Origin: an uncultured Chloroflexia bacterium
GTDB taxonomy: Bacteria; Chloroflexota; Anaerolineae; JAAYZQ01
NCBI GenBank assembly: GCA_963700285.1
Contig: CAVOXA010000010.1
Coordinates: 1,824,001-1,888,000 of the forward strand
Direction of reading: 5' to 3'
Length of the DNA stretch: 64,000 bases
In this document: one piece after another, positions 1-64,000 of the stretch
How the letters are laid out: each line of letters starts with the position of its first letter
Position numbering within the stretch: position 1 is the first letter of the stretch
The notes under the pieces: generated by a model
The model's database searches: none
The model's input: the letters and a program-made list of their open reading frames with translations, nothing else
What the model was told of the DNA's origin: nothing
Translations under genes and position numbers: made by a program

Positions 1-447
1 GCATCGGTACGGTTGGACATCCGTCGGGTCCAGGCCATCAAGGAAGGTGGAGAGGTGACGGGCAATCGGACGCGGGTGCGCGTCAAGAAGAACAAGGTAG
101 CGCCGCCATTCCGAGAGTGCGAGTTTGACATCATGTACGCTGAGGGGATCAGCAAAGAAGGGGATGTGCTAGACCTGGGGGTGGAACTGGATCTGATAGA
201 GAAACGGGGTTCGTTCTACTCGTACAAAGAGGAGAGGCTGGCGCAGGGGCGAGAGAATGCCAAGCAGGTACTGCGGGAGAATCCGCGCCAGTGCATTGAG
301 ATTGAGAATGCCATCCGCCGGGAGACAGGTCTGCCTGAATTGGATCTGTCGCCAGCCTTCGGCTTTGAGGTGGAGGCAGAAACGACCCAGGTCGAACTCT
401 TGGAGGTCCAGGAAGCACCAGTGGCTGAGGAGACGCTCATCGACTGA
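1..447 (+). CDS. recA: Recombinase A, C-terminal part (gene starts before the window)
   Basis: Frame 1 from base 1 reads ASVRLDIRR...[26 protein letters not shown]...QGRENAK, the RecA C-terminal signature, with an acidic tail. Confidence 0.97.
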
Positions 448-720
448 AAATCTCCGGAAAACCCTGAGGTTTCATGTGCCTTCCTGACTTCCAGGTACCC
501 AGGCCGGCAATGACCGTTCAGGACCACGCCTAGTTCCGGTAGGGCTGAGCGTGGTCCTGTGTATGCATGGTCTTTGTAGGGCCCATAGGCTCCTCCTGTT
601 CCCATCCTCTTTTTGCGCCGCTCACCGATGTCAGGTATAATGGCGCCAAGTGCCATGGTATGCATGGTTCGCCATGGCCCAATCGCTTTTCCATGGTATC
701 TGAGGTAACTGGGGAGTTCT

Positions 721-1758
721 ATGCGGATCGAGGTTCACTTTGAGAGTGATGGTTTCTGGGCGCTCAAACCGGAATGGAATGATCTACTACAGCGGAGTTG
801 CTGCAATACGCTGTTCCTGACGTGGGAGTGGCAATCCACCTGGTGGAAGCACTTGGGTGAGGGTAACTTGTTGCTCTTGGGCTTCCGCTCAGAAGATGAT
901 GGCCGATTGGTGGGTATTGCCCCACTTTTTCGTACACTCGGCGATAGTGGTCGCCCGGTTTTCTATTTGATCGGCTGTCGTGACGTATCGGATTATCTAG
1001 ACCTGATCATTGAACAGGGACAGGAAGATGCTGTCTACCTGTCTTTATTGGAATACCTGAGGCACGAGGCGCAAGATTGGGATCTGATTGATTTCTGCAA
1101 TATCCCCCAGGATTCGCTGACCTATGTTCGTCTGCGGGAATTGGCCGAGGCACAGGGCTACCAGTCCCTCGTAGAGATAGAGGATGTGTGCCCGATCATT
1201 GACCTGCCTGGCACTTGGGACGAGTATCTGATGATGCTCAACAAGAAGCAGCGCCACGAAGTGCGTCGCAAGCTACGCAAGTCTGACGCTGAGGCCGATA
1301 CGCGCTTTGTCGTTGTCGGCCTGGATCATGACTTGCAGGCTGAGATGCAGGATTTCATCGATCTTCATCAGAAGAGCACCCCAGAGAAGGACCAGTTCAT
1401 GGACCCAAAGATGCAAGCCTTCTTCTTTGACATGGCACAGGTCCTGCAAGAGCAGGGGTGGTTACAGTTGGTATTTGTCGACATGGATGGTGAGAAGGCG
1501 GCTGCCCTGCTGAATTTCGATTATGGCGGCAGTATCCTCGTCTACAATTCGGGCTACGATCCCGCCCGTTTCCGGCACTTGAGCCCGGGCATCATCATCA
1601 CCGCGCGGAGCATCGAACATGCGATTTCTCTGGGCCGTACCCACTATGATTTTCTACGAGGCGACGAAGTATACAAGTATCGCTTTGGCGCCCAAGATAC
1701 TCAGGTTCGGCGTTTGCTCATGGCAAAGCCGGGTGTGACGTTGCAGACTGCTTGCTAG
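721..1758 (+). CDS. GNAT-family acetyltransferase (CelD/BcsL-like)
   Basis: 345 aa; FLTWEWQSTWW, DVSDYLD, YNSGYDP...LSPG and YDFLRGDEVYKYRFG motifs. Confidence 0.8.
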   Translation: MRIEVHFESDGFWALKPEWNDLLQRSCCNTLFLTWEWQSTWWKHLGEGNLLLLGFRSEDDGRLVGIAPLFRTLGDSGRPVFYLIGCRDVSDYLDLIIEQGQEDAVYLSLLEYLRHEAQDWDLIDFCNIPQDSLTYVRLRELAEAQGYQSLVEIEDVCPIIDLPGTWDEYLMMLNKKQRHEVRRKLRKSDAEADTRFVVVGLDHDLQAEMQDFIDLHQKSTPEKDQFMDPKMQAFFFDMAQVLQEQGWLQLVFVDMDGEKAAALLNFDYGGSILVYNSGYDPARFRHLSPGIIITARSIEHAISLGRTHYDFLRGDEVYKYRFGAQDTQVRRLLMAKPGVTLQTAC

Positions 1759-1806
1759 TGTACCAAATTTGGCATGCTGCTGAGGGATTGAGAAAGGGGA
1801 GCCAAG

Positions 1807-2208
1807 GTGGGCTCGATCCAGTGTGACAATTGTGGAGCCATGCTCTCTGAAGCAGATTTGTTCTGCGGTGAATGTGGTGTGCCGCGTCCTCTGTCTGATG
1901 GAGAGGATAGCCCGTCGCCAGACACTTCCCCAGCGCCAGCTGCTGCCCCCCCACTGGCGCCGCCGCCAGGTGGACATGGAACCGGTTGGCGTGTAGCAGC
2001 CCGCATCTTGGTTGTGTTGGGAGTTCTCACCTGTCTGGCATCGGTCCTGGTCTTTCTGTTCGCTGGCCTCCTCGAGTACGAATCCATGACCGGTCTGGAA
2101 AATTGGCTATTCTCCGCTTTCTGCTGTCTTTTGCCCATCGGCGGCGTGGGCGCTGTCCTGATCGCCGTGGGTACTGCAGTCTGGTACAGACGCCTTAGGG
2201 ATGTCTGA
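1807..2208 (+). CDS. Zinc-ribbon membrane protein
   Basis: CDNCG...FCGECG N-terminus, Pro-rich linker, two hydrophobic helices; overlaps the next start. Confidence 0.7.
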   Translation: MGSIQCDNCGAMLSEADLFCGECGVPRPLSDGEDSPSPDTSPAPAAAPPLAPPPGGHGTGWRVAARILVVLGVLTCLASVLVFLFAGLLEYESMTGLENWLFSAFCCLLPIGGVGAVLIAVGTAVWYRRLRDV

Positions 2209-3496
2209 ACGACCGATGATTGAACGTGTAGCTATGTTGAGTGTCCATACCTGTCCACTTGCCACCCTGGGTGGCAAGGAGACAGGGGGTATGAACGTCT
2301 ATGTCCGTGACCTGAGTCGCGAGCTTGGGCAGCGTGGAATTGCCGTGGATTGCTTCACCCGCTCCCAAAATCCCAATATCCCACGTATTAGCACCAGGTT
2401 GGGGCCCAACTGCCGCGTTATCCACTTGCCGGCCGGCCCCGAGATCCCCTACGACAAGAACAGCGTCGTCGACCATCTGCCCCAGTTTGTGCGCGGAGCG
2501 CTGGATCTCGCCAGGCGTGAGGGCCTGCGTTATGATGTGATCCACAGCCATTACTGGCTCTCGGGCTTGGCCGCCCGCGAGCTTCGTCGCGTTTGGGGCG
2601 CCCCCATCATTCAGATGTTCCATACCCTTGGGCACATGAAGAACAGTGTGGCCTCCGGCCCCCATGAGTGGGAGGCAGCGCGGCGCATCGAGGGGGAAGC
2701 TGAGGTCATGGCACTCGCAGATCGTCTGGTAGCAGCTACGCCTTTGGAAAGGGCGCAGATGGTCTGGCTCTATGGAGCCAACGCCAGCAAAATGGATGTT
2801 GTCCCCCCCGGTGTGGATCTCGATCTCTTCCAACCCATTCCGCCAAAAGAGGCCAAGCACATCCTGGGGTTGCCTCCTGAGCGCCGTATCGTCCTCTTTG
2901 TGGGCCGGATCGAACCATTGAAGGGCATAGACACACTGTTACGAGCCATGGCCCTTGTTGTGCCCGAGATTCCTTGCTGGCAGGATGATCTGTCGGTTGT
3001 CATAATTGGCGGAGCGCCAGGAGTGGGTATCGAAAAGGTAAATGACGAGCTTGCCCGCCTGGAAAACCTCCGGGCTGAATTGGGTATCCAGGACCTGGTT
3101 ACCTTCCAGGGCGCCCAAGACCAGGATACACTCGTCTATTACTATTCCGCCGCGGACATGGTGGTCATGCCCTCCCACTACGAATCCTTTGGCATGGTGG
3201 CCCTGGAGGCCATGGCCTGTGGGACCCCGGTGGTGGCTTCCAAGGTTGGCGGGCTGACTTATAGCGTGCAAGATGGCCAGACAGGATTCCTGGTTCCCGA
3301 GCGCGATGCTGAAGCGCTGGCTGCCAAGATCCGTTTGTTGCTTTGTGATGATGTTCTTCGCCAGGCATTGAGCCTGCAGGCAGCTCAATGGTCGCGCAAC
3401 TATGGCTGGCCTGCCATTTCCGATCAAATCCTAGAACTCTACCAGCGGGTTCAATTGGCTCTCATGCCAGCAGCAGCTGCAGTTGGTTCCGGCTAA
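2201..3496 (+). CDS. GT4 glycosyltransferase, MshA-like
   Basis: SVHTCPLATLGGKETGGMNVYV, IHSHYWLSG, FVGRIEPLKG, PSHYESFGMVALEAMACGTPVV. Confidence 0.88.
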   Translation: MSERPMIERVAMLSVHTCPLATLGGKETGGMNVYVRDLSRELGQRGIAVDCFTRSQNPNIPRISTRLGPNCRVIHLPAGPEIPYDKNSVVDHLPQFVRGALDLARREGLRYDVIHSHYWLSGLAARELRRVWGAPIIQMFHTLGHMKNSVASGPHEWEAARRIEGEAEVMALADRLVAATPLERAQMVWLYGANASKMDVVPPGVDLDLFQPIPPKEAKHILGLPPERRIVLFVGRIEPLKGIDTLLRAMALVVPEIPCWQDDLSVVIIGGAPGVGIEKVNDELARLENLRAELGIQDLVTFQGAQDQDTLVYYYSAADMVVMPSHYESFGMVALEAMACGTPVVASKVGGLTYSVQDGQTGFLVPERDAEALAAKIRLLLCDDVLRQALSLQAAQWSRNYGWPAISDQILELYQRVQLALMPAAAAVGSG

Positions 3497-3505
3497 ATCC
3501 CCCCT

Positions 3506-4168
3506 GTGCAGCTGCACGAAATTGCCGGATTCATCCAAAGACATTGGAGCATACAGTCGGCAGTAGCCGAAACTGCCGCCAGCTACGATCAAGACGCTGC
3601 CCAATATGCAGCTATGTGGGCCAATTTGCGTCTGGAAAGGGCACTGGCTGCTTTTGCCAGTCGGGTCGTTGCCCCCCGGCGCGTGTTGGACCTGGGCTGC
3701 GGTCCGGGCCGCGACATCGACTATCTGGCGCAACTTGGCTGTTGGGGCGTGGGTTTGGATCTGTCGCCTGGAATGTTGGTTGAGGCTCGGCGCCGGTTCC
3801 CAGCGGCACCCCTTGTCCAGGCGGATTTGCGTTCTGTACCCCTTGCGGATGGTACCTTTGATGGCGTCTGGGCCTGTGCCTCGCTGCTACACCTGCCCCG
3901 GTGCCAGTTGCCCATCGCCCTGGCACAGATCGCCCGCCTACTGAAACGGCCCGGGGGCGTGCTCTATCTGGCACTGAAAGATGGTCAAGGGGAACAATGG
4001 CTCGCTGACCACAAAGGCCATCGCCGTTTGTTCTCGTTCTACCAATTCTCCGAGGTGGCAACGTCACTACATCAGGCCAAGTTTCAGATCGTCGAAGGCT
4101 GGGTAGATCCTGACCAGGCAGGGCGTGACAGATCCTGGATCAACGTTGTTGCTCAAATGCAGAGATAG
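3506..4168 (+). CDS. Class I SAM-dependent methyltransferase
   Basis: VLDLGCGPG and FDGVWACASLLH motifs. Confidence 0.85.
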   Translation: MQLHEIAGFIQRHWSIQSAVAETAASYDQDAAQYAAMWANLRLERALAAFASRVVAPRRVLDLGCGPGRDIDYLAQLGCWGVGLDLSPGMLVEARRRFPAAPLVQADLRSVPLADGTFDGVWACASLLHLPRCQLPIALAQIARLLKRPGGVLYLALKDGQGEQWLADHKGHRRLFSFYQFSEVATSLHQAKFQIVEGWVDPDQAGRDRSWINVVAQMQR

Positions 4169-4342
4169 CCTTGCTTGCGCATTGTTCTATCGACCTTCGC
4201 GTGGTCAAGACGGTTTGGATCCCGCTCCAGACTATGGTATACTCCCCGCGCGGTGAATTGCACCGCTCTTGGGAGCCCCCAAGCAGGGCATCGGTGAGGC
4301 CGCGCCAGGGCTCTAGGATAGAGATCTAGAAAGCAGCGGAGT

Positions 4343-5713
4343 ATGGCAGACGAAAGACCGGCCGCTCAGCAGACCGCCAGGCAATTGGAGATGGCTGCAG
4401 CAGACTTGTTTGCAGTCGACGATGTGACCCTGGGTGTGCCCGAACAGCCTGAGACGATCCGTTTTCGTGGCAGTTTGCTGGAGCCTTCAGATAAGGCCTT
4501 CCCCCAGATTGCCGCTCGTTTTCGGGATATGGGCCATACAGCCATGTTGCGCGACGACCTGGACCATGACCGGCAAGTATTGTTGGCTGTGCCCGGGGTG
4601 GAACCGCAACAGACCCAATCCCGGCTCTGGTTGAACGCATTGTTGTATATCTTGACCATCCTCTCCACCCTCTTTGTCGGAGCTACCTGGTCCGACCAGG
4701 TGCCGCCAAATGCGGATATGGGCTGGATTGTGGCCCACTTGTGGATCGGTTGGCCCTTTGCCCTGAGCTTGATGACCATCCTAACCGGCCACGAGCTAGG
4801 ACACTATTTCGCCGGCCGGTACTACAAAGTGCCGGTGTCCCTGCCCTTTTTCATCCCCATACCGGTGCCGCCTCTGGGTACCATGGGGGCCTTTATCGTC
4901 ATGAAGGGAAGGACTGTCAACCGCCGGCAGATGCTGACCGTTGGCGCTGCTGGCCCGTTGGTTGGCTTTGTGCTGGCTGTACCGATCCTTATCCTGGGCC
5001 TAACTTTGTCCACCGTCGAGCCCATGGTTGCCCCCGAGCCAGGCTCGATGATCTTTCTTGAGGGGAACTCGCTCCTCTATATGTTCCTCAAATTTGGCGT
5101 TTTTGGGCAGGTGCTGCCTGGTACGGGCTCCTTACTAACCCTCCAGGCAGTTCTGAGGGATGGTGTGGCAGCGCTGCTCGGTACCTTTCCCATTGACAGC
5201 GGCTACGACGTCTTTGTCAGTCCTGTTGCCCTGGCGGGCTGGGCCGGGCTCCTGGTCACAGCGCTGAACTTGATACCGGTGGGGCAGTTGGACGGCGGCC
5301 ACGTGCTCTACAGTCTCGTTGGCCAGAGAGCCAAGATCCTCACCTGGCCCATCATCGTCATTCTCTTGGTACTGGGGATCGTGTTCTGGCAGGGGTGGTT
5401 GCTGTGGGCCTTTCTTATCTTCTTCTTTGGCCAATCGCACCCCGATCCCCTTGATGATGTTACCCGCCTCGATACGCCTCGCAAGCTCGTAGCCGTGGCC
5501 GTACTGCTCATTTTTGTACTCACTTTTGCGCCTCTACCGATGCGGGTGTTCAGCGCTGACCTGCCTGTTCCGGATCCAAGCCAATCTGTGTCTTGCTTGG
5601 CCGCGCCAGGTCTTGTTTTTGTAGGGGCTCTGTGGCTAGCCACCCGAAAGAGGGTTAAACAAGGGGGCAATACACGAGTTACTGATTCGGTTCCACCAGG
5701 ACATCAGTCTTGA
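4343..5713 (+). CDS. Site-2 protease (peptidase M50)
   Basis: HELGH zinc motif, GAAGPLVG, LNLIPVGQLDGGH; multiple TM helices. Confidence 0.92.
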   Translation: MADERPAAQQTARQLEMAAADLFAVDDVTLGVPEQPETIRFRGSLLEPSDKAFPQIAARFRDMGHTAMLRDDLDHDRQVLLAVPGVEPQQTQSRLWLNALLYILTILSTLFVGATWSDQVPPNADMGWIVAHLWIGWPFALSLMTILTGHELGHYFAGRYYKVPVSLPFFIPIPVPPLGTMGAFIVMKGRTVNRRQMLTVGAAGPLVGFVLAVPILILGLTLSTVEPMVAPEPGSMIFLEGNSLLYMFLKFGVFGQVLPGTGSLLTLQAVLRDGVAALLGTFPIDSGYDVFVSPVALAGWAGLLVTALNLIPVGQLDGGHVLYSLVGQRAKILTWPIIVILLVLGIVFWQGWLLWAFLIFFFGQSHPDPLDDVTRLDTPRKLVAVAVLLIFVLTFAPLPMRVFSADLPVPDPSQSVSCLAAPGLVFVGALWLATRKRVKQGGNTRVTDSVPPGHQS

Positions 5714-5862
5714 CGACCGCCCGACTGTCGGGCCTGTTGGCCAATGCCTCTCGCGAGGGGAATGTCACGAATCTCTGGCAGACCGGGCTGTCATAGAACG
5801 GGCGGTTGCTTTGCCGGCAATGGCGCCCCAACTGCCTCCTGCCGGAAAAACCCGCATCGGGT

Positions 5863-7824
5863 TCATGGGCTGTTTTTCCACAGTAGGGGCAAGTATGCCC
5901 TTTGCCATGTCTGGCAATCGGTCTTTGTATCGCCGTCGCCTGTAGGCTCTGCTTCGGTGTTGCCCGCTTGATCTACGGCCCTCGTGCCAAAGTAGTAGGC
6001 TGCTGGGCCGGTTGGCTGGAAGAGGAAAACCCCTTGGCTTGCAGTCCCCGGTACAGCCGCGCCGCCAATTTGGTGTGCCTGGCCGCTATCCATCCACGTG
6101 CCTTCGTCGCCCTTTCTCACCCATAGCGCCACACTTTCCATCCCACTGAGCGTGTCGGTCGCTACCCACGTCACCCGGATGGGTGCGATTTTGGTGCTTG
6201 CTGGGGCATTGGTCAGCGACGCCGGCGGTATAGTGTCAAGGCGCAGCGTTGTACTGATGGCCGTCGCCGGATCAACGTTCCCCGCTGCATCGCCCAACCA
6301 CACGTAAGCGCGATGCTCGCCGCTATCTGGTACTGTCACATTCGAGAGCCCCTGAATATCCACGCCAGCCTGGCAGCCGGAGTGATCCTCCACCGAGAGG
6401 GGGGGCGCGTCCAAACTGTAGCAAGCCGTCAGCATTCCAGACACCTCCGTCGGATTGGTCCAGCTCAAGGCAAAGCGGTTGGCCGGCGACCAACTGCCCG
6501 GTTCAGCGATGAGGTCGATAGGGCTGCCGGGCGGATCGGGATCATAGTGCAGTGTGATGGATACAGCGCTGGTATAGTCAGCATTGCCTGCACCATCCTC
6601 CAGCCAAAGATAGGCCGTCTGAGCGCCAGGGTTGGCAACGGTGATGCCAGCAATCTGGGACATAGCTGCGCCAGCGTAAAAGGCTCCATCGGCGACCCCG
6701 ATCGGTGGTTCATCCATCTTCAGATAGGCCCCAGCAATACCCGACGTGTCAACAGGGTTCTGCCAACTAAGCGAAAATCGATTGGTAGCTGTCCAACTTG
6801 GCGGATCGGCGGCTGGTTGCTGAGGAGGGTCCGGAGGCACAAGGTCTGGAGCAACGACCTGTACGATCATGGTATGATCGGTGACATAGAGGTTGCCATT
6901 GCGATCTACGGCCACGCCCTCTGGACCGCGAAAGCCCGTACACAGGGCTTTGTGAGCCCCGCTCGCCTCAACAAGATTCAGGCGACCCATTCCATCACCT
7001 AGATCTTCCTCCGTTGCATACAGGGGAAAACGGCCACCCGGTGAAAAGTGCAGGCCTTCTACTGCTGTCAGGTCAGAGGCAAAAAGTGTTCGCTGGCCCG
7101 TGGCCGGATCCACCTGGAATATGCTGTCCGTGGTGGCCACGTTCGATGCCTCGTTGGCCACGTATAGCAGGCCATCGGGGTCCAAGGTAATGGCCGAATA
7201 GCTCCATAGCAGGGTATCGGAAAAAACCTCCGTCACTTCCAGCCCCTGTGAAACGCGGGTGACGCCCGAGATCACATCCCAGGGCAGATTTTCTACGAAC
7301 TGAACGTTGGATTCGGTAACGAACAAGTCGCTGTCGGGTGCCCAAACTACTCCTTCAGGCGCGTCAAGGCCGGTAGCCAGGACAGTCTGCTGGCCCTGGG
7401 GATCTATGCGGAGCAAGCGGCCATTCTTGACATCCTCGACGACATACAGATTGCCCGCTGGGTCAAAGGCGATTCCCTCTGGATAGTCCAGCCTGGCCAC
7501 CACCGTTGTGACGGTCCCGTCGGAATCGATGCGCGACACACGCCCGGCGTTCTCTTCAGCCACATGGAGCACGCCGCCGGGGTCAAAGGCCAGTCCGCCA
7601 GGTGACTCGAGGTCGACAGCATACACAAAAGCCTCAAATCCCTCAGGACAGACAATGCGGGATATCGGTTTGCCTACGGTTAGCGGCTCCAGTGTCGGCA
7701 GGTCGGTGTCCCTCCACAACTCTCCGGTATGCGGATGTCCAGCGAGCGCCCGGCCCGGCGCCACAATCAGCAAGCCAGCCAACAGAAGGGTAATGATCCA
7801 ACGCCGCGTGTATCCAGGATACAC
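5863..7824 (-). CDS. Secreted NHL/SMP-30-like beta-propeller protein with two Ig/FN3-like repeats and a C-terminal YLP motif
   Basis: Signal peptide; repeated PEG(I/V/L)AFD...GNLYV blades; two related SW..NRF.LSW.NP...Y.WL.D.AGN.D units; ends AYLPLLWKNSP. Confidence 0.75.
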   Translation of the reverse strand: MYPGYTRRWIITLLLAGLLIVAPGRALAGHPHTGELWRDTDLPTLEPLTVGKPISRIVCPEGFEAFVYAVDLESPGGLAFDPGGVLHVAEENAGRVSRIDSDGTVTTVVARLDYPEGIAFDPAGNLYVVEDVKNGRLLRIDPQGQQTVLATGLDAPEGVVWAPDSDLFVTESNVQFVENLPWDVISGVTRVSQGLEVTEVFSDTLLWSYSAITLDPDGLLYVANEASNVATTDSIFQVDPATGQRTLFASDLTAVEGLHFSPGGRFPLYATEEDLGDGMGRLNLVEASGAHKALCTGFRGPEGVAVDRNGNLYVTDHTMIVQVVAPDLVPPDPPQQPAADPPSWTATNRFSLSWQNPVDTSGIAGAYLKMDEPPIGVADGAFYAGAAMSQIAGITVANPGAQTAYLWLEDGAGNADYTSAVSITLHYDPDPPGSPIDLIAEPGSWSPANRFALSWTNPTEVSGMLTACYSLDAPPLSVEDHSGCQAGVDIQGLSNVTVPDSGEHRAYVWLGDAAGNVDPATAISTTLRLDTIPPASLTNAPASTKIAPIRVTWVATDTLSGMESVALWVRKGDEGTWMDSGQAHQIGGAAVPGTASQGVFLFQPTGPAAYYFGTRAVDQAGNTEAEPTGDGDTKTDCQTWQRAYLPLLWKNSP

Positions 7825-7856
7825 CTATTCCTCCGTCCCTTCGCGAGATGGCCATC

Positions 7857-7885
7857 AGTCTAACCTATCCTCTGGCCTTTGTCAA
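7857..7885 (-). promoter_or_regulatory. Sigma70-type promoter of the beta-propeller gene
   Basis: Minus strand TTGACA-N17-TAGACT upstream of a GGAGG RBS. Confidence 0.55.
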
Positions 7886-8199
7886 AGCTCCGGCTGAATC
7901 CTGCTGGCATGGAGCGAGGCTTGTCTTCCCCTGGCATTGTCGTTTCGCATTCGGTAGGGCGCAGGAACGCCTTCCTGGCGCGTATTTGTCCTTTGGGCGC
8001 TCAAGTATCCACTACCAAGTCCAGTTGTGATCTATGGACACTGCCGCGGTGTGGCCCGAGACATCGATCTTGTCGCAAGCTTTACCGCCCTTTTGACCTG
8101 TAACCCTGAAACCTTTTGCCGGTAGGGGCGTATTATAATTGACCGCAGTTGGTGCGGGCTGACACGGGAACGCAGCATCATTCAAAGGAGAGGATTGTT

Positions 8200-8544
8200 A
8201 TGACTGAGGAAGGGAATGTTGTCACAGAGCCAGTAGACGGGGTGATTGAGGATCAGGCCGAGGAGACGGTTCAGGCTGAGCGGACCACAACCCAAGAGAT
8301 CAAAGTCCAAGCAGAGGATCTGTTCCAGACGCTAAACGACATCATCCGTGAGGGCACAGCCAGGCGCATCACCGTCATGCGCAATGACCGTGTCCTGGTG
8401 GATATCCCCATGGTTATGGGAATTGGCGCCAGCTTGATACTGGCCTTCTACATGCCTGTCATAACCGCCGTGGTCGGTGTGGGGGCGCTGCTTACCGGCT
8501 GCACGGTGCGCGTCGAGCGTGAGGACCCACCCGCCAAAGAATAG
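8200..8544 (+). CDS. DUF4342-like small protein
   Basis: GGAGAGGA RBS before ATG 8200; IIREGTARRITV...DIP...CTVRVER pattern. Confidence 0.75.
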   Translation: MTEEGNVVTEPVDGVIEDQAEETVQAERTTTQEIKVQAEDLFQTLNDIIREGTARRITVMRNDRVLVDIPMVMGIGASLILAFYMPVITAVVGVGALLTGCTVRVEREDPPAKE

Positions 8545-8563
8545 TCGAATACCACAAACCAGA

Positions 8564-8598
8564 AGCACCCCCGAGTCCCTTGGCGAACCGGGGGTGCT
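8564..8598. terminator. Hairpin between convergent genes (probable terminator)
   Basis: AGCACCCCCG (8564-8573) pairs with CGGGGGTGCT (8589-8598). Confidence 0.6.
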
Positions 8599-8702
8599 CT
8601 CAACAGGTGTTCGTCTTCCCAGGCCGAGTTGAGTCTACTTTCCCGGCGGCCGTGGTCTGGCCGGAGCGACTTAGGCTGCTGCCTCTACGTGGTGGCGCCC
8701 AT

Positions 8703-10010
8703 CTACCCAATGAGATGCAATGCAGTCTGCCTGCTCGGAAGCCACTGCAGCCTCCCATGGCTGAACGCCGCATCCTCTTCCAGAGCCATCACGACCTGCT
8801 GTCCATCCCACTCTGCGACCTCTTTGGCGACGTTCAGTTCGATGGCATAGACGGTGTCGTCAAACAGTTCATAGTCTCCCCTGCCCGGCACGCCTTCCTG
8901 ACGATCCCAGAGGCCGATTGTCGGACCGGCGCCGTGACCGTGATAGCCCAGGGGATGGGTATAGATGCTGGGGTGAAGGCCCTCGGCCTTGGCTTGCTCA
9001 AGGGCTGTACCCAGGATCTCGTTTCCCGTTTTGCCCGCAACCATCGCGTCCGCCAGAATGTCTTGGAGCCGGTTCCCTTCCGCCAGAGCCAGCCGGAGTC
9101 CATCGGGGGCATTCGTTTCGCCGGGTCTGAGGACGTAGGCGTTTTGTTGCTGATCGGTTGCCAGACCCAGGTAGTGAAACCCCACGTCGCAGTGCAGCAG
9201 GTCGCCGGGTAGAATGAGGCTTCTTGGGGCAGCCGCATGGCTTGCGCCTGGCAGATGGAAGCCCTGGCCGGCCGCCTGGATGTCCACCGTGGGCGGGAAC
9301 CAGGCGCGCAGACCCAGATCGAGGATCTTTTGACGTATCCACCACTCGACATCAGCAGTGGTCGTAATGCCCGGTTGGATAACACGGCTGGAAAATGCCT
9401 CCGCGATGATGGCATGGCCGAGCTCCGTGATACCGGGGTAGACGATCAGTTCGGCCTCACTCCGGCGTTCAAGCCAGCCAATGGCCAGACGCGTCGCGCT
9501 CCGGGTCCGGCTCATATAGGTCTCTCCCAGGGCCTCCGACAGGCGCTCATATTCACTGTGTGTGAGCCCATCGCCAAAGGCAGAGTCGCGAGCTATGTTG
9601 ACTCCAATCACGTTGGGATCTCGTCCTCTCACGATCTTGCTCAGGCATTCGTGTTGTTCCTGCTGGCCGGGATCCCAGGCGGCGCTGTAATACTCGCCGA
9701 GTCCATAGCGATCCAGTGTCAGACGCTCAACGCTCCCGTCCTCTCTTAGGAAAAAGACCAGAATCGTCCGCCGCCGCGCCGACATCGCTGGCTGGGGCAG
9801 CATGCTCATGATCACCGGATCCTCGTTGTACTCTCTGGCAACCACGATCCACATGTCAAAGCCCTCACGCTTCATGATCTCGGGCAGGATCTCGTCCAGC
9901 CTCTGTTTTAGCCACTCATTCCTCACCTCAGCCCTGGCTCGCAGGCGCAAGATCTTGTCTCGGTAGGCATCCGAACAGCCGATTTGTCCGCATGGTAGGT
10001 TCAAATTCAT
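8703..10010 (-). CDS. M24 (Xaa-Pro) metallopeptidase
   Basis: GDLLHCDVG...TDQQQNAY, YTHPLGYHGHGAGP, IELN, LEED metal-ligand motifs. Confidence 0.85.
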   Translation of the reverse strand: MNLNLPCGQIGCSDAYRDKILRLRARAEVRNEWLKQRLDEILPEIMKREGFDMWIVVAREYNEDPVIMSMLPQPAMSARRRTILVFFLREDGSVERLTLDRYGLGEYYSAAWDPGQQEQHECLSKIVRGRDPNVIGVNIARDSAFGDGLTHSEYERLSEALGETYMSRTRSATRLAIGWLERRSEAELIVYPGITELGHAIIAEAFSSRVIQPGITTTADVEWWIRQKILDLGLRAWFPPTVDIQAAGQGFHLPGASHAAAPRSLILPGDLLHCDVGFHYLGLATDQQQNAYVLRPGETNAPDGLRLALAEGNRLQDILADAMVAGKTGNEILGTALEQAKAEGLHPSIYTHPLGYHGHGAGPTIGLWDRQEGVPGRGDYELFDDTVYAIELNVAKEVAEWDGQQVVMALEEDAAFSHGRLQWLPSRQTALHLIG

Positions 10011-10048
10011 CTCACTTTCTCCACTGGCAGGTTGTAGGATTGAGTTGT

Positions 10049-11062
10049 CTAGTCTTGCGGTACGGTGGCTTTCATCCAGCCGCTTGTATTGTGAAAATGG
10101 GACACAGCCATGCCCGGTGGGTTGAGGTCGTCAAACGCCGCACACAGTTCGGGGCCGGCTTGCATCGAGGCCACCTCCAGCATTTCTTGCAGTTGCTCCA
10201 GGTTGCGGGGGCCGATGATGGGGGATGTCACCCCCGGTTGATCTTTTACCCATAGCAGAGAGACCTGCGCCGGTGTCAGTCCGTAACGGGCCGCTATCTC
10301 GGGCACGTGAGCCGCGGTCTGCAACCCCCTGCGATTGATCCGCTGGGCATAGATACCCTGCGGGTTGGCCGCCGCCCTCGAGCCTTCGGGGAAAGGCTGG
10401 TCCACGGGATAGCGTCCGGCCAGCATGCCCATGGCGATAGGCGACCAGGGCACCATCGCCAGACCGTACCGCTGGCATAGGGGCACACGCTCATTTTCCA
10501 CGCGCCGGTCCAGGAGGTTGTAGGGCGATGATTCGACTACGTATCGAGCATAGCCCTTCGACTCGCTGACCATCAGCGCCTCCATGATCTCCCATGCCGG
10601 ATGTGTGGAGCAGCCGATGTAGCGGACTTTGCCCTGGCGGACCAGATCGGTCAGGGCGCCCAGCGTCTCGTCTACCGGTATGGCAGAGCTGGCCGAACGA
10701 TGGGTCACATAGATGTCAATATGGTCGGTCTTGAGCCGACGCAAAGAGTCCTCGCAGGCGCGCATGATGTGGTGGCGGCTGAGCCCATGGTCGTTTGGGC
10801 CATCCCCGACAGGATAGTAGACTTTGGTGAGTAGAATCACCCGATCTCGCTGGCCGGTATCATTCAAAAAACGCCCAATGATCCGCTCGCTTTCGCAGTC
10901 GTTGTAATAGTTGGCCGTATCGAAGAAATTGATGCCCGCATCCAGTGCAGTCTGCATGACCTGGCGCGATGTCTCCTCCGAGGACGGGCTGCCAAAGTTG
11001 CCCGAGCCCAGGCACAAGGCTGACACCTGCACGCCGGTTCTGCCCAACGTCCTGTATTCCAT
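10049..11062 (-). CDS. Aldo/keto reductase
   Basis: MEYRTLGRTG, GINFFDTANYY, SLRRLKTDHID, GKVRYIGCS, PIIGPR. Confidence 0.93.
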   Translation of the reverse strand: MEYRTLGRTGVQVSALCLGSGNFGSPSSEETSRQVMQTALDAGINFFDTANYYNDCESERIIGRFLNDTGQRDRVILLTKVYYPVGDGPNDHGLSRHHIMRACEDSLRRLKTDHIDIYVTHRSASSAIPVDETLGALTDLVRQGKVRYIGCSTHPAWEIMEALMVSESKGYARYVVESSPYNLLDRRVENERVPLCQRYGLAMVPWSPIAMGMLAGRYPVDQPFPEGSRAAANPQGIYAQRINRRGLQTAAHVPEIAARYGLTPAQVSLLWVKDQPGVTSPIIGPRNLEQLQEMLEVASMQAGPELCAAFDDLNPPGMAVSHFHNTSGWMKATVPQD

Positions 11063-11191
11063 ATCGTCCTCCTCCTATCCGCGGGGGTTTCCTTGCGAAT
11101 GTCTGAACGGGATTGGTCGCTGCGCTCATCTTGGCCGAGCTCTGACAGCTTGCTCAAACGTTCAAGGCATCAACCTTGGCAAGGATCGTAT

Positions 11192-11596
11192 CTACTGGTG
11201 AAAGACCTCGGCCGACTCCGGTTTCAGAAACTGCTCGACCTCGTAGGTATAGCCCCCAGGGTCCTCAAAAAAGAAACAGGTCACCTGGATCTCTTCCGAG
11301 TGCTTGATCTCAGTCAGCAGTTTTACTCCCTGGCCCTTGAGATAGTCGTACCAACCGGGCACGTCGGCCACGGCCAGCGTGATCAGCACGGCATTCTTTT
11401 CCTGGGGTTTGTGAAACCCCTTGTCCCCGGCCACGAGCCCCAGGAAAGCGCTTCCACTGGTACGATAGATCTTGGCCCATCCCTGGTCCTCCACCAACTC
11501 AAAGCCAAGTACCTTCTCATAGAAGGAGGAGATGGGCTCGATGTTCGGATAATAGAGAAATGTTATCTGCGATTGGATCTTGCCTGGTCTTTGCAT
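11192..11596 (-). CDS. VOC/glyoxalase family protein
   Basis: FYEKVLGF and FFFEDPGGYTYEV motifs; GGAGG RBS before ATG 11596. Confidence 0.85.
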   Translation of the reverse strand: MQRPGKIQSQITFLYYPNIEPISSFYEKVLGFELVEDQGWAKIYRTSGSAFLGLVAGDKGFHKPQEKNAVLITLAVADVPGWYDYLKGQGVKLLTEIKHSEEIQVTCFFFEDPGGYTYEVEQFLKPESAEVFHQ

Positions 11597-11619
11597 CCTA
11601 GGCCTCCTGTGTGGAGTAG

Positions 11620-12666
11620 TCATTCACGCTGGCGCGCCGATTCCGCCATCAATTCGGCTAGGTATGGCTTCCAGATCTCGGGCAGCGAGTGCGTCCCGTG
11701 GCCCCGTGTCTTTTCACTGGTGGGAATCAACACGTATCTTCCTCGTTTGACCCGCCTTAGCTCTCGTTCCAGGATCCCAAGTTCTGGTGGATTGACCTGG
11801 TCATCGGCCGAGTTGATTGCCAACAGGAGGGCGGTGATCGTTTCCAGCGCTGGAGCTGGGTCATAGTCGCGCGAGGCATCGACCTGATACAACAAGTCGT
11901 TGGCATCAAGATCAGTCGAAAAATCCTTGACCAACTTGTCAAAGAGGTGGTCCGCTTCTGTGAGTGTGGGTGCTTGTTTTTGCCATTGCAGCGGGCTGCT
12001 GACCATGAACAGCAAGGTATGGACTGCTGAGCTAAGGCCCTGTGGTTGGTTTTTGTATTCTCCATCCTGCCATGTAGGATCATTGCGGATGGCGTCCATG
12101 ATCATGCGCCTCGTCATCCGATTCCGTCCCGCAATCTGCACGGGCAGGCAGGCCAGAGGCATAAGCGCGTCCATGAAATCTGGGTAGCGTTCGCCCCAGA
12201 GCCAGGTATGCATGCCGCCCATGGAGGTGCCCATTACCAATCGCAGATGGTTCACGCCTAGCTCTTCTGTGAGGAGCTGAAATTGGGCGCGGACCATATC
12301 GTGGTAGGCATAGCGCGGGAAACGCGCTCGCAGGCCATCGCTTGGCTTGCTCGATTGGCCGTGCCCGATGCCGTCAGGGAGAATGATATAGTATTTGTTC
12401 GCGTCCAGCAACTGTCCTGGTCCGAACAGCTCTCCGGAAAACTGCTCTCTCAGAAATGCTTTGCCGCTCCCGCCGGTGCCGTGCAAGATCAATACGGCGT
12501 TGCGTACCTCACCGGTCTTGTCTCGAGAAGGGGCTCCAAGCGCAGTGTAATGGATTCTCAGTTCTGGGAGTAGATCGCCGCTTTCGAAGGCAAAGTCCCG
12601 AATCGTGAAATCACCCCGAGTTGGACTGGAAAATCCCCATCGGGAATCTTGGGATGACTGCTTCAT
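11620..12666 (-). CDS. Alpha/beta hydrolase, homoserine O-acetyltransferase-like
   Basis: FESGDLLPELRIHY, LHGTGG, GTSMGG nucleophile elbow, GHGTH. Confidence 0.85.
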   Translation of the reverse strand: MKQSSQDSRWGFSSPTRGDFTIRDFAFESGDLLPELRIHYTALGAPSRDKTGEVRNAVLILHGTGGSGKAFLREQFSGELFGPGQLLDANKYYIILPDGIGHGQSSKPSDGLRARFPRYAYHDMVRAQFQLLTEELGVNHLRLVMGTSMGGMHTWLWGERYPDFMDALMPLACLPVQIAGRNRMTRRMIMDAIRNDPTWQDGEYKNQPQGLSSAVHTLLFMVSSPLQWQKQAPTLTEADHLFDKLVKDFSTDLDANDLLYQVDASRDYDPAPALETITALLLAINSADDQVNPPELGILERELRRVKRGRYVLIPTSEKTRGHGTHSLPEIWKPYLAELMAESARQRE

Positions 12667-12735
12667 GTCTTACTCTCCCACAAGTATTGGTACTGCGACG
12701 CAAGATCTGCAAGTTCGACGGCAGGATCTGCGCAT

Positions 12736-13713
12736 CTAGGATAGGGCGTAACCCAACCGTCGAAGGTCCTGTTCATTTCTGCGCCATTTCTGCCTGACCT
12801 TGACCCAGAGCTCCAGATAAACGCGCGTACCCAGTAGTTTTTCGATCTCGCGCCGGGCATCCTGGCCGATGCGCTTGATCATGTCCCCCTGACGGCCCAG
12901 GATGATGGCTTTTTGGGTGTCGCGCTCCACAAAGATGTTGGCGCTGATATAGGTCATGTTCTCACTGCGCTCCTTGAACTCCTGAACGATGACTGCCACC
13001 GAGTAGGGTATCTCCTGTCGCAGGTGACGGATCACTTGTTCGCGAACCAGTTCGGCGGCCATGAAGCGCAACTGCTGGTCGGTAACCTGTTCCTCTGGAT
13101 AGTAGCGGGGGCCGAGGGGTAGCTGCTTGATGGTCTCTCCAAGCAATTCGTCCAGTTTGTCGCCCTGAAGTGCCGAGATCAGAAACGAGTCATCGAACTC
13201 GCCCAAGGCCTGGTAGGCTTCTACGTGCTCGGTCGCTGCCTCCGGTGGCAGTAGATCTCCCTTGTTCAGAACCAGGATGACCGGCGTCCGGCATTGCTGG
13301 CGAAGGATCTCTGCGATCTGGAGGTCTTCGTCGCCGGGTAGCCGCGAGACGTCCACCAGGAAAAGTACGACTTCGGCATCGGGGATAGCGCGGACGGCCG
13401 TCTCGACCATATACGCGCCCAGGTCGTGCAGGGGTTGGTGGATACCCGGTGTGTCCACAAAGATGATCTGGGCATCAGCGATATCCCCTCGTTCCCGTTC
13501 CATCGTCAGGATACCGAGAAGCCGGTTGCGCGTCGTCTGCGGTTTTGGGGAAACGATGGCGATCTTTTGACCCAGGTAGGCGTTCATCAACGTCGACTTG
13601 CCCGCATTGGGCTTGCCCACCACGGCCACAAAGCCAGACCTGTGATCCGGCGGCAGGTCCTCAGGCATCAAGAGTTCTGCCAAGTCTTGTTCTATCATCG
13701 GGCCTGTACTCAT
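12736..13713 (-). CDS. era: GTPase Era
   Basis: GKPNAGKSTL, PQTTRN, DTPG, NKGD and KH domain (QEIPYS, LELWVKV). Confidence 0.97.
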   Translation of the reverse strand: MSTGPMIEQDLAELLMPEDLPPDHRSGFVAVVGKPNAGKSTLMNAYLGQKIAIVSPKPQTTRNRLLGILTMERERGDIADAQIIFVDTPGIHQPLHDLGAYMVETAVRAIPDAEVVLFLVDVSRLPGDEDLQIAEILRQQCRTPVILVLNKGDLLPPEAATEHVEAYQALGEFDDSFLISALQGDKLDELLGETIKQLPLGPRYYPEEQVTDQQLRFMAAELVREQVIRHLRQEIPYSVAVIVQEFKERSENMTYISANIFVERDTQKAIILGRQGDMIKRIGQDARREIEKLLGTRVYLELWVKVRQKWRRNEQDLRRLGYALS

Positions 13714-13728
13714 CCTACGCCTCCCGTA

Positions 13729-14418
13729 TCACGCCTCACGAACCTTGAATGGATTAAAGTCCGTATCAATATCATACACATCTTCGTTCTCCTCGCGCTT
13801 CAAAAACTCAGTGGCCCGGTAGGTGATGGGCGTCATGACCGCCTCCAGGCCGCACTTGAAGATATAGTTGGAGATGATGATGCTCCAGAACAGAGACCAG
13901 GGCAGCGCCCCGGCAAAAGCGATGGTCACAAAGAGAACAGTATCCACGCCTTGGCCCACCAGCGTGCTGCCGATAGTCCTGGTCCAGAGCCAGCGGCCCT
14001 GGGTCAGAACCTTCATCCTGGCCAGCGTGTAAGAGTTGCTAAACTCGCCGGCAAAGTAGGCGATGAGAGAGGCGAGGACGATGCGCGGCGTTGTCCCCAG
14101 GATGGCTTCATAGGCATCCTGGAACTCCCATCCCTCGGCCGGGGGTAGGGCCCCCACGACTGTGAGGACCACCGCCATCAACGCGGCGCACCCAAATCCA
14201 ACCCAAATGACCCGTCGGCTGCGTTGGTAGCCATAGACCTCTGTCAGGATGTCGCCGAAAATATAACTGATGGGAAAGAGCAATGTCCCGCCGTCAAAAG
14301 TGAAAGGGCCCATCTTCAGGATCTTGGTCGAGGCGATGTTGCTGATCAAAAGCACGGCCACAAAGAGGGCCATGATCAGGTCAAAGTACTTGTACCCTCG
14401 CTGTTCCGAATGCGTCAT
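13729..14418 (-). CDS. yhhQ: Queuosine precursor transporter (YhhQ/VUT family)
   Basis: LFPISYIFGDILTEVYG, LWTRTIGSTLVGQGVDT; start placed at MTHSEQ (14418) rather than the longer ORF. Confidence 0.88.
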   Translation of the reverse strand: MTHSEQRGYKYFDLIMALFVAVLLISNIASTKILKMGPFTFDGGTLLFPISYIFGDILTEVYGYQRSRRVIWVGFGCAALMAVVLTVVGALPPAEGWEFQDAYEAILGTTPRIVLASLIAYFAGEFSNSYTLARMKVLTQGRWLWTRTIGSTLVGQGVDTVLFVTIAFAGALPWSLFWSIIISNYIFKCGLEAVMTPITYRATEFLKREENEDVYDIDTDFNPFKVREA

Positions 14419-14425
14419 CGCCCTT

Positions 14426-15517
14426 CTACGCTTCCGCTGTTGCTTCCCGGCCTTGCTGGCGCCTTTGCATCCAGCCCACATAACGGGGCAGAATGCGGGT
14501 ATACAACCGGTACGCGGTCCGGCTGCCGGGGAAATCCCAGGCTCCGACCCCTTGGGCCACCCGCCCTCCCAGTCCGAGCTTGAAGCGCACCACACCCCAC
14601 ATCGGGTCCGACTCGTCCAGTTGATTGGGGGCGCCCCACAAGTCATAAAGGCTGCAGCCGGCGGCTTTGGCCCTGCGGATGGCCTCCCACTGCAACAGAT
14701 TGTTGGGCATGGTTTTCCGGTGACGGGTTGACGAGGCTCCGTACATGTACCAGGCTGTTGGACCAAAGGTAAAGAGGATGAGCCCGGCCAGGGCTTCGCC
14801 ATCGACCTCAGCTAGGAGGAGATGGGCCAACCCGGCCTCCAGGAAGGTACCCCATGCGTCATGGTAATAGTCCCGAGTACGGATGAGGAAGCCATCTCTT
14901 TGGGATGTTTCGGCATAGAGTTGGTAAAACAGATCCAGATCTGTGGTCGTACCCTGGCGAACGGTCACCCCACGCCGTACGGCCAGCCGCACGTTGTAGC
15001 GGGTTTTCTGCTTCATCGCCGCCATCAAGTCCTCTTCAGAGCGATTCAGATCCAATAGAACCGTGTTGCAGAACTGGATCTGTTCATCTGAATAGCGCCA
15101 GCCACGCTGTTCCAGCCGGTGGGCTGTGTCCAGAGCACATGCCGGTCTTGGCGAAAAGTCCGGCGTGCGATCAGGATAGTACACGTCAGGGTCGATTTTG
15201 ATACAGATCGCTCGTCGCTGCCGGGCCAGAGCCTCCAGATCGGCCAGAACATGCTCAACCAACGGGCGGTCGGTCCAGTCAAGGAGCGGCCCTTTGGGTA
15301 CGTACAGGAGAGATAAGGGAAAATGTTGCATTTTGCGCTGCAGCACCGACGCGGCGGCCAGGGCTTGCCCATTCTCTTGCCAGAGCAGGCGCGTGGCGTA
15401 CCAGCCGTGCCTGGCCTTGAACTCGCCCCACTCCCAGCTCTGAAGGATCTGGGGATTGGGTAGAGCTAGCAGTGCATGATCCCAAGCGTGAGCCTCGCTG
15501 ATTTGGATGGTGTGCAT
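14426..15517 (-). CDS. FemABX-family peptidyltransferase
   Basis: LQSWEWGEFK, YVPKGP, IKIDPD, MKQKTRYNVRLA, YMYGASS, YDLWG, RFKLGLGG. Confidence 0.88.
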   Translation of the reverse strand: MHTIQISEAHAWDHALLALPNPQILQSWEWGEFKARHGWYATRLLWQENGQALAAASVLQRKMQHFPLSLLYVPKGPLLDWTDRPLVEHVLADLEALARQRRAICIKIDPDVYYPDRTPDFSPRPACALDTAHRLEQRGWRYSDEQIQFCNTVLLDLNRSEEDLMAAMKQKTRYNVRLAVRRGVTVRQGTTTDLDLFYQLYAETSQRDGFLIRTRDYYHDAWGTFLEAGLAHLLLAEVDGEALAGLILFTFGPTAWYMYGASSTRHRKTMPNNLLQWEAIRRAKAAGCSLYDLWGAPNQLDESDPMWGVVRFKLGLGGRVAQGVGAWDFPGSRTAYRLYTRILPRYVGWMQRRQQGREATAEA

Positions 15518-16572
15518 CAGTCAGCCTGTCTGCGGTTGAGCCAGCCCAGCGCGCCTTTGTAAAGCTGGTATCGCAGGGGCGAGTAGACCAGGTCCCAGGC
15601 CCCGATGGTTCGCACCAAACGCCCGCCAAAGCCCCGCTTGAATCGATAGACTCCCCACAAGCCATCGCTCCTCTTGGTAAAGTCAGATTCTAGCGTGGAT
15701 TCCTCCTCATCGGGCACGCCCCACAGGTCATAGATTCGACAGCCCTGTTCTCTGGCCCAGAGCATCGCCTGCCACTGGAGCAGATAGGCGGGCATCAGAC
15801 CGCGGCTCTCGCCAGACGAGGCACCGTACATGTAGCAGGCCGTGTCGCCTGTAGCCATTACCACCAGCCCTGCTAGCAGCTTCTCCTCGTGCTCGGCCAA
15901 CAACAGGCAGCCTCGTCCCGGCTGAACGAATAGCCGGTACGCGGTATCATAGTAGGCTTGGTTGTGGATGCCAAACCCGTCCCGTTCTGCGGTGGTTTCC
16001 ATGAGGTCGTAAAAGTCCTGGAGATCGCCCTCGTTCCCAGCTCGAATTGTGACGCCTTTCCGTCCTGCCAGACGGATGTTGTAGCGCGTTTTCTGTTTCA
16101 TCCGTTGCAGCAACGCATCCGGCTCGCCTTGAAGATCTACTACGATGGTGCGGCGGGGTTGGATCGGCTGAGGGCTAGCTTCAAAGCCCATGGACATCAA
16201 TCGCGTGGCAAGTGCAGGATCGTCTTCCTCATCGGGCTCGATCTTTAGGCAGATGGCCCGCATTCGCCTGGCGCTGGGTTGAATGGCCTCCAGCAGGTCC
16301 TGCAAGGCAACGTGGCCGCCCGGCGACAGGGCAGGATCCACAACGGGTCCTTTGGGAATGTAGGCGATGGTACCCAACCCACCTGGCAGGTTGCGGTATA
16401 GTATCTGGGCGCGGGCAGGGCCTAGCTCCAGTCTCTGAACATGCCAACCGAAGCCAGATTTCAGTTCGCCCCAAGCCCAACTCTGCAGGACGTGTCCGCC
16501 GGAGGAAACGACCAAGCTGTCCCAGGAACTCGCATCGTCTGGCTGGTCAAAAAACCGCGCGCTTGACGTCAT
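15517..16572 (-). CDS. FemABX-family peptidyltransferase (second paralog)
   Basis: LQSWAWGELK, YIPKGP, LKIEPD, MKQKTRYNIRLA, YDLWG, RFKRGFGG; start at MTSSARF, upstream extension of the 572-aa ORF overlaps ecfT. Confidence 0.88.
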   Translation of the reverse strand: MTSSARFFDQPDDASSWDSLVVSSGGHVLQSWAWGELKSGFGWHVQRLELGPARAQILYRNLPGGLGTIAYIPKGPVVDPALSPGGHVALQDLLEAIQPSARRMRAICLKIEPDEEDDPALATRLMSMGFEASPQPIQPRRTIVVDLQGEPDALLQRMKQKTRYNIRLAGRKGVTIRAGNEGDLQDFYDLMETTAERDGFGIHNQAYYDTAYRLFVQPGRGCLLLAEHEEKLLAGLVVMATGDTACYMYGASSGESRGLMPAYLLQWQAMLWAREQGCRIYDLWGVPDEEESTLESDFTKRSDGLWGVYRFKRGFGGRLVRTIGAWDLVYSPLRYQLYKGALGWLNRRQAD

Positions 16573-16619
16573 GTCGTGATTATAGCATGGATCGGTGGAA
16601 AGGGGCAAAGGACCAGCGC

Positions 16620-17429
16620 TTATGGCCGGGGGTCGATGAGATCCAACCCTGCGCCCAGGCCAAAGCGCGCATACAGGACTGCCGCAAAGACCACCAGGAC
16701 AACGCTCAAGTAGACATAGTCCACGAGCCGGAAGGCGATATCGTGGTAGTAAGTCCGGCGGGCTCCGGAATATCCCAGTGCCCGGGACTCTAGCGCCTGG
16801 CCCAGTTTGTCCGCCGTGCGAAGGGCGCTGATGATCATGGCCACCAGGATCGGCAGATACTGGCGCAGACGCTGGACAAGAGATCCCTTGCCCAGATCCA
16901 GGGCGCGTGCCTGCTGGGCTTCTGATACCGTACCATAGAGCCCGTAGAAGGTGGGGATGTAGCGCAGGCTGAGGGCGAGTACCAGCCCGCCGTTGTACGG
17001 CAGCCCCAATTTGACAAAGCTGCGCACGATTTTGGTTTGGTCGGTGGTAAACATCCAGGAGAATACGAGGAAGGCGATGGCATCCAGCCGCAGTACCAGA
17101 GCCAAGCCTCGAACTGCGGCCAGGGGAGTGATCTCTAGGAACAGAAACTGGAACAGTACGGGGCCTTCTGGGTAAAAGATGACAAAGAGGACAGGGATAA
17201 GGATATTGATGGGGAGCATGCGCTTCCATACCCACCCAATGTTTTCCTTTGGGATTTTGGCAGACAGGATCAGGAGGTGGCTGAGAACCAAGGCCAGCAG
17301 AACGGCAAAGACATTTTTGAACAACAGAATGCTGACGATCCCCAGGACAACAGAGAGGACCTTGATTCGCGGGTCCATCCTATGGAGCCACGAACCCCTT
17401 TCGACGTAGAGATCGGCATTGAAGGACAC
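16620..17429 (-). CDS. ecfT: ECF transporter T component
   Basis: SWLHRMDPRIK, LRYIP, AQQARA, ALESRA motifs. Confidence 0.92.
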   Translation of the reverse strand: MSFNADLYVERGSWLHRMDPRIKVLSVVLGIVSILLFKNVFAVLLALVLSHLLILSAKIPKENIGWVWKRMLPINILIPVLFVIFYPEGPVLFQFLFLEITPLAAVRGLALVLRLDAIAFLVFSWMFTTDQTKIVRSFVKLGLPYNGGLVLALSLRYIPTFYGLYGTVSEAQQARALDLGKGSLVQRLRQYLPILVAMIISALRTADKLGQALESRALGYSGARRTYYHDIAFRLVDYVYLSVVLVVFAAVLYARFGLGAGLDLIDPRP

Positions 17430-17442
17430 GGCGCGGCACCCC

Positions 17443-18279
17443 TCAGTCTTGGGCTCTCAGCCGGGCGTAAGCATCAAAACACTCTTGCACGGTCAGAATA
17501 CCTTCAGGCATACCCAGCGGGCGCAGCCGGTTGGCCAGTTTCATGATCTGGGGCGGCTCGATCTGCGTCTGGCGGAGGGTTTCTGTCTGGCAAAAGACTG
17601 AGCGCGTATCGTCATAGAGCAGCACCTGTCCGTCCCGCAGCACCAGGGTTTGCTCGGTGAATGCGGCCGCAACTTTCATGTCATGCGTTACCATCAGGAT
17701 GGTATGCCCCTGCCGGTGCAGCTCCTGGAGCAGGAAGATCAGGTCGAGGGTGCTCTGCCAATCAAGCCCTGCTGTCGGTTCATCGAGAACCAGGATCTCC
17801 GGGCGCATGGCATATACGGCTGCGATGGTGATCTTGCGCCTCAGACCAAACCCCAACAGGGCTGGCGGCTCCTCAGCATGCGCTGCCAGCCCAAAGAGTT
17901 CCAGCGTTTCGTTGGTACGTTGTTCCACTACTTCAGGCGGCAGGCCCAGGTTTTTCGGTCCAAAGGCCAGTTCTTCGCGCGTCGACGCGCAAAAGATCTG
18001 GTGATCGGGATTCTGGAACACATAGCCCACCAATCTTGCCAACTGCCCTATGGAACGCTGGCTGGTATCCTGGCCGTCAACCAGGACGCGCCCCCGTGCT
18101 GGCCGGAGCAACCCGTTTAGGTGCTTGACCAACGTCGTTTTTCCCGAGCCATTCTGGCCCAGTATGGCCAGGAAGGTACCCCGCGGTATCTCGAGGCTGA
18201 TCCCCCGCAGGGCAACGATCTCGTCGCTGTATTGGTACCACAAGTCCTCAGTGGTGATGCACGGGCCGTTCTCATCCAC
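17443..18279 (-). CDS. ecfA2: ECF transporter ATPase (EcfA')
   Basis: GQNGSGKT, FQNPDHQ, LDEPTAGLD. Confidence 0.9.
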   Translation of the reverse strand: MDENGPCITTEDLWYQYSDEIVALRGISLEIPRGTFLAILGQNGSGKTTLVKHLNGLLRPARGRVLVDGQDTSQRSIGQLARLVGYVFQNPDHQIFCASTREELAFGPKNLGLPPEVVEQRTNETLELFGLAAHAEEPPALLGFGLRRKITIAAVYAMRPEILVLDEPTAGLDWQSTLDLIFLLQELHRQGHTILMVTHDMKVAAAFTEQTLVLRDGQVLLYDDTRSVFCQTETLRQTQIEPPQIMKLANRLRPLGMPEGILTVQECFDAYARLRAQD

Positions 18280-19153
18280 GTCGGACCGCTTTCTGCTCAG
18301 ATGCCTCCAGTTGCCCGGCTAGCGCAGTGTATGCGTCATCCAGACGGACGAATCCATAGTCGGTGCCCAACCGGCGGTTGTGCAGATCCCCAAACTGGCT
18401 TACCTGGGGGACTGACAAACCGATCCTTTCCATGGCCCCCACCTGGCCAAAGACTTCACTGGGAGTGCCTTCCATCGCGACCACGCCATCTTCCAAGACC
18501 ACCACCCAATCCGAGAACTCGGCGATGGTTTCTGCATCCTGTTCAACCATGATGATGGTCATGCCCTCTTGGCGTTTCAGCTCCTGTACTACTTGGAATA
18601 CCTCTGTGGTGCCGACAGGATCCAGTCCCGATGTCGGCTCGTCCAGCACCATGATTTTGGGCTGCATGGCCAAGATGGAGGCGATGGCGACGCGCTGTTT
18701 CTGTCCTCCTGAAAGATGAAAGGGCGACCGCCGGCGGAAAGCCTGCATGCCAACGATGCCCAACGCCCAATCGATCCGCTCGGCGATGATAGCTGGCTCA
18801 ACACCGAGGCTTTCAGGGCCAAAGGCTACCTCGTCCTCGACCGTCATATTGAAAAACTGGCTCTCAGGGTCTTGAAATACGATCCCTACCATGGAGGCCA
18901 GGGTAGCCACATCAGCTTCCCTGGTATTCAACCCTTGTATCCACACGTCACCGCCAAAGACACCACCGGTTGAGTGGGGAACGATACCGTTGAGTGCCAG
19001 GCAGAGCGTGGTTTTGCCCACGCCGGTGGGGCCCATGATGGACACAAACCTGCCGCTCTCAACGAGCAGATCCAGACCCTTGAAGACAGAAACTGGCTGC
19101 CCTTTGGCGACCAGCGAAGGGTAGGAGAAATGCAGGTTTGAGATCTGAATCAT
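18272..19153 (-). CDS. ecfA1: ECF transporter ATPase (EcfA)
   Basis: GPTGVGKT, FQDPESQ, LSGGQKQR, LDEPTSGLD; start placed at MIQISNL. Confidence 0.9.
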   Translation of the reverse strand: MIQISNLHFSYPSLVAKGQPVSVFKGLDLLVESGRFVSIMGPTGVGKTTLCLALNGIVPHSTGGVFGGDVWIQGLNTREADVATLASMVGIVFQDPESQFFNMTVEDEVAFGPESLGVEPAIIAERIDWALGIVGMQAFRRRSPFHLSGGQKQRVAIASILAMQPKIMVLDEPTSGLDPVGTTEVFQVVQELKRQEGMTIIMVEQDAETIAEFSDWVVVLEDGVVAMEGTPSEVFGQVGAMERIGLSVPQVSQFGDLHNRRLGTDYGFVRLDDAYTALAGQLEASEQKAVRRG

Positions 19154-19170
19154 TGCCACACAGTACGAGC

Positions 19171-19704
19171 TTAGGCCTCGGTCCAGGTTCTGCCCATTCC
19201 CATGCGGTCGATGGGTGGGTAAGCCTTGCGAATGGCCAGGACGAGGGGGATGCCGATCAACCCGCCAACCACCATCTGGATCAAGTTGGGTCCCACCTCG
19301 GCCAGTGCTCCGGCAAAGCCCAGGCCATAGATGAACCACTCGCCGAAAAAGTAAACCAGAATGAGTGCGATGGAGCCGATGGCCCAGCCCGCGATCATGC
19401 CCACAACGCCCTTCTTGTAGCCAAAATAGCCGGCCAGAAAGCCCTGCAAGCCGTGGGCGATGAGCGTTATCGGCGCCCAGGCCGCATAGCCACTCAGGAT
19501 ATCTGCGATGGCGCAACCTACGCCTCCGGCGATGCTACCGACGATGGGGCCAAAAGCAAAGGCTGCAAAGTACACACCGACATCGCCAAAGTGGATGTAG
19601 CCCCCTGTGGCCGGAATGGGGATCTGAACGGCGAAGGTTAGGACTGCGACGACTGCTACCATCACGGCAATGACCGCCAATGTGGTCACAGTAATTTTGC
19701 CCAT
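19171..19704 (-). CDS. ECF transporter S component (substrate uncertain, HmpT/PdxU-like)
   Basis: IPIPATGGYIHFGD, GVGCAIADILSGY..WAP; first gene of the ECF operon. Confidence 0.85.
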   Translation of the reverse strand: MGKITVTTLAVIAVMVAVVAVLTFAVQIPIPATGGYIHFGDVGVYFAAFAFGPIVGSIAGGVGCAIADILSGYAAWAPITLIAHGLQGFLAGYFGYKKGVVGMIAGWAIGSIALILVYFFGEWFIYGLGFAGALAEVGPNLIQMVVGGLIGIPLVLAIRKAYPPIDRMGMGRTWTEA

Positions 19705-19807
19705 GATCGCTCCTCTTTTCTCCTCCAATGAGAATGCACGTCTGTGCCAATGAACGCCAGGTAAAAAGTTGTCGCTGCTATGTTGCGGTGTCCCTGCCTG
19801 CTTGTAT

Positions 19808-19836
19808 CCTTATACCAGAAAGAACTGTCCTTGTCA
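19808..19836 (-). promoter_or_regulatory. Sigma70-type promoter of the ECF operon
   Basis: Minus strand TTGACA-N17-TATAAG. Confidence 0.6.
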
Positions 19837-20005
19837 AACCCAGAGCACGCCATCCGGCAATCGTGAGGACCTGGGAATGTGAAGGTTGGAACTTGCCTTT
19901 TCCCTGGACCTGTGGCATAATGGCTCGGCCTTGAGATGCTGGGATCGAGTGGGCTCGATCCCAGAAAGGTTGAATCCACTCGCTCTAACCTGAAAAAGGG
20001 GGAGG

Positions 20006-20368
20006 ATGACATTGCTGTCAGACTATAACTTTATCGGGATCTTTGTGGTCGTTGTGCTGATCTTTCCCTTTATCGCTTTGGGGTTGGCATGGCTGTTGCG
20101 CCCAAAGAAGCCCAATCCCGTCAAGACCGACACCTTTGAGTGCGGCCTCCAGACTTTCGGCGACACTTGGGTCCAGTTTCGCGCCCAATACTTTGTCTAT
20201 GCCCTGGTCTTTGTCGTTTTCGACATTGAGGCCGTTTTTCTTTTCCCCTGGGCGGTGGCCTATGACAAAGTTGGGATCTGGGCGTTTGTCGAAGCTCTTT
20301 TGTTCCTCGCCATTCTTACCGTTGGCTTGGTCTATGCTTGGCGCAAGGATGCCCTGCAGCTGCAATAG
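20006..20368 (+). CDS. nuoA: NADH-quinone oxidoreductase subunit A
   Basis: FECG loop, FVVFDIEAVFLFPWAV, YAWRK. Confidence 0.95.
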   Translation: MTLLSDYNFIGIFVVVVLIFPFIALGLAWLLRPKKPNPVKTDTFECGLQTFGDTWVQFRAQYFVYALVFVVFDIEAVFLFPWAVAYDKVGIWAFVEALLFLAILTVGLVYAWRKDALQLQ

Positions 20369-20463
20369 CTAATTTCCAGTGTCCGATATCCCCTGCCACG
20401 GATTTGCCAATAGGCATCGGATATTCGGTTTGGATACTGGGAACTGGATGTTAGGAGAGGCCT

Positions 20464-21696
20464 ATGGATTTCATTCTGAACTTCTGGGTTGAATTCGGTA
20501 GCTGGGTGGCGGGCCTGATGGCTGGTTGGGGGATGCCGCCTTGGGCCGTAAACTTGGTCGCTGATATCGTGGGCGTTGTGATCCTGCTGCTCTTTGGCAT
20601 TGCAGGCGTGCTCATCTTTACGCCCATGGAGCGCAAGGTCATTGCCCGTATGCAGGACCGGCCTGGACCTAATAGGGTGTGGCCCTATGGCCTCCTGCAG
20701 GCCCTCGCCGACGCCATCAAGATGTTGACCAAAGAAGACATCGTTCCGACCAATTCTGATCGACGGCTCCACATGCTGGCCCCTCTCGTCGTCGCGGCGC
20801 CGGCCCTGTTGGTTTTCGCCGTGCTGCCCTGGGGGCCGGGACTCATCGGCCAAAACCTGAATGTGGGCATCCTTTTTATCGTGGCCGTAGGCACCATCCA
20901 CGTCCTGGCCATCATCATCGCCGGTTGGGGGGCGAACAACAAGTTCTCGCTGATCAGCACCTATCGTGTGGTGAACCAGTTGCTGGCCTACGAGATCCCC
21001 ATGGTACTCTGCATCCTGGCCGTGGTCCTGTTTGCCAAGACCATGTCTACCCAGGGGATCGTGGTGGCCCAAACGATCCCCTACTTTATTGTCATGCCGG
21101 TTGCGGCCTTGATCTTTTTGATCTGTGCGATGGCTGAGGCGAACCGCTCCCCGGTTGACCTCTTGGAGGCCGACTCGGAAATCGTAGCTGGCTATATGGT
21201 CGAGTACAGCGGCATGAAGTTCGCCATGTTCTTCATCGCCGAGTACGTCAGCCTGTTCGCGACCGCGGTCTTGGTCTCTACCCTCTTTCTGGGTGGCTGG
21301 AAGTTCTTCGGACTGGAAAAAGTGGCTCCGGTGCTTACACCCATCATCGTCTTTGGCAAGGCCGTGTTCGTAGTCTTTTGCATACTCTGGTTCCGTGCCA
21401 CTTTTCCCCGCCTGCGCTTTGACCACCTCATGGGCTTTGCCTGGAAGTTCCTGGTGCCCCTCAGCATGGTCAACCTCTTGCTGGCCGCCCTGATCCTCAA
21501 GCTGACGGACAATATCTGGGGGCAAGGAATTCTGATGCTCGTGGGCAACATCATCCTGGTCGCCGCAACATTTCTCATCCTCAAGTTCACTGCGCCCAAA
21601 CTAGATAAGGCCCCGGCTCTCAAGCGTATCCTAGCGGTGGAGTCGGTCCCTGAAGCGCCCCCGAGCAGCGCGGCGGGCTTGGTCGAAGGAAGGTAG
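20464..21696 (+). CDS. nuoH: NADH-quinone oxidoreductase subunit H
   Basis: ERKVIARMQDRPGPNRV, QALADAIK, AEANRSPVDLLEADSEIVAGY, PRLRFD. Confidence 0.95.
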   Translation: MDFILNFWVEFGSWVAGLMAGWGMPPWAVNLVADIVGVVILLLFGIAGVLIFTPMERKVIARMQDRPGPNRVWPYGLLQALADAIKMLTKEDIVPTNSDRRLHMLAPLVVAAPALLVFAVLPWGPGLIGQNLNVGILFIVAVGTIHVLAIIIAGWGANNKFSLISTYRVVNQLLAYEIPMVLCILAVVLFAKTMSTQGIVVAQTIPYFIVMPVAALIFLICAMAEANRSPVDLLEADSEIVAGYMVEYSGMKFAMFFIAEYVSLFATAVLVSTLFLGGWKFFGLEKVAPVLTPIIVFGKAVFVVFCILWFRATFPRLRFDHLMGFAWKFLVPLSMVNLLLAALILKLTDNIWGQGILMLVGNIILVAATFLILKFTAPKLDKAPALKRILAVESVPEAPPSSAAGLVEGR

Positions 21697-21697
21697 G

Positions 21698-22201
21698 ATG
21701 GCTATGACTGTATCGCACGTGGTCTTTATCATCCTGAGCGCGGTGGCCCTGATAGGCGCCTTGGGTGTCGTCCTCTCCCATAGTCTGTTCCGGGCTGCAC
21801 TCTTTTTGGTCCTCTCTTTCGTGGGTGTAGCTGGCTTCTATATTCTCCTGGAAGCGGAGTTTCTGGCCATGGTTCAGCTCCTGGTCTACGTGGGGGCCAT
21901 TTCCATTCTGATCATCTTTGCCATCATGCTTTCCCGGCGGCTGATGTCGCCAGACTTCAAGGCGCGCAACGAACAGTGGCTTGTGGCTCTCGTCTCGGCC
22001 GCGGCACTGTTTATTCTCCTGGTCTTTATCCTGCTGCAAGTGAACTGGCCGGCCGAGCTATCCATTGTACCGCCAAATACGATCGAACAGTTGGGTATTG
22101 CCCTGGTCAGCCCGGATCATTTTGTCTTGGTCTTTGAGGCGGCCTCTGTGCTTTTGCTAGTGGCTTTGGTCGGGGCAGTCATTGTCGCGCGTGATAGGTA
22201 A
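21698..22201 (+). CDS. nuoJ: NADH-quinone oxidoreductase subunit J
   Basis: AEFLAMVQLLVYVGAI, FEAASVLLLVALVGA. Confidence 0.95.
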   Translation: MAMTVSHVVFIILSAVALIGALGVVLSHSLFRAALFLVLSFVGVAGFYILLEAEFLAMVQLLVYVGAISILIIFAIMLSRRLMSPDFKARNEQWLVALVSAAALFILLVFILLQVNWPAELSIVPPNTIEQLGIALVSPDHFVLVFEAASVLLLVALVGAVIVARDR

Positions 22202-22264
22202 AGACCTCGAAGGTTCTCCTGAACCTGAGGTCTGGTAACGCTTCCTAACGAGGGAGAAACGCTT

Positions 22265-22582
22265 ATGCAAGTTCCATTGTCCTGGTACCTGGTCGTCGCT
22301 GCTGCCCTGTTCTGCATTGGCCTGTATGGCGCCCTTTCGCGGCGCAACGCCATTGCCGTGCTCATGGGCGTGGAGCTGATGCTCAACTCGGTGAACATTA
22401 ACCTCCTCGCCTTCTGGCGATATGTGGAGGCGGCGAGGGGCTCGCTGTCGGGCCAGGTCTTTGCCATCGTCGTCATCACCGTGGCTGCTGCTGAGGCGGC
22501 AGTGGGTCTGGCGCTGATCATCGCCGTCTATCGCAACCGCCATACGGTGGACATCGAAGACGTAGATCTGATGAAACTGTAA
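22265..22582 (+). CDS. nuoK: NADH-quinone oxidoreductase subunit K
   Basis: [25 protein letters not shown]. Confidence 0.96.
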
Positions 22583-22597
22583 GGAGCGAGATAGTCG

Positions 22598-24733
22598 ATG
22601 AGAGAATTCTTTTTTAACCTGGTCTGGCTGCTCCCGCTCTTTCCTTTGCTGGCCTTTGCCCTCATTGTGCTGTGGACCAACCGCAACCGGGTGCTCAGTA
22701 CCTGGATCGCCTGGATAGGCATCGGCCTATCCTGGATCCTGGGCTGGACCATCCTGGGCCTGACCCGGCAGGACATCCACGGGCTGGTGCCACCGGAGGG
22801 TGGCTACCAGGTATGGATGTATGCGATGCCTACCGGCTCCACCGTCCTCAAGCTGGGCTTCCAGGTGGATACGCTCACGAGCATCATGCTCCTTATGGTA
22901 CCATTTGTCTGTTTGATGATCTTTATCTATGCCAAGGGCTACATGAACTTTGGCACCGACGAGGTAGATTCCCGCTACTCCCGGTTCTTTGCCTACATCT
23001 CGCTCTTTGCCACCGGCATGCTGGGGCTGGTTATCGCCAATAACTTTGTCTCGCTCCTGATTTTCTGGGAGATCATGGGCCTTTGTTCTTACCTGCTCAT
23101 TGGATTTTGGTTCGACAAATCGTATCCCGATCCCAAGCGCATCACGCCCAAAGAGGCCGGCCTAAAAGCCTTTCTGACCACGCGTATCGGCGACGTGATC
23201 ATGCTGGCCGGCATGCTCCTGCTCTATTCCCAGACCGGCACGATGACCTTCCAGGAGATCTTTTCCGAGGAGACGCTGCACCACCTGGCAAATACCTATG
23301 CTTTCCCCGGCATGTCCTGGGCCACACTCTGCGCCCTTCTGATCTTTGGTGGGGCGGTGGGCAAGAGCGCCCAATTCCCCCTCCACGTCTGGCTGCCCGA
23401 TGCCATGGAGGGTCCCACCCCCGTCAGCGCCCTGATTCACGCCGCGACGATGGTTTCGGCCGGCGTCTACCTGGTGGCCCGCTCCTTCCCCCTCTTTGTG
23501 GCCGGAGGCAGCGAGGCGATGACCGTGGTGGCCCTGATCGGCGCCTTCACCGCCATCTTTGCGAGTACCATCGCCATCGCCCAGAACGACATCAAACGGG
23601 TGCTGGCTTTTTCGACCATTAGCCAGCTCGGCTACATGTTTGCCGCGCTGGGTATTGGCGCCTATGCGGCGGCTGTTTTCCACCTCATCATGCACGCCTT
23701 TTTCAAGGCGCTCCTGTTCATGGGCTCCGGCTCGGTGATCCACGGTGTGGAGCACGGCCACCATCACGTCCATCATGGGGATCACGGGCATGAGGAAGAA
23801 GCGTTCGACGCCAATGACATGATGAACATGGGTGGGCTGCTGAAGCGGATGCCGCGCACCGGCTGGACCTTTATCGTCGGAGCCCTGGCGCTGACCGGTA
23901 TCTTTCCCTTTGCCGGTTTCTGGAGCAAGGACGAGATCCTGGCCGAGGCCTGGAACGAGTTCATCCACGGCAGCGCCGCCGCCATCGCCCCCTCCCTGGA
24001 CTTTGTGGTCTGGTTACTTCTGGCCGTCGCCGCCTTGCTGACCGCTTTCTATACCGGACGCCAGGTCTTTTTGACCTTCTTTGGCAAGCCCCGGACCGAG
24101 GCTGCCGAGCACGCGCCCGAAAGTACGGGAAGCATGACCTGGCCCCTGATCATCCTGGCCGTCTTTGCCGCTTTCCTAGGCCTGACCGGTACCCCCTGGG
24201 CCAACCAGTTCTTCTTCATGATTGGCGAGGAAGCCCACTTTATGGACTTTCACCTCCACCACGCAGAGTTTAACATTGTGGTGGCGGTGATCTCCCTGGC
24301 CATCGCCGGCCTGGGCTGGCTTGGTGCTTGGTTTATCTATGGCCGCAAGCCGCTGACGGAACCGGTAGATCCGATTCGCAAACCCCTGGGGCCGGTCTAC
24401 ACCCTGCTGGAAAACAAATACTATGTGGATGAGTTTTACCACCTCATCATCATCCGGCCCGCTCTCTGGCTGGGCAATGCGTGTGCCAAGTTTGACCGGA
24501 CGGTCATTGACGCCATCGTCAACGCGGTGGGGCGCTTTGGCCGCTGGGCGGCAAGTTGGCTCGGCAAGGCCATCGAACCGATCATTGATGCCGTGGTCAA
24601 TGGCGTGGGCAAGGTGACGACCGCTTTTGGCGAGTTCATGCGCGCTACCCAGACCGGCAATGTGCAGAACTACTTGCTGGTGGCAGCAGTCACTGTCTTG
24701 TTGCTGCTGGCCCTGTTCGTGATACGGGGCTGA
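22598..24733 (+). CDS. nuoL: NADH-quinone oxidoreductase subunit L
   Basis: GKSAQFPLHVWLPDAMEGPTPVSALIHAATMV, HAFFKALLF, GFWSKDEIL. Confidence 0.96.
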   Translation: MREFFFNLVWLLPLFPLLAFALIVLWTNRNRVLSTWIAWIGIGLSWILGWTILGLTRQDIHGLVPPEGGYQVWMYAMPTGSTVLKLGFQVDTLTSIMLLMVPFVCLMIFIYAKGYMNFGTDEVDSRYSRFFAYISLFATGMLGLVIANNFVSLLIFWEIMGLCSYLLIGFWFDKSYPDPKRITPKEAGLKAFLTTRIGDVIMLAGMLLLYSQTGTMTFQEIFSEETLHHLANTYAFPGMSWATLCALLIFGGAVGKSAQFPLHVWLPDAMEGPTPVSALIHAATMVSAGVYLVARSFPLFVAGGSEAMTVVALIGAFTAIFASTIAIAQNDIKRVLAFSTISQLGYMFAALGIGAYAAAVFHLIMHAFFKALLFMGSGSVIHGVEHGHHHVHHGDHGHEEEAFDANDMMNMGGLLKRMPRTGWTFIVGALALTGIFPFAGFWSKDEILAEAWNEFIHGSAAAIAPSLDFVVWLLLAVAALLTAFYTGRQVFLTFFGKPRTEAAEHAPESTGSMTWPLIILAVFAAFLGLTGTPWANQFFFMIGEEAHFMDFHLHHAEFNIVVAVISLAIAGLGWLGAWFIYGRKPLTEPVDPIRKPLGPVYTLLENKYYVDEFYHLIIIRPALWLGNACAKFDRTVIDAIVNAVGRFGRWAASWLGKAIEPIIDAVVNGVGKVTTAFGEFMRATQTGNVQNYLLVAAVTVLLLLALFVIRG

Positions 24734-24821
24734 TCAGGTGGATATCAAACTGAGCGTGTTAAAGGGTGCTGCCGTGCCGAGATACGAGTTCCCAAACGGA
24801 CTGTACCGAGGAGGACGATAG

Positions 24822-26411
24822 ATGGATAATCTGCTCGTTTTTATCACTTTTACCCCGTTGTTGGGAGCGCTGCTGATCCTGCTCATCCCCAAGGATCAGG
24901 AGCGGACCATCAAGAACCTGGCCGTGGGCATCAGCTTTGTCCCGCTGCTGCTGGCCATCTACCTGTGGTTGGCCTACGACAAGGGGCTGGCCGGCTTCCA
25001 GTTTGAGGTCCTTGCCGAATGGATCCCGGCTATCGACGTCTTTTTCCACGTTGGCGCCGATGGGTTGAGCATCCCGTTGATCTTTTTGACGGCATTGCTC
25101 ACGACCCTCTGCATGATCTATTCGTCCTTCACCATCACCACGCGGGTTAAAGAGTTCTTCTTGCTCTTCTTCCTGCTGCAGATGGGGATGTTCGGCGTCT
25201 TTATCGCCCTGGACCTGGTACTGTTCTACGTCTTTTGGGAGATTGGACTGGTGCCGATGTACCTTCTCATTGGCATCTGGGGCCAGTCCAAGGATCGGCC
25301 CCAATACTCGGCCATCAAGTTCTTTCTCTATACGTTGAGCGGCAGTGTGCTCATGCTGCTTGCCATCCTGGCCCTCTACTTCTACCACGGCACCTTTGAC
25401 ATTGTTGCCCTGTCGCAGGTAGACAAGATCTTTGGCGGTGTCCCGTATCTGGCTATCCCGGCCTTTTGGGCTTTCTTCATCGCCTTTGCCATCAAGGTGC
25501 CCCTCTGGCCCTTCCACACCTGGTTGCCCGATGCTCACACGGCGGCGCCCACGGCCGGCAGCGTCATCCTGGCCGGCGTCCTGCTAAAGCTGGGTGGGTT
25601 TGGCATGCTGCGCATCGCTCTGCCCATCTTTCCCGAGCAGTTCCGCTTCTATAGCTGGAATGTACCCATTATCCCCATCCTGGCCCTTTTCAGTATCATC
25701 TACGGAGCCTTTGTCTGTATGGCCCAGTGGGACCTCAAGCGGCTGATTGCCTACTCCTCGGTGAGCCACATGGGGTACTTTATGCTGGGTGCTGCGGCAG
25801 CGGCGGCAGCCTGGGGCCGGACAGGGTTGGAGGATGCGGCGGCCATGGCCACCAACGGCGCTGCGATGCAGATGTTCAACCACGGCATCATCACCGGCGG
25901 CCTCTTTTTCCTGGTGGGCGTCATCTATGAACGGGCCCACGTCCGCGACCTGGGTCTCAAGGATAGCGACGGACAATTGGTTCGCGACCCGGACAACAAG
26001 GTGATTCCCACTTTTGGCGGCCTGGGCAAGATGACACCCTACTACTATGGCATCTTTTTGCTGACCGCCTTTGCCAGCCTGGGGCTGCCCGGCCTGGCTG
26101 GGTTCTGGGCCGAGTTCTTTGTCTTCCGGGGCGCCTTCCAGATCATGCCCCTGTTCGCCGCCATCGGCATCATTGGCATCGTGGTCACGGCGGCCTACAT
26201 CCTGTGGAAGATCGTCCAGTACCTCTTCTTGGGCGACTTTAGCTGGGACCGCTGGAAAGCAGTGACCCATGGCGCCAAGCTGACCGATATGGTAACTTTC
26301 GAAAAGGTTACCTTGTGGCCGCTGGTCCTGTTCATGATTGCCTTTGGCGTTTTTCCCACGCCACTGGTGGCCTTCTTTAATACCTTTTCCCAGTGGCTGT
26401 TTGGTGGATGA
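24822..26411 (+). CDS. nuoM: NADH-quinone oxidoreductase subunit M
   Basis: KVPLWPFHTWLPDAH, LAGVLLKLG, LIAYSSVSHMG, LGLPGLAGFWAEF. Confidence 0.96.
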   Translation: MDNLLVFITFTPLLGALLILLIPKDQERTIKNLAVGISFVPLLLAIYLWLAYDKGLAGFQFEVLAEWIPAIDVFFHVGADGLSIPLIFLTALLTTLCMIYSSFTITTRVKEFFLLFFLLQMGMFGVFIALDLVLFYVFWEIGLVPMYLLIGIWGQSKDRPQYSAIKFFLYTLSGSVLMLLAILALYFYHGTFDIVALSQVDKIFGGVPYLAIPAFWAFFIAFAIKVPLWPFHTWLPDAHTAAPTAGSVILAGVLLKLGGFGMLRIALPIFPEQFRFYSWNVPIIPILALFSIIYGAFVCMAQWDLKRLIAYSSVSHMGYFMLGAAAAAAAWGRTGLEDAAAMATNGAAMQMFNHGIITGGLFFLVGVIYERAHVRDLGLKDSDGQLVRDPDNKVIPTFGGLGKMTPYYYGIFLLTAFASLGLPGLAGFWAEFFVFRGAFQIMPLFAAIGIIGIVVTAAYILWKIVQYLFLGDFSWDRWKAVTHGAKLTDMVTFEKVTLWPLVLFMIAFGVFPTPLVAFFNTFSQWLFGG

Positions 26412-26544
26412 TGATTGCACAACCTCCCGCAGGTTTGGACGTCTCAGAGGATTCGGCATACGCGCCGGGTTGTGGGTCCAAGCTTGTACATGCGGTCGAG
26501 GGAGCCTGCGGGAGGTTTCTGCAGGCTATTACCGGAGGTGAGTC

Positions 26545-28071
26545 TTGAGTCTAGGTGAAACACTGAAACTGCTCTCACCCGAACTGATCCTGCTGCTCAC
26601 CGGGCTGGTAGTCCTGGTGGTGGACTTTATCTGGCGGGACGCGGCGTCGGGGGAAGCCGCCGGTGAGGCCTCATCCGGCGGAGACAAGACTGTTGTCGTG
26701 CCGGCGCTGGCCCTCATCGGCCTGGGCGCGGCGTTGGTGGCTACGGTTCTGCTGTGGGATACGCCACCGACGCGGGTCCTGTCTATGATGACCGTGGATC
26801 CCTTTGCCCTGTTCTTCAAGGTCGTGGCCATTACCTGCGTGATGCTGGTCATCCTGGCAGCCGTTCCCTACCTCCGGGGCCGCACCCGCTTCCGGGGCGA
26901 GTTCTATGCGCTGCTCGTCTTTGCCTGTCTGGCCATTTCCCTGGCTTCGTCGGGCATCGATCTGATCGCCATTTACCTGGGCATGGAGTTTCTGAGCATC
27001 ACGTCCTACGTGCTGGCCGGCTACCTGCGCGACGACAAGAAATCCAACGAGGCGGGCATCAAGTACTTTTTGTATGGCGCGGTGACCTCGGCGGTCATGC
27101 TCTATGGCATGTCGCTGCTCTTTGGCGCGACGGGAACCACCGATCTGGCCGGGATCGCGCAGTTCCTGGCGGCCGGCAACCAGAGCCTGCAGTGGCTGGC
27201 CGTGGCCGCCATCGTCTTTCTGCTGGCTGGCTTTAGCTTCAAGATCGTGCTGGCGCCCTACCACCAGTGGGCGCCCGACACCTACGAAGGCGCGCCCACG
27301 CCGGTCACCGCCTTCCTGTCGGTGGCCTCCAAGGCGGCGGGTTTTGCCATCCTGATGCGCGTGTTCCTGACGGCTCTGCCAGCCTTCCGCTGGCAGATCG
27401 GCTGGATGGCCTTCCTCATCGCCCTCTCTATCATCTCCATGGGCCTGGGCAACCTCATCGCCCTGCGCCAGACCAACATCAAGCGCATGCTGGCCTACTC
27501 CAGCATCGGCCAGGCTGGCTTTATCATCATCGGCTTTATCTGCCTGACCCTGGACTCGGAGAGCGCCTTCCTGGGCATGAACGGCACCCTGTTCTACCTC
27601 TTTGCCTACCTGTTCACCAACATGGCAGCCTTCACGGCGGTCATTGCCGTCGAGAGCGCTACGGGTTCCGCCGAGATTTCCGAATACCGCGGCCTCATCA
27701 AGCGGGCGCCCATCGCTGCCGGTGTCCTGCTCGTCGCGCTGATCTCCCTGGCCGGCATCCCCGGTACGGGGGGCTTTCTGGGCAAGTTCTTTGTCTTTGG
27801 CTCGGCCATCCAGTTCAACACGCCGCAGACCATCACCCTGGCCGTCGTCGGCATCCTCTTTAGCGTCGTGGCCGCTTTCTACTATTTGAACGTGGTGCGC
27901 CAGATGTTCTTTGAGGAGGCGGAAGAAGGCGCCAAGCCCATCGCCCTGGGCGCGGGGCTAAAGGCCGGCCTGATCGTAGCTGCCGCGGGTATCCTGGTCG
28001 TGGGCCTCTATCCCCAGCCCTTCCTCGAGTTTGCCACCAGGTCGATGCAGATGCTGGCTGTAATCCCCTAG
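26545..28071 (+). CDS. nuoN: NADH-quinone oxidoreductase subunit N
   Basis: EAGIKYF, WAPDTYEGAPTPV, KRMLAYSSI, GFLGKF. Confidence 0.96.
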   Translation: MSLGETLKLLSPELILLLTGLVVLVVDFIWRDAASGEAAGEASSGGDKTVVVPALALIGLGAALVATVLLWDTPPTRVLSMMTVDPFALFFKVVAITCVMLVILAAVPYLRGRTRFRGEFYALLVFACLAISLASSGIDLIAIYLGMEFLSITSYVLAGYLRDDKKSNEAGIKYFLYGAVTSAVMLYGMSLLFGATGTTDLAGIAQFLAAGNQSLQWLAVAAIVFLLAGFSFKIVLAPYHQWAPDTYEGAPTPVTAFLSVASKAAGFAILMRVFLTALPAFRWQIGWMAFLIALSIISMGLGNLIALRQTNIKRMLAYSSIGQAGFIIIGFICLTLDSESAFLGMNGTLFYLFAYLFTNMAAFTAVIAVESATGSAEISEYRGLIKRAPIAAGVLLVALISLAGIPGTGGFLGKFFVFGSAIQFNTPQTITLAVVGILFSVVAAFYYLNVVRQMFFEEAEEGAKPIALGAGLKAGLIVAAAGILVVGLYPQPFLEFATRSMQMLAVIP

Positions 28072-28094
28072 CTCCAAGGGTAAGCGTCAACCTC

Positions 28095-28131
28095 AAACGT
28101 CAAGGGAAGCAAGACTTCCCTTGACGTTTTT
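28095..28131 (+). terminator. Intrinsic terminator of the nuo operon
   Basis: Perfect 15-bp inverted repeat AAACGTCAAGGGAAG-caaga-CTTCCCTTGACGTTT running into a T tract. Confidence 0.75.
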
Positions 28132-28149
28132 CTTTGCCTCAAGTATAAT
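28121..28149 (+). promoter_or_regulatory. Sigma70-type promoter of comM
   Basis: TTGACG (28121) -N17- TATAAT (28144), 33 bp before the ATG. Confidence 0.7.
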
Positions 28150-28181
28150 GTGTAGGTCGGTATCCCAGACGGAGCCATCCC

Positions 28182-29699
28182 ATGCTTGCCAAAGTCGCCA
28201 GCTTTGCCCTGATCGGCCTGGAAAGTACCCTCGTTGACGTGGAGGTCGACATCAGCCGCGGCCTGCCCTCTCAGATCATCGTCGGCCTGCCCGATGCCGC
28301 CGTCCGAGAATCCAGCGAGCGCGTACGAGCGGCCATCGTCAACTCCGGCCTCATCCATCCCCGCGCCCGCCTGACGGTCAACCTGGCCCCCGCCGATCTA
28401 CGCAAGGCGGGCCCGGCCTACGACCTGCCCATCGCCGTCTGCATTCTCCTGGCCACAGAGCAGGTCAGTGCCGACCTGGCGTCGGCCGGCCTGGTTGGGG
28501 AGCTGTCACTGGATGGCCAGGTCCGGGGCGTAACCGGCATGTTGCCCATGGCCGTCGCGGCCCTGGAGCGGGGGCTGACTACTCTCATCGTGCCCGAGTC
28601 CAACGCCGCGGAAGCGGCCCTGGTCCAGGGGCTGGAGGTGATCCCGGTACGCAGCTTGAGCAGCCTGGTCGGCCACCTCCACGGCTATACTCCCATCCCG
28701 CCCTACGAGGGTTCACTGACAGAAGGCGATGGGCTTCCTGTCTATCCGGTCGATTTTCGCGATGTGAAAGGGCAGGAACATGTCAAACGGGCGCTGGAGG
28801 TTGCCTCCGCAGGCTCGCACAATGTGCTTCTCAGCGGCCCGCCGGGCGCAGGCAAGACCCTTTTGGCCCGCGCCGTGCCCTCCATCCTGCCGCGGATGAC
28901 CTTCGAGGAATCGCTGACCGTAACCAAGATCTATAGCGTTGCCGGCCAGTTGCCGCCCGGCATCCCGCTCATCCGCCACCGGCCCTTCCGGGCGCCCCAC
29001 CATACCATCAGCTACGCGGGTCTCGTCGGCGGCGGCAAGGTGCCTCATCCGGGCGAGATCTCTTTGGCGCATCGCGGCGTCCTCTTCTTGGACGAGCTGC
29101 CCGAGTTTGGAACAAGGCTGCTGGAAATGCTGCGCCAGCCACTGGAGGACAAACAACTGACTATCGCCCGCAGTTCGGGTTCTCTGACCTTTCCGACCAA
29201 TTTCATGCTGATCGCGGCACAAAACCCATGTCCCTGTGGTTACTACGGCGATCCGGTCAAAGAGTGCACCTGCTCCAACAGCATGGTCAGCCGCTACCAG
29301 AAGCGCATCTCTGGGCCGTTGTTAGACCGCTTTGACATCCACATCGAGGTCCCCCGTGTGGACTATGAAAAGCTCTCCGGCGACCGGTTGGGGGAGCCCT
29401 CGGCCGCCATCCGGGAGCGGGTGGAGGCGGCGCGGGAGCGCCAGCGCCAGCGATTTGAGGGTACGAGCCTGCTGTCCAACGCCGATATGGGCGCGGCCGA
29501 GGTGCGCAATTTTTGCCAGGTCGATGAAGCCGGCCGGAACCTGCTGCGGGCGGCCATGCAGCAGCTCCACATGAGCGCCCGGGCCTACCATCGCATCCTC
29601 AAGCTGTCCCGGACGATTGCTGACCTGGCCGGCAGCGATGCCATCGAGACGGCGCACCTGGCGGAGGCGATCCAGTACCGGCCTCGGAGGCAGAGCTAG
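28182..29699 (+). CDS. comM: ComM/YifB AAA+ helicase (Mg-chelatase-like), intact
   Basis: IVGLPDAAVRES, VNLAPADLRKAG, GPPGAGKT, RPFRAPHH, GEISLAHRGVLFLDE, NPCPCG, SGPLLDRFD, SARAYHRILK. Confidence 0.95.
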   Translation: MLAKVASFALIGLESTLVDVEVDISRGLPSQIIVGLPDAAVRESSERVRAAIVNSGLIHPRARLTVNLAPADLRKAGPAYDLPIAVCILLATEQVSADLASAGLVGELSLDGQVRGVTGMLPMAVAALERGLTTLIVPESNAAEAALVQGLEVIPVRSLSSLVGHLHGYTPIPPYEGSLTEGDGLPVYPVDFRDVKGQEHVKRALEVASAGSHNVLLSGPPGAGKTLLARAVPSILPRMTFEESLTVTKIYSVAGQLPPGIPLIRHRPFRAPHHTISYAGLVGGGKVPHPGEISLAHRGVLFLDELPEFGTRLLEMLRQPLEDKQLTIARSSGSLTFPTNFMLIAAQNPCPCGYYGDPVKECTCSNSMVSRYQKRISGPLLDRFDIHIEVPRVDYEKLSGDRLGEPSAAIRERVEAARERQRQRFEGTSLLSNADMGAAEVRNFCQVDEAGRNLLRAAMQQLHMSARAYHRILKLSRTIADLAGSDAIETAHLAEAIQYRPRRQS

Positions 29700-29846
29700 G
29701 TATCTCGCCGAATCGCGGTATCAGATTAGGCAGGACCGGAGGTCAAGCAGGCTGAGGCAACGTGGGAGAAGGGGACTGCAGATACCCTGCCTCATCGGTC
29801 ACAGGCCGCAGAAGGCTTGGCCTAGGCGTCTTTTGCGGGGTTGCTT

Positions 29847-30160
29847 TCAGAGTATACTACCACCATCCCCGTCGAACTCCTGCGGATCGCAGCCGACAAC
29901 CCGGAATCAACAGAAGGCTATCTCGCCGCAGTCGAGGTCCGGTGGCGCCGGCGGTATGCACACGTCTGGGTAGCAGGGGCTGCAGATTGGGTCAGGTGTG
30001 GGTGGAGGCGATAGAGGGCTACCTCTGCTGACGTACGGCAAGTAAGCACCCGCAGCGGGTAGGCGAGAAGCAAAGACGGAAACTTGTGCGCCAGGCATCC
30101 TACTCTCCACTACGAGTAGCAGAGCGGCCACGATGACTATCAAGCCTGCGACTGCCACGG
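29847..30160 (-). pseudogene. Small secreted Cys-rich excalibur-like Ca-binding protein with a premature TGA
   Basis: Hydrophobic leader, AYLPYV, CSPCYPDVCIPPAPPDLDCGEIAFC*; same frame continues FRVVGCDPQEFDGDGG after the stop at 29907-29909; start approximate. Confidence 0.55.
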
Positions 30161-30269
30161 TCTTTCGCAGCACGGATTCGGTTCTCCTTGCGAGCTGGTG
30201 GGTGGCTCCTGTGTCCCTATTGTATGCCAAATTACACAGGAGGGCAAGTCGGGCTCTCAAATCTTGGCC

Positions 30270-30530
30270 AGCGGGCCAACGCATTCGAATGGCGTGCTTT
30301 TGATGGCAGCCTGTTGTCTTGACGAAAGCGCCCAGGAGATGACCTTTCTCTTTTCTACTCGCCTGACCGTAGCGGGCCTGAAGCAGCCTGAGGAGGGTGC
30401 CGTCGACTTGACTCACGGGAAGGCTCCTTTCTTGGGTAGCATCTTCTCATGAATCATCGAACCAGCTACGGTAACGTTTATTCGCGAGTCGACAAACGCT
30501 CTTCAGCAATCTTCTTAGTGAGTCAAGTCG
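30270..30530 (-). mobile_element. IS remnant: transposase N-terminal fragment plus three subterminal repeats
   Basis: RYGQASRKEKGHLLGAFVKTTGCHQKHAIR resembles the N-terminus of integrase-core IS transposases; upstream are three GGTAAC..TGAGTCA-like units at 30435, 30470, 30505. Confidence 0.65.
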
Positions 30531-30820
30531 AAGTATTGACTCCTGCACGCTGTTTTGGTACAATTGATTCAGTCATCCCTGAACAACACTGCTCACAGTT
30601 CCTTGCAGCCTCATCGAGGATTGAACCGGTGACCAAGGTACTTGGTGCGCCACGGTCGCAGTCATCAAAGTATAGCACCCGTTCGCCGTCAAGGTGTGGT
30701 GGGTCTTATGCTTTGCCGAGATCCTAGCGTCAAGGTGAGCAGGGCTTCCGCCTGACAGGTCTCGTCCGCTCGTGCCATCCCACGCGCAGGTTCGCTGAAC
30801 CAGCAGGAGGAGGATCTGAG

Positions 30821-32124
30821 ATGAGACTCCGGAGACTTTTACAGTACGCCATCAGTATGGCAGGGATCCTGTCGCTCTTGGTTGGGTGCAGCGCCCCCGC
30901 AGTTGCCCCTGGGGCTGTTGCAGCGTCCTCAAAGGAGCGTATCTTCTCACCAGACACATCGAGCGCGGACCTGAGGGAATTGGCAGCCGGCAATAACGCT
31001 TTCGCCTTCGACCTATACCAGGCTTTGCGTGGCGGAGAGGAAAACCTCCTCTATTCGCCCTATAGCATATCCGTCGCAATGGCCATGGTCTATGCCGGCG
31101 CGCGCGGACAGACGGAACAGCAAATGGCCGATACGCTGCACTTCGAGCTGCCTCAGGAACGGCTGCATCCGGCCTTTAATTCCCTGGACCTCGAATTGGA
31201 CAGCCGCAGCCTCGCAAACACCCGGCTAGACATCGCCAACGCGCTCTGGGGACAGGCAGGGTACACCTTCCTGCGCGAGTACCTGGACCTGCTGGCGCTG
31301 AACTATGGTGCAGGCGTCAGGGTTGTCGACTTTCAGGCTGGCGCCCCTGCGGCGGCCGATGCCATCAACCAATGGGTCAGCCGGGAGACCGAAGGCCGCA
31401 TCCGAGACATTCTGGGACCAGACAGCCTTGGGTCGGACACAGTGCTCGTGCTGGTCGACGCCATCTACTTCGATGCCGACTGGAATTTGCCCTTTGACGA
31501 GGCACGCACCAGAGACGAGCCCTTCCACTTGCTGGACGGCGGTGAGGAGTGGGTGCCCTTGATGTACCAACAGAGCTATTTCTCCTATACAGAGGGCGAT
31601 GGCTATCAGGCGATCCAGTTGCTCTACGAGAACCGCAACCTTGCCATGGTCATCCTGCTACCCAGGAGGGCCAGTTCGGCGAGATCGAGGAGCGGCTGAC
31701 GGCCGACTGGGTGACGGCTGTGCTGAACAGTTTCGACTTGCATGACGTGAGACTAACCATGCCCAAGTTCGGCTTTGAGACACCTGTGCTGAACCTCGGG
31801 CAGATACTCGGAGCCATGGGCATGCCCGACGCGTTTTCAAAGCGCGATGCTGATTTTTCTGCGGTGGCCCGACTACAACCCGGCGAGGCCATCTACCTCA
31901 GCAAAGTATTGCACAAGGCCTTTATTGACGTCGCTGAGGAAGGGACAGAGGCTGCTGCAGCGGTGGTGGTCGTAGAGGAAGTCGAAATAGAGATAGAAGT
32001 TGCCCCAACGGAGCCGCCTCCCATAATCATGAAGATCGATAGACCGTTCATGTTTCTCATCCGTGACGTCAAGACGGGTACCATCCTCTTTGTTGGGCGC
32101 GTCATGAATCCAGCCAGTGAATAG
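30821..32124 (+). pseudogene. Serpin (lipoprotein) split by one frameshift near 31662
   Basis: Lipobox LVGC; NNAFAFDLY, SPYSI, INQWVS.ETEGRI, AIYF..DW..PF in ORF 30821; MPKF, HKAFIDVAEEGTEAAA, DRPFMFLIRD, ILFVGRV in ORF 31549; one missing C in a C run restores ILLP-QEGQF, so it may be a sequencing error. Confidence 0.88.
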
Positions 32125-32412
32125 GGGTTCTTTAGCAGGTTGAGGTATATCATGGCTGGAGCAACCTGTCCTGGCCGGATACTCCTAGTCAATCATCAGA
32201 CAGAAAGCCATGGCTCGCGGGATGTGCTGGTTTGTTCACAACGTCGTCACCCGCCACGCATGGTCACCCTGGAGGTCAGAGGTTACCTCGAACCCCAACA
32301 GAAGTGTAGTCTTGTTGCTATCCCCGCCCGTCTCCCCAGCCAATGAGACGCTATGCAAGCACAAGATGGGCAGTCAAGGCAAACTGATCTTTTGACTTGT
32401 GACCAGGTACAT

Positions 32413-32943
32413 GAGTGCACCTGCTCCAACAGCATGGTCAGCCGCTACCAGAAGCGAGTTCCTTCGGCTTCACTCAGGACAAGCTCTGGGCCGTTGTTAG
32501 ACCGCTTTGACATCCACATCGAGGTCCCCCGTGTGGAAGCCGGCTCAGAAGCCGGACGAAAAGCTCTCCGGCGACCGGTTGGGGGAGCCCTCGGCCCTGT
32601 TGTCGCCGAGAACAGGCGTCATCCAGGGGCGGGTGGAGGCGGCGCGAGCGCGACAGCGCCAACGATTTGAGGGGACGAGCTTGCTATCCAATGCCGACGC
32701 CCTTGCCAGGCAAGCGTTGGCGCGGCCGAGGTGCGCAACTTTTGCCAGGTAGACGAAGCCGGCCGGAATCTTCTGCGAGCGGCCATGCAGCAGCTCCACA
32801 TGAGCGCCCGGGCCTACAGCGAACTCTGGGTTCGCCGCATCCTCAAGCTGTCCCGGACGATTGCTGACCTGGCCGGCAGCGACGCCATCGAAACGGCGCA
32901 CCTGGCGGAGGCGATCCAGTACCGGCCGCGGCGGCAGGGCTGA
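32413..32943 (+). repeat. comM 3'-end copy 2 (direct repeat of 29262-29699) with five hairpin insertions
   Basis: Direct nucleotide alignment to comM; ends ...CAGTACCGGCCGCGGCGGCAGGGCTGA. Confidence 0.95.
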
Positions 32944-33003
32944 GGGCACGGAAACCTACACTGGCCGATATCTCTCTGACTGGATATACCGGGGGCAACA
33001 TAG

Positions 33004-34831
33004 GTGGACGATCAGGCTGTTGAGGCAAGACTGCGGCCCGGCTCGGAGCGGGTATTGGAGGCCGTAGCTTCCGGACGTTTCGCCGGATGGCTACCGTATT
33101 CCCTTCGGCTACAGGCCGAGCGGCTGGCCCTCGTCGCCGGCTTTGACGAGCTGGTCTGTCTGGATATGCTCAACTTTGCACCGTTTGACTATCAGATCCG
33201 AGCGGCCCAGATCGCGCTGCGCCGCTTCCGCGGCCGGGGCCTGCTGTGTGACGAGGTCGGCCTGGGCAAGACCATCGAGGCCGGCCTGGTGCTCAAAGAG
33301 TACCTGGTGCGCCAGATGGTCGGCCGCGTGCTGATCGTCACCCCGCCGGCGCTGGTTGAGCAGTGGCGAGAGGAGCTGAGCAGCAAGTTCGACCTGGCCG
33401 ACTTTGTCGACCAGCCACGATCCATCGTTCCGCGACCTGGGCCCGGAGGCGTGGGCCGCCTTTCCCCGCGTCATTGCCTCCCTGGCCACGGCTCGCCGTC
33501 CCGAACACCGCCGGGCGATCACCGACATCGTCTACGATCTGGTGATCGTGGACGAGGCACACCACCTGAAGAACCGCGCCAGTGTCTCCTGGAAGTTCGT
33601 CAACGCTCTCCAGAAAAAGTACATCCTGCTGCTCACGGCCACGCCGGTACAGAACAACCTGGACGAGCTGTACAATCTGATCACGATCCTCAAACCCGGC
33701 CAGCTCAAGACACCCCGCGAGTTCCGCCGCCAGTTCGTAGTGCGGGGCGACCCGCGGCTGCCCAAGAACCGGGGGCGGCTGCGCGAGCTGCTCGCCGACG
33801 TGATGGTGCGCCACGCGCGGGGACAGGTCGGTGTTCAACTCCCACCCCGCCGCGCCCACACCGTGCGCCTGCAATTGGCGGCCGGACGAACGGGCGCTCT
33901 ACGACGACGTGAGCCACTTTGTTCGACGCTGTATCGGCCTGTCGCCGGCCGCTGACAGCGGCCGGCCAGGTACCTGCCAACGGGCCGGAGGGGGCTGAAG
34001 CGGCGCTGCCGGCCGTCCACCGCTTCACCCTGCGCACGCTCCAACGGGAGATCGGCAGCTCTCCGGCCGCCGTCCGCCCGACCCTGCTGGCGCTGGCCGA
34101 GAAGCCGGCGCTGTCCTCCCAGCGCGAGGCGCTGCTGGGCCTGGCTGATCGCGCCGGCAGCCTCGCCTCCTGGACCAAGGGCCAGGCACTGGAGCGGCTC
34201 CTGCTCTCGAAACTGGCGGCCGACGGCCAGGAGAAGCTGATCATCTTCACCCACTTCCACGCCACTCTGGATCTGCTGGCAGACCTGCTGCGGGGAATGG
34301 GCGTGGACGTGGTGACTCTACCACGGCCGGCTCTCGCGAGCGGAGAAGGACGAGGCCATCCGCCGCTTCGAGCAAAGCGCCCAGGTGCTCCTCTCGACCG
34401 AGGCCGCCGGTGAGGGACGCAACCTTCAGTTCTGCCGCCTTGATGCTCAACTTTGACCTGCCCTGGAATCCGCAGCGCATCGAGCAGCGCGTCGGCCGCA
34501 TCCACCGCGTCGGCCAGACCCGCCCGGTGGAGATTTGGAACCTCTCGGCCGAGGGCACGATCGAGGACTATCTCCTGGAAGTGCTCGACCGCAAAGCTGA
34601 ACATGTTCGAACTGGTCATCGGCGAGATGGACATGATCCTGGGCCACCTGGAGGATGAGCGCGACTTTGAGGAGATCGTGCTGGATACCTGGGTCGCGGG
34701 CCCGAACGCCGGAGGAGGTGGCGGCTGGCTTTACCCGTCTGGGCGAGGCGTTGGCCCAGGCCCGGGATGCCTATCGGCGCACCCGCGAGTACGACGAGGC
34801 GTTGTTCGGAGAGGACTTGTCTACGCTATGA
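33004..34831 (+). pseudogene. SNF2-family helicase (YqhH-like), multiply frameshifted
   Basis: LCDEVGLGKTIEAG, VDEAHHLKN, LLTATPVQN, IIFTHF, LLSTEAAGEGRNLQF, NFDLPWNPQRIEQRVGRIHRVGQ spread over successive frames; start uncertain. Confidence 0.88.
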
Positions 34832-36649
34832 GTGAGCTGGCCGACTTTGTCGCTCAACGCTCTCCGCCAGGCAGGAGGTCTCGTCGATCCGCCGGCCTTT
34901 GATCAATACGACGTGCTTTTGCCTGAGGGGTCGCCCGCCGCTGGCAGGTGCCCGCCTTTCAGCGCCTGACCTTTGCCACCGAGACCCCGGAGGCCGGGAG
35001 CGACGGCGAACCGGTCACCGCCATAGGCTATGGCCACCCGCTGGTGGAGACGCCTGGTGGAGGAGATCCGCGCCGAGCCTGCCCGCATGCAGGCCTTTAT
35101 CAACAGCGTGCGGACCGACAAGCGCGGGCTGTTCTCGCTGGCCCGCCAGGCGCTGGCCTTCCCCAACGCCCGCCTCTCGCGAAGCGCCTCGCCAGAGCGA
35201 GGTCGTGGCGACCTGCCACTATGGCGCGCTTCAATTTCAAGGCCGCCCTGATCACCGATGAGAAGCGGGAGCAGTTGGTCTCGGTGGTGATGGACGTCCA
35301 GGCGGGTTTTGCCGTGCCCGAGCTGGCGCAATTGGAGCGGCTGGTGCGCCTGGAGGACGAGCCGGCGCCAGACTGGCACCTGCCTGCGCCGGTGCGCTGG
35401 CTGCCGGGGCAGACGCCCCTGAGCCGTCCGGTGCTGGACAGACTACTCGAGCGGGCCGTTGACGCTGCCATGCAGGAATTGGCAGCACCGTTGGGGGCAC
35501 TGCGCCATCGGGCTGCCCGCTACCTGGAACTGGATCGCGCCCGTCTCCACGAATATTACGACGACATCAGCCGTGACCTGAAGCGCCGCCTCGATCGCGC
35601 CGGCGACCTGCCTCAGGACCAGGCACAGCGCCGGGCTTCTCTGGAGGACAAGCTGGCCGCGACTGACGCAGAGCGGGAGGCCAAACTGGCCGACGTCGAG
35701 GCCAAGTATCGCCCAGAGGTGGAGCTGGAACTGATCAACCTCCAGGTAATCCACCAACCCAAGGTACTCCTGCCGGTGCACATTGGCACCCGCTCGACCA
35801 CCGTCGAGCGCACCGTCGTCTGGGACCCGCTGCTGCACCGCATTGAGCCGCTGGCATGCGACGTGTGCGGGCAGTCGGCGACGCGGCTGATGCTGTGCAG
35901 CGGTGGGCACCTGGCCCACGAGCACTGCCTGCTGCCTGAGCAGTGCGTAGATTGCAAGCGGGTCTACTGCCGCCTCTGCTCCGTTCGGATGGGCCGCTGT
36001 GCGGTATGCGAGCGCCCGGTGTGTGTCCCCAGCCTGAACCGCTGCGGTGAATGCGGACGGGCAACCTGTCGCGAACACGTCGGGCTGTGTCACGCCTCTG
36101 CCGGGCTCCCGGCACGCCCCTCTCCAACCCCTACCCCCGAGCCACCGAAGAAGGAGGAGGGGCTAGACATCCCACCCCCGGCTGCCCAGCCTGCGGTGAA
36201 GGAACAGCCCGTTGCGCCCAAGGGCAAGGCCCGCCAGACCGCCAGGCCCGCCCCGAAAACGAGACAGCGTCCCATCGCCAGGGCGCCGGCCAAGGTGACT
36301 CCCTCCAAGATCGAGGTGTACGTCGAATCTGAGGAGCCCGTGGTGAATGCTTTTGTGCTGACAAAGGGAGCCAAGCAGCTGGCGGTTCGCTCCTGGAAGT
36401 GGACCGGCCAGGCCATCGCGGTCACGTGCCTCTGCGAGTTGGGGTACGCTTGCCCGTTGAACGGGAGGCTGTTGGAGCCGGACAGATGCCGCCGGCGTCG
36501 AAGCGCAGATCAGGGCCCAGATCGAGGACCTGCGCCGGGACTATGGCATTTCCACGCGGCGGGTACTCTACTATGCTTTCGTCCATGGCGTGCCTCGGCA
36601 GGTACCACGCCTGACCCTCTCGGGCGAGTGGAAGGCGAAGCAGGAGTGA
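34828..36649 (+). pseudogene. YqhG-like partner protein with a Cys-rich (Zn-binding) C-terminal region, frameshifted
   Basis: ATGA overlap with the helicase stop; FNFKAALITDEKRE, RLHEYY..., coiled coil, then many CxxC pairs; reconstructed end GEWKAKQE* at 36649. Confidence 0.65.
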
Positions 36650-36738
36650 CCAGGCGTCGACCTTTGCCGAATTCCGTTGGCTCAAGCTCCGCCGCTACAT
36701 ATCGGGGTACCACGGGTGGAGGTTTAGTCACTGGCGGA

Positions 36739-37155
36739 CGACCGGCTGGGCGAGCCGTCGGTAGCGATCCGGGTGCGGGTAGAGGCGGCGCTGGAGCGCC
36801 AGCACCAGCGGTTTGAGGGTACGAGCCTGCTGTCAAATGCCGACGCGCTTACCAGGCAAGCGTCTGCGCGGCCGAGGTACGCAACTTTTGCCAGGTAGAC
36901 GATGTCGTGCCATACCCAGGCACGGGCGCCGGAACCTGCTGCGGGCGGCCATGCAGCAGCTCCACATGAGCGCCCGGGCCTACAACGAACTCTGGGTTCG
37001 CCGCATCCTCATGCTGTCCAGGACAATCGCCGACCCTTCGACAGACTCAGGGCAGGCCTGGCGGGCAGTGAGGGGATCGAGACGGCGCATCCTTCGACTT
37101 TGCTCAGGACAGGCCTGCGGAGGCGATCCAGTACCGGCCGCGACGGCAAACTTGA
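36739..37155 (+). repeat. comM 3'-end copy 3 (direct repeat of about 29381-29699) with five hairpin insertions
   Basis: Direct nucleotide alignment to comM; ends ...CAGTACCGGCCGCGACGGCAAACTTGA. Confidence 0.93.
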
Positions 37156-37277
37156 GACACAGGGAGAGATGTGGTGAATGAGCCTGAGCCGTTGATGCGA
37201 CTTTGGCAGTAAAACTTGGAGCAATTGGCACCACGGACCCGCCTGCTGTTGGTGTTGTCGATGGGCCGGCGTTTGCC

Positions 37278-37946
37278 TCAGTCGATGGGAATGACGTCGG
37301 CGTAGGCAAACCCACCCCGCTGCACGACCTCCCCAATCTCGACCTCAATGCGTTTCTCAAACATCGGCCCAGCAACAACGATGGTGTGAATCTCTCCGTT
37401 CTCTCCACACGGGTCAACTCCCGGGGGAAGCTCCTTCAGCAGGTCGCGTGACCACCGGCGGCCCGCGAAACTCGCTGGTAGCTTTTTGAGATCCACACTG
37501 CTGATGTATGCTTCCAGATCGGCGGCGAGCATCTGTTCGGCCAACTCGACAGTGGGGATCTGCCACAGTGGAAAGAGGGGCTCAATCCCACTACCCGCGA
37601 GCTGTCCCTCACGGTACCGACGCACGTCCTCAAGAAACAGGTCGCCGAACGCAATGCACTCCGTCCCCATGGCTGCAGCCCCGGCAACAAACTCGCCCAT
37701 GAGCTCATCGGATCGCTCGATCGTGCAGGGATCTGGTAGATTGATCGTATGGAGCGCCAGGCCAGCTGCCTCCGCTTGCCGAGAAAGCAGCTCTGTTCTT
37801 GTCGAGTGCATGGACACGCGGTTGTACCGCTCGTTCACTACGCTGAACAATCCAACAACATCAACTGTGGGATCCAGTCGCAGGACGTACAGTGCCCAGG
37901 CACTATCCTTGCCGCTACTCCAACTCAGTAACGTTTTCTTTCTCAT
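37278..37946 (-). CDS. PP-loop ATPase, diphthine-ammonia ligase/MJ0570-like
   Basis: SWSSGKDS, FGDLFLEDVRRYRE, FPLW, DPCGENGEIHT. Confidence 0.88.
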   Translation of the reverse strand: MRKKTLLSWSSGKDSAWALYVLRLDPTVDVVGLFSVVNERYNRVSMHSTRTELLSRQAEAAGLALHTINLPDPCTIERSDELMGEFVAGAAAMGTECIAFGDLFLEDVRRYREGQLAGSGIEPLFPLWQIPTVELAEQMLAADLEAYISSVDLKKLPASFAGRRWSRDLLKELPPGVDPCGENGEIHTIVVAGPMFEKRIEVEIGEVVQRGGFAYADVIPID

Positions 37947-38330
37947 GGTATTCTTTGTCGAACAGCCAAGCTCATCCACCAACACAGCTTGCCGCTAATC
38001 TATCCAGCAACGTGCCTCTTCACCACCAGCGTATCAAACAAGTGCTGAATCCCGCTGGGTGCGAGAATAAGGGCAGCACCTTCTCGCCGCAGCCTGATCA
38101 AGCCGCCTCCGTAGTCAACAGCCACCTGGTCGGTTGCCTGGATGGTGTCAAAGTCTTCACCGATCAGCAGATCGCTGACGCCGTTGGGGTACCGTGCCGT
38201 CCTGGCCTTGATGATAGGTCTCGCCCAGGAGGATCAGCCGAAAGTAGTCGAGGCAGTGCTCTGGGTTGACTGTAGTCAAAGGGATGGCGTGATCGGCTGC
38301 AGCTTGCTTCACAGGTGTTTCTCTCTGTGC

Positions 38331-39731
38331 TCATACGTGGAGCCTGCTCTCCCCCAGATAGTGATATAGATGCACTGCCCTCTCGATACCGAGCCCAAAG
38401 TGGTCCAGAAGCAGATACTCGTTGGGTGCGTGGCCGTTGTCGCCAACGCCAAGACCAAAGTCCAGCATGGGAATCCCCAGTTCGCTGTGCAGCATACCTA
38501 ATACCGGTATCGAACCCCCATGCCGGAACAGGACCGCCCGCTGTCCCCATGTCGCCTCGTATGCTCGCTGCAATGCCGCAAGGGCAGGACCCTCGCTAAG
38601 CAGCTCGGCTGGCTTGCTCCTATCCACAATCTCCACCCGGATCTCCAGCGTCGGGCACTCGAAACTCATAACAAAGTCGCGGAACTTCCGGGCGATGTCG
38701 TCGGGAGCCTGGTCGGGGACGATGCGCATGCTGGCTTTCAAACCGGCCATGGCAGGGATGATGGTCATCTGACCCTCATCTGTGTAGCCGCCGTAGACGC
38801 CGGTTACATCCAGTGTCGGCTGCATCGTCGCCCGCTCCAGCACCGAGAACTCTGGTACACCCCAGAATTCAGCCACCCCAGATTTCGCCTGGAAGGACGG
38901 GATGGCGATAGGTTCCCATGCCTTCAATTGCTCCAGGACAGATGGAGAACCCTGGCGAACGTCATCATAGTATCCTGGAATCTGAATCCGTCCTTCATCG
39001 TTGTGAAACGCGGCAATGATCTTGCCAACCATGTGCGCAGGATTGTGAACGATCCCGCCAAAGGATCCCGAATGCAGGTCCCGCCGGGGCCCGGTGATGA
39101 TGACGTCCCCCGCCACAATGCCGCGTGTCGATGTTGCACACAAGGGCTGATCGGGCAACGGACCGCCATCGGAGACGAGCAGCAGATCTGCCGCTAGGAG
39201 TTCCCTGTGCTCGGCGATGAAGGCTCCCATGCTCGGTGAGCCAGCTTCCTCCTCTCCCTCAAAGAACACTTTGACGTTGACGGGGAGTTCCCCCGCGGAT
39301 CCGAGCATCGCCTCCAATGCCTTCAAGTTGATATAGGCGCCGGCCTTGTCGTCTATCACCCCACGGGCATATAGCTTGTCGTCCCGGATCGCCGGCTCAA
39401 AGGGAGGGGACTCCCACAATTCAATGGGGCCGAAAGGTTGGACGTCGTAGTGCGCATACACCAACAGCGTTGGCTGATCAGGACCTGCTTCCAGCCACTC
39501 GCCGTAGGCCACGGGATGACCTTCACTCGGCAGTACCTGGGCGTTCCTTAGCCCGATTCTGGTCATCTCGGCCACCAGCCACTCTGCCGCACGCAACACA
39601 TCGCCTGTGTAGGCCGGATTGGTGCTGATAGAGGGGATGCGCAGCAGCTGTTTAAAATCTTCCAGAAATACCCCGTAATTCTCCTGAGCATAGGCAACTG
39701 CATGCTGAATCGTTTCTTTTTGCCCTGTCAT
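38331..39731 (-). CDS. M20 family dipeptidase
   Basis: YAHYDVQP, ARGVIDDK, EGEEEAGS, DLHSG, GGSIP, HAPNE; RBS before MTGQKE. Confidence 0.9.
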   Translation of the reverse strand: MTGQKETIQHAVAYAQENYGVFLEDFKQLLRIPSISTNPAYTGDVLRAAEWLVAEMTRIGLRNAQVLPSEGHPVAYGEWLEAGPDQPTLLVYAHYDVQPFGPIELWESPPFEPAIRDDKLYARGVIDDKAGAYINLKALEAMLGSAGELPVNVKVFFEGEEEAGSPSMGAFIAEHRELLAADLLLVSDGGPLPDQPLCATSTRGIVAGDVIITGPRRDLHSGSFGGIVHNPAHMVGKIIAAFHNDEGRIQIPGYYDDVRQGSPSVLEQLKAWEPIAIPSFQAKSGVAEFWGVPEFSVLERATMQPTLDVTGVYGGYTDEGQMTIIPAMAGLKASMRIVPDQAPDDIARKFRDFVMSFECPTLEIRVEIVDRSKPAELLSEGPALAALQRAYEATWGQRAVLFRHGGSIPVLGMLHSELGIPMLDFGLGVGDNGHAPNEYLLLDHFGLGIERAVHLYHYLGESRLHV

Positions 39732-40074
39732 GCTAAACTCCTCTCCGAAAATCATATACGCTCCCACTGTACAAAAATCACCGGCCCGCTTACGGCTGCA
39801 GGTTAGCGCAACAGCTTGACCTCTTGGAGCATCGGTCGCAGCCAACGACCTGGAATCGGTCATTGAACATCTCCCTGCCGTCGAGGTCCGTTGGTATTGT
39901 AATCTAGATTGTAGAAATGGACAAGGCTCGAACCCCGATCAAGGCCGACATGACATGCAGAATCAGGCCGCCTGCCAACTTCCAGTGGGTGCAGTCGGTT
40001 CTCGTTCGGCCCGGGCCAAGCCAAATCCAAGGTGATTTTACCAAGTCGGCCAGGTGCTAGCAGCCTTCGTCACT

Positions 40075-40233
40075 TGTCAGCCTGGAGCAGCTCCAGGTAT
40101 TTGGAGTCCATTCAGCTCATGAGATGTCCCCTGTCTTGGCAACACTTTCTCATGGGTCAGCGAGTCTGCCATGGTAACATTCATTCGTGAGTCAACGAAT
40201 CCATTTCGGTAATATTCTGAATGAGTCAAATCG
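40075..40233 (-). mobile_element. Second IS-end remnant related to 30270-30530
   Basis: Three GG(T/C)AA..TG(A/G)GTCA units at 40138, 40173, 40208 (35-bp period), followed on the minus strand by decayed MS*MDSKYLELLQA, similar to MSQVDGTLLRLLQA. Confidence 0.6.
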
Positions 40234-40238
40234 GCCCC

Positions 40239-40267
40239 TTGCTCGTACTCCCCACCCGTGGTATACT
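40239..40267 (+). promoter_or_regulatory. Sigma70-type promoter
   Basis: TTGCTC-N17-TATACT with TG at the extended -10 position. Confidence 0.45.
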
Positions 40268-40336
40268 ATGGCAGTCAAAAGAGTGGAGAGTATACCAAGT
40301 ACGGTAAGTGACTCCCTCTCAGCCTAGGAGGCAACG

Positions 40337-41173
40337 ATGCCCTATTCCTTCCAACCCGGCAAGATGTATCGCATGCCAACCCACTTTGGGCCTCGAACCG
40401 GGCCCAGGCAGGGTGCGGATGGCCTGAGTTTTGAGAACAAGGATACCCCAAAAACCACAACCGTCGCCGTCAGCTTTCTGACCAACGCGGATCAGCTTGA
40501 GGCATTACTGCCTCCAGGCTTCGAACTCGCCGGAGAGCCTGTCGTGACCGTTGAGGCGTCCTACATGACCGAGATCGAGTGGCTAGCAGGTCGCGGTTAT
40601 AATATTCTTGGCGTCTCGTTTCCCGCCACCTTTCATGGAGAACAAGACCACGTAACCGGCAGCTTTCTGACCGTCCTCTGGGAGAATCTGGCCGACCCGA
40701 TCATCACCGGCCGCGAAGAGTTGGGTTTTGCCAAGATCTACTGCGAGCTGCCAGAGCCTGTCGTCTTCCGCGGCGAAACGCACCTAACCGCCAGTTGGCT
40801 GGGCTTCAAGTTCCTCGATCTCAAGGTCAACCATCTGCGCCAACAATCCGCCGAGGAGATTGAGCGCCTGGCAAAAGTCCAGACCGGCGCTGGGATCCTC
40901 CACTACAAGTACATGCCCAGAACCGGCGAATGGGGCGCCGCCGACGTGGCCCATGCTACCCTGACGCCAGCGGCTACACCCCACCGGGTGGTCAAAGAGC
41001 GCTGGGTTGGCCAGGGCAGTGTGCAGTTCCATCAAGCCCGCTGGGAAGACATGCCCACCCAGTACAACATTGTAAACACCTTCTACGATCTGGAAGTCAT
41101 AGAACTTTGCGGTGCGAGCGTTACCAAAACGGTGGGCGGCAAAGATCTCAGCGATCAGCGGATCCTGCGATAG
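40337..41173 (+). CDS. Acetoacetate decarboxylase family protein
   Basis: LEALLPPGF, WLAGRGYN, LWEN..DPIITGREELGFAK. Confidence 0.8.
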   Translation: MPYSFQPGKMYRMPTHFGPRTGPRQGADGLSFENKDTPKTTTVAVSFLTNADQLEALLPPGFELAGEPVVTVEASYMTEIEWLAGRGYNILGVSFPATFHGEQDHVTGSFLTVLWENLADPIITGREELGFAKIYCELPEPVVFRGETHLTASWLGFKFLDLKVNHLRQQSAEEIERLAKVQTGAGILHYKYMPRTGEWGAADVAHATLTPAATPHRVVKERWVGQGSVQFHQARWEDMPTQYNIVNTFYDLEVIELCGASVTKTVGGKDLSDQRILR

Positions 41174-41274
41174 GATCCCAGTTGCGCCACGCCTGAATCA
41201 ACGCCCGCGCCGGGTAGCCCCATGGACTGTGTTCCGGTAGAACCGGCGCGAGCGTCCTGGACAAGGAGGAGCCT

Positions 41275-42105
41275 ATGTACGATCTCAACGGGAAAGTAGC
41301 CCTGGTGACTGGTGCTGGTGGCCAACAGGGTCTGGGACGGGCCATCGCGCTGCGTCTGGCCCAGGAGGGGGCTGACGTGGTCGTCAATGACGTGGTCGCG
41401 CGACATACAAGATCGCCGGACTGGGCCGGTTTGCCCGACGTCGTCCGCGAAATTGAGGCCCTGGGCCAGGATGCCTGCGCCATTGTGGCCGACGTCTCTG
41501 ACGCGCAGCAGGTTGGAAGGATGGTCGAGCAGGCCCTACAGCGCTTTGGCCAGATTGACATTCTGGTAAACAACGCCGGCGCCCCCGCCGGCCGGGATCG
41601 CGTGCCTGTGATTGAGTTGGAGGAAGACGCCTGGGATCTCATCCAGCGTGTGAATGTCAAAGGCACATTCCTCTGCTGCAGGGCCGTCGCCCGGGCCATG
41701 ATAGCGCAGGGGCAGGGGGGCAAGATCATCAACATATCGTCGTTGGCGGGCAAGCAGGGGATGGCGCGCTTTGCCGCCTACTGTGCGTCAAAGTTCGCAG
41801 TCAGAGGTTTCACCCAGGCGCTGGCCCTGGAACTGGCCCCCCATCACATCAACGTGAATGCCATTTGTCCCGCCCTGATAGAGACGGAGCGTGTCGGCGA
41901 CATGGCGGCAGCGCTGGCGCCAGAGGGCATTTCTACAGAGGCCTACCGTGAGCAGATGCTGGCCGATGCGGCCTCGGCGACTCCGCTGGGCCGTATGGGC
42001 CAGCCCGCGGACATCGCTCAATTGGCCGCGTTTCTTGCCTCAGCGCAGTCTGATTTTCTCACCGGCCTGGCAATCACCGCCGCCGGCGGGTCCTATATGG
42101 AGTAG
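41275..42105 (+). CDS. Short-chain dehydrogenase/reductase
   Basis: TGAGGQQGLG, LVNNAG, YCASK, VNAICP. Confidence 0.93.
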   Translation: MYDLNGKVALVTGAGGQQGLGRAIALRLAQEGADVVVNDVVARHTRSPDWAGLPDVVREIEALGQDACAIVADVSDAQQVGRMVEQALQRFGQIDILVNNAGAPAGRDRVPVIELEEDAWDLIQRVNVKGTFLCCRAVARAMIAQGQGGKIINISSLAGKQGMARFAAYCASKFAVRGFTQALALELAPHHINVNAICPALIETERVGDMAAALAPEGISTEAYREQMLADAASATPLGRMGQPADIAQLAAFLASAQSDFLTGLAITAAGGSYME

Positions 42106-42215
42106 GAGAAGGAGATACTCCCTCCGGGAGCGTACGGAGCCCCCCTGGGCGCCAGGGGGCAGGTAGGCTGGCGGGTCACCGTTCCCGCCAGAAAGAATCT
42201 CACAAGGAGTGAAAA

Positions 42216-43940
42216 ATGTCTACGCACAGATGCAAATGGCTGTTGTCTATCCTGGTACTGGTGGCCTTGACGCTGTCGCTGCTGCCGGTGGCTTGGGCCC
42301 AGGGTCCGTTTACCCTGACGATCCTGCACACCAACGATACGCACGCCCACTTGGAGTCCTTTCAGCCCTTCAACGAGCCTTTGCAAGGGGGCGTGGCGCG
42401 GCGCTACACGGCCATCCAGCAGGTGAAGGCTGAGGGCGGCAACGTCATCCTGGTGGATGCGGGCGATGCCTTCCAGGGCACGCTTTTTTTCAACCAATGG
42501 CAGGGTGAGGAGGAATCTCACTTTATGAACGCTCTGGGCTACCAAGCCATGGCCGTTGGCAACCACGAATTCGACCTCGGCCCGGCCGGACTGGCCAGCT
42601 TTGTCCAGCAGGCCGCTTTCCCAGTCTTGAGCGCCAACCTGGACGCTTCGACGGATCCCGATCTGGGCGGCCTCATCAAAGCCTACACGGTCTTGGACGT
42701 GGCCGGTGAAAAGGTGGGCGTCTTTGGCCTAACGACGCCGGACACGGCCTTTATCTCCAGTCCCGGACCCAACGTTGACTTTGGGGATGCCACCGACGCC
42801 GCCCAGGCCATGGTGGAGGCTCTGGAGGGTCAAGGGATCAACAAGATCGTGGCCTTGACCCACCTGGGCTACAGCGTGGACCAGAAGCTGGCCACTGCCG
42901 TGGATGGCGTCGACGTCATCGTAGGCGGGCACAGCCACACGCCGCTGGGCGATATGGAGGGCGCCCAGGGACCTTATCCCACCGTGGTCACGGCGCCTGG
43001 GGGTGACCCGGTGTTGGTCGTCACCGCCTATGATTGGGGCAGGTATTTGGGCCGCCTGGACGTTTCGTTCGACGCCAATGGAAAGATCGAGACGTACGAG
43101 GGCAAACCGATCTTCATAGACGAGAGTATCCCGGAGGATGTCGGCATCGCGGCCGACGTGGCCAAATATGCCCAACCCCTCGAGGAACTACAGAACCAGA
43201 TCGTCGGACAGGCAGCCGTCAATCTGGAGGGGGATCGGGAGTTGGTGCGCAGCCAGGAGACCAACCTGGCGGACCTGATCTGCGACGCGATGCTGTGGAA
43301 GTCGGCGAGCGAGGACACCCAGATCTGCATTGTGAATGGCGGAGGCATCCGGTCCAGCATCCCGGCCGGTGACGTGAGTATGGGCCAGGTTTTGGAGGTG
43401 CTGCCCTTTGGCAACCAGATTTCCACGTTTGGCCTGAAGGGTTCTGACCTTTGGGCGGCTCTGGAGCATGGCGTCAGCGGCTACGAGGATCAAAATGGTG
43501 CGTTCCCGCAGGTCGGCGGGATGCGCTATACCTTTGATCCCAATCAGCCCGCAGGCTCGCGCATCACCAGCGTCGAGGTCAAGAGCGCCGATGGTGGTTA
43601 CACTCCCATCGATCTGGGCGCGGTCTACAAGATGACCTCCAACGAGTACATGCGCGGCGGAGGGGATGGCTATGACATTCTGGCCACCAACGCCATCGAC
43701 CCCTACGATGGCGGCGCGCTACTATCCGACGCGGTGGCCGAGTACATCGGCGCCCATTCACCTGTGAGCCCGGCCACGGAGGGGCGCATAACCATAGGGC
43801 AAGCAGGGCTGCCGACGGCGGGCGGGAAATCGTTCGAGGGCTTTATGGCTGGCTTTGTTGTCCTGCTCGGCGCTGCGCTGATCGTCGCCGGTGTGCGTAT
43901 GCGGCAGGAGCTGGATGGCGGCCTGCCGCCTCAGGACTAG
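42216..43940 (+). CDS. Secreted 5'-nucleotidase/UDP-sugar hydrolase with an LPxTG-like anchor
   Basis: Signal peptide, ILHTNDTH, DAGD.FQG, GNHEFD, GGHSH, NGGGIR, LPFGN; C-terminal LPTAG + hydrophobic helix + RMR. Confidence 0.92.
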   Translation: MSTHRCKWLLSILVLVALTLSLLPVAWAQGPFTLTILHTNDTHAHLESFQPFNEPLQGGVARRYTAIQQVKAEGGNVILVDAGDAFQGTLFFNQWQGEEESHFMNALGYQAMAVGNHEFDLGPAGLASFVQQAAFPVLSANLDASTDPDLGGLIKAYTVLDVAGEKVGVFGLTTPDTAFISSPGPNVDFGDATDAAQAMVEALEGQGINKIVALTHLGYSVDQKLATAVDGVDVIVGGHSHTPLGDMEGAQGPYPTVVTAPGGDPVLVVTAYDWGRYLGRLDVSFDANGKIETYEGKPIFIDESIPEDVGIAADVAKYAQPLEELQNQIVGQAAVNLEGDRELVRSQETNLADLICDAMLWKSASEDTQICIVNGGGIRSSIPAGDVSMGQVLEVLPFGNQISTFGLKGSDLWAALEHGVSGYEDQNGAFPQVGGMRYTFDPNQPAGSRITSVEVKSADGGYTPIDLGAVYKMTSNEYMRGGGDGYDILATNAIDPYDGGALLSDAVAEYIGAHSPVSPATEGRITIGQAGLPTAGGKSFEGFMAGFVVLLGAALIVAGVRMRQELDGGLPPQD

Positions 43941-44355
43941 GGCGCAGAACAACCCTCGACCCAAGGCAACCGCCGAGGGATTTTTGTGAGCCTTTTGTAC
44001 ATGAAAGGCCCAGACAAGGGCCAAGGCTCCCGCTATTCTGGGTCTTGGTCCTTGTTTGCCGCAGTAAAAGCGTATCCATTTCGATGGAAATTGTACTGGG
44101 GGAAAAGGCCTGACCCTGATCCTGGCCAGAGTTGGTGTGATCGGGCCTTGTGTCAGCGCCCAACGATACGGGAATCGAAGGCGGGAACGATGCATCTCAG
44201 CCGGTTTCAACCGGCGCTGCTCAGTAGCCTTGGGCCTTTAGCCCAGGGCAATCTGTGCCACCCAAGACTCCACTCGACAGGGTACACTTTTCTCCCAAAT
44301 GTTCTCGCGTTGCACATCATCTCGCGGTACAATGGGTCGAGGGTGGAGACAGACT

Positions 44356-44907
44356 ATGAGGCTATTAGCTGACATCTTGACGGCAGTGCGGTTGGTCTTT
44401 GCTGCCGTTATCGTTTACACGGGTCTGCAATACGGCGCCCAGGCATTTGGCGCCGTGGCGGCCGTCTTTCTCCTGGGCTGGACCCTGGATACGCTGGATG
44501 GCCACCTGGCCCGGGCGGATACCAGCCGCCCACCCAGTTGGCTGGGCCGCAACGAGCGCCAGGTGGATGCGGTCATGGTGGTAGCGGGTTTTGTCTACCT
44601 GACTCTAATTGGCATCGTACCCGCGTGGTTGAGTATTGCTTATCTTGGCGTATCCACCCTTCTGCTGATCAGGTTCCGCTCCAAGGCCGTGTTGACGCTG
44701 CTGGAAGCGCCCCTGGTCATGCTCATGGTGGCAACAGCATTCTTTCTGGAGCCGTTGTGGGGCTGGCTGTACGTGGCCTGGGGTACCGGTGCGTTGATCG
44801 TGGATCGACGCCGGCTAAAGATCCGGGTGGAAATTCTCTGGGACGATGCGCGTCGGCTTCGCGGCCGGCTTGCCAGTGGGGATGCCGAGGACGCCGAAGA
44901 ACGGTAG
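44356..44907 (+). CDS. CDP-alcohol phosphatidyltransferase-like membrane protein
   Basis: ADILTAVR and LDTLDGHLAR motifs; GGAG RBS before ATG 44356. Confidence 0.7.
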   Translation: MRLLADILTAVRLVFAAVIVYTGLQYGAQAFGAVAAVFLLGWTLDTLDGHLARADTSRPPSWLGRNERQVDAVMVVAGFVYLTLIGIVPAWLSIAYLGVSTLLLIRFRSKAVLTLLEAPLVMLMVATAFFLEPLWGWLYVAWGTGALIVDRRRLKIRVEILWDDARRLRGRLASGDAEDAEER

Positions 44908-44953
44908 CACATGTGGGCGATTTCGATCGAGTCTGCTGAGCGTTCCACCAGAA

Positions 44954-44980
44954 GGGCCGCCCGCGCAAAGCGGGCGGCCC
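44954..44980. terminator. GC-rich hairpin between convergent genes
   Basis: Perfect 11-bp stem GGGCCGCCCGC-gcaaa-GCGGGCGGCCC. Confidence 0.65.
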
Positions 44981-45011
44981 CCGATTTATTCTAGATCCCA
45001 GTACCTGGGCA

Positions 45012-46910
45012 TTACACGCCGATCTCATCGGCCACCCAGCCGATGCCCAGTTCCTCCAGTTTGCCCCGCGTAGGAACGCCCTGCGCATCCCAGCCGGACA
45101 TGGCATAGTAGGTGTCCTTGGCTTTTTCCAGTTCGGCCGGATCGATGTAGAAGCCGTGGGAGGGGCCGCCCTCCTTCGGTTTCGTTAGTTTGGCCGGAAG
45201 TACGTCGTCCTCGCGGGTGAACCCGGCCCGGACATTGAAGGCCCGCATCATGTTGATGCGTCGCTCGCCAACCTTCATCAACTCCCACAGGCTCACGTCC
45301 CAGCCGGTAACCGCTTTCACCATCTGCACCAACTGGTTACAGTCATAAAGTTGCCAGGCCGGTCCCCAGACGAACTGGCAGACGTTGACGCTGTCTGCCA
45401 GGCTGTAGAATCGCTGCGTGTAAAGGGCAAAGCGGATCTTTTCCGCGTCAAGCCCATACTTTGGCTGTCCATCCAACAGATCCAACTGTGCCAATCGCCC
45501 CTGGAAGTCCTCAAAGTCATCTTCGTAGGCGCCATCGTGCTCTGATGACTGGTGGTCGGCGCCAAAGGGATTGACGGCGTAGATGAGTCCCAGGCTACGC
45601 TTGACCTCGGGCATGTGCGCTGGCAGGTCGTGGCCCTTGACCACTACCGCCAGGTCCTCGGCCCCATTCCCGATCTGCTTTGCCGCTCGCAATGCTCCCT
45701 CGGCCAGGACGTTGCCAAAGCCTTCCCGTTTGGCGATCTGCTCCGCCATCTGGGTCATGGCTGCTGCGTTGCCAAAACGCAGTTCAACCCCGCCCGTGTC
45801 CTCCAACGTGAGCAGGCCTTGCTCAAAGCAGTCCATGGCAAAGGCGATGGTTGCCCCGCAAGCGATGGTATCCATACCGTACATGTTGCACACTTGGTTG
45901 GCATAAGACACGGCGGCAAGGTCGTCGATCCCACAGTAGGAGCCAAAGGTAGCCAGCGTCTCGTACTCGGGACCGCCATAGCGCGGGTCCACCTTTTTCC
46001 CCTGCCATTCTGTTTCCACCACGCGCTTGCAGCGTATCACGCAGGCGTAGCAGGTGTCCCGCTCCTTGAGGATGGTGTTGCTCATGACCTCGCCCGTCAG
46101 CGATTCGTGGCCCTCCAGGACCCCGCTGGACCAGTTGTTCGTGGGCAGCCCACCCGATTCATGCTGGAAGGCCAACACGTCGGCGGTACCATCCATACCC
46201 AGGCTATAGACGTCCGAATCCTCAAAGTTCTGCGCACCCCAGCGGGCCAGCTCCGTCAGTGCCTTGCGGTCGGCGATCTCCGGCTTGCTGGTTCCGCGCA
46301 CGGCGACGGCCTTCAGGTTCTTGGAACCCATCACCGCGCCCATGCCGGTTCGCCCGTTGGCCCGGTTGCTCATGTTGATGATGCAGGCAAAGCGCACGCC
46401 CTTTTCGCCGGCCGGGCCGCACTGCAAGACCTCTACCTTGGCATCGTCCAACTCTTCCTCGATGGCGGCCTGGACCTCGCCGGTGACCTTGCCCCACAGG
46501 TGGCCGGCATCCCGCAACTCGGCCTCGCCGTCGTGTACCCAGAGGTAGACGGGCTTTTCCGCCTTGCCCTTGATGACAAATGCGTCAAAGCCAGCGTTCT
46601 TGGCCTCGGCCGGCCAGAAACCACCCGCCTGGGCGTCGCCGATAGCGCCGCTCAGAGGTGATCTGGCTGTGGCCGTCACGCGGCTTTGGCCCGAGACCGC
46701 TGCACCTGTGGTCACGCCCAGGCTCAGCACCAGGACGTTTTCCGGTTCTAGGGCATCGGCGTCAGCGGGAATGAGCTTGAGGGCGTAGTGCATGCCCAGG
46801 GCGCTGCCGCCCATATACCTGCGGAAGAACGTCTCGCCCGGCTCTTCCACCTCTAGCTTGCCTGCCGTCAGGTCCACGTGCAGGATCTTTCCGTTGTATC
46901 CGTTCGGCAT
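45012..46910 (-). CDS. aor: Aldehyde:ferredoxin oxidoreductase (tungsten AOR family)
   Basis: GYNGKILHVDL, SPLSG, GRTGMGAVMGSKNLKA, CYACVIRC, GPEYET, DTIACG, G.PT...LEELG. Confidence 0.92.
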   Translation of the reverse strand: MPNGYNGKILHVDLTAGKLEVEEPGETFFRRYMGGSALGMHYALKLIPADADALEPENVLVLSLGVTTGAAVSGQSRVTATARSPLSGAIGDAQAGGFWPAEAKNAGFDAFVIKGKAEKPVYLWVHDGEAELRDAGHLWGKVTGEVQAAIEEELDDAKVEVLQCGPAGEKGVRFACIINMSNRANGRTGMGAVMGSKNLKAVAVRGTSKPEIADRKALTELARWGAQNFEDSDVYSLGMDGTADVLAFQHESGGLPTNNWSSGVLEGHESLTGEVMSNTILKERDTCYACVIRCKRVVETEWQGKKVDPRYGGPEYETLATFGSYCGIDDLAAVSYANQVCNMYGMDTIACGATIAFAMDCFEQGLLTLEDTGGVELRFGNAAAMTQMAEQIAKREGFGNVLAEGALRAAKQIGNGAEDLAVVVKGHDLPAHMPEVKRSLGLIYAVNPFGADHQSSEHDGAYEDDFEDFQGRLAQLDLLDGQPKYGLDAEKIRFALYTQRFYSLADSVNVCQFVWGPAWQLYDCNQLVQMVKAVTGWDVSLWELMKVGERRINMMRAFNVRAGFTREDDVLPAKLTKPKEGGPSHGFYIDPAELEKAKDTYYAMSGWDAQGVPTRGKLEELGIGWVADEIGV

Positions 46911-47008
46911 TGTCAACACCTCCTCGTGATTTTTACTCTAGTCTCCGCGCAAAGGCGGCAGTCCGTGTGACGGGCGGGTCCGAGTTTCCCGAAATCTCCT
47001 GCTGCAGC

Positions 47009-47320
47009 CTACCCGCCGACGACAAATGGGAAAACCCGAACCGAGTCACCGTCATGCAGGACGCGGTTGAGGTCCCTCTCATGTTCGCCGTTGACAGCGC
47101 ACAGCTTCACGCGCCTGTGGATAGCGAGTTGCTCCACCAGGTCACCCAAGGTGGCGCCATTGGTCAGCTCGATGTCGGCTTCCCCCCGCGCCTCCGGAGG
47201 CAAATGCGCCCGGAAACGGGACATGAGCTGTACGTGAACGCGCACACGGCCCTCAGTTCTTTCTGTGGCCGGGGTAACAGTCCCCTGATCAACACTTGAC
47301 ATGCTGGCATTATACTCCAA
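47009..47320 (-). CDS. MoaD/ThiS sulfur carrier
   Basis: Beta-grasp pattern VNGE...LHDGDSVRVFPFVVGG with C-terminal GG, next to aor; true start probably downstream of 47320. Confidence 0.85.
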   Translation of the reverse strand: MEYNASMSSVDQGTVTPATERTEGRVRVHVQLMSRFRAHLPPEARGEADIELTNGATLGDLVEQLAIHRRVKLCAVNGEHERDLNRVLHDGDSVRVFPFVVGG

Positions 47321-47498
47321 AAACCGCCAAACAGCAAGCGGTCATAGGCCGCTACGCCAATAGGACAAGCTACCCTGCCATCCCGCTTCTTCCGTTGATT
47401 TTTGCCATAGGGACAAGGTGTGCTAAGATAGCCTATTCCAAGAGATGGCCGCTGCAAGCAGAGCACTTCTCTGCCAGGAGACCAGGGAGGGGGTGGAC

Positions 47499-48518
47499 AT
47501 GAGATTGACGCACAAAGAGCGGATGCAGCGGGCCCTGGGTCACGAGCCGATTGACCGCTTGCCGACGCAGGTCAATTATACATCGTCGATGGGCCTTCAG
47601 TTGGCTGAGTGCTTGGGTGTGTCCCTGGAGGATCTGCCTGCTCGTCTGGACAATCACTTTCTGCGGGTTGACATTTCCCACGAGCGTGCCTACAGCAAAG
47701 ATGGGCGTATCGCCTTCGACTGGTGGGGCGTCGGGTTCGATACCCGTGAGGAAGGCTATTTCGCTGCCACCAACCCCTTGGCGGAAAGCAGGGATCTTGA
47801 TGCCTTCCCCTGGCCCGATCCTCACGCTCTGGGTTTGCTGGATGGCGCCGGCAGGGCGATCCATGATGATGGCGGCCAGCACTTTGTCGCTCCCAATTTC
47901 GGCTTTGCCCTCTTTGAGAGAGCCTGGACGCTGCGGGGTTTTGACACCTTCCTGCTGGACATGGCGCTGGATCCCACGTTTGCCCAAGATCTATTGGAGC
48001 GGATCACCGAGATCCAGTTGGTGCTCATCCGGCGCTTCCTGGCCTTGGGTGTGGACGGTGGGTATTTCGGAGATGATTATGGGGCCCAGAATAATATGCT
48101 GTTTTCACCCAAGATGTGGCGCCAGATGATCAAGCCCCGGCTGGCCCGGATGTTCGCGCCCTTCCGCGAGGCGGGCCTGCCGGTAATGATGCACTCCGAC
48201 GGGCAGATCGCCGACATCCTCCCCGACCTGGTAGAGATCGGCTTGACAGCCTACAACCCGGTCCAGCCAGAAGTCGTCGATCACGGCTGGCTTAGACGCA
48301 CCTTTGGGCAACGGCTGGCCTACTATGGCGGTATTTCTACCCAGACCGTCTTACCCCAGGGTTCGCCACGGGATGTCAGCCGGGCCGTTTCCGACTGTGT
48401 GGCAACGCTGGCTCCCGAAAATACCGGCCTCCTGATCGCCCCCTCCCATCGCCTGATGAGCGACATCCCCCTGGAAAACATTGATGCTTTGTTGCAGTCT
48501 TTTGCCACACTTCCATAG
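47499..48518 (+). CDS. Uroporphyrinogen decarboxylase / MtaA-CmuA-like family protein
   Basis: ERMQRALGHEPIDRLP, FERAWTLRGF, GDDYGAQ, HSDG, NPVQPE, GGISTQ, APSH. Confidence 0.85.
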   Translation: MRLTHKERMQRALGHEPIDRLPTQVNYTSSMGLQLAECLGVSLEDLPARLDNHFLRVDISHERAYSKDGRIAFDWWGVGFDTREEGYFAATNPLAESRDLDAFPWPDPHALGLLDGAGRAIHDDGGQHFVAPNFGFALFERAWTLRGFDTFLLDMALDPTFAQDLLERITEIQLVLIRRFLALGVDGGYFGDDYGAQNNMLFSPKMWRQMIKPRLARMFAPFREAGLPVMMHSDGQIADILPDLVEIGLTAYNPVQPEVVDHGWLRRTFGQRLAYYGGISTQTVLPQGSPRDVSRAVSDCVATLAPENTGLLIAPSHRLMSDIPLENIDALLQSFATLP

Positions 48519-48563
48519 ACCTGCTTGGTAGGGTCAGATGTCCATCGCGTTCAAGTTCAGGGT

Positions 48564-48592
48564 TTGACAGTGCCTCAACGATGTGGTAAAAC
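48564..48592 (+). promoter_or_regulatory. Sigma70-type promoter of galK cluster
   Basis: TTGACA-N17-TAAAAC with TG at the extended -10 position. Confidence 0.45.
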
Positions 48593-48645
48593 CAAACTGA
48601 AAGAGTAACCGGAATACCGCGTCCAAAGAGGTGAGGCCACTGCCT

Positions 48646-49815
48646 ATGGATGTTCAAGCAAGAAGAGACCTGGTTGCCGGCCAGTTTGTTGAGCGGTTCG
48701 GCAAACCGCCTTCGGTATGGACCCAGGCGCCCGGCCGGGTCGACCTTATGGGCAGCCATACCGACTACAACCTGGGCTACGTGCTCACCCAGGCCATCGA
48801 CCGCAATACCTGGATCGCCGCCAAACCGCGGGAGGATGGCAGGGTTGCCATCCAGTCCCTGAACCTGGAGGGCGGTGTCGAATTCAGTCTGGAACAGATT
48901 GAATACGACCCTGTTCTTCCCTGGACGAACTATGTCCGCGGGGTGGCGGCGGCTCTACGCCAGAAAGGCTACCTTCTCCAGGGCTTTGATGGGCTGATTC
49001 ACAGTACCATTCCCTTTGGCAGCGGCCTCAGCTCGTCGGCCGCCCTGGAGGTCGCTGCTGCCGTCTTGTTCAACGTCCTGGGCGATCTGAAGATCGATCC
49101 TGTCCAGATGGCGCTCCTCTGCCAGCAGGCAGAGAACGAGTTCGTGGGCCTGAATTGCGGCATCCTGGACCAGTATTCGTCCGCCATGGGCAGGGCAGGC
49201 AGTGTGCTGTTGCTGGACTGCCGCGATCTCAGCAGCCAGACCAAACCACTGGCTGACGGTATTCGGGTGATCATTTGTGACACCCGCGCCAAACGAGAGT
49301 TGACCGGATCCGAATATGCGGAGCGGCGCGCCCAATGCGAGGAGGGAGTCCGTATTCTCGCCGGCTTTCACCCTGGTATCCAGGCGCTGCGGGATGTGGA
49401 CCTGGAACAATTAGAGACCCACAGACCTGATCTGCCCAGCGTGGTCTATCGGCGCTGCCGGTTCATCATCGAGGAGAATCAGCGTGTACTGGATATTGCT
49501 GATGCGCTGGCCCAAGGCGACCGAAGACAGATCTCCGCCCTGGCAGCCGCATCATACGCCGGCGCACGGGACCTGTACGAGATCAGTTGTGGCGAGATGG
49601 AGATGATGATCGCCGCCATGCTGAACGCCCCCGGCGTCATTGGCGCCCGGCAGGCAGGTGCTGGCTTTGGCGGATGCATGGTTGCCTGCGTGGAACAACG
49701 GCAGGTTGATGCCTTTGCCCGGCACGTGCGCGACTACTACCAGACAAGCTCGGGCCTCGAGCCCCACGTGTATCCGGTCTTGGCTGCAACTGGTGCTGGG
49801 CTCCTGGTGTGGTAA
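48646..49815 (+). CDS. galK: Galactokinase
   Basis: APGRVDLMGSHTDYN, IPFGSGLSSSAA, CGILDQ, GARQAGAGFGG. Confidence 0.9.
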   Translation: MDVQARRDLVAGQFVERFGKPPSVWTQAPGRVDLMGSHTDYNLGYVLTQAIDRNTWIAAKPREDGRVAIQSLNLEGGVEFSLEQIEYDPVLPWTNYVRGVAAALRQKGYLLQGFDGLIHSTIPFGSGLSSSAALEVAAAVLFNVLGDLKIDPVQMALLCQQAENEFVGLNCGILDQYSSAMGRAGSVLLLDCRDLSSQTKPLADGIRVIICDTRAKRELTGSEYAERRAQCEEGVRILAGFHPGIQALRDVDLEQLETHRPDLPSVVYRRCRFIIEENQRVLDIADALAQGDRRQISALAAASYAGARDLYEISCGEMEMMIAAMLNAPGVIGARQAGAGFGGCMVACVEQRQVDAFARHVRDYYQTSSGLEPHVYPVLAATGAGLLVW

Positions 49816-50744
49816 GGAAGGAATCGGGAGTGAGAGAAGTACCGAACACCGTCGATATCGTTGCCAACGCCTCCCGGGTAGGTCTGGTGGTACCGGCTTT
49901 CAATGTGCCATACCTGCCCATGATTGAGCCGGTCATACGTGCGCTGGTCGATCAGGATTCTTTTGCCCTGATCGAAGTTGCCCGCCTGGAGTGGATGAAA
50001 TTCGAGGCTCAGGGCCCGGCCGCGGTCATGGAAGAGTTCCAAAAGTGGAACCAGCCCGCTTATGTGCGGCTCCATCTCGATCATGTGCCCGTCATCGATG
50101 AGGATGACCTGTGGGTGGACTACTTGGACATCATCAAGGGTGCCATCGGCCTGGGTTTCCATTCGGTCATGGTGGATGGTTCGCGGCTGAGCCTGGAAGA
50201 CAACATTGAGGTCACCCGGCAGGTAGCCGGTCTGGCGCACAAGGCAGGCATCCCGTGCGAGGGCGAGCTGGGCGCGGTCTTGGGACACGAATCGGGGCCG
50301 CTGCCGCCCTACGACGAGCTTTTTGACTCGGGTCTGGGTTTCACCGACGTCGGGGATGCACAGCGTTTTGTCCAGGAAACCGGCTGCGACTGGCTTTCGG
50401 TGGCGATCGGCAACGTCCATGGGGCCGTATCCGGCGTGCTGAAAGACCAGAAGAAGGTCGAGGCCCGGTTGCACCTCGACCATCTGGGAAAACTGCGTCA
50501 GGCGACGGGCGTGCCGCTTGTACTACACGGCGGCTCTGGAATACAGCGGGACTATTTACTGGCGGCCATCAAGCTGGGCATTGCCAAGGTCAATGTTGGC
50601 ACCGAAATCAGGCAGGTGTACGAATCAGCCCTCAGGCAATCGAGCAGCGTTGCCGCTGCTCAGCAGGCAGTATACGGTCACACCTGCTGGCTGATCCGCG
50701 ACTACTTTGGCCTCGCCGGTACCAGGGAATTCGTGTTGAGCTAG
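49809..50744 (+). CDS. Class II fructose/tagatose-bisphosphate aldolase
   Basis: VPAFN, LHLDH, SVMVDGS, EGELG, AIGNVHG, LVLHGGSG, KVNVGTE. Confidence 0.9.
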   Translation: MVRKESGVREVPNTVDIVANASRVGLVVPAFNVPYLPMIEPVIRALVDQDSFALIEVARLEWMKFEAQGPAAVMEEFQKWNQPAYVRLHLDHVPVIDEDDLWVDYLDIIKGAIGLGFHSVMVDGSRLSLEDNIEVTRQVAGLAHKAGIPCEGELGAVLGHESGPLPPYDELFDSGLGFTDVGDAQRFVQETGCDWLSVAIGNVHGAVSGVLKDQKKVEARLHLDHLGKLRQATGVPLVLHGGSGIQRDYLLAAIKLGIAKVNVGTEIRQVYESALRQSSSVAAAQQAVYGHTCWLIRDYFGLAGTREFVLS

Positions 50745-50772
50745 TCCCCCCCGTAAACGTGAGGAGTACAAA

Positions 50773-52308
50773 ATGAGCCTGCTAGGAATTGATGTAGGAA
50801 CGACAGGCTGCAAGGCAGTTGTTTTCTCTGTGACTGGGGATCCACTCGCGTCTGCCTACGAGGAATACGACGTCCAGAGACCGGAGGCCGGCTGGGCGGA
50901 GTTGGACGCAGTCGATGTCTGGGCCAAGGTCAAGAGGACCATCGCCACGGTATGCGCCGACTGTGCCTCGGATCCCATCCAGGCCCTCGCTGTATCCTCG
51001 TTGGGCGAGGCCATGGTACCAGTTTCGGCCAGCGGCCAGTTGTTGGGACCATCCATCGTCGCCAGCTTTGACCTGCGCGGCGCCGAGTACCTCCCCAGCC
51101 TGGGGAGTGTCCTGGGGAATGAACGCCTGTACCAGATAAATGGCAACACGCTGGGCAACAATTACAGCCTGACAAAGCTCAAATGGATCCAGGAATACGA
51201 ACCGGGGCTGTACGAGAAGACAGACAAGTTTCTGCTGTGGGGCACCTTTGTCTCTTTCATGCTTGGCGCGGAGCCCGTAGTAGACTACTCTCTAGCAAAT
51301 CGGAGCCTGCTTTTTGACATCAACCGGGAAGCCTGGTCGGAAGAGATCCTCCGAATCACTGGTCTTGACCGTGCCAAGTTGCCTGACACGGCTCCGTCGG
51401 GTACCGCAATCGGCACGGTCTCCGCACGAGTCGCGGAGGAACTGGGCCTGCCGGCCGGCGTCCGCATCATCGCTGGCGCGCACGACCAGTGCGCCAACGC
51501 CGTGGGCTGCGGGGTGGTCCAGGAGGGCAGCGCCGTGTACGGCATGGGTACCTTTACCTGTATCACACCCCTATTCAGCCAGCGTCGTAAGCCTCAGATC
51601 ATGATCGAGCGGGGGCTGAATACGGAACACCACGCCGTGCCCGAGCGGTATGTGAGCTTTATTTACAACCAGGGAGGGTCTCTGGTCAAGTGGTTTCGGG
51701 ACACATTTGCCGCGGTCGACCATCGCCAGGCGTTAGCCCAGGGACGGGACACCTACGGTGACCTCATGGCCGAGATGCCAGATGAGCCAAGCGGTCTCAT
51801 GGTCCTACCCCACTTTGCGACAACCGGACCCCCAGATTACATCTCCAATTCCTGTGGCCTCATCGCTGGTTTGCGGTTGGAGACGCCCCGGGGAAGTATC
51901 TTGAAGGGTATCATCGAGGGCGATGCATTTTATCTGAAAGAGTCGGTCGAATCGCTTCCGCCCACCGGGATCACGATCACCAAGTACCACGCAGCGGGTG
52001 GCGGAAGCCAGTCGGATGCCTGGGTTCAAACCTGTGCCGACATTTTGGGCCGGCTCTTTGTGCGACCGGCTATTACCGAAGCTGGCGCCCTGGGGGCGGC
52101 GATCATCGCCGGCGTTGGCAGCGGTCGATTCCTTTCCTTCCAGGACGGCGTGGAGGCCATGGTGCGCTTGGAACGGACTTTCGAGCCGGATCCCTACAGG
52201 CAAAAGTGCTATGCCGATTGGTTTGAGCTGTACAAGGAGTTGTGGCCCACCACTGCTGCCTACCTTCAAGAATTGGCCTCAGCACAGTCGAATCTATCAG
52301 ACGGCTAG
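50773..52308 (+). CDS. FGGY-family carbohydrate kinase
   Basis: LGIDVGTTGCK, GAHDQ, GGGSQSDAW, EAGALGAA. Confidence 0.9.
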   Translation: MSLLGIDVGTTGCKAVVFSVTGDPLASAYEEYDVQRPEAGWAELDAVDVWAKVKRTIATVCADCASDPIQALAVSSLGEAMVPVSASGQLLGPSIVASFDLRGAEYLPSLGSVLGNERLYQINGNTLGNNYSLTKLKWIQEYEPGLYEKTDKFLLWGTFVSFMLGAEPVVDYSLANRSLLFDINREAWSEEILRITGLDRAKLPDTAPSGTAIGTVSARVAEELGLPAGVRIIAGAHDQCANAVGCGVVQEGSAVYGMGTFTCITPLFSQRRKPQIMIERGLNTEHHAVPERYVSFIYNQGGSLVKWFRDTFAAVDHRQALAQGRDTYGDLMAEMPDEPSGLMVLPHFATTGPPDYISNSCGLIAGLRLETPRGSILKGIIEGDAFYLKESVESLPPTGITITKYHAAGGGSQSDAWVQTCADILGRLFVRPAITEAGALGAAIIAGVGSGRFLSFQDGVEAMVRLERTFEPDPYRQKCYADWFELYKELWPTTAAYLQELASAQSNLSDG

Positions 52309-52324
52309 GTGGTGTTTTCGCAGG

Positions 52325-53281
52325 ATGGCCATGATCATTACCCTGACCCTCAACCCTGGGTTGGATCGCACGCTGACCGTGCCGCGCATCCTGCTAGACG
52401 AGGTGTTGCGCGCCACCAAGACGCAACTCGATTGGGGTGGCAAGGGCTTTAACGTCTCGCGGGCGCTGATGGCCCTGGGGATGGACAGCCTGGCCATGGG
52501 TTTGGCGGGTGGAGCGACGGGTCAGATGCTGGAGCGGGGACTCGGCGACCTGGGCATTGCCACCGATCTACTCCAGATTGCTGGCGAGACGCGCACAAAT
52601 ATCGTCGTCACCGATGCGGGTGCGAAACGGCATATCAAGGTGAACGAACCCGGCCCCGCGGTGCAGCAGGAAGAACTGGCTGCGTTGCTGGACCGGGTCC
52701 GCGAGCAGGTTCGCTCGAGGGACCTGTGGGTGCTCTCCGGCAGCTTGCCGCCCGGAGTGCCGCCGACCATTTATGCCCAACTCATCGACATCATCCATGG
52801 GGGTGGCGCCATTGCCTTCCTCGATACAAGTGGCGAGCCGCTGCGGTTGGGCTGTGCGGCCCGCCCCTTCCTGATCAAGCCTAACGTCGCCGAAGCGGAG
52901 GAGATGGTGGGGAAGGCCATCGAATCGGATGCCGATGCCCTGCAGGCTGCGGCGTTCTTTCTGGAACAGGGTGCCGAGTTGGTGGCCCTGTCACTGGGGG
53001 CCGGCGGTCTGCTTTTGTCCTCAGGTCAGAAGGCCATACGGGCCATACCCCCACAGGTGCAAGCGCGGAACTCTGTCGGCGCGGGGGATGCGCTACTGGC
53101 TGGAATAACCTGGGCACTGGAACGAGGGCTGCCTCTGGAGGAGGTCGCCCGCTGGGGTGTCGCAGCCGGCACAGCCGCTGCTATGGGTGAAGGGGTGGGC
53201 GTCGGCTCATACGCCGAGGTCCAGGGATTGTACAAAGTAACGAGTGTCCACAGCGGAAGCGGACCGAGCATCACTACATGA
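52325..53281 (+). CDS. 1-phosphofructokinase/tagatose-6-phosphate kinase family (PfkB)
   Basis: TLTLNPGLD, GGKGFNVSR, SGSLPPG, IKPN..E, VGAGDA. Confidence 0.9.
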   Translation: MAMIITLTLNPGLDRTLTVPRILLDEVLRATKTQLDWGGKGFNVSRALMALGMDSLAMGLAGGATGQMLERGLGDLGIATDLLQIAGETRTNIVVTDAGAKRHIKVNEPGPAVQQEELAALLDRVREQVRSRDLWVLSGSLPPGVPPTIYAQLIDIIHGGGAIAFLDTSGEPLRLGCAARPFLIKPNVAEAEEMVGKAIESDADALQAAAFFLEQGAELVALSLGAGGLLLSSGQKAIRAIPPQVQARNSVGAGDALLAGITWALERGLPLEEVARWGVAAGTAAAMGEGVGVGSYAEVQGLYKVTSVHSGSGPSITT

Positions 53282-53657
53282 TGCCTCGGACATATCCCCC
53301 ATCCACCTGGATCGTCGTCCTGGTGATAAAGCTAGCCCGTTCGGAAGCCAGGAACGCCACCAAAGCCCCAAGTTCTTGGGGTCTGCCCATGCGTTTCATG
53401 GGAAAGCCAGCCGAAATGGCAGCCAGTTCCTGCTCTGTGCTTGTTCCGTGATCAGCGGCGTGGGCCTCGAATAGCTCCCCGACCTCTTCGGTCCGCGTAT
53501 AGCCTGGCGCCACGTTGTTGATAGTGATGCCCTCGGTCGCCAATTGTGTCGAGTAGGCCTTGGCCAGCCCTATCACCCCAGGGCGGTAGACGTTGGAAAA
53601 CAGCAGATCGTCGATGGGCTGTTTGACCGATACCGAGGTGGCGTTGACGATGCGACC
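53274..53657 (-). pseudogene. 5'-truncated SDR oxidoreductase fragment
   Basis: GRIVNATSVSVKQP..SNVYRPGVIGLAK...NNVAPG...QVDGG preceded by an in-frame stop; no Rossmann N-terminus. Confidence 0.75.
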
Positions 53658-53858
53658 TCACCAAAGGCACCTATCCTCTCCTCTCATCACCCCTTCTGCT
53701 TCAAATCCCCGCAGCTCACCGCTGGCAAGAGGCGTTCCACGAACTCTGGCATGTCAACTCATTCGAGGAACAGAAGGGAGCAGCACGTAAATCACCGTGC
53801 TGCTCCTGGCGAAGGATCTGGAGACTGTGGGGGCGGGCCCCCTACGACGGTTGGCTGC

Positions 53859-55187
53859 CTAAAGGCACTCGCCTGCTCCGACGTCCATCGCCACCATGCC
53901 CGTGATCATCTTTGGATAAAAGTCGGTGGACTTTTGCGGCATTTTGGCTCCCAAGTCGGAACAGGCTTTCACCTCGGCCATGCGCGTGGGATTCATGACA
54001 TAGACACACACGGCCTTGCCCTCGTCCACGTTGGCGATGGCTAGATCCAGGTCGCGGTGGTAGTCGATATTCTCCTTGGCGGCGACTCGTTCCTTGCTGA
54101 TGCCCATCACCCGCTCGATGAGCACTTCGTGGAGAATACTCGCGTCGAGCATCCTCCATTCCTCGGCACTGTCAGGCAAGATCTGAGCCATCACTTCTGG
54201 GCCTCTGAGCCGAAGCAGGTAGTAGTTTCCGTCGTAAAAGCCGATGCGACGGTCTGTAGGGGTCTCCTCCGCCAATGCCTGCGCAAGGGCCGCCTGGCCG
54301 GCGACGGGGCTGACCTCAAAGTACTCGGCAGCGTCAGCCAGGATCTGCGACGTGGTTTTGGTCGAATAGTCAAGCATCTGCCGGTGGGTAGGCAGGATGG
54401 TCAGCCCCGGATCGTCCATGCTGACCAGAGCGACCATTCGGAAGTTGAACGCTGCACTCGCTTTGGCGTCGGGGTAGATATCCCGCATCTCGTCCCGGTA
54501 GTTGAGTGCGGTCTCGTAGCGGTGATGACCATCAGCGATGATCAAGCCCGTCTTTGGGGCCATCTCAGCCACCACGTCTGCGACCACCGCCGGGTCGGTG
54601 ACTGCCCATAACTGTTGGCGTACGTCTTTCTCAAAGAATTCCCGCACGTCGACATCGGGAGGTCGACCGGCAACGGCAACATCAAAGAGCTCGTTGATCT
54701 TGTTGTCCGGATCGGGGTAGAGCATAAAGATCTGCCCGAAATTGGCTGCTGTAGCGCGGAGCAGATTCAAGCGGTCCACCTTGGGCCCGGCGAGGGTACG
54801 TTCGTGAGGCAAGACGATCCCCTCGTCGAATTCAGCCAGCTCCAGGGCGGCGATGAAGGCTTTGCGTGTCCGTTGTGTACCATCGGGCAGGGTAAAGGTC
54901 TGGTGATAGACATAGAGGGTAGGATCTTTGTCCCGCAGCAGGTAGTCCTCCTCCAACCAGGTCTGATAGTAGTCCGAGGCACGGGTATACACGTTCTCAC
55001 TATCCGGTGAATCGCCTTCCATCTCCCGTCCCTTGATGATGCGCACAATGTTGTGGGCGTCCAAGTCATAGTACTCGTCCTGCAGACCGTAGCGGACACG
55101 GTCATATGGCTGGCTGACTACCTTGCTCAGATCGTCAACCTTTTCACGATTGTAGCGGATCCCTCGAAAGGGAACGATTTTGGCCAT
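53859..55187 (-). CDS. DUF1015 family protein
   Basis: PFRGIRY, QPYD, LPHERT, IADGHHRYETA, PTHR, MPQKSTDFYPK. Confidence 0.9.
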   Translation of the reverse strand: MAKIVPFRGIRYNREKVDDLSKVVSQPYDRVRYGLQDEYYDLDAHNIVRIIKGREMEGDSPDSENVYTRASDYYQTWLEEDYLLRDKDPTLYVYHQTFTLPDGTQRTRKAFIAALELAEFDEGIVLPHERTLAGPKVDRLNLLRATAANFGQIFMLYPDPDNKINELFDVAVAGRPPDVDVREFFEKDVRQQLWAVTDPAVVADVVAEMAPKTGLIIADGHHRYETALNYRDEMRDIYPDAKASAAFNFRMVALVSMDDPGLTILPTHRQMLDYSTKTTSQILADAAEYFEVSPVAGQAALAQALAEETPTDRRIGFYDGNYYLLRLRGPEVMAQILPDSAEEWRMLDASILHEVLIERVMGISKERVAAKENIDYHRDLDLAIANVDEGKAVCVYVMNPTRMAEVKACSDLGAKMPQKSTDFYPKMITGMVAMDVGAGECL

Positions 55188-55276
55188 GGTCCCAACCTCC
55201 AATGCCGGTACAGCCCTAGACGTCAGACGCCATGGCTGATCCGTGATGCAAGAGGGCGCGTGACACGCTGCGTCCT

Positions 55277-56215
55277 CTAGAACTCGTTGTTATAGTATTC
55301 GATCAGAATTTCGGCGACTTCGGTGCCCACGCGTGCTTGTCCCTCGACAGTGCTGGCTCCGATATGAGGCGAGCCGATGACCTTGCTGAACCCATTCTCG
55401 TCCTTCAGTCCGTAGAGCTTGGCATTGCCCGGGTTAACTTTTTCGTCCAGGTAGACGTCCAGCGCCGCGCCGGCCACCTTGCCGCTCTTCAGGGCATCGT
55501 ACAGAGCATCTTCATCGATGACGCCACCCCGGGCACAGTTGACGACATACACGCCATCTTTCATCTTGGCAAATGCCTGGGCATCCAGCAGGTTCTTGGT
55601 CGCCGGCAGGAAAGGTACGTGGAGCGAGATATAGTCGCTCCGAGCCAGTACTTCCTCAAGGTCAACCTGCTTTGCCGGGCCTGGGTCGGGGGGGGCAACT
55701 ACGTCATAGAAGATCACGTCCATGCCCAGGACCGCGGCCTTCCGGCCCAGCAGGCCGCCGATGTTGCCAAAGCCGATGAGCCCCAGGGTTTTGTCCGCAA
55801 TCTCGGTACCCTTGAGTTTGTTCTTTTGCCACTCGCCGGCCGTCATGCTCATCGTCGCTTGGGGGATGTGGCGAGCCATGGCCAGCATATAGCCCAGGGC
55901 CAACTCGGCCACGGAATTGGAGCTGGCCTTGGGTGTGTTGCGTACGGCAACTCCCTTCTCCCGGGCATAAGCCACATCGATGTTGTCCAAGCCGACGCCG
56001 CCACGGACGACGATCTTGAGATTCTTGGCCGCGTCAATGACCTCTTTTGGGATCTTGGTCCGGCTTCGGACCACCATGCCGTCATAGTTGGCGGCGTCGC
56101 TCAGCAATTCCTCCGCCGAGATGTCCGGTCTGTTCTCCACCTCAATACCTGCATCGAGCAAGGCCTGGACTGTAACAGGCGCAACAGCATCACAGACTAG
56201 TACTTTCATGGTCAT
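55277..56215 (-). CDS. serA: D-3-phosphoglycerate dehydrogenase (short form)
   Basis: VVRSRTK, RGGVGLDNID, SVAEL, GFGNIG, NCARGG, SPHIGAST.EGQ. Confidence 0.85.
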   Translation of the reverse strand: MTMKVLVCDAVAPVTVQALLDAGIEVENRPDISAEELLSDAANYDGMVVRSRTKIPKEVIDAAKNLKIVVRGGVGLDNIDVAYAREKGVAVRNTPKASSNSVAELALGYMLAMARHIPQATMSMTAGEWQKNKLKGTEIADKTLGLIGFGNIGGLLGRKAAVLGMDVIFYDVVAPPDPGPAKQVDLEEVLARSDYISLHVPFLPATKNLLDAQAFAKMKDGVYVVNCARGGVIDEDALYDALKSGKVAGAALDVYLDEKVNPGNAKLYGLKDENGFSKVIGSPHIGASTVEGQARVGTEVAEILIEYYNNEF

Positions 56216-56285
56216 TTCACCTCTCGCGTTTGAAACGAGATGCGTGGCAGCAACCGCCCTCGCGTTTCACGCATCGCGCATCACA

Positions 56286-57353
56286 TCATAGTCCCAGTAT
56301 GTCGTTGATCTGCGTTAGCAGCCACTGGATATCCGATAGCTGGAGGTCGCCCATGTGGGCAATGCGGAAGCACTTTTCCTTGAGGGTGCCGTAGCCGTTG
56401 GAGATCATGGCCCCTCTTTTTCCGAGTTCCTCGTTCAAGCCAGCGACACTGATACCCCGGGTGTTCTCGACGTTGGTTACGGTGTTTGACAAGTACCGTT
56501 CGTCGCCATACAGAGCAAAATTCTCACGCGCCCAACCGCGGACGACCTCGGCCATCTCGATGTGCCGCTGCCAGCGGTGCTCCAGTCCCTCTGCAAGGAT
56601 GTCGTCCATCTGCGTGTTCAGGGCCTGGATCAGGCTGATAGCCGGCGTGGCCGGAGTCTGGTGGGCATCGTACTTTTTGTCCATCTGATCATAGGCAAAA
56701 TAGAGGCCCCGGTTAGGCACCTGCAGGGCGCGTTCCCGCGCCCGGTCGCTGACGGCGGCCACGGTCAGGCCTGGCGGCAGCGCAAAGCACTTTTGCACGC
56801 CGGCCAGGCAGACGTCCAGTCCCCAGGCGTCGAACTCGATTTTCGTGCCGGCCATGCCACTCACGGCGTCGACCAGGATCAGCACGTTGGGGTATTTGGC
56901 GTGGATGAGTTCCGCGATCTCTGGGATGGGATTCATGACACCCGTGGAAGTCTCGTTGAGGCACACGGCAAGGGCGTCGTACTCGTCTTTGGACAGCGCC
57001 TCGTCCACCAGCTCGGGGGTAATGGCCTGGCCCATGGGCACCTCCAGTTTGTCACGGGGAATGCCATTGGCCACGATCATTTCGTCCCACCGCTTGGAAA
57101 AGGCGCCGCATACCGTGCTGAGCATTCTCTTGGTTGAGGCCTGTCGCACGGATCCTTCCATGACTCCGCTCGAAGACGAAGCATACAGATAGACGCGCTG
57201 CTGGGTATAGAGCAGCTCTTGAAGCTTGGGGGTTACCGCAGCCTGCAGGTCCGAATATTCTTTGGCGCGATGGCCGATCATTGGCACGGTCTGAGCCTGC
57301 AGTATTTCGTCCCGCACGTGAGTAGGACCCGGAATGAACAGTTTTTTGTACAT
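56286..57353 (-). CDS. Class V PLP aminotransferase (alanine-glyoxylate/phosphoserine type)
   Basis: LFIPGPT, NETSTG, VDAVS, GVQKCFALPPG, TPATPA, FRIAHMG. Confidence 0.9.
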   Translation of the reverse strand: MYKKLFIPGPTHVRDEILQAQTVPMIGHRAKEYSDLQAAVTPKLQELLYTQQRVYLYASSSSGVMEGSVRQASTKRMLSTVCGAFSKRWDEMIVANGIPRDKLEVPMGQAITPELVDEALSKDEYDALAVCLNETSTGVMNPIPEIAELIHAKYPNVLILVDAVSGMAGTKIEFDAWGLDVCLAGVQKCFALPPGLTVAAVSDRARERALQVPNRGLYFAYDQMDKKYDAHQTPATPAISLIQALNTQMDDILAEGLEHRWQRHIEMAEVVRGWARENFALYGDERYLSNTVTNVENTRGISVAGLNEELGKRGAMISNGYGTLKEKCFRIAHMGDLQLSDIQWLLTQINDILGL

Positions 57354-57618
57354 GTCTTACCTCCTCGTAAAGACCTTGTAGGTTTTCTGCCTTTCGGTTA
57401 AACTAGGTGCTGGAGGTGTCCTCAAGCGGGCCAGGGCGATGCAACAGATTTCTAGATAGCGCCTCCAGCCTGAACCACAGGCCCTATTGTACCAACTTTC
57501 GCCAAAAGGGGCAACTTGAACGCCAACATTTGCTTGACGTCAAACCTTTTATCTGGTATTATCCAGTCCTGAAGGACGCTCCTTCAAAATCCTGGAACCT
57601 ATCAAGGAGGATGGAGTC

Positions 57619-58200
57619 ATGTCAGAAATCAATACATCGTGCGTGTATTTTACGCAAACTGGCCCGGCCAACACGGACCGCACGCTGGAACTGGCCCGCG
57701 CTCGCGCCGAGGAATTGGGCATTCGCTGGATTCTTGTGGCGACCACCAGGGGGACAACTGGCCTGAAAGCGACCCAGATGTTCCAAGGATTGGAGGTCAT
57801 CGTCGTGAGCCACTCCACGGGCTTTGGTGGACCAGACACCCAGGAGTTGACCGATGAGAACCGGGTTGCCATCGAGGCTGCAGGAGCCAAGATCCTGACC
57901 TGCCAACACGCCTTTGGTGGCGTGGGCCGGGCCGTACGCAAAAAGATGGGCACATACCAGCTAGATGAGATCATGGCCTTCACCTTGCGTACATTCTGTG
58001 AAGGGATCAAGGTCGCTGCCGAGATGTCGCTCATGGCCGCCGACGCGGGCTTGGTGCGGACCGATGAGCCGCTGATTGCCATTGCCGGGACGGGCGGTGG
58101 TGCCGATACGGCGGCCGTCCTCAAGCCGACCAACGCCCAGACCTTCTTCGACCTGCGTTTCCTGGAAATCATCTGCATGCCTTCGCCTGGACACCCATAA
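57619..58200 (+). CDS. Pyruvate kinase alpha/beta-domain-like protein
   Basis: YF...GPANT..TL, VATTRGTTG, GIKVAAE...MAADAG, GTGGGADTA. Confidence 0.8.
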   Translation: MSEINTSCVYFTQTGPANTDRTLELARARAEELGIRWILVATTRGTTGLKATQMFQGLEVIVVSHSTGFGGPDTQELTDENRVAIEAAGAKILTCQHAFGGVGRAVRKKMGTYQLDEIMAFTLRTFCEGIKVAAEMSLMAADAGLVRTDEPLIAIAGTGGGADTAAVLKPTNAQTFFDLRFLEIICMPSPGHP

Positions 58201-58283
58201 CAATCAAGCTGTGATAAGAGAAAACTCGGGACGTTGATCGGAAAGACATCTGATTCAAGCCATGGGGGCCTAGGAGGCGGCGT

Positions 58284-60008
58284 ATGGACATTGGTCAGAT
58301 TACCACTATGAACGCAGAAGAGATCATCCAGTATTTTCAGCAGCTCATTACCACCGAAGCCATACGGCAGCTAGCAGTCTTTGTGCTGGTTCTGATTGTC
58401 GCCTATATACCAGCCAGGCTCATCGAGTGGCTCCTTCGGCGGGTGCTGGCCACTTGGTTGGAGAGATTATCCTGGCTCGACATCGCCTACAGGATCCTGC
58501 AGGCTGTGCTGTATCCCCTGCTGGCATGGGGCCTGATCTTGCTGAGCATTCCAGCTTTTGAGAGCCAGGGCTGGGCCAGCGATATCTTGGCCTGGCTGAT
58601 CCCTCTCTTACCAGTATGGCTGATCTACCGTCTGGCCAAAACTGTGACGTACATCGCCCTACCACCCGATCGGGCCAGACTAGTCTACCGCCGCGCGGTA
58701 GTTCCCTTGATCCTGCTTCTGGTGGTTCTGCACCTTGTTGGTGTACTGAACCATATTTGGGACTATCGCTCTGAAATCCTGCAGGCGGTGGTTCTGGCCC
58801 TGATCTTTTTTGTGTCCAAGCTTCCCGTGGAGCCCCTGCGCCGGCAACTGGACCGGGTGCAGATGCGGGTACTGGGATCGTCGATCCTTGAGATCCTACC
58901 CCTGGCCAGGCACATGATCCCCGTCCTCATGTGGGCCCTGCAGCCCCTTATTGCTTGGATTCTGGGGATGGGGGTCCTGGCTCTCTATGGCGTCCTCGGC
59001 GTGGACAGTAGTTTCTCGGCCTGGGCGGTTCCTTTTTTCCTCCTGTGGTTCGCATACGAGGCGGCCCAGGCTTTTCTCACCCTGTACCTGTCGCCCTCAA
59101 ACGGAAGGCGCTCGGTCCGTGTCCTGCAGATTGTGGTACTTGTGATTGCAGCCCTGCACAGCATTGATTCCTTGAATGTTATCTGGAGCTGGGGCGTCTG
59201 GCAGGTCGGTGAGAACGCCTGGGTCGAGATCGGCGGGCTGCTTATCGGCCTGGTGATCCTGGTCCTGACAGTGTTGCTCTCCAGGACCACGCGTGTCTTT
59301 CTACGAGAGCGGCTACCCGACACAGGGCTCAACCCTTCTTTAGCCCAGATTGTGACCACATTCGCAGGATACGTCATCATCTTTGCCGGGCTGATGCTCG
59401 CCCTCAACCGCATGAATATCCCGCTGACGAGCTTAACCGTCATCATTGGCGGCCTCTCTGTTGGAATTGGCTTCAGCCTTCAAGACATCCTAAGCAACTT
59501 TATCGCTGGCATTGTCCTGATGTTCGAGGGTTCCATTGTTCCGGGTGCTGTGGTGGAGGTCGACCAGACCACTGGTGTCGTCACCGAAGTCGGTATCCGC
59601 GCCATGCGCATGAGGACCTACGACAACGTGGACATTGTCGTCCCCAATTCGCGTTTCCTGACCCAGGAGGTGACCAACTACAGCAGCGGTGACCCGAGGG
59701 TCCGCATCCGCCTCCCGATTGGGGTAACCTCCAACGCCGATCCTCGCCAGACCGAGGCTGCCATCTTGCGGGGCGCCCGCCATCCAGAGATCCTGGATGA
59801 TCCGCCCCCCTCTGTGTTCTATACTGATTTTTCCAGCGACAATCACGATTTCGAGCTGTTGGTCTGGACCGATGACGCAACCAAGATCCCCCGCATCAAG
59901 AGCGATCTGCGCTACACCGTGTGGGACGAGCTTGTGGCCGAGGACATCGGCATGCCGCTGCCGGCCCTCGACCTGTACGTCAAGGCAATGCCAGAGGAGA
60001 CGCAATGA
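58284..60008 (+). CDS. Mechanosensitive channel, MscS family with N-terminal TM extension
   Basis: GGLSVGIGFSLQDILSNFIAG, IVVPNS, VTNYS, RIKSDLRY. Confidence 0.9.
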   Translation: MDIGQITTMNAEEIIQYFQQLITTEAIRQLAVFVLVLIVAYIPARLIEWLLRRVLATWLERLSWLDIAYRILQAVLYPLLAWGLILLSIPAFESQGWASDILAWLIPLLPVWLIYRLAKTVTYIALPPDRARLVYRRAVVPLILLLVVLHLVGVLNHIWDYRSEILQAVVLALIFFVSKLPVEPLRRQLDRVQMRVLGSSILEILPLARHMIPVLMWALQPLIAWILGMGVLALYGVLGVDSSFSAWAVPFFLLWFAYEAAQAFLTLYLSPSNGRRSVRVLQIVVLVIAALHSIDSLNVIWSWGVWQVGENAWVEIGGLLIGLVILVLTVLLSRTTRVFLRERLPDTGLNPSLAQIVTTFAGYVIIFAGLMLALNRMNIPLTSLTVIIGGLSVGIGFSLQDILSNFIAGIVLMFEGSIVPGAVVEVDQTTGVVTEVGIRAMRMRTYDNVDIVVPNSRFLTQEVTNYSSGDPRVRIRLPIGVTSNADPRQTEAAILRGARHPEILDDPPPSVFYTDFSSDNHDFELLVWTDDATKIPRIKSDLRYTVWDELVAEDIGMPLPALDLYVKAMPEETQ

Positions 60009-60772
60009 GTACCGCGACGATTGAGCAGATCTACCGGCACTACACCGTCCGGGACTACAAGCCTGATCCAGTCCCTGCCGGATTGGTCGAGAGCATTGTC
60101 GCTGCTGGCCAGCGCGCTTCGACCTCGTCCAACTTGCAGGTCTACAGCATTGTGGCCGTAATGGATGCAGAAAAACGGAGCTGCCTGGCCGAGCTGTGTG
60201 GGGGTCAGAGACAAATTCTACAGGCCCCGGTCTTTCTGGCCTGGTGTGCTGACCGGAGCCGCTTGGACCGGATCTGCCGGAGGCGCGGCTACGACCAGGT
60301 GACAGACTATGTTGAGAGCTTTCTCGTGGCAGCCATGGATGCAGCACTAGCCATGCAGAACGCGGCCCTGGCCGCCGAGTCGCTGGGGTTGGGGGTGTGC
60401 TACATCGGCGCCATCCGCAACCAACCAGCGGAGGTGATCGAGCTGTTGGATCTGCCTCCGCTGGTATTCCCTGTCTCGGGCATGACTCTGGGCTGGCCCG
60501 CTGTCGAGCCCTTCATCCGGCCCCGCTTGCCGCTGAGCGCAGTACTCCACTGGGAGAGCTATGATCTGGATGGTGAAGCGGAAGCATTGGCCGAGTACGA
60601 CCAGACGATGATCGATACTGGGATCTACGACGGGCGCCAAGTCCCGGCACCCGGTCGCGAGGATCGAATGGAGGACTATGGTTGGCAGGAGCACTCGGCC
60701 CGGCGTGTCTCCAATCCGATGCGCCCTGGCTTGCGCCAGGTGCTGAGTCGGCAAGGATTCGCGCTGGAGTGA
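60005..60772 (+). CDS. NADPH-dependent nitroreductase (NfsA/NfrA family)
   Basis: HYTVRDY, ASTSSNLQ.YS, AAESLGLG.CYIGAIRN, RPRLP. Confidence 0.9.
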   Translation: MSTATIEQIYRHYTVRDYKPDPVPAGLVESIVAAGQRASTSSNLQVYSIVAVMDAEKRSCLAELCGGQRQILQAPVFLAWCADRSRLDRICRRRGYDQVTDYVESFLVAAMDAALAMQNAALAAESLGLGVCYIGAIRNQPAEVIELLDLPPLVFPVSGMTLGWPAVEPFIRPRLPLSAVLHWESYDLDGEAEALAEYDQTMIDTGIYDGRQVPAPGREDRMEDYGWQEHSARRVSNPMRPGLRQVLSRQGFALE

Positions 60773-60874
60773 GCGACAAGGAGCAAAAAGACGGACCACA
60801 TACCGGAGCCATCCTCTCTGCCTTTGGCGTGGTGATGGCGTGATTGTCCAGGTCCTCCCGTTTGTACCTCCATT

Positions 60875-60903
60875 TTGATTCCCCTTCTCTTCCGTGATAT
60901 AAT
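60875..60903 (+). promoter_or_regulatory. Sigma70-type promoter of uvrA
   Basis: TTGATT-N17-TATAAT with TG at the extended -10 position. Confidence 0.65.
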
Positions 60904-60950
60904 AGCAAGTCGGCCTCTGGCATCGTTCCAGATTGCGGAGGAGCTAAGGT

Positions 60951-63908
60951 ATGTCGCAGGAAGAAAAGATAGTGAGTACTTCCGATCTGAAGAAAATCGT
61001 TATTCGGGGCGCACGGGTACACAACCTGAAAAACGTCGATGTCGAGTTGCCCCGCGACAAACTGGTTGTCATTACGGGCCTATCGGGCTCGGGCAAGTCG
61101 TCGCTGGCCTTTGATACCCTCTACGCTGAGGGCCAGCGGCGCTATGTCGAGTCACTGTCGGCCTATGCCCGCCAGTTCCTGGGCGAGATGCAAAAGCCGG
61201 ATGTAGACCAGATCGACGGTCTGAGCCCGGCGATCAGTATCGACCAGAAGGGTACCAGCCGAAACCCCCGGTCCACCGTAGGTACGGTTACAGAGATCTA
61301 TGACTATCTGCGGCTCCTCTACGCGCGCGTCGGTGTGCCCCATTGTCCTCGCTGCGGCAGGGAGGTCCACCAGCAGACCGTGGGCCAGATCGTGGAGGCC
61401 ATCGAAGAGATGCCCGAGGGCAGCCGCATCCTGGTCATGGCCCCGCTCATCAAGGACCGCAAGGGCGAGCACCGCAAGATCTTTGAGGATGTTCGCAAGC
61501 TGGGTTATGTGCGGGTACGTGTGAACGGCGAGGTTCGTGACGTCGACGAAGAGGTTGAGCTGGACCGCTACAAGATGCATACCATTGAAGCCGTAGTGGA
61601 TCGGCTCATTGTGCGTCACGGGGGCGGGAACGGAAACGGTGACGGCGACAGTCGTGGCATGGACCACACCCGGCTGGCCGATTCGGTGGAAACGGCGCTC
61701 AAGCTGGGTGGCGGGGTGATGATGGTGGCCGACATCACCCAGGAGCCTCCTCACGACCACCTATTTTCTGAGCATTTTGCCTGTGTCCATTGCGGTATCA
61801 ACCTGCTCGAGATCGAACCTCGTACCTTCTCCTTCAACAGTCCCCATGGTGCATGCCCAGCCTGCACTGGCTTGGGTACTGAATTGGAGATCGATCCCGA
61901 CCTGGTCATTCCCGATCGCGGCAAAACGTTGGCACAGGGCGCCATCGAACCCTGGACCCGCGAGCGGTCGGGCGATAGCTATTACCGCCAACTCCTCGAA
62001 GCAGCAGCGGCGCAACAAGGCATTCCGATGGATGTGCCGGTACGCGATCTGCCGGCGAGCCAGTTGAACCTCGTCCTCTATGGTGGGCGGCGAGGCGAAA
62101 AGGTTCGCCTGCATTACAAGACCTCACAGGGACAGCAGCGGACCTATGAGACTCATTTTGAAGGAGTGATTCCCAACCTGCAGCGCCGGCACCGGGAAGC
62201 CTCATCCGATCACGCCAAAGAGCAGATCGAGCGTTATATGGCCGAGCGAAACTGTCCAGCTTGCCGAGGGCGCAGGCTCAAGCCAGAGGCACTGGCCGTG
62301 ACGGTTGGTGATAAGGCTATCGACGAGGTTACGGCCATGTCCGTGACCGAAATGTTGGTCCTGTTCGATGAACTTGAGAGCCCGAGTGCGACAAGGGGGG
62401 AAGGAGAGGGGACTGAGGGGAGATTGCTCACCAGTCGCCAGCGAACCATCGCCCGCCAGATCCTCAAGGAACTGCGCGATCGCCTATCCTTTATGGCCAA
62501 CGTCGGCCTTGACTATCTGACCATTGACCGCCGGGCAGCCACCCTCTCAGGCGGCGAGGCTCAGCGGATTCGCCTTGCCACCCAGATTGGTTCCCGGCTG
62601 ATGGGCGTGCTTTATATCCTGGATGAGCCAAGCATCGGCCTGCACCCCCGCGACAACGGCCGCCTGATCCAGACCCTTCTGGGCATGCGCGACCTGGGCA
62701 ACAGTGTCATCGTCGTCGAACATGACGAGGAGACCATGCGCGCTTCGGACTGGATCCTCGACCTGGGTCCTGGAGCCGGCGAGCATGGAGGCGAGGTGGT
62801 CTGCTCCGCCCCGCTGGAAACATTCCTAAAGTGTAGTGAATCGTTGACCGCGGCCTTTCTGCGGGGCGAGCGCAAGATTGCCGTGCCAGAAGCCCGCCGC
62901 CCGGGCAACGGCAAGTACCTGGATGTGATAGGCGCTGCCGAGAACAACTTGAAGGAGGTCGACGTTCGCTTCCCGCTGCAAAAGTTCGTCGCCGTGACAG
63001 GCGTGTCGGGTTCGGGCAAAAGCAGCCTCGTGGTCGAGGTACTTTTTAAGCGGATGAACCAGTACTTTTACCGGGCCAAGGCCAAACCGGGCAAGTACGA
63101 TGTGATGCAGGGCTTGGACCTCATCGACAAGGTGGTCAACATCGACCAGAGCCCCATCGGCCGTACACCCCGCTCCAACCCGGCGACCTACACCAACGTC
63201 TTTACCCATATCCGAGAACTCCTTGCACAACTGCCCGAGTCCAAGGCGCGGGGTTACAAGCCCGGCCGCTTTAGCTTCAACGTCAAGGGCGGGCGTTGTG
63301 AGGCCTGCCGGGGCGATGGGATTATCAAGATCGAGATGCAATTCTTGCCCGACGTCTACGTACCGTGCGAAGTATGCAATGGGCGCCGATACAACCGCGA
63401 GGCGCTAGAGATCCGGTACAAGGGCAAGAACATCGCCGAGGTGTTGGACATGACGGTGGAGGAGGCGCTAGAGTTCTTTTCCAATGTTCCGCGCATCCGC
63501 AACCAACTCCAGACGTTACATGACGTGGGCTTGGGCTATATTCGCCTGGGCCAGCCGGCCACGACCCTCTCTGGCGGCGAGGCGCAGCGGGTCAAGCTGT
63601 CCAAAGAGCTTTCACGCCGGGCCACGGGCCGTACCTTCTACATCCTGGACGAACCGACCACCGGCCTCCACTTTGTCGACATCGAGAAATTGCTGCAAGT
63701 TCTGCACCGCCTCGTAGACCAGGGGAATACGGTAGTGGTCATTGAGCATAACCTGGATGTCATCAAGGCCTCAGACTGGATCATTGACCTGGGGCCCGAG
63801 GGCGGCGAGGGTGGCGGCTGGGTGATAGCCGAGGGTACTCCCGAGGAGGTATCTCGGGTTCGCAGGTCGTACACAGGCCAGTTTTTGCGCAAAGTACTGA
63901 ACAAATAG
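60951..63908 (+). CDS. uvrA: Excinuclease ABC subunit A
   Basis: [31 protein letters not shown], two LSGGEAQR motifs, zinc fingers. Confidence 0.98.
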
Positions 63909-64000
63909 GGGGCAGACAGCATCTGGCAGCTTTTGCTGCTATGATGATAGTTTTTGACAGGCCACTTGTGCTATAGTGTAGGCGCCCAGGCGGAGAATAG

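Follow-up and report, generated by a model that had tools for sequence, protein, structure and literature searches.

The window analysed here, a stretch of 64,000 nucleotides from the genome of an uncultured Chloroflexia bacterium (G000), carries an intact comM gene (28182..29699, plus strand) directly 3′ of nuoN. The gene is one open frame for a 505-aa YifB-family AAA+ helicase, and its product matched PF01078 and PF13335 and scored above the cut-off of TIGR00368. Downstream, the 3′ half of comM recurs twice. Copy 2 (32413..32943, plus strand) corresponds to comM from nt 1081 through the stop codon, located at 32941-32943, with 93% identity; over a slightly longer local alignment of 436 columns the ungapped identity was 93.1% (406/436; BLAST E 2e-128). 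Copy 3 (36698..37155, plus strand) aligned with comM from nt 1200 at position 36737, and weakly from nt 1159 at 36698, through the stop codon and was 88.4% identical (275/311; E 2e-52). A fourth comM fragment of this genome was located on contig C7. A preliminary description had proposed an intact comM followed by two repeats of its 3′ end in the same orientation, both ending exactly at the comM stop, and the alignments bore out each of these points.

Both copies are interrupted by five insertions of 15-24 nt (24, 16, 21, 17 and 15 nt in copy 2; 17, 20, 15, 23 and 24 nt in copy 3). Such insertions recurred at identical comM positions across genera and were lacking from the comM fragment of the relative G001. 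A self-comparison of the window genome over part of its contigs (840 kb aligned) contained at least 316 gaps of 12-35 nt. Codon differences from the resident comM were mostly silent (20 silent and 8 non-silent in copy 2, 21 and 12 in copy 3; 24 and 7 for the orthologue pair G000/G001), and the copies therefore look like former working alleles.

The comM halves delimit cassettes of unrelated cargo; in the arrays compared, cargo begins within roughly 10-150 nt of comM stop codons. The first cargo comprises a 169-aa ORF with a transposase-like start (29907..30416, minus strand), presumably an IS remnant, and a serpin gene split by one frameshift (30821..32124, plus strand). Beginning about 60 nt past the copy-2 stop is a frameshifted SNF2 helicase gene (33004..34830, plus strand), 89.3% identical at the nucleotide level to the intact gene behind the comM of G020. 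It is followed by a frameshifted partner (34828..36649, plus strand) with 74% amino acid identity to a G020 gene, for which the label YqhG-like had been assumed; the pair contains 13 single-base indels. A PP-loop ATPase gene (Diphthami_syn_2; 37278..37985, minus strand) is the first gene past copy 3, and an M20 peptidase gene (38331..39863, minus strand) is either cargo or old flank. The earlier serpin, SNF2, PP-loop and M20 peptidase assignments held. The IS remnant had no match in Pfam or NCBIfam, and the SNF2 partner none in Pfam, NCBIfam or PADLOC.

Misassembly of strain variants within the metagenome bin, named in the preliminary description as a possible refutation, would be a hardly credible source of this arrangement. 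The bin has 6.5% contamination, and frameshifts in the serpin, SNF2 and dprA genes suggest an imperfect consensus. However, the copies are 7-12% diverged, each with its own insertions, the same anatomy occurs across independent assemblies, and two junctions were matched in an independent public run (X4), whose contigs span 32137-32368 with no difference and 36638-36819 with one. Among the X4 contigs listed, none spanned a whole cassette or covered the copy-2 insertions; the public runs contain at most 10% of the region's words.

The sequence upstream of copy 2 suggests how the copies arose. The start of copy 2 at comM nt 1081 is a fixed comM site, and a 12-nt comM remnant (nt 1043-1054; 32320..32331, plus strand) represents an old right junction at the Asn-Pro codons of the NPCPCG motif (nt 1042-1047; 29223..29228 in the resident gene, plus strand); the two junctions fall at aa 348 and 361 of comM. 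Abutting the remnant is stub 1 (32236..32319, minus strand), about 27 codons and a stop, whose peptide is conserved in seven aligned copies with variation highest at third codon positions (0.47 vs 0.29 and 0.18). It would be what remains of the C-terminal end of a serine recombinase whose gene was cut at the NPC site. Stub 3 (32351..32412, minus strand), about 20 codons and a stop, is common to G001 and, more loosely, G021, and would derive from a second element, one that entered comM at nt 1081. The stubs are nested on the minus strand with no recombinase body between them; no stub was found upstream of copy 3. The window NPC junction is degraded, and only right junctions were observed: the left boundary is the whole, unsplit comM gene, with no apparent attL. 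The window stubs are probably truncated C-terminal ends of genes for large serine recombinases (LSRs).

LSR genes joined to comM are present in relatives. Fragments of the comM 3′ end beginning at nt 1042-1045 were present in G015, G019, G020 (two), G039 and G348 (four), three metagenome contigs have fragments that start at the Asn-Pro codons, and in three relatives (G039, G014 and G297) an LSR gene convergent on a truncated comM was cut at these comM sites. The G039 gene is cut at the same Asn-Pro codons, the window junction at 32320 coincides with that cut site, and stub 1 lies in the same register. Among 120 homologues listed for the G039 family, 12 were uncut recombinase-HTH fusions whose continuation matches the G039 right junction and is read in the register of stub 1. 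A profile of six uncut tails of the G014 family, chosen by eye from 101, matched stubs of G001, G012 and L054 with E values of 1.7e-5 to 0.013 (10,792 segments searched, the next best at 1.4) and gave no match to the window stubs.

The enzymes that would belong to the window stubs were sought more widely. Neither PF07508 nor PF00239 matched in the window genome (89% complete), the array ORFs scanned matched no recombinase family, and tblastn with two LSRs likewise found none in the array; one weak tblastn match to an LSR lay on another G000 contig (E 1.6e-4). Elsewhere in this genome were seven tyrosine-recombinase (PF00589) and four Y1 transposase matches, none of them inside the window. Across 401 genomes of the class, a stub profile matched four genomes, as stubs only, and a left-junction pattern matched one, G039; a longer pattern matched no viral contigs. 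The right-junction pattern had 17 matches in genome contigs, only three with comM sequence, and in the metagenome scan all three matches had it (3/3). The family contained 39 LSR matches; in the 20 of these loci that were retrieved, tblastn placed comM beside none. The stub profile also gave 11 matches among 1.84 billion representatives, none a recombinase on inspection (two were long repeat proteins), and a protein search for longer versions of stub 1 returned two matches, both chance fusions. Because these searches found no cognate body for stub 1 or stub 3 and the G014-tail profile missed both, the stubs are identified by where they lie, their strand, their register and their codon pattern. 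The copies begin at LSR-used sites and carry apparent C-terminal stubs, and are thus most simply attR scars. The earlier remark that no integrase was in view holds for the cassettes, in which no recombinase was detected, and is not supported where it implied that a conventional integrase was uninvolved; the suggested recombinase acting in trans drew no support as a dedicated resident enzyme.

Of the 14 genomes of the family in which comM is near-complete, 6 have the same layout, which also occurs outside the family. Cargo of the relatives' stacks included type III-D Cas, Hachiman and Wadjet genes and toxin-antitoxin pairs, one genome stacking type III-D Cas, Hachiman and toxin-antitoxin genes together. 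In answer to the question of synteny, the cargo 3′ of comM varied among relatives, and even the G020 bin holds two haplotypes with different stacks; G001 and both G020 haplotypes carry other cargo at the locus, with no exact empty site. The SNF2 gene lies behind intact comM in G020 and behind a stub and fragment in L056 and in the window, and SNF2 and its partner do not adjoin comM in G006 or G015. The four G348 fragments are all open frames with near-identical 15-nt junction arms and are 84-92% identical mutually and to comM. Some fragments begin at nt 1187-1483, without stubs. The strict polarity implied by the earlier term integron-like was contradicted in G020, where the most worn remnant is nearer comM than a 95% copy.

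Signs of recombination through the comM 3′ end were found, consistent with the proposed role of this end as a homology arm. G000 and G020 belong to different genera, and their SNF2 genes are 89.3% identical, compared with 79.8-82.5% in the five other pairs; comM itself is 78.8% identical between them, and comM 5′ halves are 78.7-81.1% identical in all six pairs. A common spacer separates each of these SNF2 genes from a comM stop, although identity between the two comM 3′ bodies is no more than 78%. It is likely, on these alignments, that the SNF2 cargo crossed genera attached to the last ~45 bases of comM. Alleles of comM and its 3′ halves are also mosaic. From comM nt 1134 onward in G000 and G001, all 16 informative sites place each fragment with the comM of its own host, and five sites at nt 1071-1080 group copy 2 with the G001 fragment; these five may represent element arm rather than comM. 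Identity between the G000 and G001 comM genes showed no break at the att site (92.9% vs 91.4%). The window genome encodes comEC and a frameshifted dprA.

The explanation that we favour, with a probability of roughly 60%, is that the copies are LSR right-junction scars that were later reused as homology arms for moving cargo, with comM restored whole. An element with its attachment site inside its recombinase gene would insert at a fixed comM codon, as seen in the relatives; the recombinase body would then adjoin the 5′ part of comM, and the 3′ half would be left with a short C-terminal stub. Incoming DNA of a related strain would next rebuild the whole comM and delete the recombinase body, so that the stub and the displaced half remain downstream. 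The resulting block of comM 3′ half, cargo and stub would be flanked on both sides by comM homology, as the allele patterns suggest, and natural transformation could insert it directly behind the att site of a recipient or loop it out. Blocks could thereby be gained and lost without a recombinase and with comM unbroken. The insertions that break up copies 2 and 3 should weaken them as arms. Counting against the homology-arm reading are the missing recombinase body for stubs 1 and 3, the lack of a stub before copy 3 and the host-tracking of fragment bodies, which insertion of close relatives' blocks by a helper recombinase would also produce. Neither an empty site nor an excised circle was encountered for this organism, with public runs containing at most 10% of the region's words. 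In Acinetobacter, rescue of comM by recombination occurred no more often than chance would give (PMC11472951).

The main rival, to which we give appreciably less weight, is cis-mobilisation by a helper: an autonomous LSR element would enter comM, excise together with a stub-bounded block, integrate in a new host and later leave alone, so that comM is whole with the donor's 3′ half, followed by cargo and the displaced old half. Such a scheme would cover the exact starts, the missing recombinase and the whole comM at once, the open G348 fragments and their arms fit it, and both accretion and cis-mobilisation are documented in the published portions consulted (PMC5704250, PMC3146451). However, no helper that matches the stubs was found, the left-junction pattern occurs only in G039 among the class genomes, and the single LSR detected in G348 has its end in another gene. 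Nor would it explain the travel of SNF2 with just the last ~45 nt of comM, the mosaic 3′ halves or the stubless fragments starting at nt 1187-1483.

An ordinary heap of scars, in which independent comM insertions were each repaired and decayed in place with no reuse of cassettes, seems unlikely. The degraded window copies, the nested stubs with no body between them and the indels of SNF2 and its partner would suit it, and comM-type genes are the target of 12.4% of predicted site-specific LSRs in the portion of PMC10083194 consulted; the close spacing of cargo to the comM stops, the differing settings of SNF2 in G020, L056 and the window, and the two G020 stacks speak against it. A true integron analogue, with a resident tyrosine or HUH recombinase acting in trans on the comM end or the hairpin insertions, is very improbable. 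The tyrosine-recombinase and Y1 matches elsewhere in the genome and the shared insertion positions across genera are in its favour, yet no such match lies inside the window, the G001 fragment is insertion-free and the G348 fragments are open, the order is not strictly polar and the junctions match LSR sites.

Integrons carry arrays of variable, often defence, cargo with entry at one end; the comM stack shares such an array but has no intI, is not strictly polar and holds multi-gene blocks. The published systems below are compared from the portions of the papers available. LSR elements in the Mg-chelatase/comM gene (Durrant et al., PMC10083194; sr1WO of phage WO, PMC9203015) share the target, the fixed att codons and the displaced 3′ half at the right junction; they split comM and retain the recombinase, whereas the window has an unsplit comM and a stack of several 3′ halves, in which no recombinase was detected. 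CIMEs formed by tandem accretion (PMC5704250) and the ssrA islands of Dehalococcoides (PMC3146451), which involve serine recombinases and are also from Chloroflexota, are likewise recombinase-less tandem islands at one conserved gene bounded by end repeats, as the window islands are by att-derived repeats. Their cores are ~20 nt, whereas the window repeats are protein-gene halves of 320-470 nt, long enough for homologous recombination, and right junctions were the only ones observed. Insertion with long target duplication (Furuta et al., PMC2853133), described mostly from naturally competent species, likewise places defence cargo between extended direct repeats, which reach ~420 nt in the published table, with no mobility gene, and direct repeats above 30 nt without a mobility gene are present in the window; those duplications are single and variable in length and site, whereas the comM copies form a series whose starts lie at fixed recombinase sites within a competence gene. 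Tn6022/AbaR and Tsy elements (Faure et al., PMC10293859) also have comM as their target, of which 5′ and 3′ portions remain, but they enter the Walker B region, encode TnsF/YRec and disrupt the gene, and no Pfam family of these types was matched among the window ORFs scanned. We regard the comM stack as a variant form of tandem island accretion rather than as a true integron. No description of stacked comM 3′ halves behind a whole gene was found in the literature searched, which included few subscription papers and no supplements.

Insertions in comM are interpreted as mobile elements that disable transformation; the loci described here represent another outcome, in which comM is whole and is followed by stacks of apparently once-working 3′ halves with, in relatives, defence cargo, and their stub counts are a record of past attacks on the gene. 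If repeat homology drives gain and loss, the locus would be an integrase-independent site of gene capture and a hotspot that could be mined for unknown defence genes. More tentatively, many Chloroflexota may have turned comM-element scars into a recombinase-free analogue of the integron, in which each block brings a working comM 3′ half, transformation adds blocks at the front of the stack and hairpin insertions later lock old blocks in place. If so, the attacked competence gene would itself supply the homology arms on both sides by which defence systems are gathered.

The comM gene (28182-29699) is intact, and a BLAST search with it against the whole 7.05-Mb genome (G000) returned two displaced 3′ halves behind it, copy 2 (32413-32943; 93.1% ungapped identity) and copy 3 (36737-37155; 88.4%), confirming the anatomy of a whole comM with recurring 3′ ends given in the preliminary description. 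Elsewhere in the genome the search found one more fragment (contig C7, 50084-50506; 82.7% ungapped identity), an orphan whose insertions sit where those of copy 2 do and which has no stub of the kind described below. Contigs from an independent run matched across the left junction of copy 2 (0 differences) and across the beginning of copy 3 (1 difference). A non-coding stretch at 38028-38266, 77% alike to two places in the related genome G001, one directly behind its comM, is possibly a small mobile remnant.

Local duplicates under neutral decay are expected to show mostly non-silent changes. Codon differences from comM were 20 silent and 8 non-silent in copy 2 and 21 and 12 in copy 3, compared with 24 and 7 between the G000 and G001 comM orthologues. 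The five copies in G348, another relative, were 84-92% alike as DNA and 90-95% as protein, every one open to the stop, and fragments in G000, G001, G012 and G020 had their own genome's comM sequence as closest relative. Judged by these codon patterns, the displaced copies look like former working comM alleles.

Copies 2 and 3 carry five insertions apiece of 15-24 nt, two common to both, making ten within ~790 nt of comM homology. The 3.7-kb SNF2 block had none of 12 nt or more; it had 13 single-base indels, which may be decay or consensus error. Six of the ten insertions, with bounds chosen by hand, folded as well as or better than 95% of their base-shuffled versions. Their positions recur with different letters in other genera (nt 1442 in three genomes); the G001 fragment has no such insertions, and the G348 copies keep full open frames. 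A 23-nt repeat family has 44 copies in the genome, four of them within comM fragments. This family also inserts into other intergenic repeats, and G000 has long tandem repeat tracts at C7 ~158-160 kb and C10 ~1338-1340 kb.

The layout of comM plus fragments is common. Near-complete comM was present in 14 of 23 family genomes, six of which (G000, G001, G003, G012, G015 and G020) had at least one downstream 3′ fragment on the same contig; among the other eight, two have a contig end within 2 kb. In the class sample, comM aa 280-383 matched in 350 of 401 genomes, with more than one match in 34 of the 350, as counted from a match table in which G000 itself scored as a single match. Follow-up of 15 genomes (14 multi-match and one with a single weak match) found intact comM with downstream fragments in four (G267, G313, G348 and G376) and comM cut by a recombinase in one (G297), the others being split over contigs or ambiguous. 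G267 has approximately ten fragments across 62 kb with mostly metabolic cargo. In G348, type III-D Cas genes separate comM from a first fragment and Hachiman separates that fragment from a second, and another contig has two fragments with a PIN gene between them; the block behind its comM (L129:3033-14222) holds a complete type III-D Cas operon, a CARF nuclease and an EAD7 gene. In one G020 haplotype comM is followed by an SNF2 pair and Wadjet, then by a remnant, two rounds of HicA-type pair plus fragment, and finally a further remnant (HicB partners and the first pair were identified by eye); the other haplotype is 95.8% alike upstream with different cargo.

Many fragments start at one fixed place, comM nt 1042-1045, in the NPC codons of the NPCPCG motif, whose Asn-Pro codons are nt 1042-1047. 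The ~90 nt upstream were conserved in six of seven aligned junctions, the exception being G039, and form on the minus strand a reading frame with a terminal stop, in which third positions vary most; single-base codon differences across seven copies of this coding stub were 121 silent vs 61 non-silent. In the window, 12 nt of comM lie between stub 1 (minus strand, 32236-32319) and a second stub (stub 3, 32351-32412), beyond which copy 2 begins. In each of three relatives (G039, G014 and G297), a large serine recombinase (LSR) converges on truncated comM, its end being reversed comM sequence. Because these three show what such stubs are, stubs 1 and 3 would by analogy be recombinase tails. Among 120 listed homologues of the G039 recombinase, 12 were uncut recombinase-HTH fusions, whose continuation matches the G039 right junction in the register of stub 1. 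A profile of six uncut G014-type tails matched stubs at three other junctions and gave no match to stubs 1 and 3, and a search for a recombinase body belonging to either found none. According to the available sections of two papers, 12.4% of predicted site-specific LSRs are aimed at a comM-type gene (PMC10083194), a preference also seen in phage WO (PMC9203015).

Several related junctions were noted. At L054:538-700 two different nested stubs are separated by ~20 nt that include no recombinase body, resembling the pair in the window. Stub 1 also occurs away from comM in G001 (L060:9839-9990 on C4; L102 on C3), in one case with 23 comM codons and a second stub type upstream, in the other without comM sequence. 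Fragments from ~aa 315-320 in G267 (L133) and G194 (L137) have an upstream end of their own in common, which suggests another element family near Walker B. Two open fragments from aa 203 in G360 (L146:2684 and L146:16262), 13.6 kb apart with a common upstream end, would mark a further att site. A G348 serine recombinase (L149:757-2430, C9) ends within another gene, which we take to be RadC-like, cut like the comM-targeting ones.

Recombination through comM was suggested by allele patterns. Both nested stubs are common to G000 and G001, with different cargo on both sides of the stub-bearing fragment; from nt 1134 on, 16 of 16 informative sites pair the fragment with the host's own gene. Between the two comM alleles of G020, the 80 nt just past the att site hold 11 differing sites and the following 320 nt hold 4. 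SNF2 identity was 89.3% between G000 and G020 vs 79.8-82.5% in the five remaining pairs, whereas the 5′ halves of comM were 78.7-81.1% alike in all compared pairs. In G000, G020 and a metagenome contig (L056), SNF2 follows a comM stop with a common spacer. G000 and G020 have only 78% identity over the comM 3′ body, so the cargo likely travelled together with the final ~45 nt of comM, or else the body was exchanged afterwards. In G000 comEC is intact, and dprA (C9:180205-180823) is present, split by one frameshift that is either real or a consensus error. In the accessible part of PMC11472951, ComM acts in integration of heterologous DNA, and comM rescue by recombination was not above chance frequency.

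The arrangement of the locus, the fixed fragment starts, the coding stubs, the allele patterns and the turnover of cargo are observations. To explain them we favor, with a probability of about 0.6, a model in which the first junctions of stub and comM half would stem from LSR insertion in comM, incoming DNA would then have recombined to rebuild whole comM and remove the recombinase, and blocks would now move through homology on either side. Movement of the blocks by a helper recombinase, in the manner of cis-mobilised elements (CIMEs), agrees with the clean G348 stack and is unlikely, though the two modes of movement may coexist. PF07508 and PF00239 had no match in G000 (an 89% complete genome), and among the subset of array ORFs scanned with Pfam (~100 aa or longer) no recombinase family appeared except beside truncated comM, bearing out the earlier remark that no integrase was in view. 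A passive heap of scars would agree with the decay in the window but is at odds with the shared SNF2 linkage, and we consider it improbable.

The closest known systems include LSR elements in comM, CIME accretion (as far as the available text of PMC5704250 and PMC3146451 describes it) and long target duplication (likewise PMC2853133); portions of PMC10293859 and of preprint 10.64898/2026.01.13.699239 offer further comparison. The proposal of an integron-like array fed through the comM 3′ end stands in part: cargo turns over and there are signs of recombination through comM, whereas the first junctions would derive from LSR insertion. The comM stack works partly like an integron, yet it is not an integron.

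Follow-up and report, generated by a model that had tools for sequence, protein, structure and literature searches.

The window (the whole stretch of DNA analysed, 64,000 nt from an uncultured Chloroflexia bacterium whose genome, G000, is 89% complete) contains a stack of comM cassettes. An intact comM stands at the head of the stack, and two displaced comM 3' ends, copies 2 and 3, lie between cargo cassettes without an integrase. The displaced ends carry ten short inserts, named here by their position in comM.

28182..29699, + strand: intact comM (YifB, Mg-chelatase-like ATPase), 505 aa, Pfam PF01078, PF13541 and PF13335; stack head, no inserts
30821..32124, + strand: cargo 1, a serpin gene in two frames, PF00079 in each piece
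32234..32331, + strand: conserved arm, ending in a few bases like the NPCPCG codons of comM (nt ~1045)
32340..32423, + strand: second arm and junction into copy 2, common to G001
32401..32941, + strand: copy 2, a displaced and frameshifted comM 3' end (nt 1069-1516) with five inserts; identity to intact comM 92%
32460..32483, + strand: insert at nt 1127; its family, CCTTCG..CTCAGG, is related to GTCA-headed REPs and has 59 matches in the genome
32538..32555, + strand: insert of the GGCTC..GAGCC type at nt 1181; the copy on contig C7 has a near-identical one and G052 a related one, with no genome-wide excess elsewhere
32596..32616, + strand: insert at nt 1223, found at copy 2 only
32698..32716, + strand: insert at nt 1304 of copy 2, CTTG..CAAG type, common to copy 3 and the C7 copy, with similar junction bases lost
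32818..32834, + strand: insert at nt 1407 of copy 2, resembling the GYGGAC..GTCCRC REP family
33004..36650, + strand: cargo 2, an SNF2 helicase gene and partner, 87% identical to the G020 cassette directly 3' of comM
36698..37148, + strand: copy 3, a displaced comM 3' end (nt ~1159-1511) with five inserts; identity to intact comM 84%
36844..36862, + strand: insert at nt 1304 of copy 3, same family as at 1304 in copy 2
36905..36926, + strand: insert at nt 1351, likely missing from a contig of run X1 that is 98% identical and shows 20 gap letters
36984..37000, + strand: insert at nt 1407 of copy 3, same family as at 1407 in copy 2
37034..37056, + strand: insert of the CCTTCG..CTCAGG family at nt 1442; no site recurs more often (19 variants from 26 sources)
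37090..37113, + strand: insert at nt 1475, CCTTCG..CTCAGG family

The arm at 32234..32331 is common to G001 and G020, with a similar one in G019, and is likely to be the attR remnant of an earlier integration. Around a GA dinucleotide at comM nt ~1081, the second arm has an imperfect inverted repeat that looks serine-recombinase-like by eye; 9 of 11 bases are symmetric around this GA (32401-32426), a count judged by eye and without a statistic. In many genomes the comM junctions cluster near nt 1040-1050 and 1069-1081. The serine recombinase domain PF07508 was not found in G000, G264, G191 or G052, nor among 73 cargo proteins scanned; it is present in G020 and G342, on contigs other than those of the stacks. 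An earlier sequence-only reading of this DNA had suggested that the hairpins might mark recombination sites, which is not supported, as the junctions are upstream of the hairpins.

All ten inserts reported in that reading are present, at eight distinct sites relative to intact comM (28182-29699). Those of copy 2 (nt 1127, 1181, 1223, 1304 and 1407) add a net 24, 16, 21, 17 and 15 nt, respectively, and those of copy 3 (nt 1304, 1351, 1407, 1442 and 1475) add 17, 20, 15, 23 and 24 nt. The length of 18-27 nt given previously applies only when replaced bases are counted, the net addition being 15-24 nt. Bases were lost at three of the five insert junctions in copy 2. With DNA parameters, seven of the ten inserts form short hairpins of -4.3 to -7.2 kcal/mol. 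The other three, all of the CCTTCG..CTCAGG type (the main family), are bulged and fold weakly (-1.4 to -2.9 kcal/mol). Perfect 6-bp stems are frequent in the region by themselves (2.5 per kb); the evidence is therefore the insertion relative to comM and not the stem. A fourth comM copy, overlooked in the sequence-only reading, lies on contig C7 and has inserts at 1127, 1181 and 1304 and a double hairpin near 1408.

Assembly artefact was excluded for inserts 2-5 of copy 2 and for live comM by short-read contigs free of differences. Contigs of run X3 span 32502-32697 and 32699-32937, and a contig of run X4 spans 29154-29407 of intact comM, all with 0 differences to the assembly; both runs cover small shares of the stretch, and one is possibly the source run. 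No RNA run was found to contain the stretch, which carries no information on its expression. Raw reads lacking the inserts had been named as grounds for rejection, and four of the inserts are present unchanged in these contigs. A relative of copy 3 in run X1, 98% identical, has a 20-nt gap matching the 1351 insert (one contig, 20 gap letters). This insert looks polymorphic, and from such sequence comparison the insertion process is likely to be recent.

Copies 2 and 3 hold 10 inserts per 797 aligned nt. Non-coding DNA aligned to G001 (52,117 nt), an imperfect control since it is partly under selection, had 2 hairpin-like inserts specific to G000. A set of 209 homologous fragments (85.7 kb), some of them frameshifted live genes, held 16 inserts: 8 in comM leftovers, 5 in REP repeats and 3 elsewhere. 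A first pseudogene control of 322 non-comM remnants (86.9 kb) gave 3 inserts, every one in REPs, but was polluted by frameshifted live genes and missed a metG leftover. Equal density in neutral or pseudogene DNA would have told against the sequence-only reading; the aligned non-coding DNA is far sparser, imperfect though the controls are. The SNF2 cassette of cargo 2, with ~14 one-base insertions and frameshifts that are possibly errors, has no hairpin inserts in 3.7 kb. On contig C6, three other 3' leftovers are insert-free, and no inserts were seen in the two tRNA leftovers found in G000. The metG leftover of G000 carries 4-5 similar inserts in mixed orientations, showing that the process is not specific to comM. 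Mismatches adjoining inserts are slightly raised overall (15.5% versus 13.4%).

Across the class, 93 non-intact comM pieces from 38 selected genomes contain 102 insertions, 74 of them hairpin-like, at recurring sites and sometimes nested. Family- and order-level genome searches gave the identical 23 genomes. Two full genes (G046 L039 and G015 L044) are included in the totals and excluded from the clustering and mod-3 counts. Sites cluster, with 70 same-bin pairs versus 22 simulated (maximum 49 in 5000), although kin are not independent in this comparison. Position 1442, with 7 target bases fixed, accounts for 21 of 107 metagenome matches; G000 alone contains 4,640 of those 7-mers, 520 of them non-coding. 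The 19 variants at 1442 are accompanied by at least 6 at 1127, and three to five unrelated families occupy 1304-1306 and 1406-1410. The check proposed earlier, whether the hairpins recur at the same comM positions in relatives, thus gave recurring sites, and repeated insertion at them is likely. This same-site recurrence is observed directly, as are a single orientation at each locus and nesting, which at nt 1361 reflects growth from 24 to 112 nt. Within comM leftovers the main family was found 21 times in sense and 0 times in antisense orientation, in 11 genomes, its unit being the hairpin plus a 4-6-nt tail. Of the 23 motif rows in the 73-kb G264 stack, 16 are within detected leftovers. Many comM leftovers are hairpin-free (G001, G342, G309 and G405). 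Mean pairing at hot sites was 0.49 on the sense and 0.54 on the antisense strand, versus 0.57; four main-family sites had low pairing on the sense strand (0.19-0.36), too few to count.

The sequence-only reading had also entertained a role for the hairpins in an RNA. An RNA or protein role is not supported: there is no Rfam match in 29000-38500, net insert lengths modulo 3 show no frame selection (26/22/31), families are interchangeable and many leftovers are empty.

Five of the ten inserts resemble REP families of G000. At 17-24 nt, three of them bulged, the inserts agree with the definition of a REP as a 20-40-nt imperfect palindrome. The main family has 59 matches in G000, against ~1 per Mb in shuffled sequence, and 162 in G162; it often lies inside GTCA- or GTAG-headed REPs and was further found in IS copies, intron-like DNA and, in frame, in genes. 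The 1407 type (GYGGAC..GTCCRC) has 98 matches in the genome versus 10 expected. Genome-wide counts thus identified these two types as multicopy, whereas the 1181, 1223, 1304 and 1351 families show no excess elsewhere in G000, which leaves half of the inserts without a visible source. The search for Y1 transposase genes proposed earlier was successful in 6 of 6 genomes, including G342, whose leftovers lack hairpins; one such gene, on contig C22 of G000, is flanked by repeats like the 1407 type. Y1 transposase genes of G000 lie at C22:46243, C22:118812 and C10:223250. For an IS91-type Y2 transposase, 5 genomes gave no match, in a search whose control was likewise without a match. Small GIY-YIG proteins of G000 are encoded at C15:68802 and C9:72283; dimers of GTCA-headed REPs, which are related to the main family, flank small GIY-YIG genes in G000, G264 and G342.

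The main family enters cleanly, with no target duplication, at 1127, 1415, 1442 and 1475. It appears to lack the terminal tag GTAG or CGTC, its end CA(G/A/T)G corresponding to a foot C(C/A/T)TG on the other strand, although it may match a variant of CGTC. No tetranucleotide target was found at 124 distinct viral-contig sites, where flanks are near-random save for a C fixed by the pattern. Genome-wide, the family has no clear replication-strand bias (24 versus 19 relative to local GC skew, which is noisy in a draft genome) and no transcription-strand bias (22/30). In viral contigs, 0 of 129 main-family loci were comM, and matches to three further families, at 3, 22 and 4 loci, appear to be chance hits. 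The earlier proposal of a site-preferring, REP/HUH-like insertion process is partly supported: the process is REP-related, site-preferring, far denser than in ordinary non-coding DNA and apparently recent; no enzyme could be tied to the inserts.

Copy 2 has 0 mismatches to live comM in the 135 nt between hairpins 1-3 and 21 in 275 nt further on. Given this identity, the hairpins likely survive or ride gene conversion. Fifteen sites group the copies by genome and five by copy, those five all at the junction. The C7 copy is only 77% identical, yet has the same 1181 and 1304 hairpins. The patchwork identity with the live gene is a direct observation and supports gene conversion between copies, overlooked in the sequence-only reading; such conversion would account in part for both the insert density and the recurrence of sites. 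More than 96% of Salmonella conversion tracts are contiguous (PMC5485169), so that a tract that skips loops needs an extra assumption. NucS was not found in G000; MutS is present in 5 of 5 genomes.

We hold, with middling confidence, that the ten hairpins are foreign, REP-related single inserts, pasted in with no duplication of the target by an HUH/RAYT-like enzyme acting in trans and kept or spread by gene conversion. Large-serine-recombinase-type elements would integrate at comM nt ~1045 or ~1081, bring a new gene end and displace the old one downstream. While strands are exchanged with live comM or cassettes are transferred, one strand of the island arms would be exposed as single-stranded DNA more frequently than is other DNA, and a REP-processing enzyme would excise one 'foot plus hairpin' unit and join it onto that strand, often into an earlier hairpin. 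Selection would purge frameshifting inserts from live comM and not from the leftovers. Conversion would wipe out point differences, while looped-out hairpins would escape repair or be copied as units, resulting in a ratchet and a pile-up.

A few ancient insertions, one or two per site, might instead have been carried from leftover to leftover, and from genus to genus, by homologous recombination or transformation; their loops would mutate fast, and no ongoing hot spot would be required. That one insert family occupies a given site in several families of the class, that the junction losses at 1181 and 1304 are common to copies only 77-84% identical, and that an extended target motif is lacking all fit; unrelated families at the same sites, loops found at unrelated genomic places in many of the 19 variants at 1442, the seemingly polymorphic 1351 insert in the 98% relative and the separately hit metG leftover make this account unlikely. 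We consider break-repair capture or homing rather improbable. Here a comM-targeting nuclease or recombinase, such as the small REP-flanked GIY-YIG proteins, would nick fixed positions, repair would add a hairpin and hairpin-bearing copies would be immune. Fixed sites are indeed used by unrelated families, GTCA-headed REP dimers do flank small GIY-YIG genes in three genomes, and bases were lost at three of five junctions in copy 2. Nevertheless, ~20 sites in 370 nt are too many for one nuclease, G342 has GIY-YIG genes and clean leftovers, and G162 has no small GIY-YIG match beyond uvrC-sized matches, yet 162 main-family copies.

If any unselected DNA gathered hairpins at this rate, the leftovers would simply reveal ordinary neutral REP accumulation through their parent sequence. 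The spread of the main family through IS copies, REPs, intron-like DNA and genes, the similar metG leftover and the possibility that the controls are selected are consistent with this, but the density is more than 100-fold lower in aligned non-coding DNA and other homologous fragments, the SNF2 cassette is insert-free over 3.7 kb (its frameshifts again possibly errors), matches fall in comM leftovers in 3 of 6 (G264), 2 of 2 (G020) and 1 of 1 (G294) cases, and one site takes ~20% of metagenome matches; the idea is distinctly improbable. Very improbable is a role as selected homology breakers, in which an insert every ~90 nt would split 450-nt direct repeats, lower RecA deletion of cassettes and be favoured with useful cargo. 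Spacing is even in copy 2, and the longest stacks (G264 and G191) are insert-rich, with metabolic cargo and no integrase among the 73 proteins scanned. Against this, the defence-cargo stack of G342 persists without hairpins, conversion continues between hairpins and point changes would do equally well. De novo template switching on single-stranded comM DNA, raised in the sequence-only reading, would build hairpins from neighbouring bases and is scarcely credible: although the 1223 and 1304 inserts have 7-8-nt local matches (reached by ~8% of random windows) and four families have no source elsewhere, the local match is at most 5 nt in 8 of 10 inserts, at or below chance, and five inserts resemble genome-wide repeat families.

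A bolder extension of the REP-related, enzyme-pasted reading is doubtful as a whole: single-hairpin mobile elements of 15-30 nt, smaller than any MITE, might home into single-stranded island attachment arms (comM and metG), nest in one another, persist through conversion to the live gene sequence and so keep arrays of integrase-less cassettes, up to 60 kb long, in place. The inserts bear on how REP hairpins move, especially ones without a known transposase. In displaced comM ends, whose parent sequence is known, dozens of occupied and unoccupied sites can be compared and their junctions, orientation and order of nesting read, which makes candidate enzymes testable on defined substrates. It may also be possible to learn from the inserts where island arms become single-stranded and how sequence is exchanged between repeats and a live gene. 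In-frame hairpins add 8-residue peptides to live proteins, such as RecF in G191. If our reading is true, the leftover gene ends of islands would be a trap for some of the smallest mobile DNA. A search of open-access literature found no description of hairpin inserts in displaced comM ends.

Large-serine-recombinase islands at the Mg-chelatase/comM gene account for 12.4% of predicted site-specific integrases (PMC10083194), in a passage that does not mention hairpins in the displaced ends. The stack resembles such islands in its displaced comM 3' ends behind conserved junction arms and in its stacked cargo. Unlike those islands, the genome and stacks scanned here yielded no recombinase. The Rickettsia palindromic element RPE-1 is ~150 nt long. 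RPEs (PMC3733652) resemble our inserts in being palindromic DNA that enters coding sequence, and does so in frame where this is tolerated, as our inserts do in recF of G191; our inserts are much shorter than RPE-1, concentrated in non-coding leftovers and mostly out of frame. With the ends of IS200/IS605 elements and their peel-and-paste transposition (PMC6006769) they share a short subterminal hairpin with a foot, no target duplication and a strand-specific pattern in comM leftovers, but each unit is a single hairpin without separate left and right ends or a transposase, and neither a tetranucleotide target nor a replication-strand bias was found. Compared with REP sequences of the GTAG and CGTC superfamilies and REPINs/BIMEs with RAYT, or TnpA-REP (PMC3733652; PMC6006769), the main-family foot is C(C/A/T)TG and not GTAG or CGTC, comM inserts enter as single hairpins, several families unrelated to one another accumulate in displaced gene ends, in one orientation and at sites that recur, and four insert families have no genomic reservoir. 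The likeness to REPs lies in imperfect hairpins on the 20-nt scale with an unpaired foot on one side, of which two families are multicopy. Such hairpins occur singly or as dimers, within other palindromes and, in frame, within genes, and relatives of them flank a Y1 transposase gene in this genome.

Two partial comM 3' ends ("leftovers") lie in the window with the intact, live gene:

28182-29699, intact comM, identified by Pfam
32401-32941, copy 2, partial comM 3' end downstream of intact comM
about 36698-37148, copy 3, partial comM 3' end downstream of intact comM

Alignment of copies 2 and 3 bore out the sequence-only reading of ten inserts at eight distinct sites, which fall at nt 1127, 1181, 1223, 1304, 1351, 1407, 1442 and 1475 of intact comM; net insert lengths are 15–24 nt. 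Seven of the ten fold as simple hairpins, and the three of the main family (CCTTCG..CTCAGG, at nt 1127, 1442 and 1475) are bulged and weak. A fourth copy, on contig C7 of the same genome (G000), carries inserts at 1127, 1181, 1304 and, as a double hairpin, around 1408. The decayed start of copy 3 (36661-36686) may, judged by eye, be an eleventh insert, of the main family at nt 1127. The inserts were compared with short-read contigs from four sequencing runs, each holding a small share of the stretch and one possibly being the source. Contigs of run X3 matched 32502-32697 and 32699-32937 in copy 2 with 0 differences, as an X4 contig matched 29154-29407 of intact comM. An X1 contig spanning 36670-36970 differs from the window in 6 letters besides 20 gap letters, the gaps fitting absence of the 1351 insert, and an X2 contig lacks the 1407 insert.

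The hairpin inserts are real and class-wide. The comM C-terminus was matched in 358 of 401 genomes; regions were taken only from those with split or multiple matches, so the sample is enriched. Across 38 genomes, 93 non-intact comM pieces (27,661 nt aligned) contain 102 insertions of at least 10 nt; of these, 74 resemble hairpins or belong to a known family. Inserts do recur at the same comM positions in relatives, as had been proposed for checking: when each genome contributes at most one event to an 8-nt bin, the resulting 54 events form 70 same-bin pairs versus 22 expected, with kin not independent. Sites 1304-1306 and 1406-1410 are common to different families, and nesting enlarges inserts (from 24 to 112 nt at site 1361). 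Main-family inserts in comM leftovers are 21 sense and 0 antisense, in 11 genomes, but are confined to four or five sites. Net insert lengths modulo 3 are distributed 26/22/31. Clean leftovers are frequent, for example the orthologous copy 2 of the related genome G001 and those of G342.

Copies 2 and 3 hold 10 inserts in 797 nt. The density in control DNA is far lower: 52,117 nt of aligned non-coding DNA, drawn from the 800 kb of G001's 7.3 Mb that aligned to G000, held 2 G000-specific and 4 G001-specific hairpin-like inserts, and 209 homologous fragments (85.7 kb) held 16 (8 in comM leftovers, 5 in REPs and 3 elsewhere), although both controls may contain selected DNA. Among 23 motif rows in the leftover stack of G264, 16 are inside detected leftovers, and the flanks of at least 2 more look comM-like by eye. 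When seven target bases were fixed, comM nt 1442 accounted for 21 of 107 metagenome matches (22 including one judged by alignment); these came from 26 sources and comprised 19 variants. In G000 alone, 4,640 7-mers fit that target. A search at nt 1127 with nine target bases returned comM at six of nine loci (two overlap). No extended target motif was found for the main family. The inserts are not comM-specific, because a metG 3' leftover outside the window, about 9 kb from its parent (G000 C10:641545-642181), has 4–5 similar ones in mixed orientation; three other 3' leftovers on contig C6 have none, and no inserts were seen in the two tRNA leftovers of G000. A second short metG copy lies at C10:643013-643131. 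The preference for some island-end leftovers is strong.

Genome-wide counts of the insert families, another proposed check, separated the types. Strict matches to the main family total 59 in G000, versus about 1 per Mb in shuffled sequence. Inserts of the 1407 type are similar to a REP family with 98 matches versus 10 expected, which flanks a Y1 transposase gene. Types 1181, 1223, 1304 and 1351 show no excess elsewhere in the G000 genome. Main-family matches number 162 in G162 and 6 in G264, 3 of the latter in comM leftovers. For another family, comM leftovers hold both occurrences in G020, the single one in G294 and one of eight in G191. A main-family unit is a hairpin of 23–24 nt that ends in a 4-nt tail and causes no target duplication; GTCA- or GTAG-headed REPs often enclose such units, whose reverse strand is like the heads of GTCA REPs beside small GIY-YIG genes. 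These genes (G000 C15:68802 and C9:72283; regions L187, L188 and L197) are flanked by GTCA-headed REP dimers in a layout like RAYT REPtrons. The main family also occurs in frame within live genes such as recF of G191 (L157, C9), as a 24-nt hairpin that is likewise in frame in a solute-binding-protein-like reading frame (L057). A CAAGTG-tailed hairpin sits at the identical A^T in two copies of one sequence that may be a group II intron (L177 and L178, G191:C30).

The comM copies bound cargo, first a serpin gene and next an SNF2 cassette that is 87% identical to one directly after comM in G020. The serpin gene (30821-32124) is split by a frameshift, and G001 has different cargo there; compared with three relatives, the SNF2 helicase cassette (33004-36650) has some 14 single-base insertions, from decay or assembly error. 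Relatives share the comM-plus-cargo build, the largest being the G264 stack with more than 10 leftovers over 60 kb. Among the 73 of 151 ORFs scanned, stack cargo is metabolic or defensive and includes no integrase. The G264 stack (L100-L103, G264:C33:20000-93000) carries housekeeping-type cargo (GMP synthase, RNase HII, ETF and glycosyltransferases), with no integrase among the proteins scanned. Two other cassettes behind comM hold defence genes: L131 (G342:C30) has type III CRISPR RAMPs together with Hachiman-like genes, and L033 (G020:C15) has Wadjet. Leftover 5' junctions cluster near comM nt 1040-1050 and 1069-1081, and copy 2 is preceded by conserved arms. The leftovers are probably 3' ends displaced by large-serine-recombinase integrations, since the Mg-chelatase/comM family is reported to be the target of 12.4% of predicted site-specific large serine recombinases (PMC10083194). 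A domain search found the recombinase domain in G020 and G342, and not in G000, G264, G191 or G052. The three hairpin-free leftovers on contig C6 (G000 C6:10784-22905) all derive from the 3' end of a single gene, lie downstream of that parent and may be a further cassette stack.

Copies from G000 and G001 group by genome at 15 sites and by copy at 5, all 5 at nt 1071-1080. Three segments of copy 2 around hairpins 1–3 have 0 mismatches to the live gene in 135 nt, including 11 positions where the live genes of G000 and G001 differ; further on there are 21 in 275 nt. The 1181 and 1304 hairpins of copy 2 recur in the 77%-identical C7 copy, where the bases lost at the junctions are similar. Between 1299 and 1409, copies 2 and 3 have derived bases in common. 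This conversion patchwork, with hairpins common to divergent copies, indicates that hairpins probably stay in place, or move, separately from the sequence beside them. Large loops escape MutS, which was found in G000. Overall, there is only a slight excess of mismatches within 5 nt of an insert. In a Salmonella study, more than 96% of conversion tracts are contiguous and large heterologies block them (PMC5485169), which favours tracts that stop at hairpins over a single tract that runs past them.

We give an even chance to the likeliest reading, in which a candidate HUH-type enzyme would join REP-derived single hairpins into island arms while one strand is exposed; hairpins would then be purged from the live gene, and their number in leftovers ratcheted up by conversion. 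A few old insertions that later spread are a much less probable origin. Break repair or homing is doubtful, plain neutral accumulation slightly more so, and selection for hairpins as homology breakers quite unlikely. Template switching, which the sequence-only reading had offered as an alternative origin, is very improbable, as the inserts do not copy their flanks. The proposed search for Y1 (TnpA-REP-type) genes found them in all six genomes searched, hairpin-bearing or not, which ties none of them to the inserts.

The earlier claim of an active, site-preferring, REP/HUH-like process is supported in part, by the recurring sites, the REP likeness and the foot-plus-hairpin anatomy, which, with the absence of duplication, matches HUH chemistry as described in PMC6006769. 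It departs from IS200/IS605, since the main family has no tetranucleotide target and showed no clear replication-strand bias. The inserts failed the tag test for REPs of the GTAG/CGTC kind, for which published consensus sequences could bear on the family assignment (PMC3733652). No description of hairpin inserts in displaced comM ends was found in the literature searched. The inserts work like REP/RAYT or IS200-end DNA, and are REP-like micro-elements of a new variety, housed in island-end leftovers.
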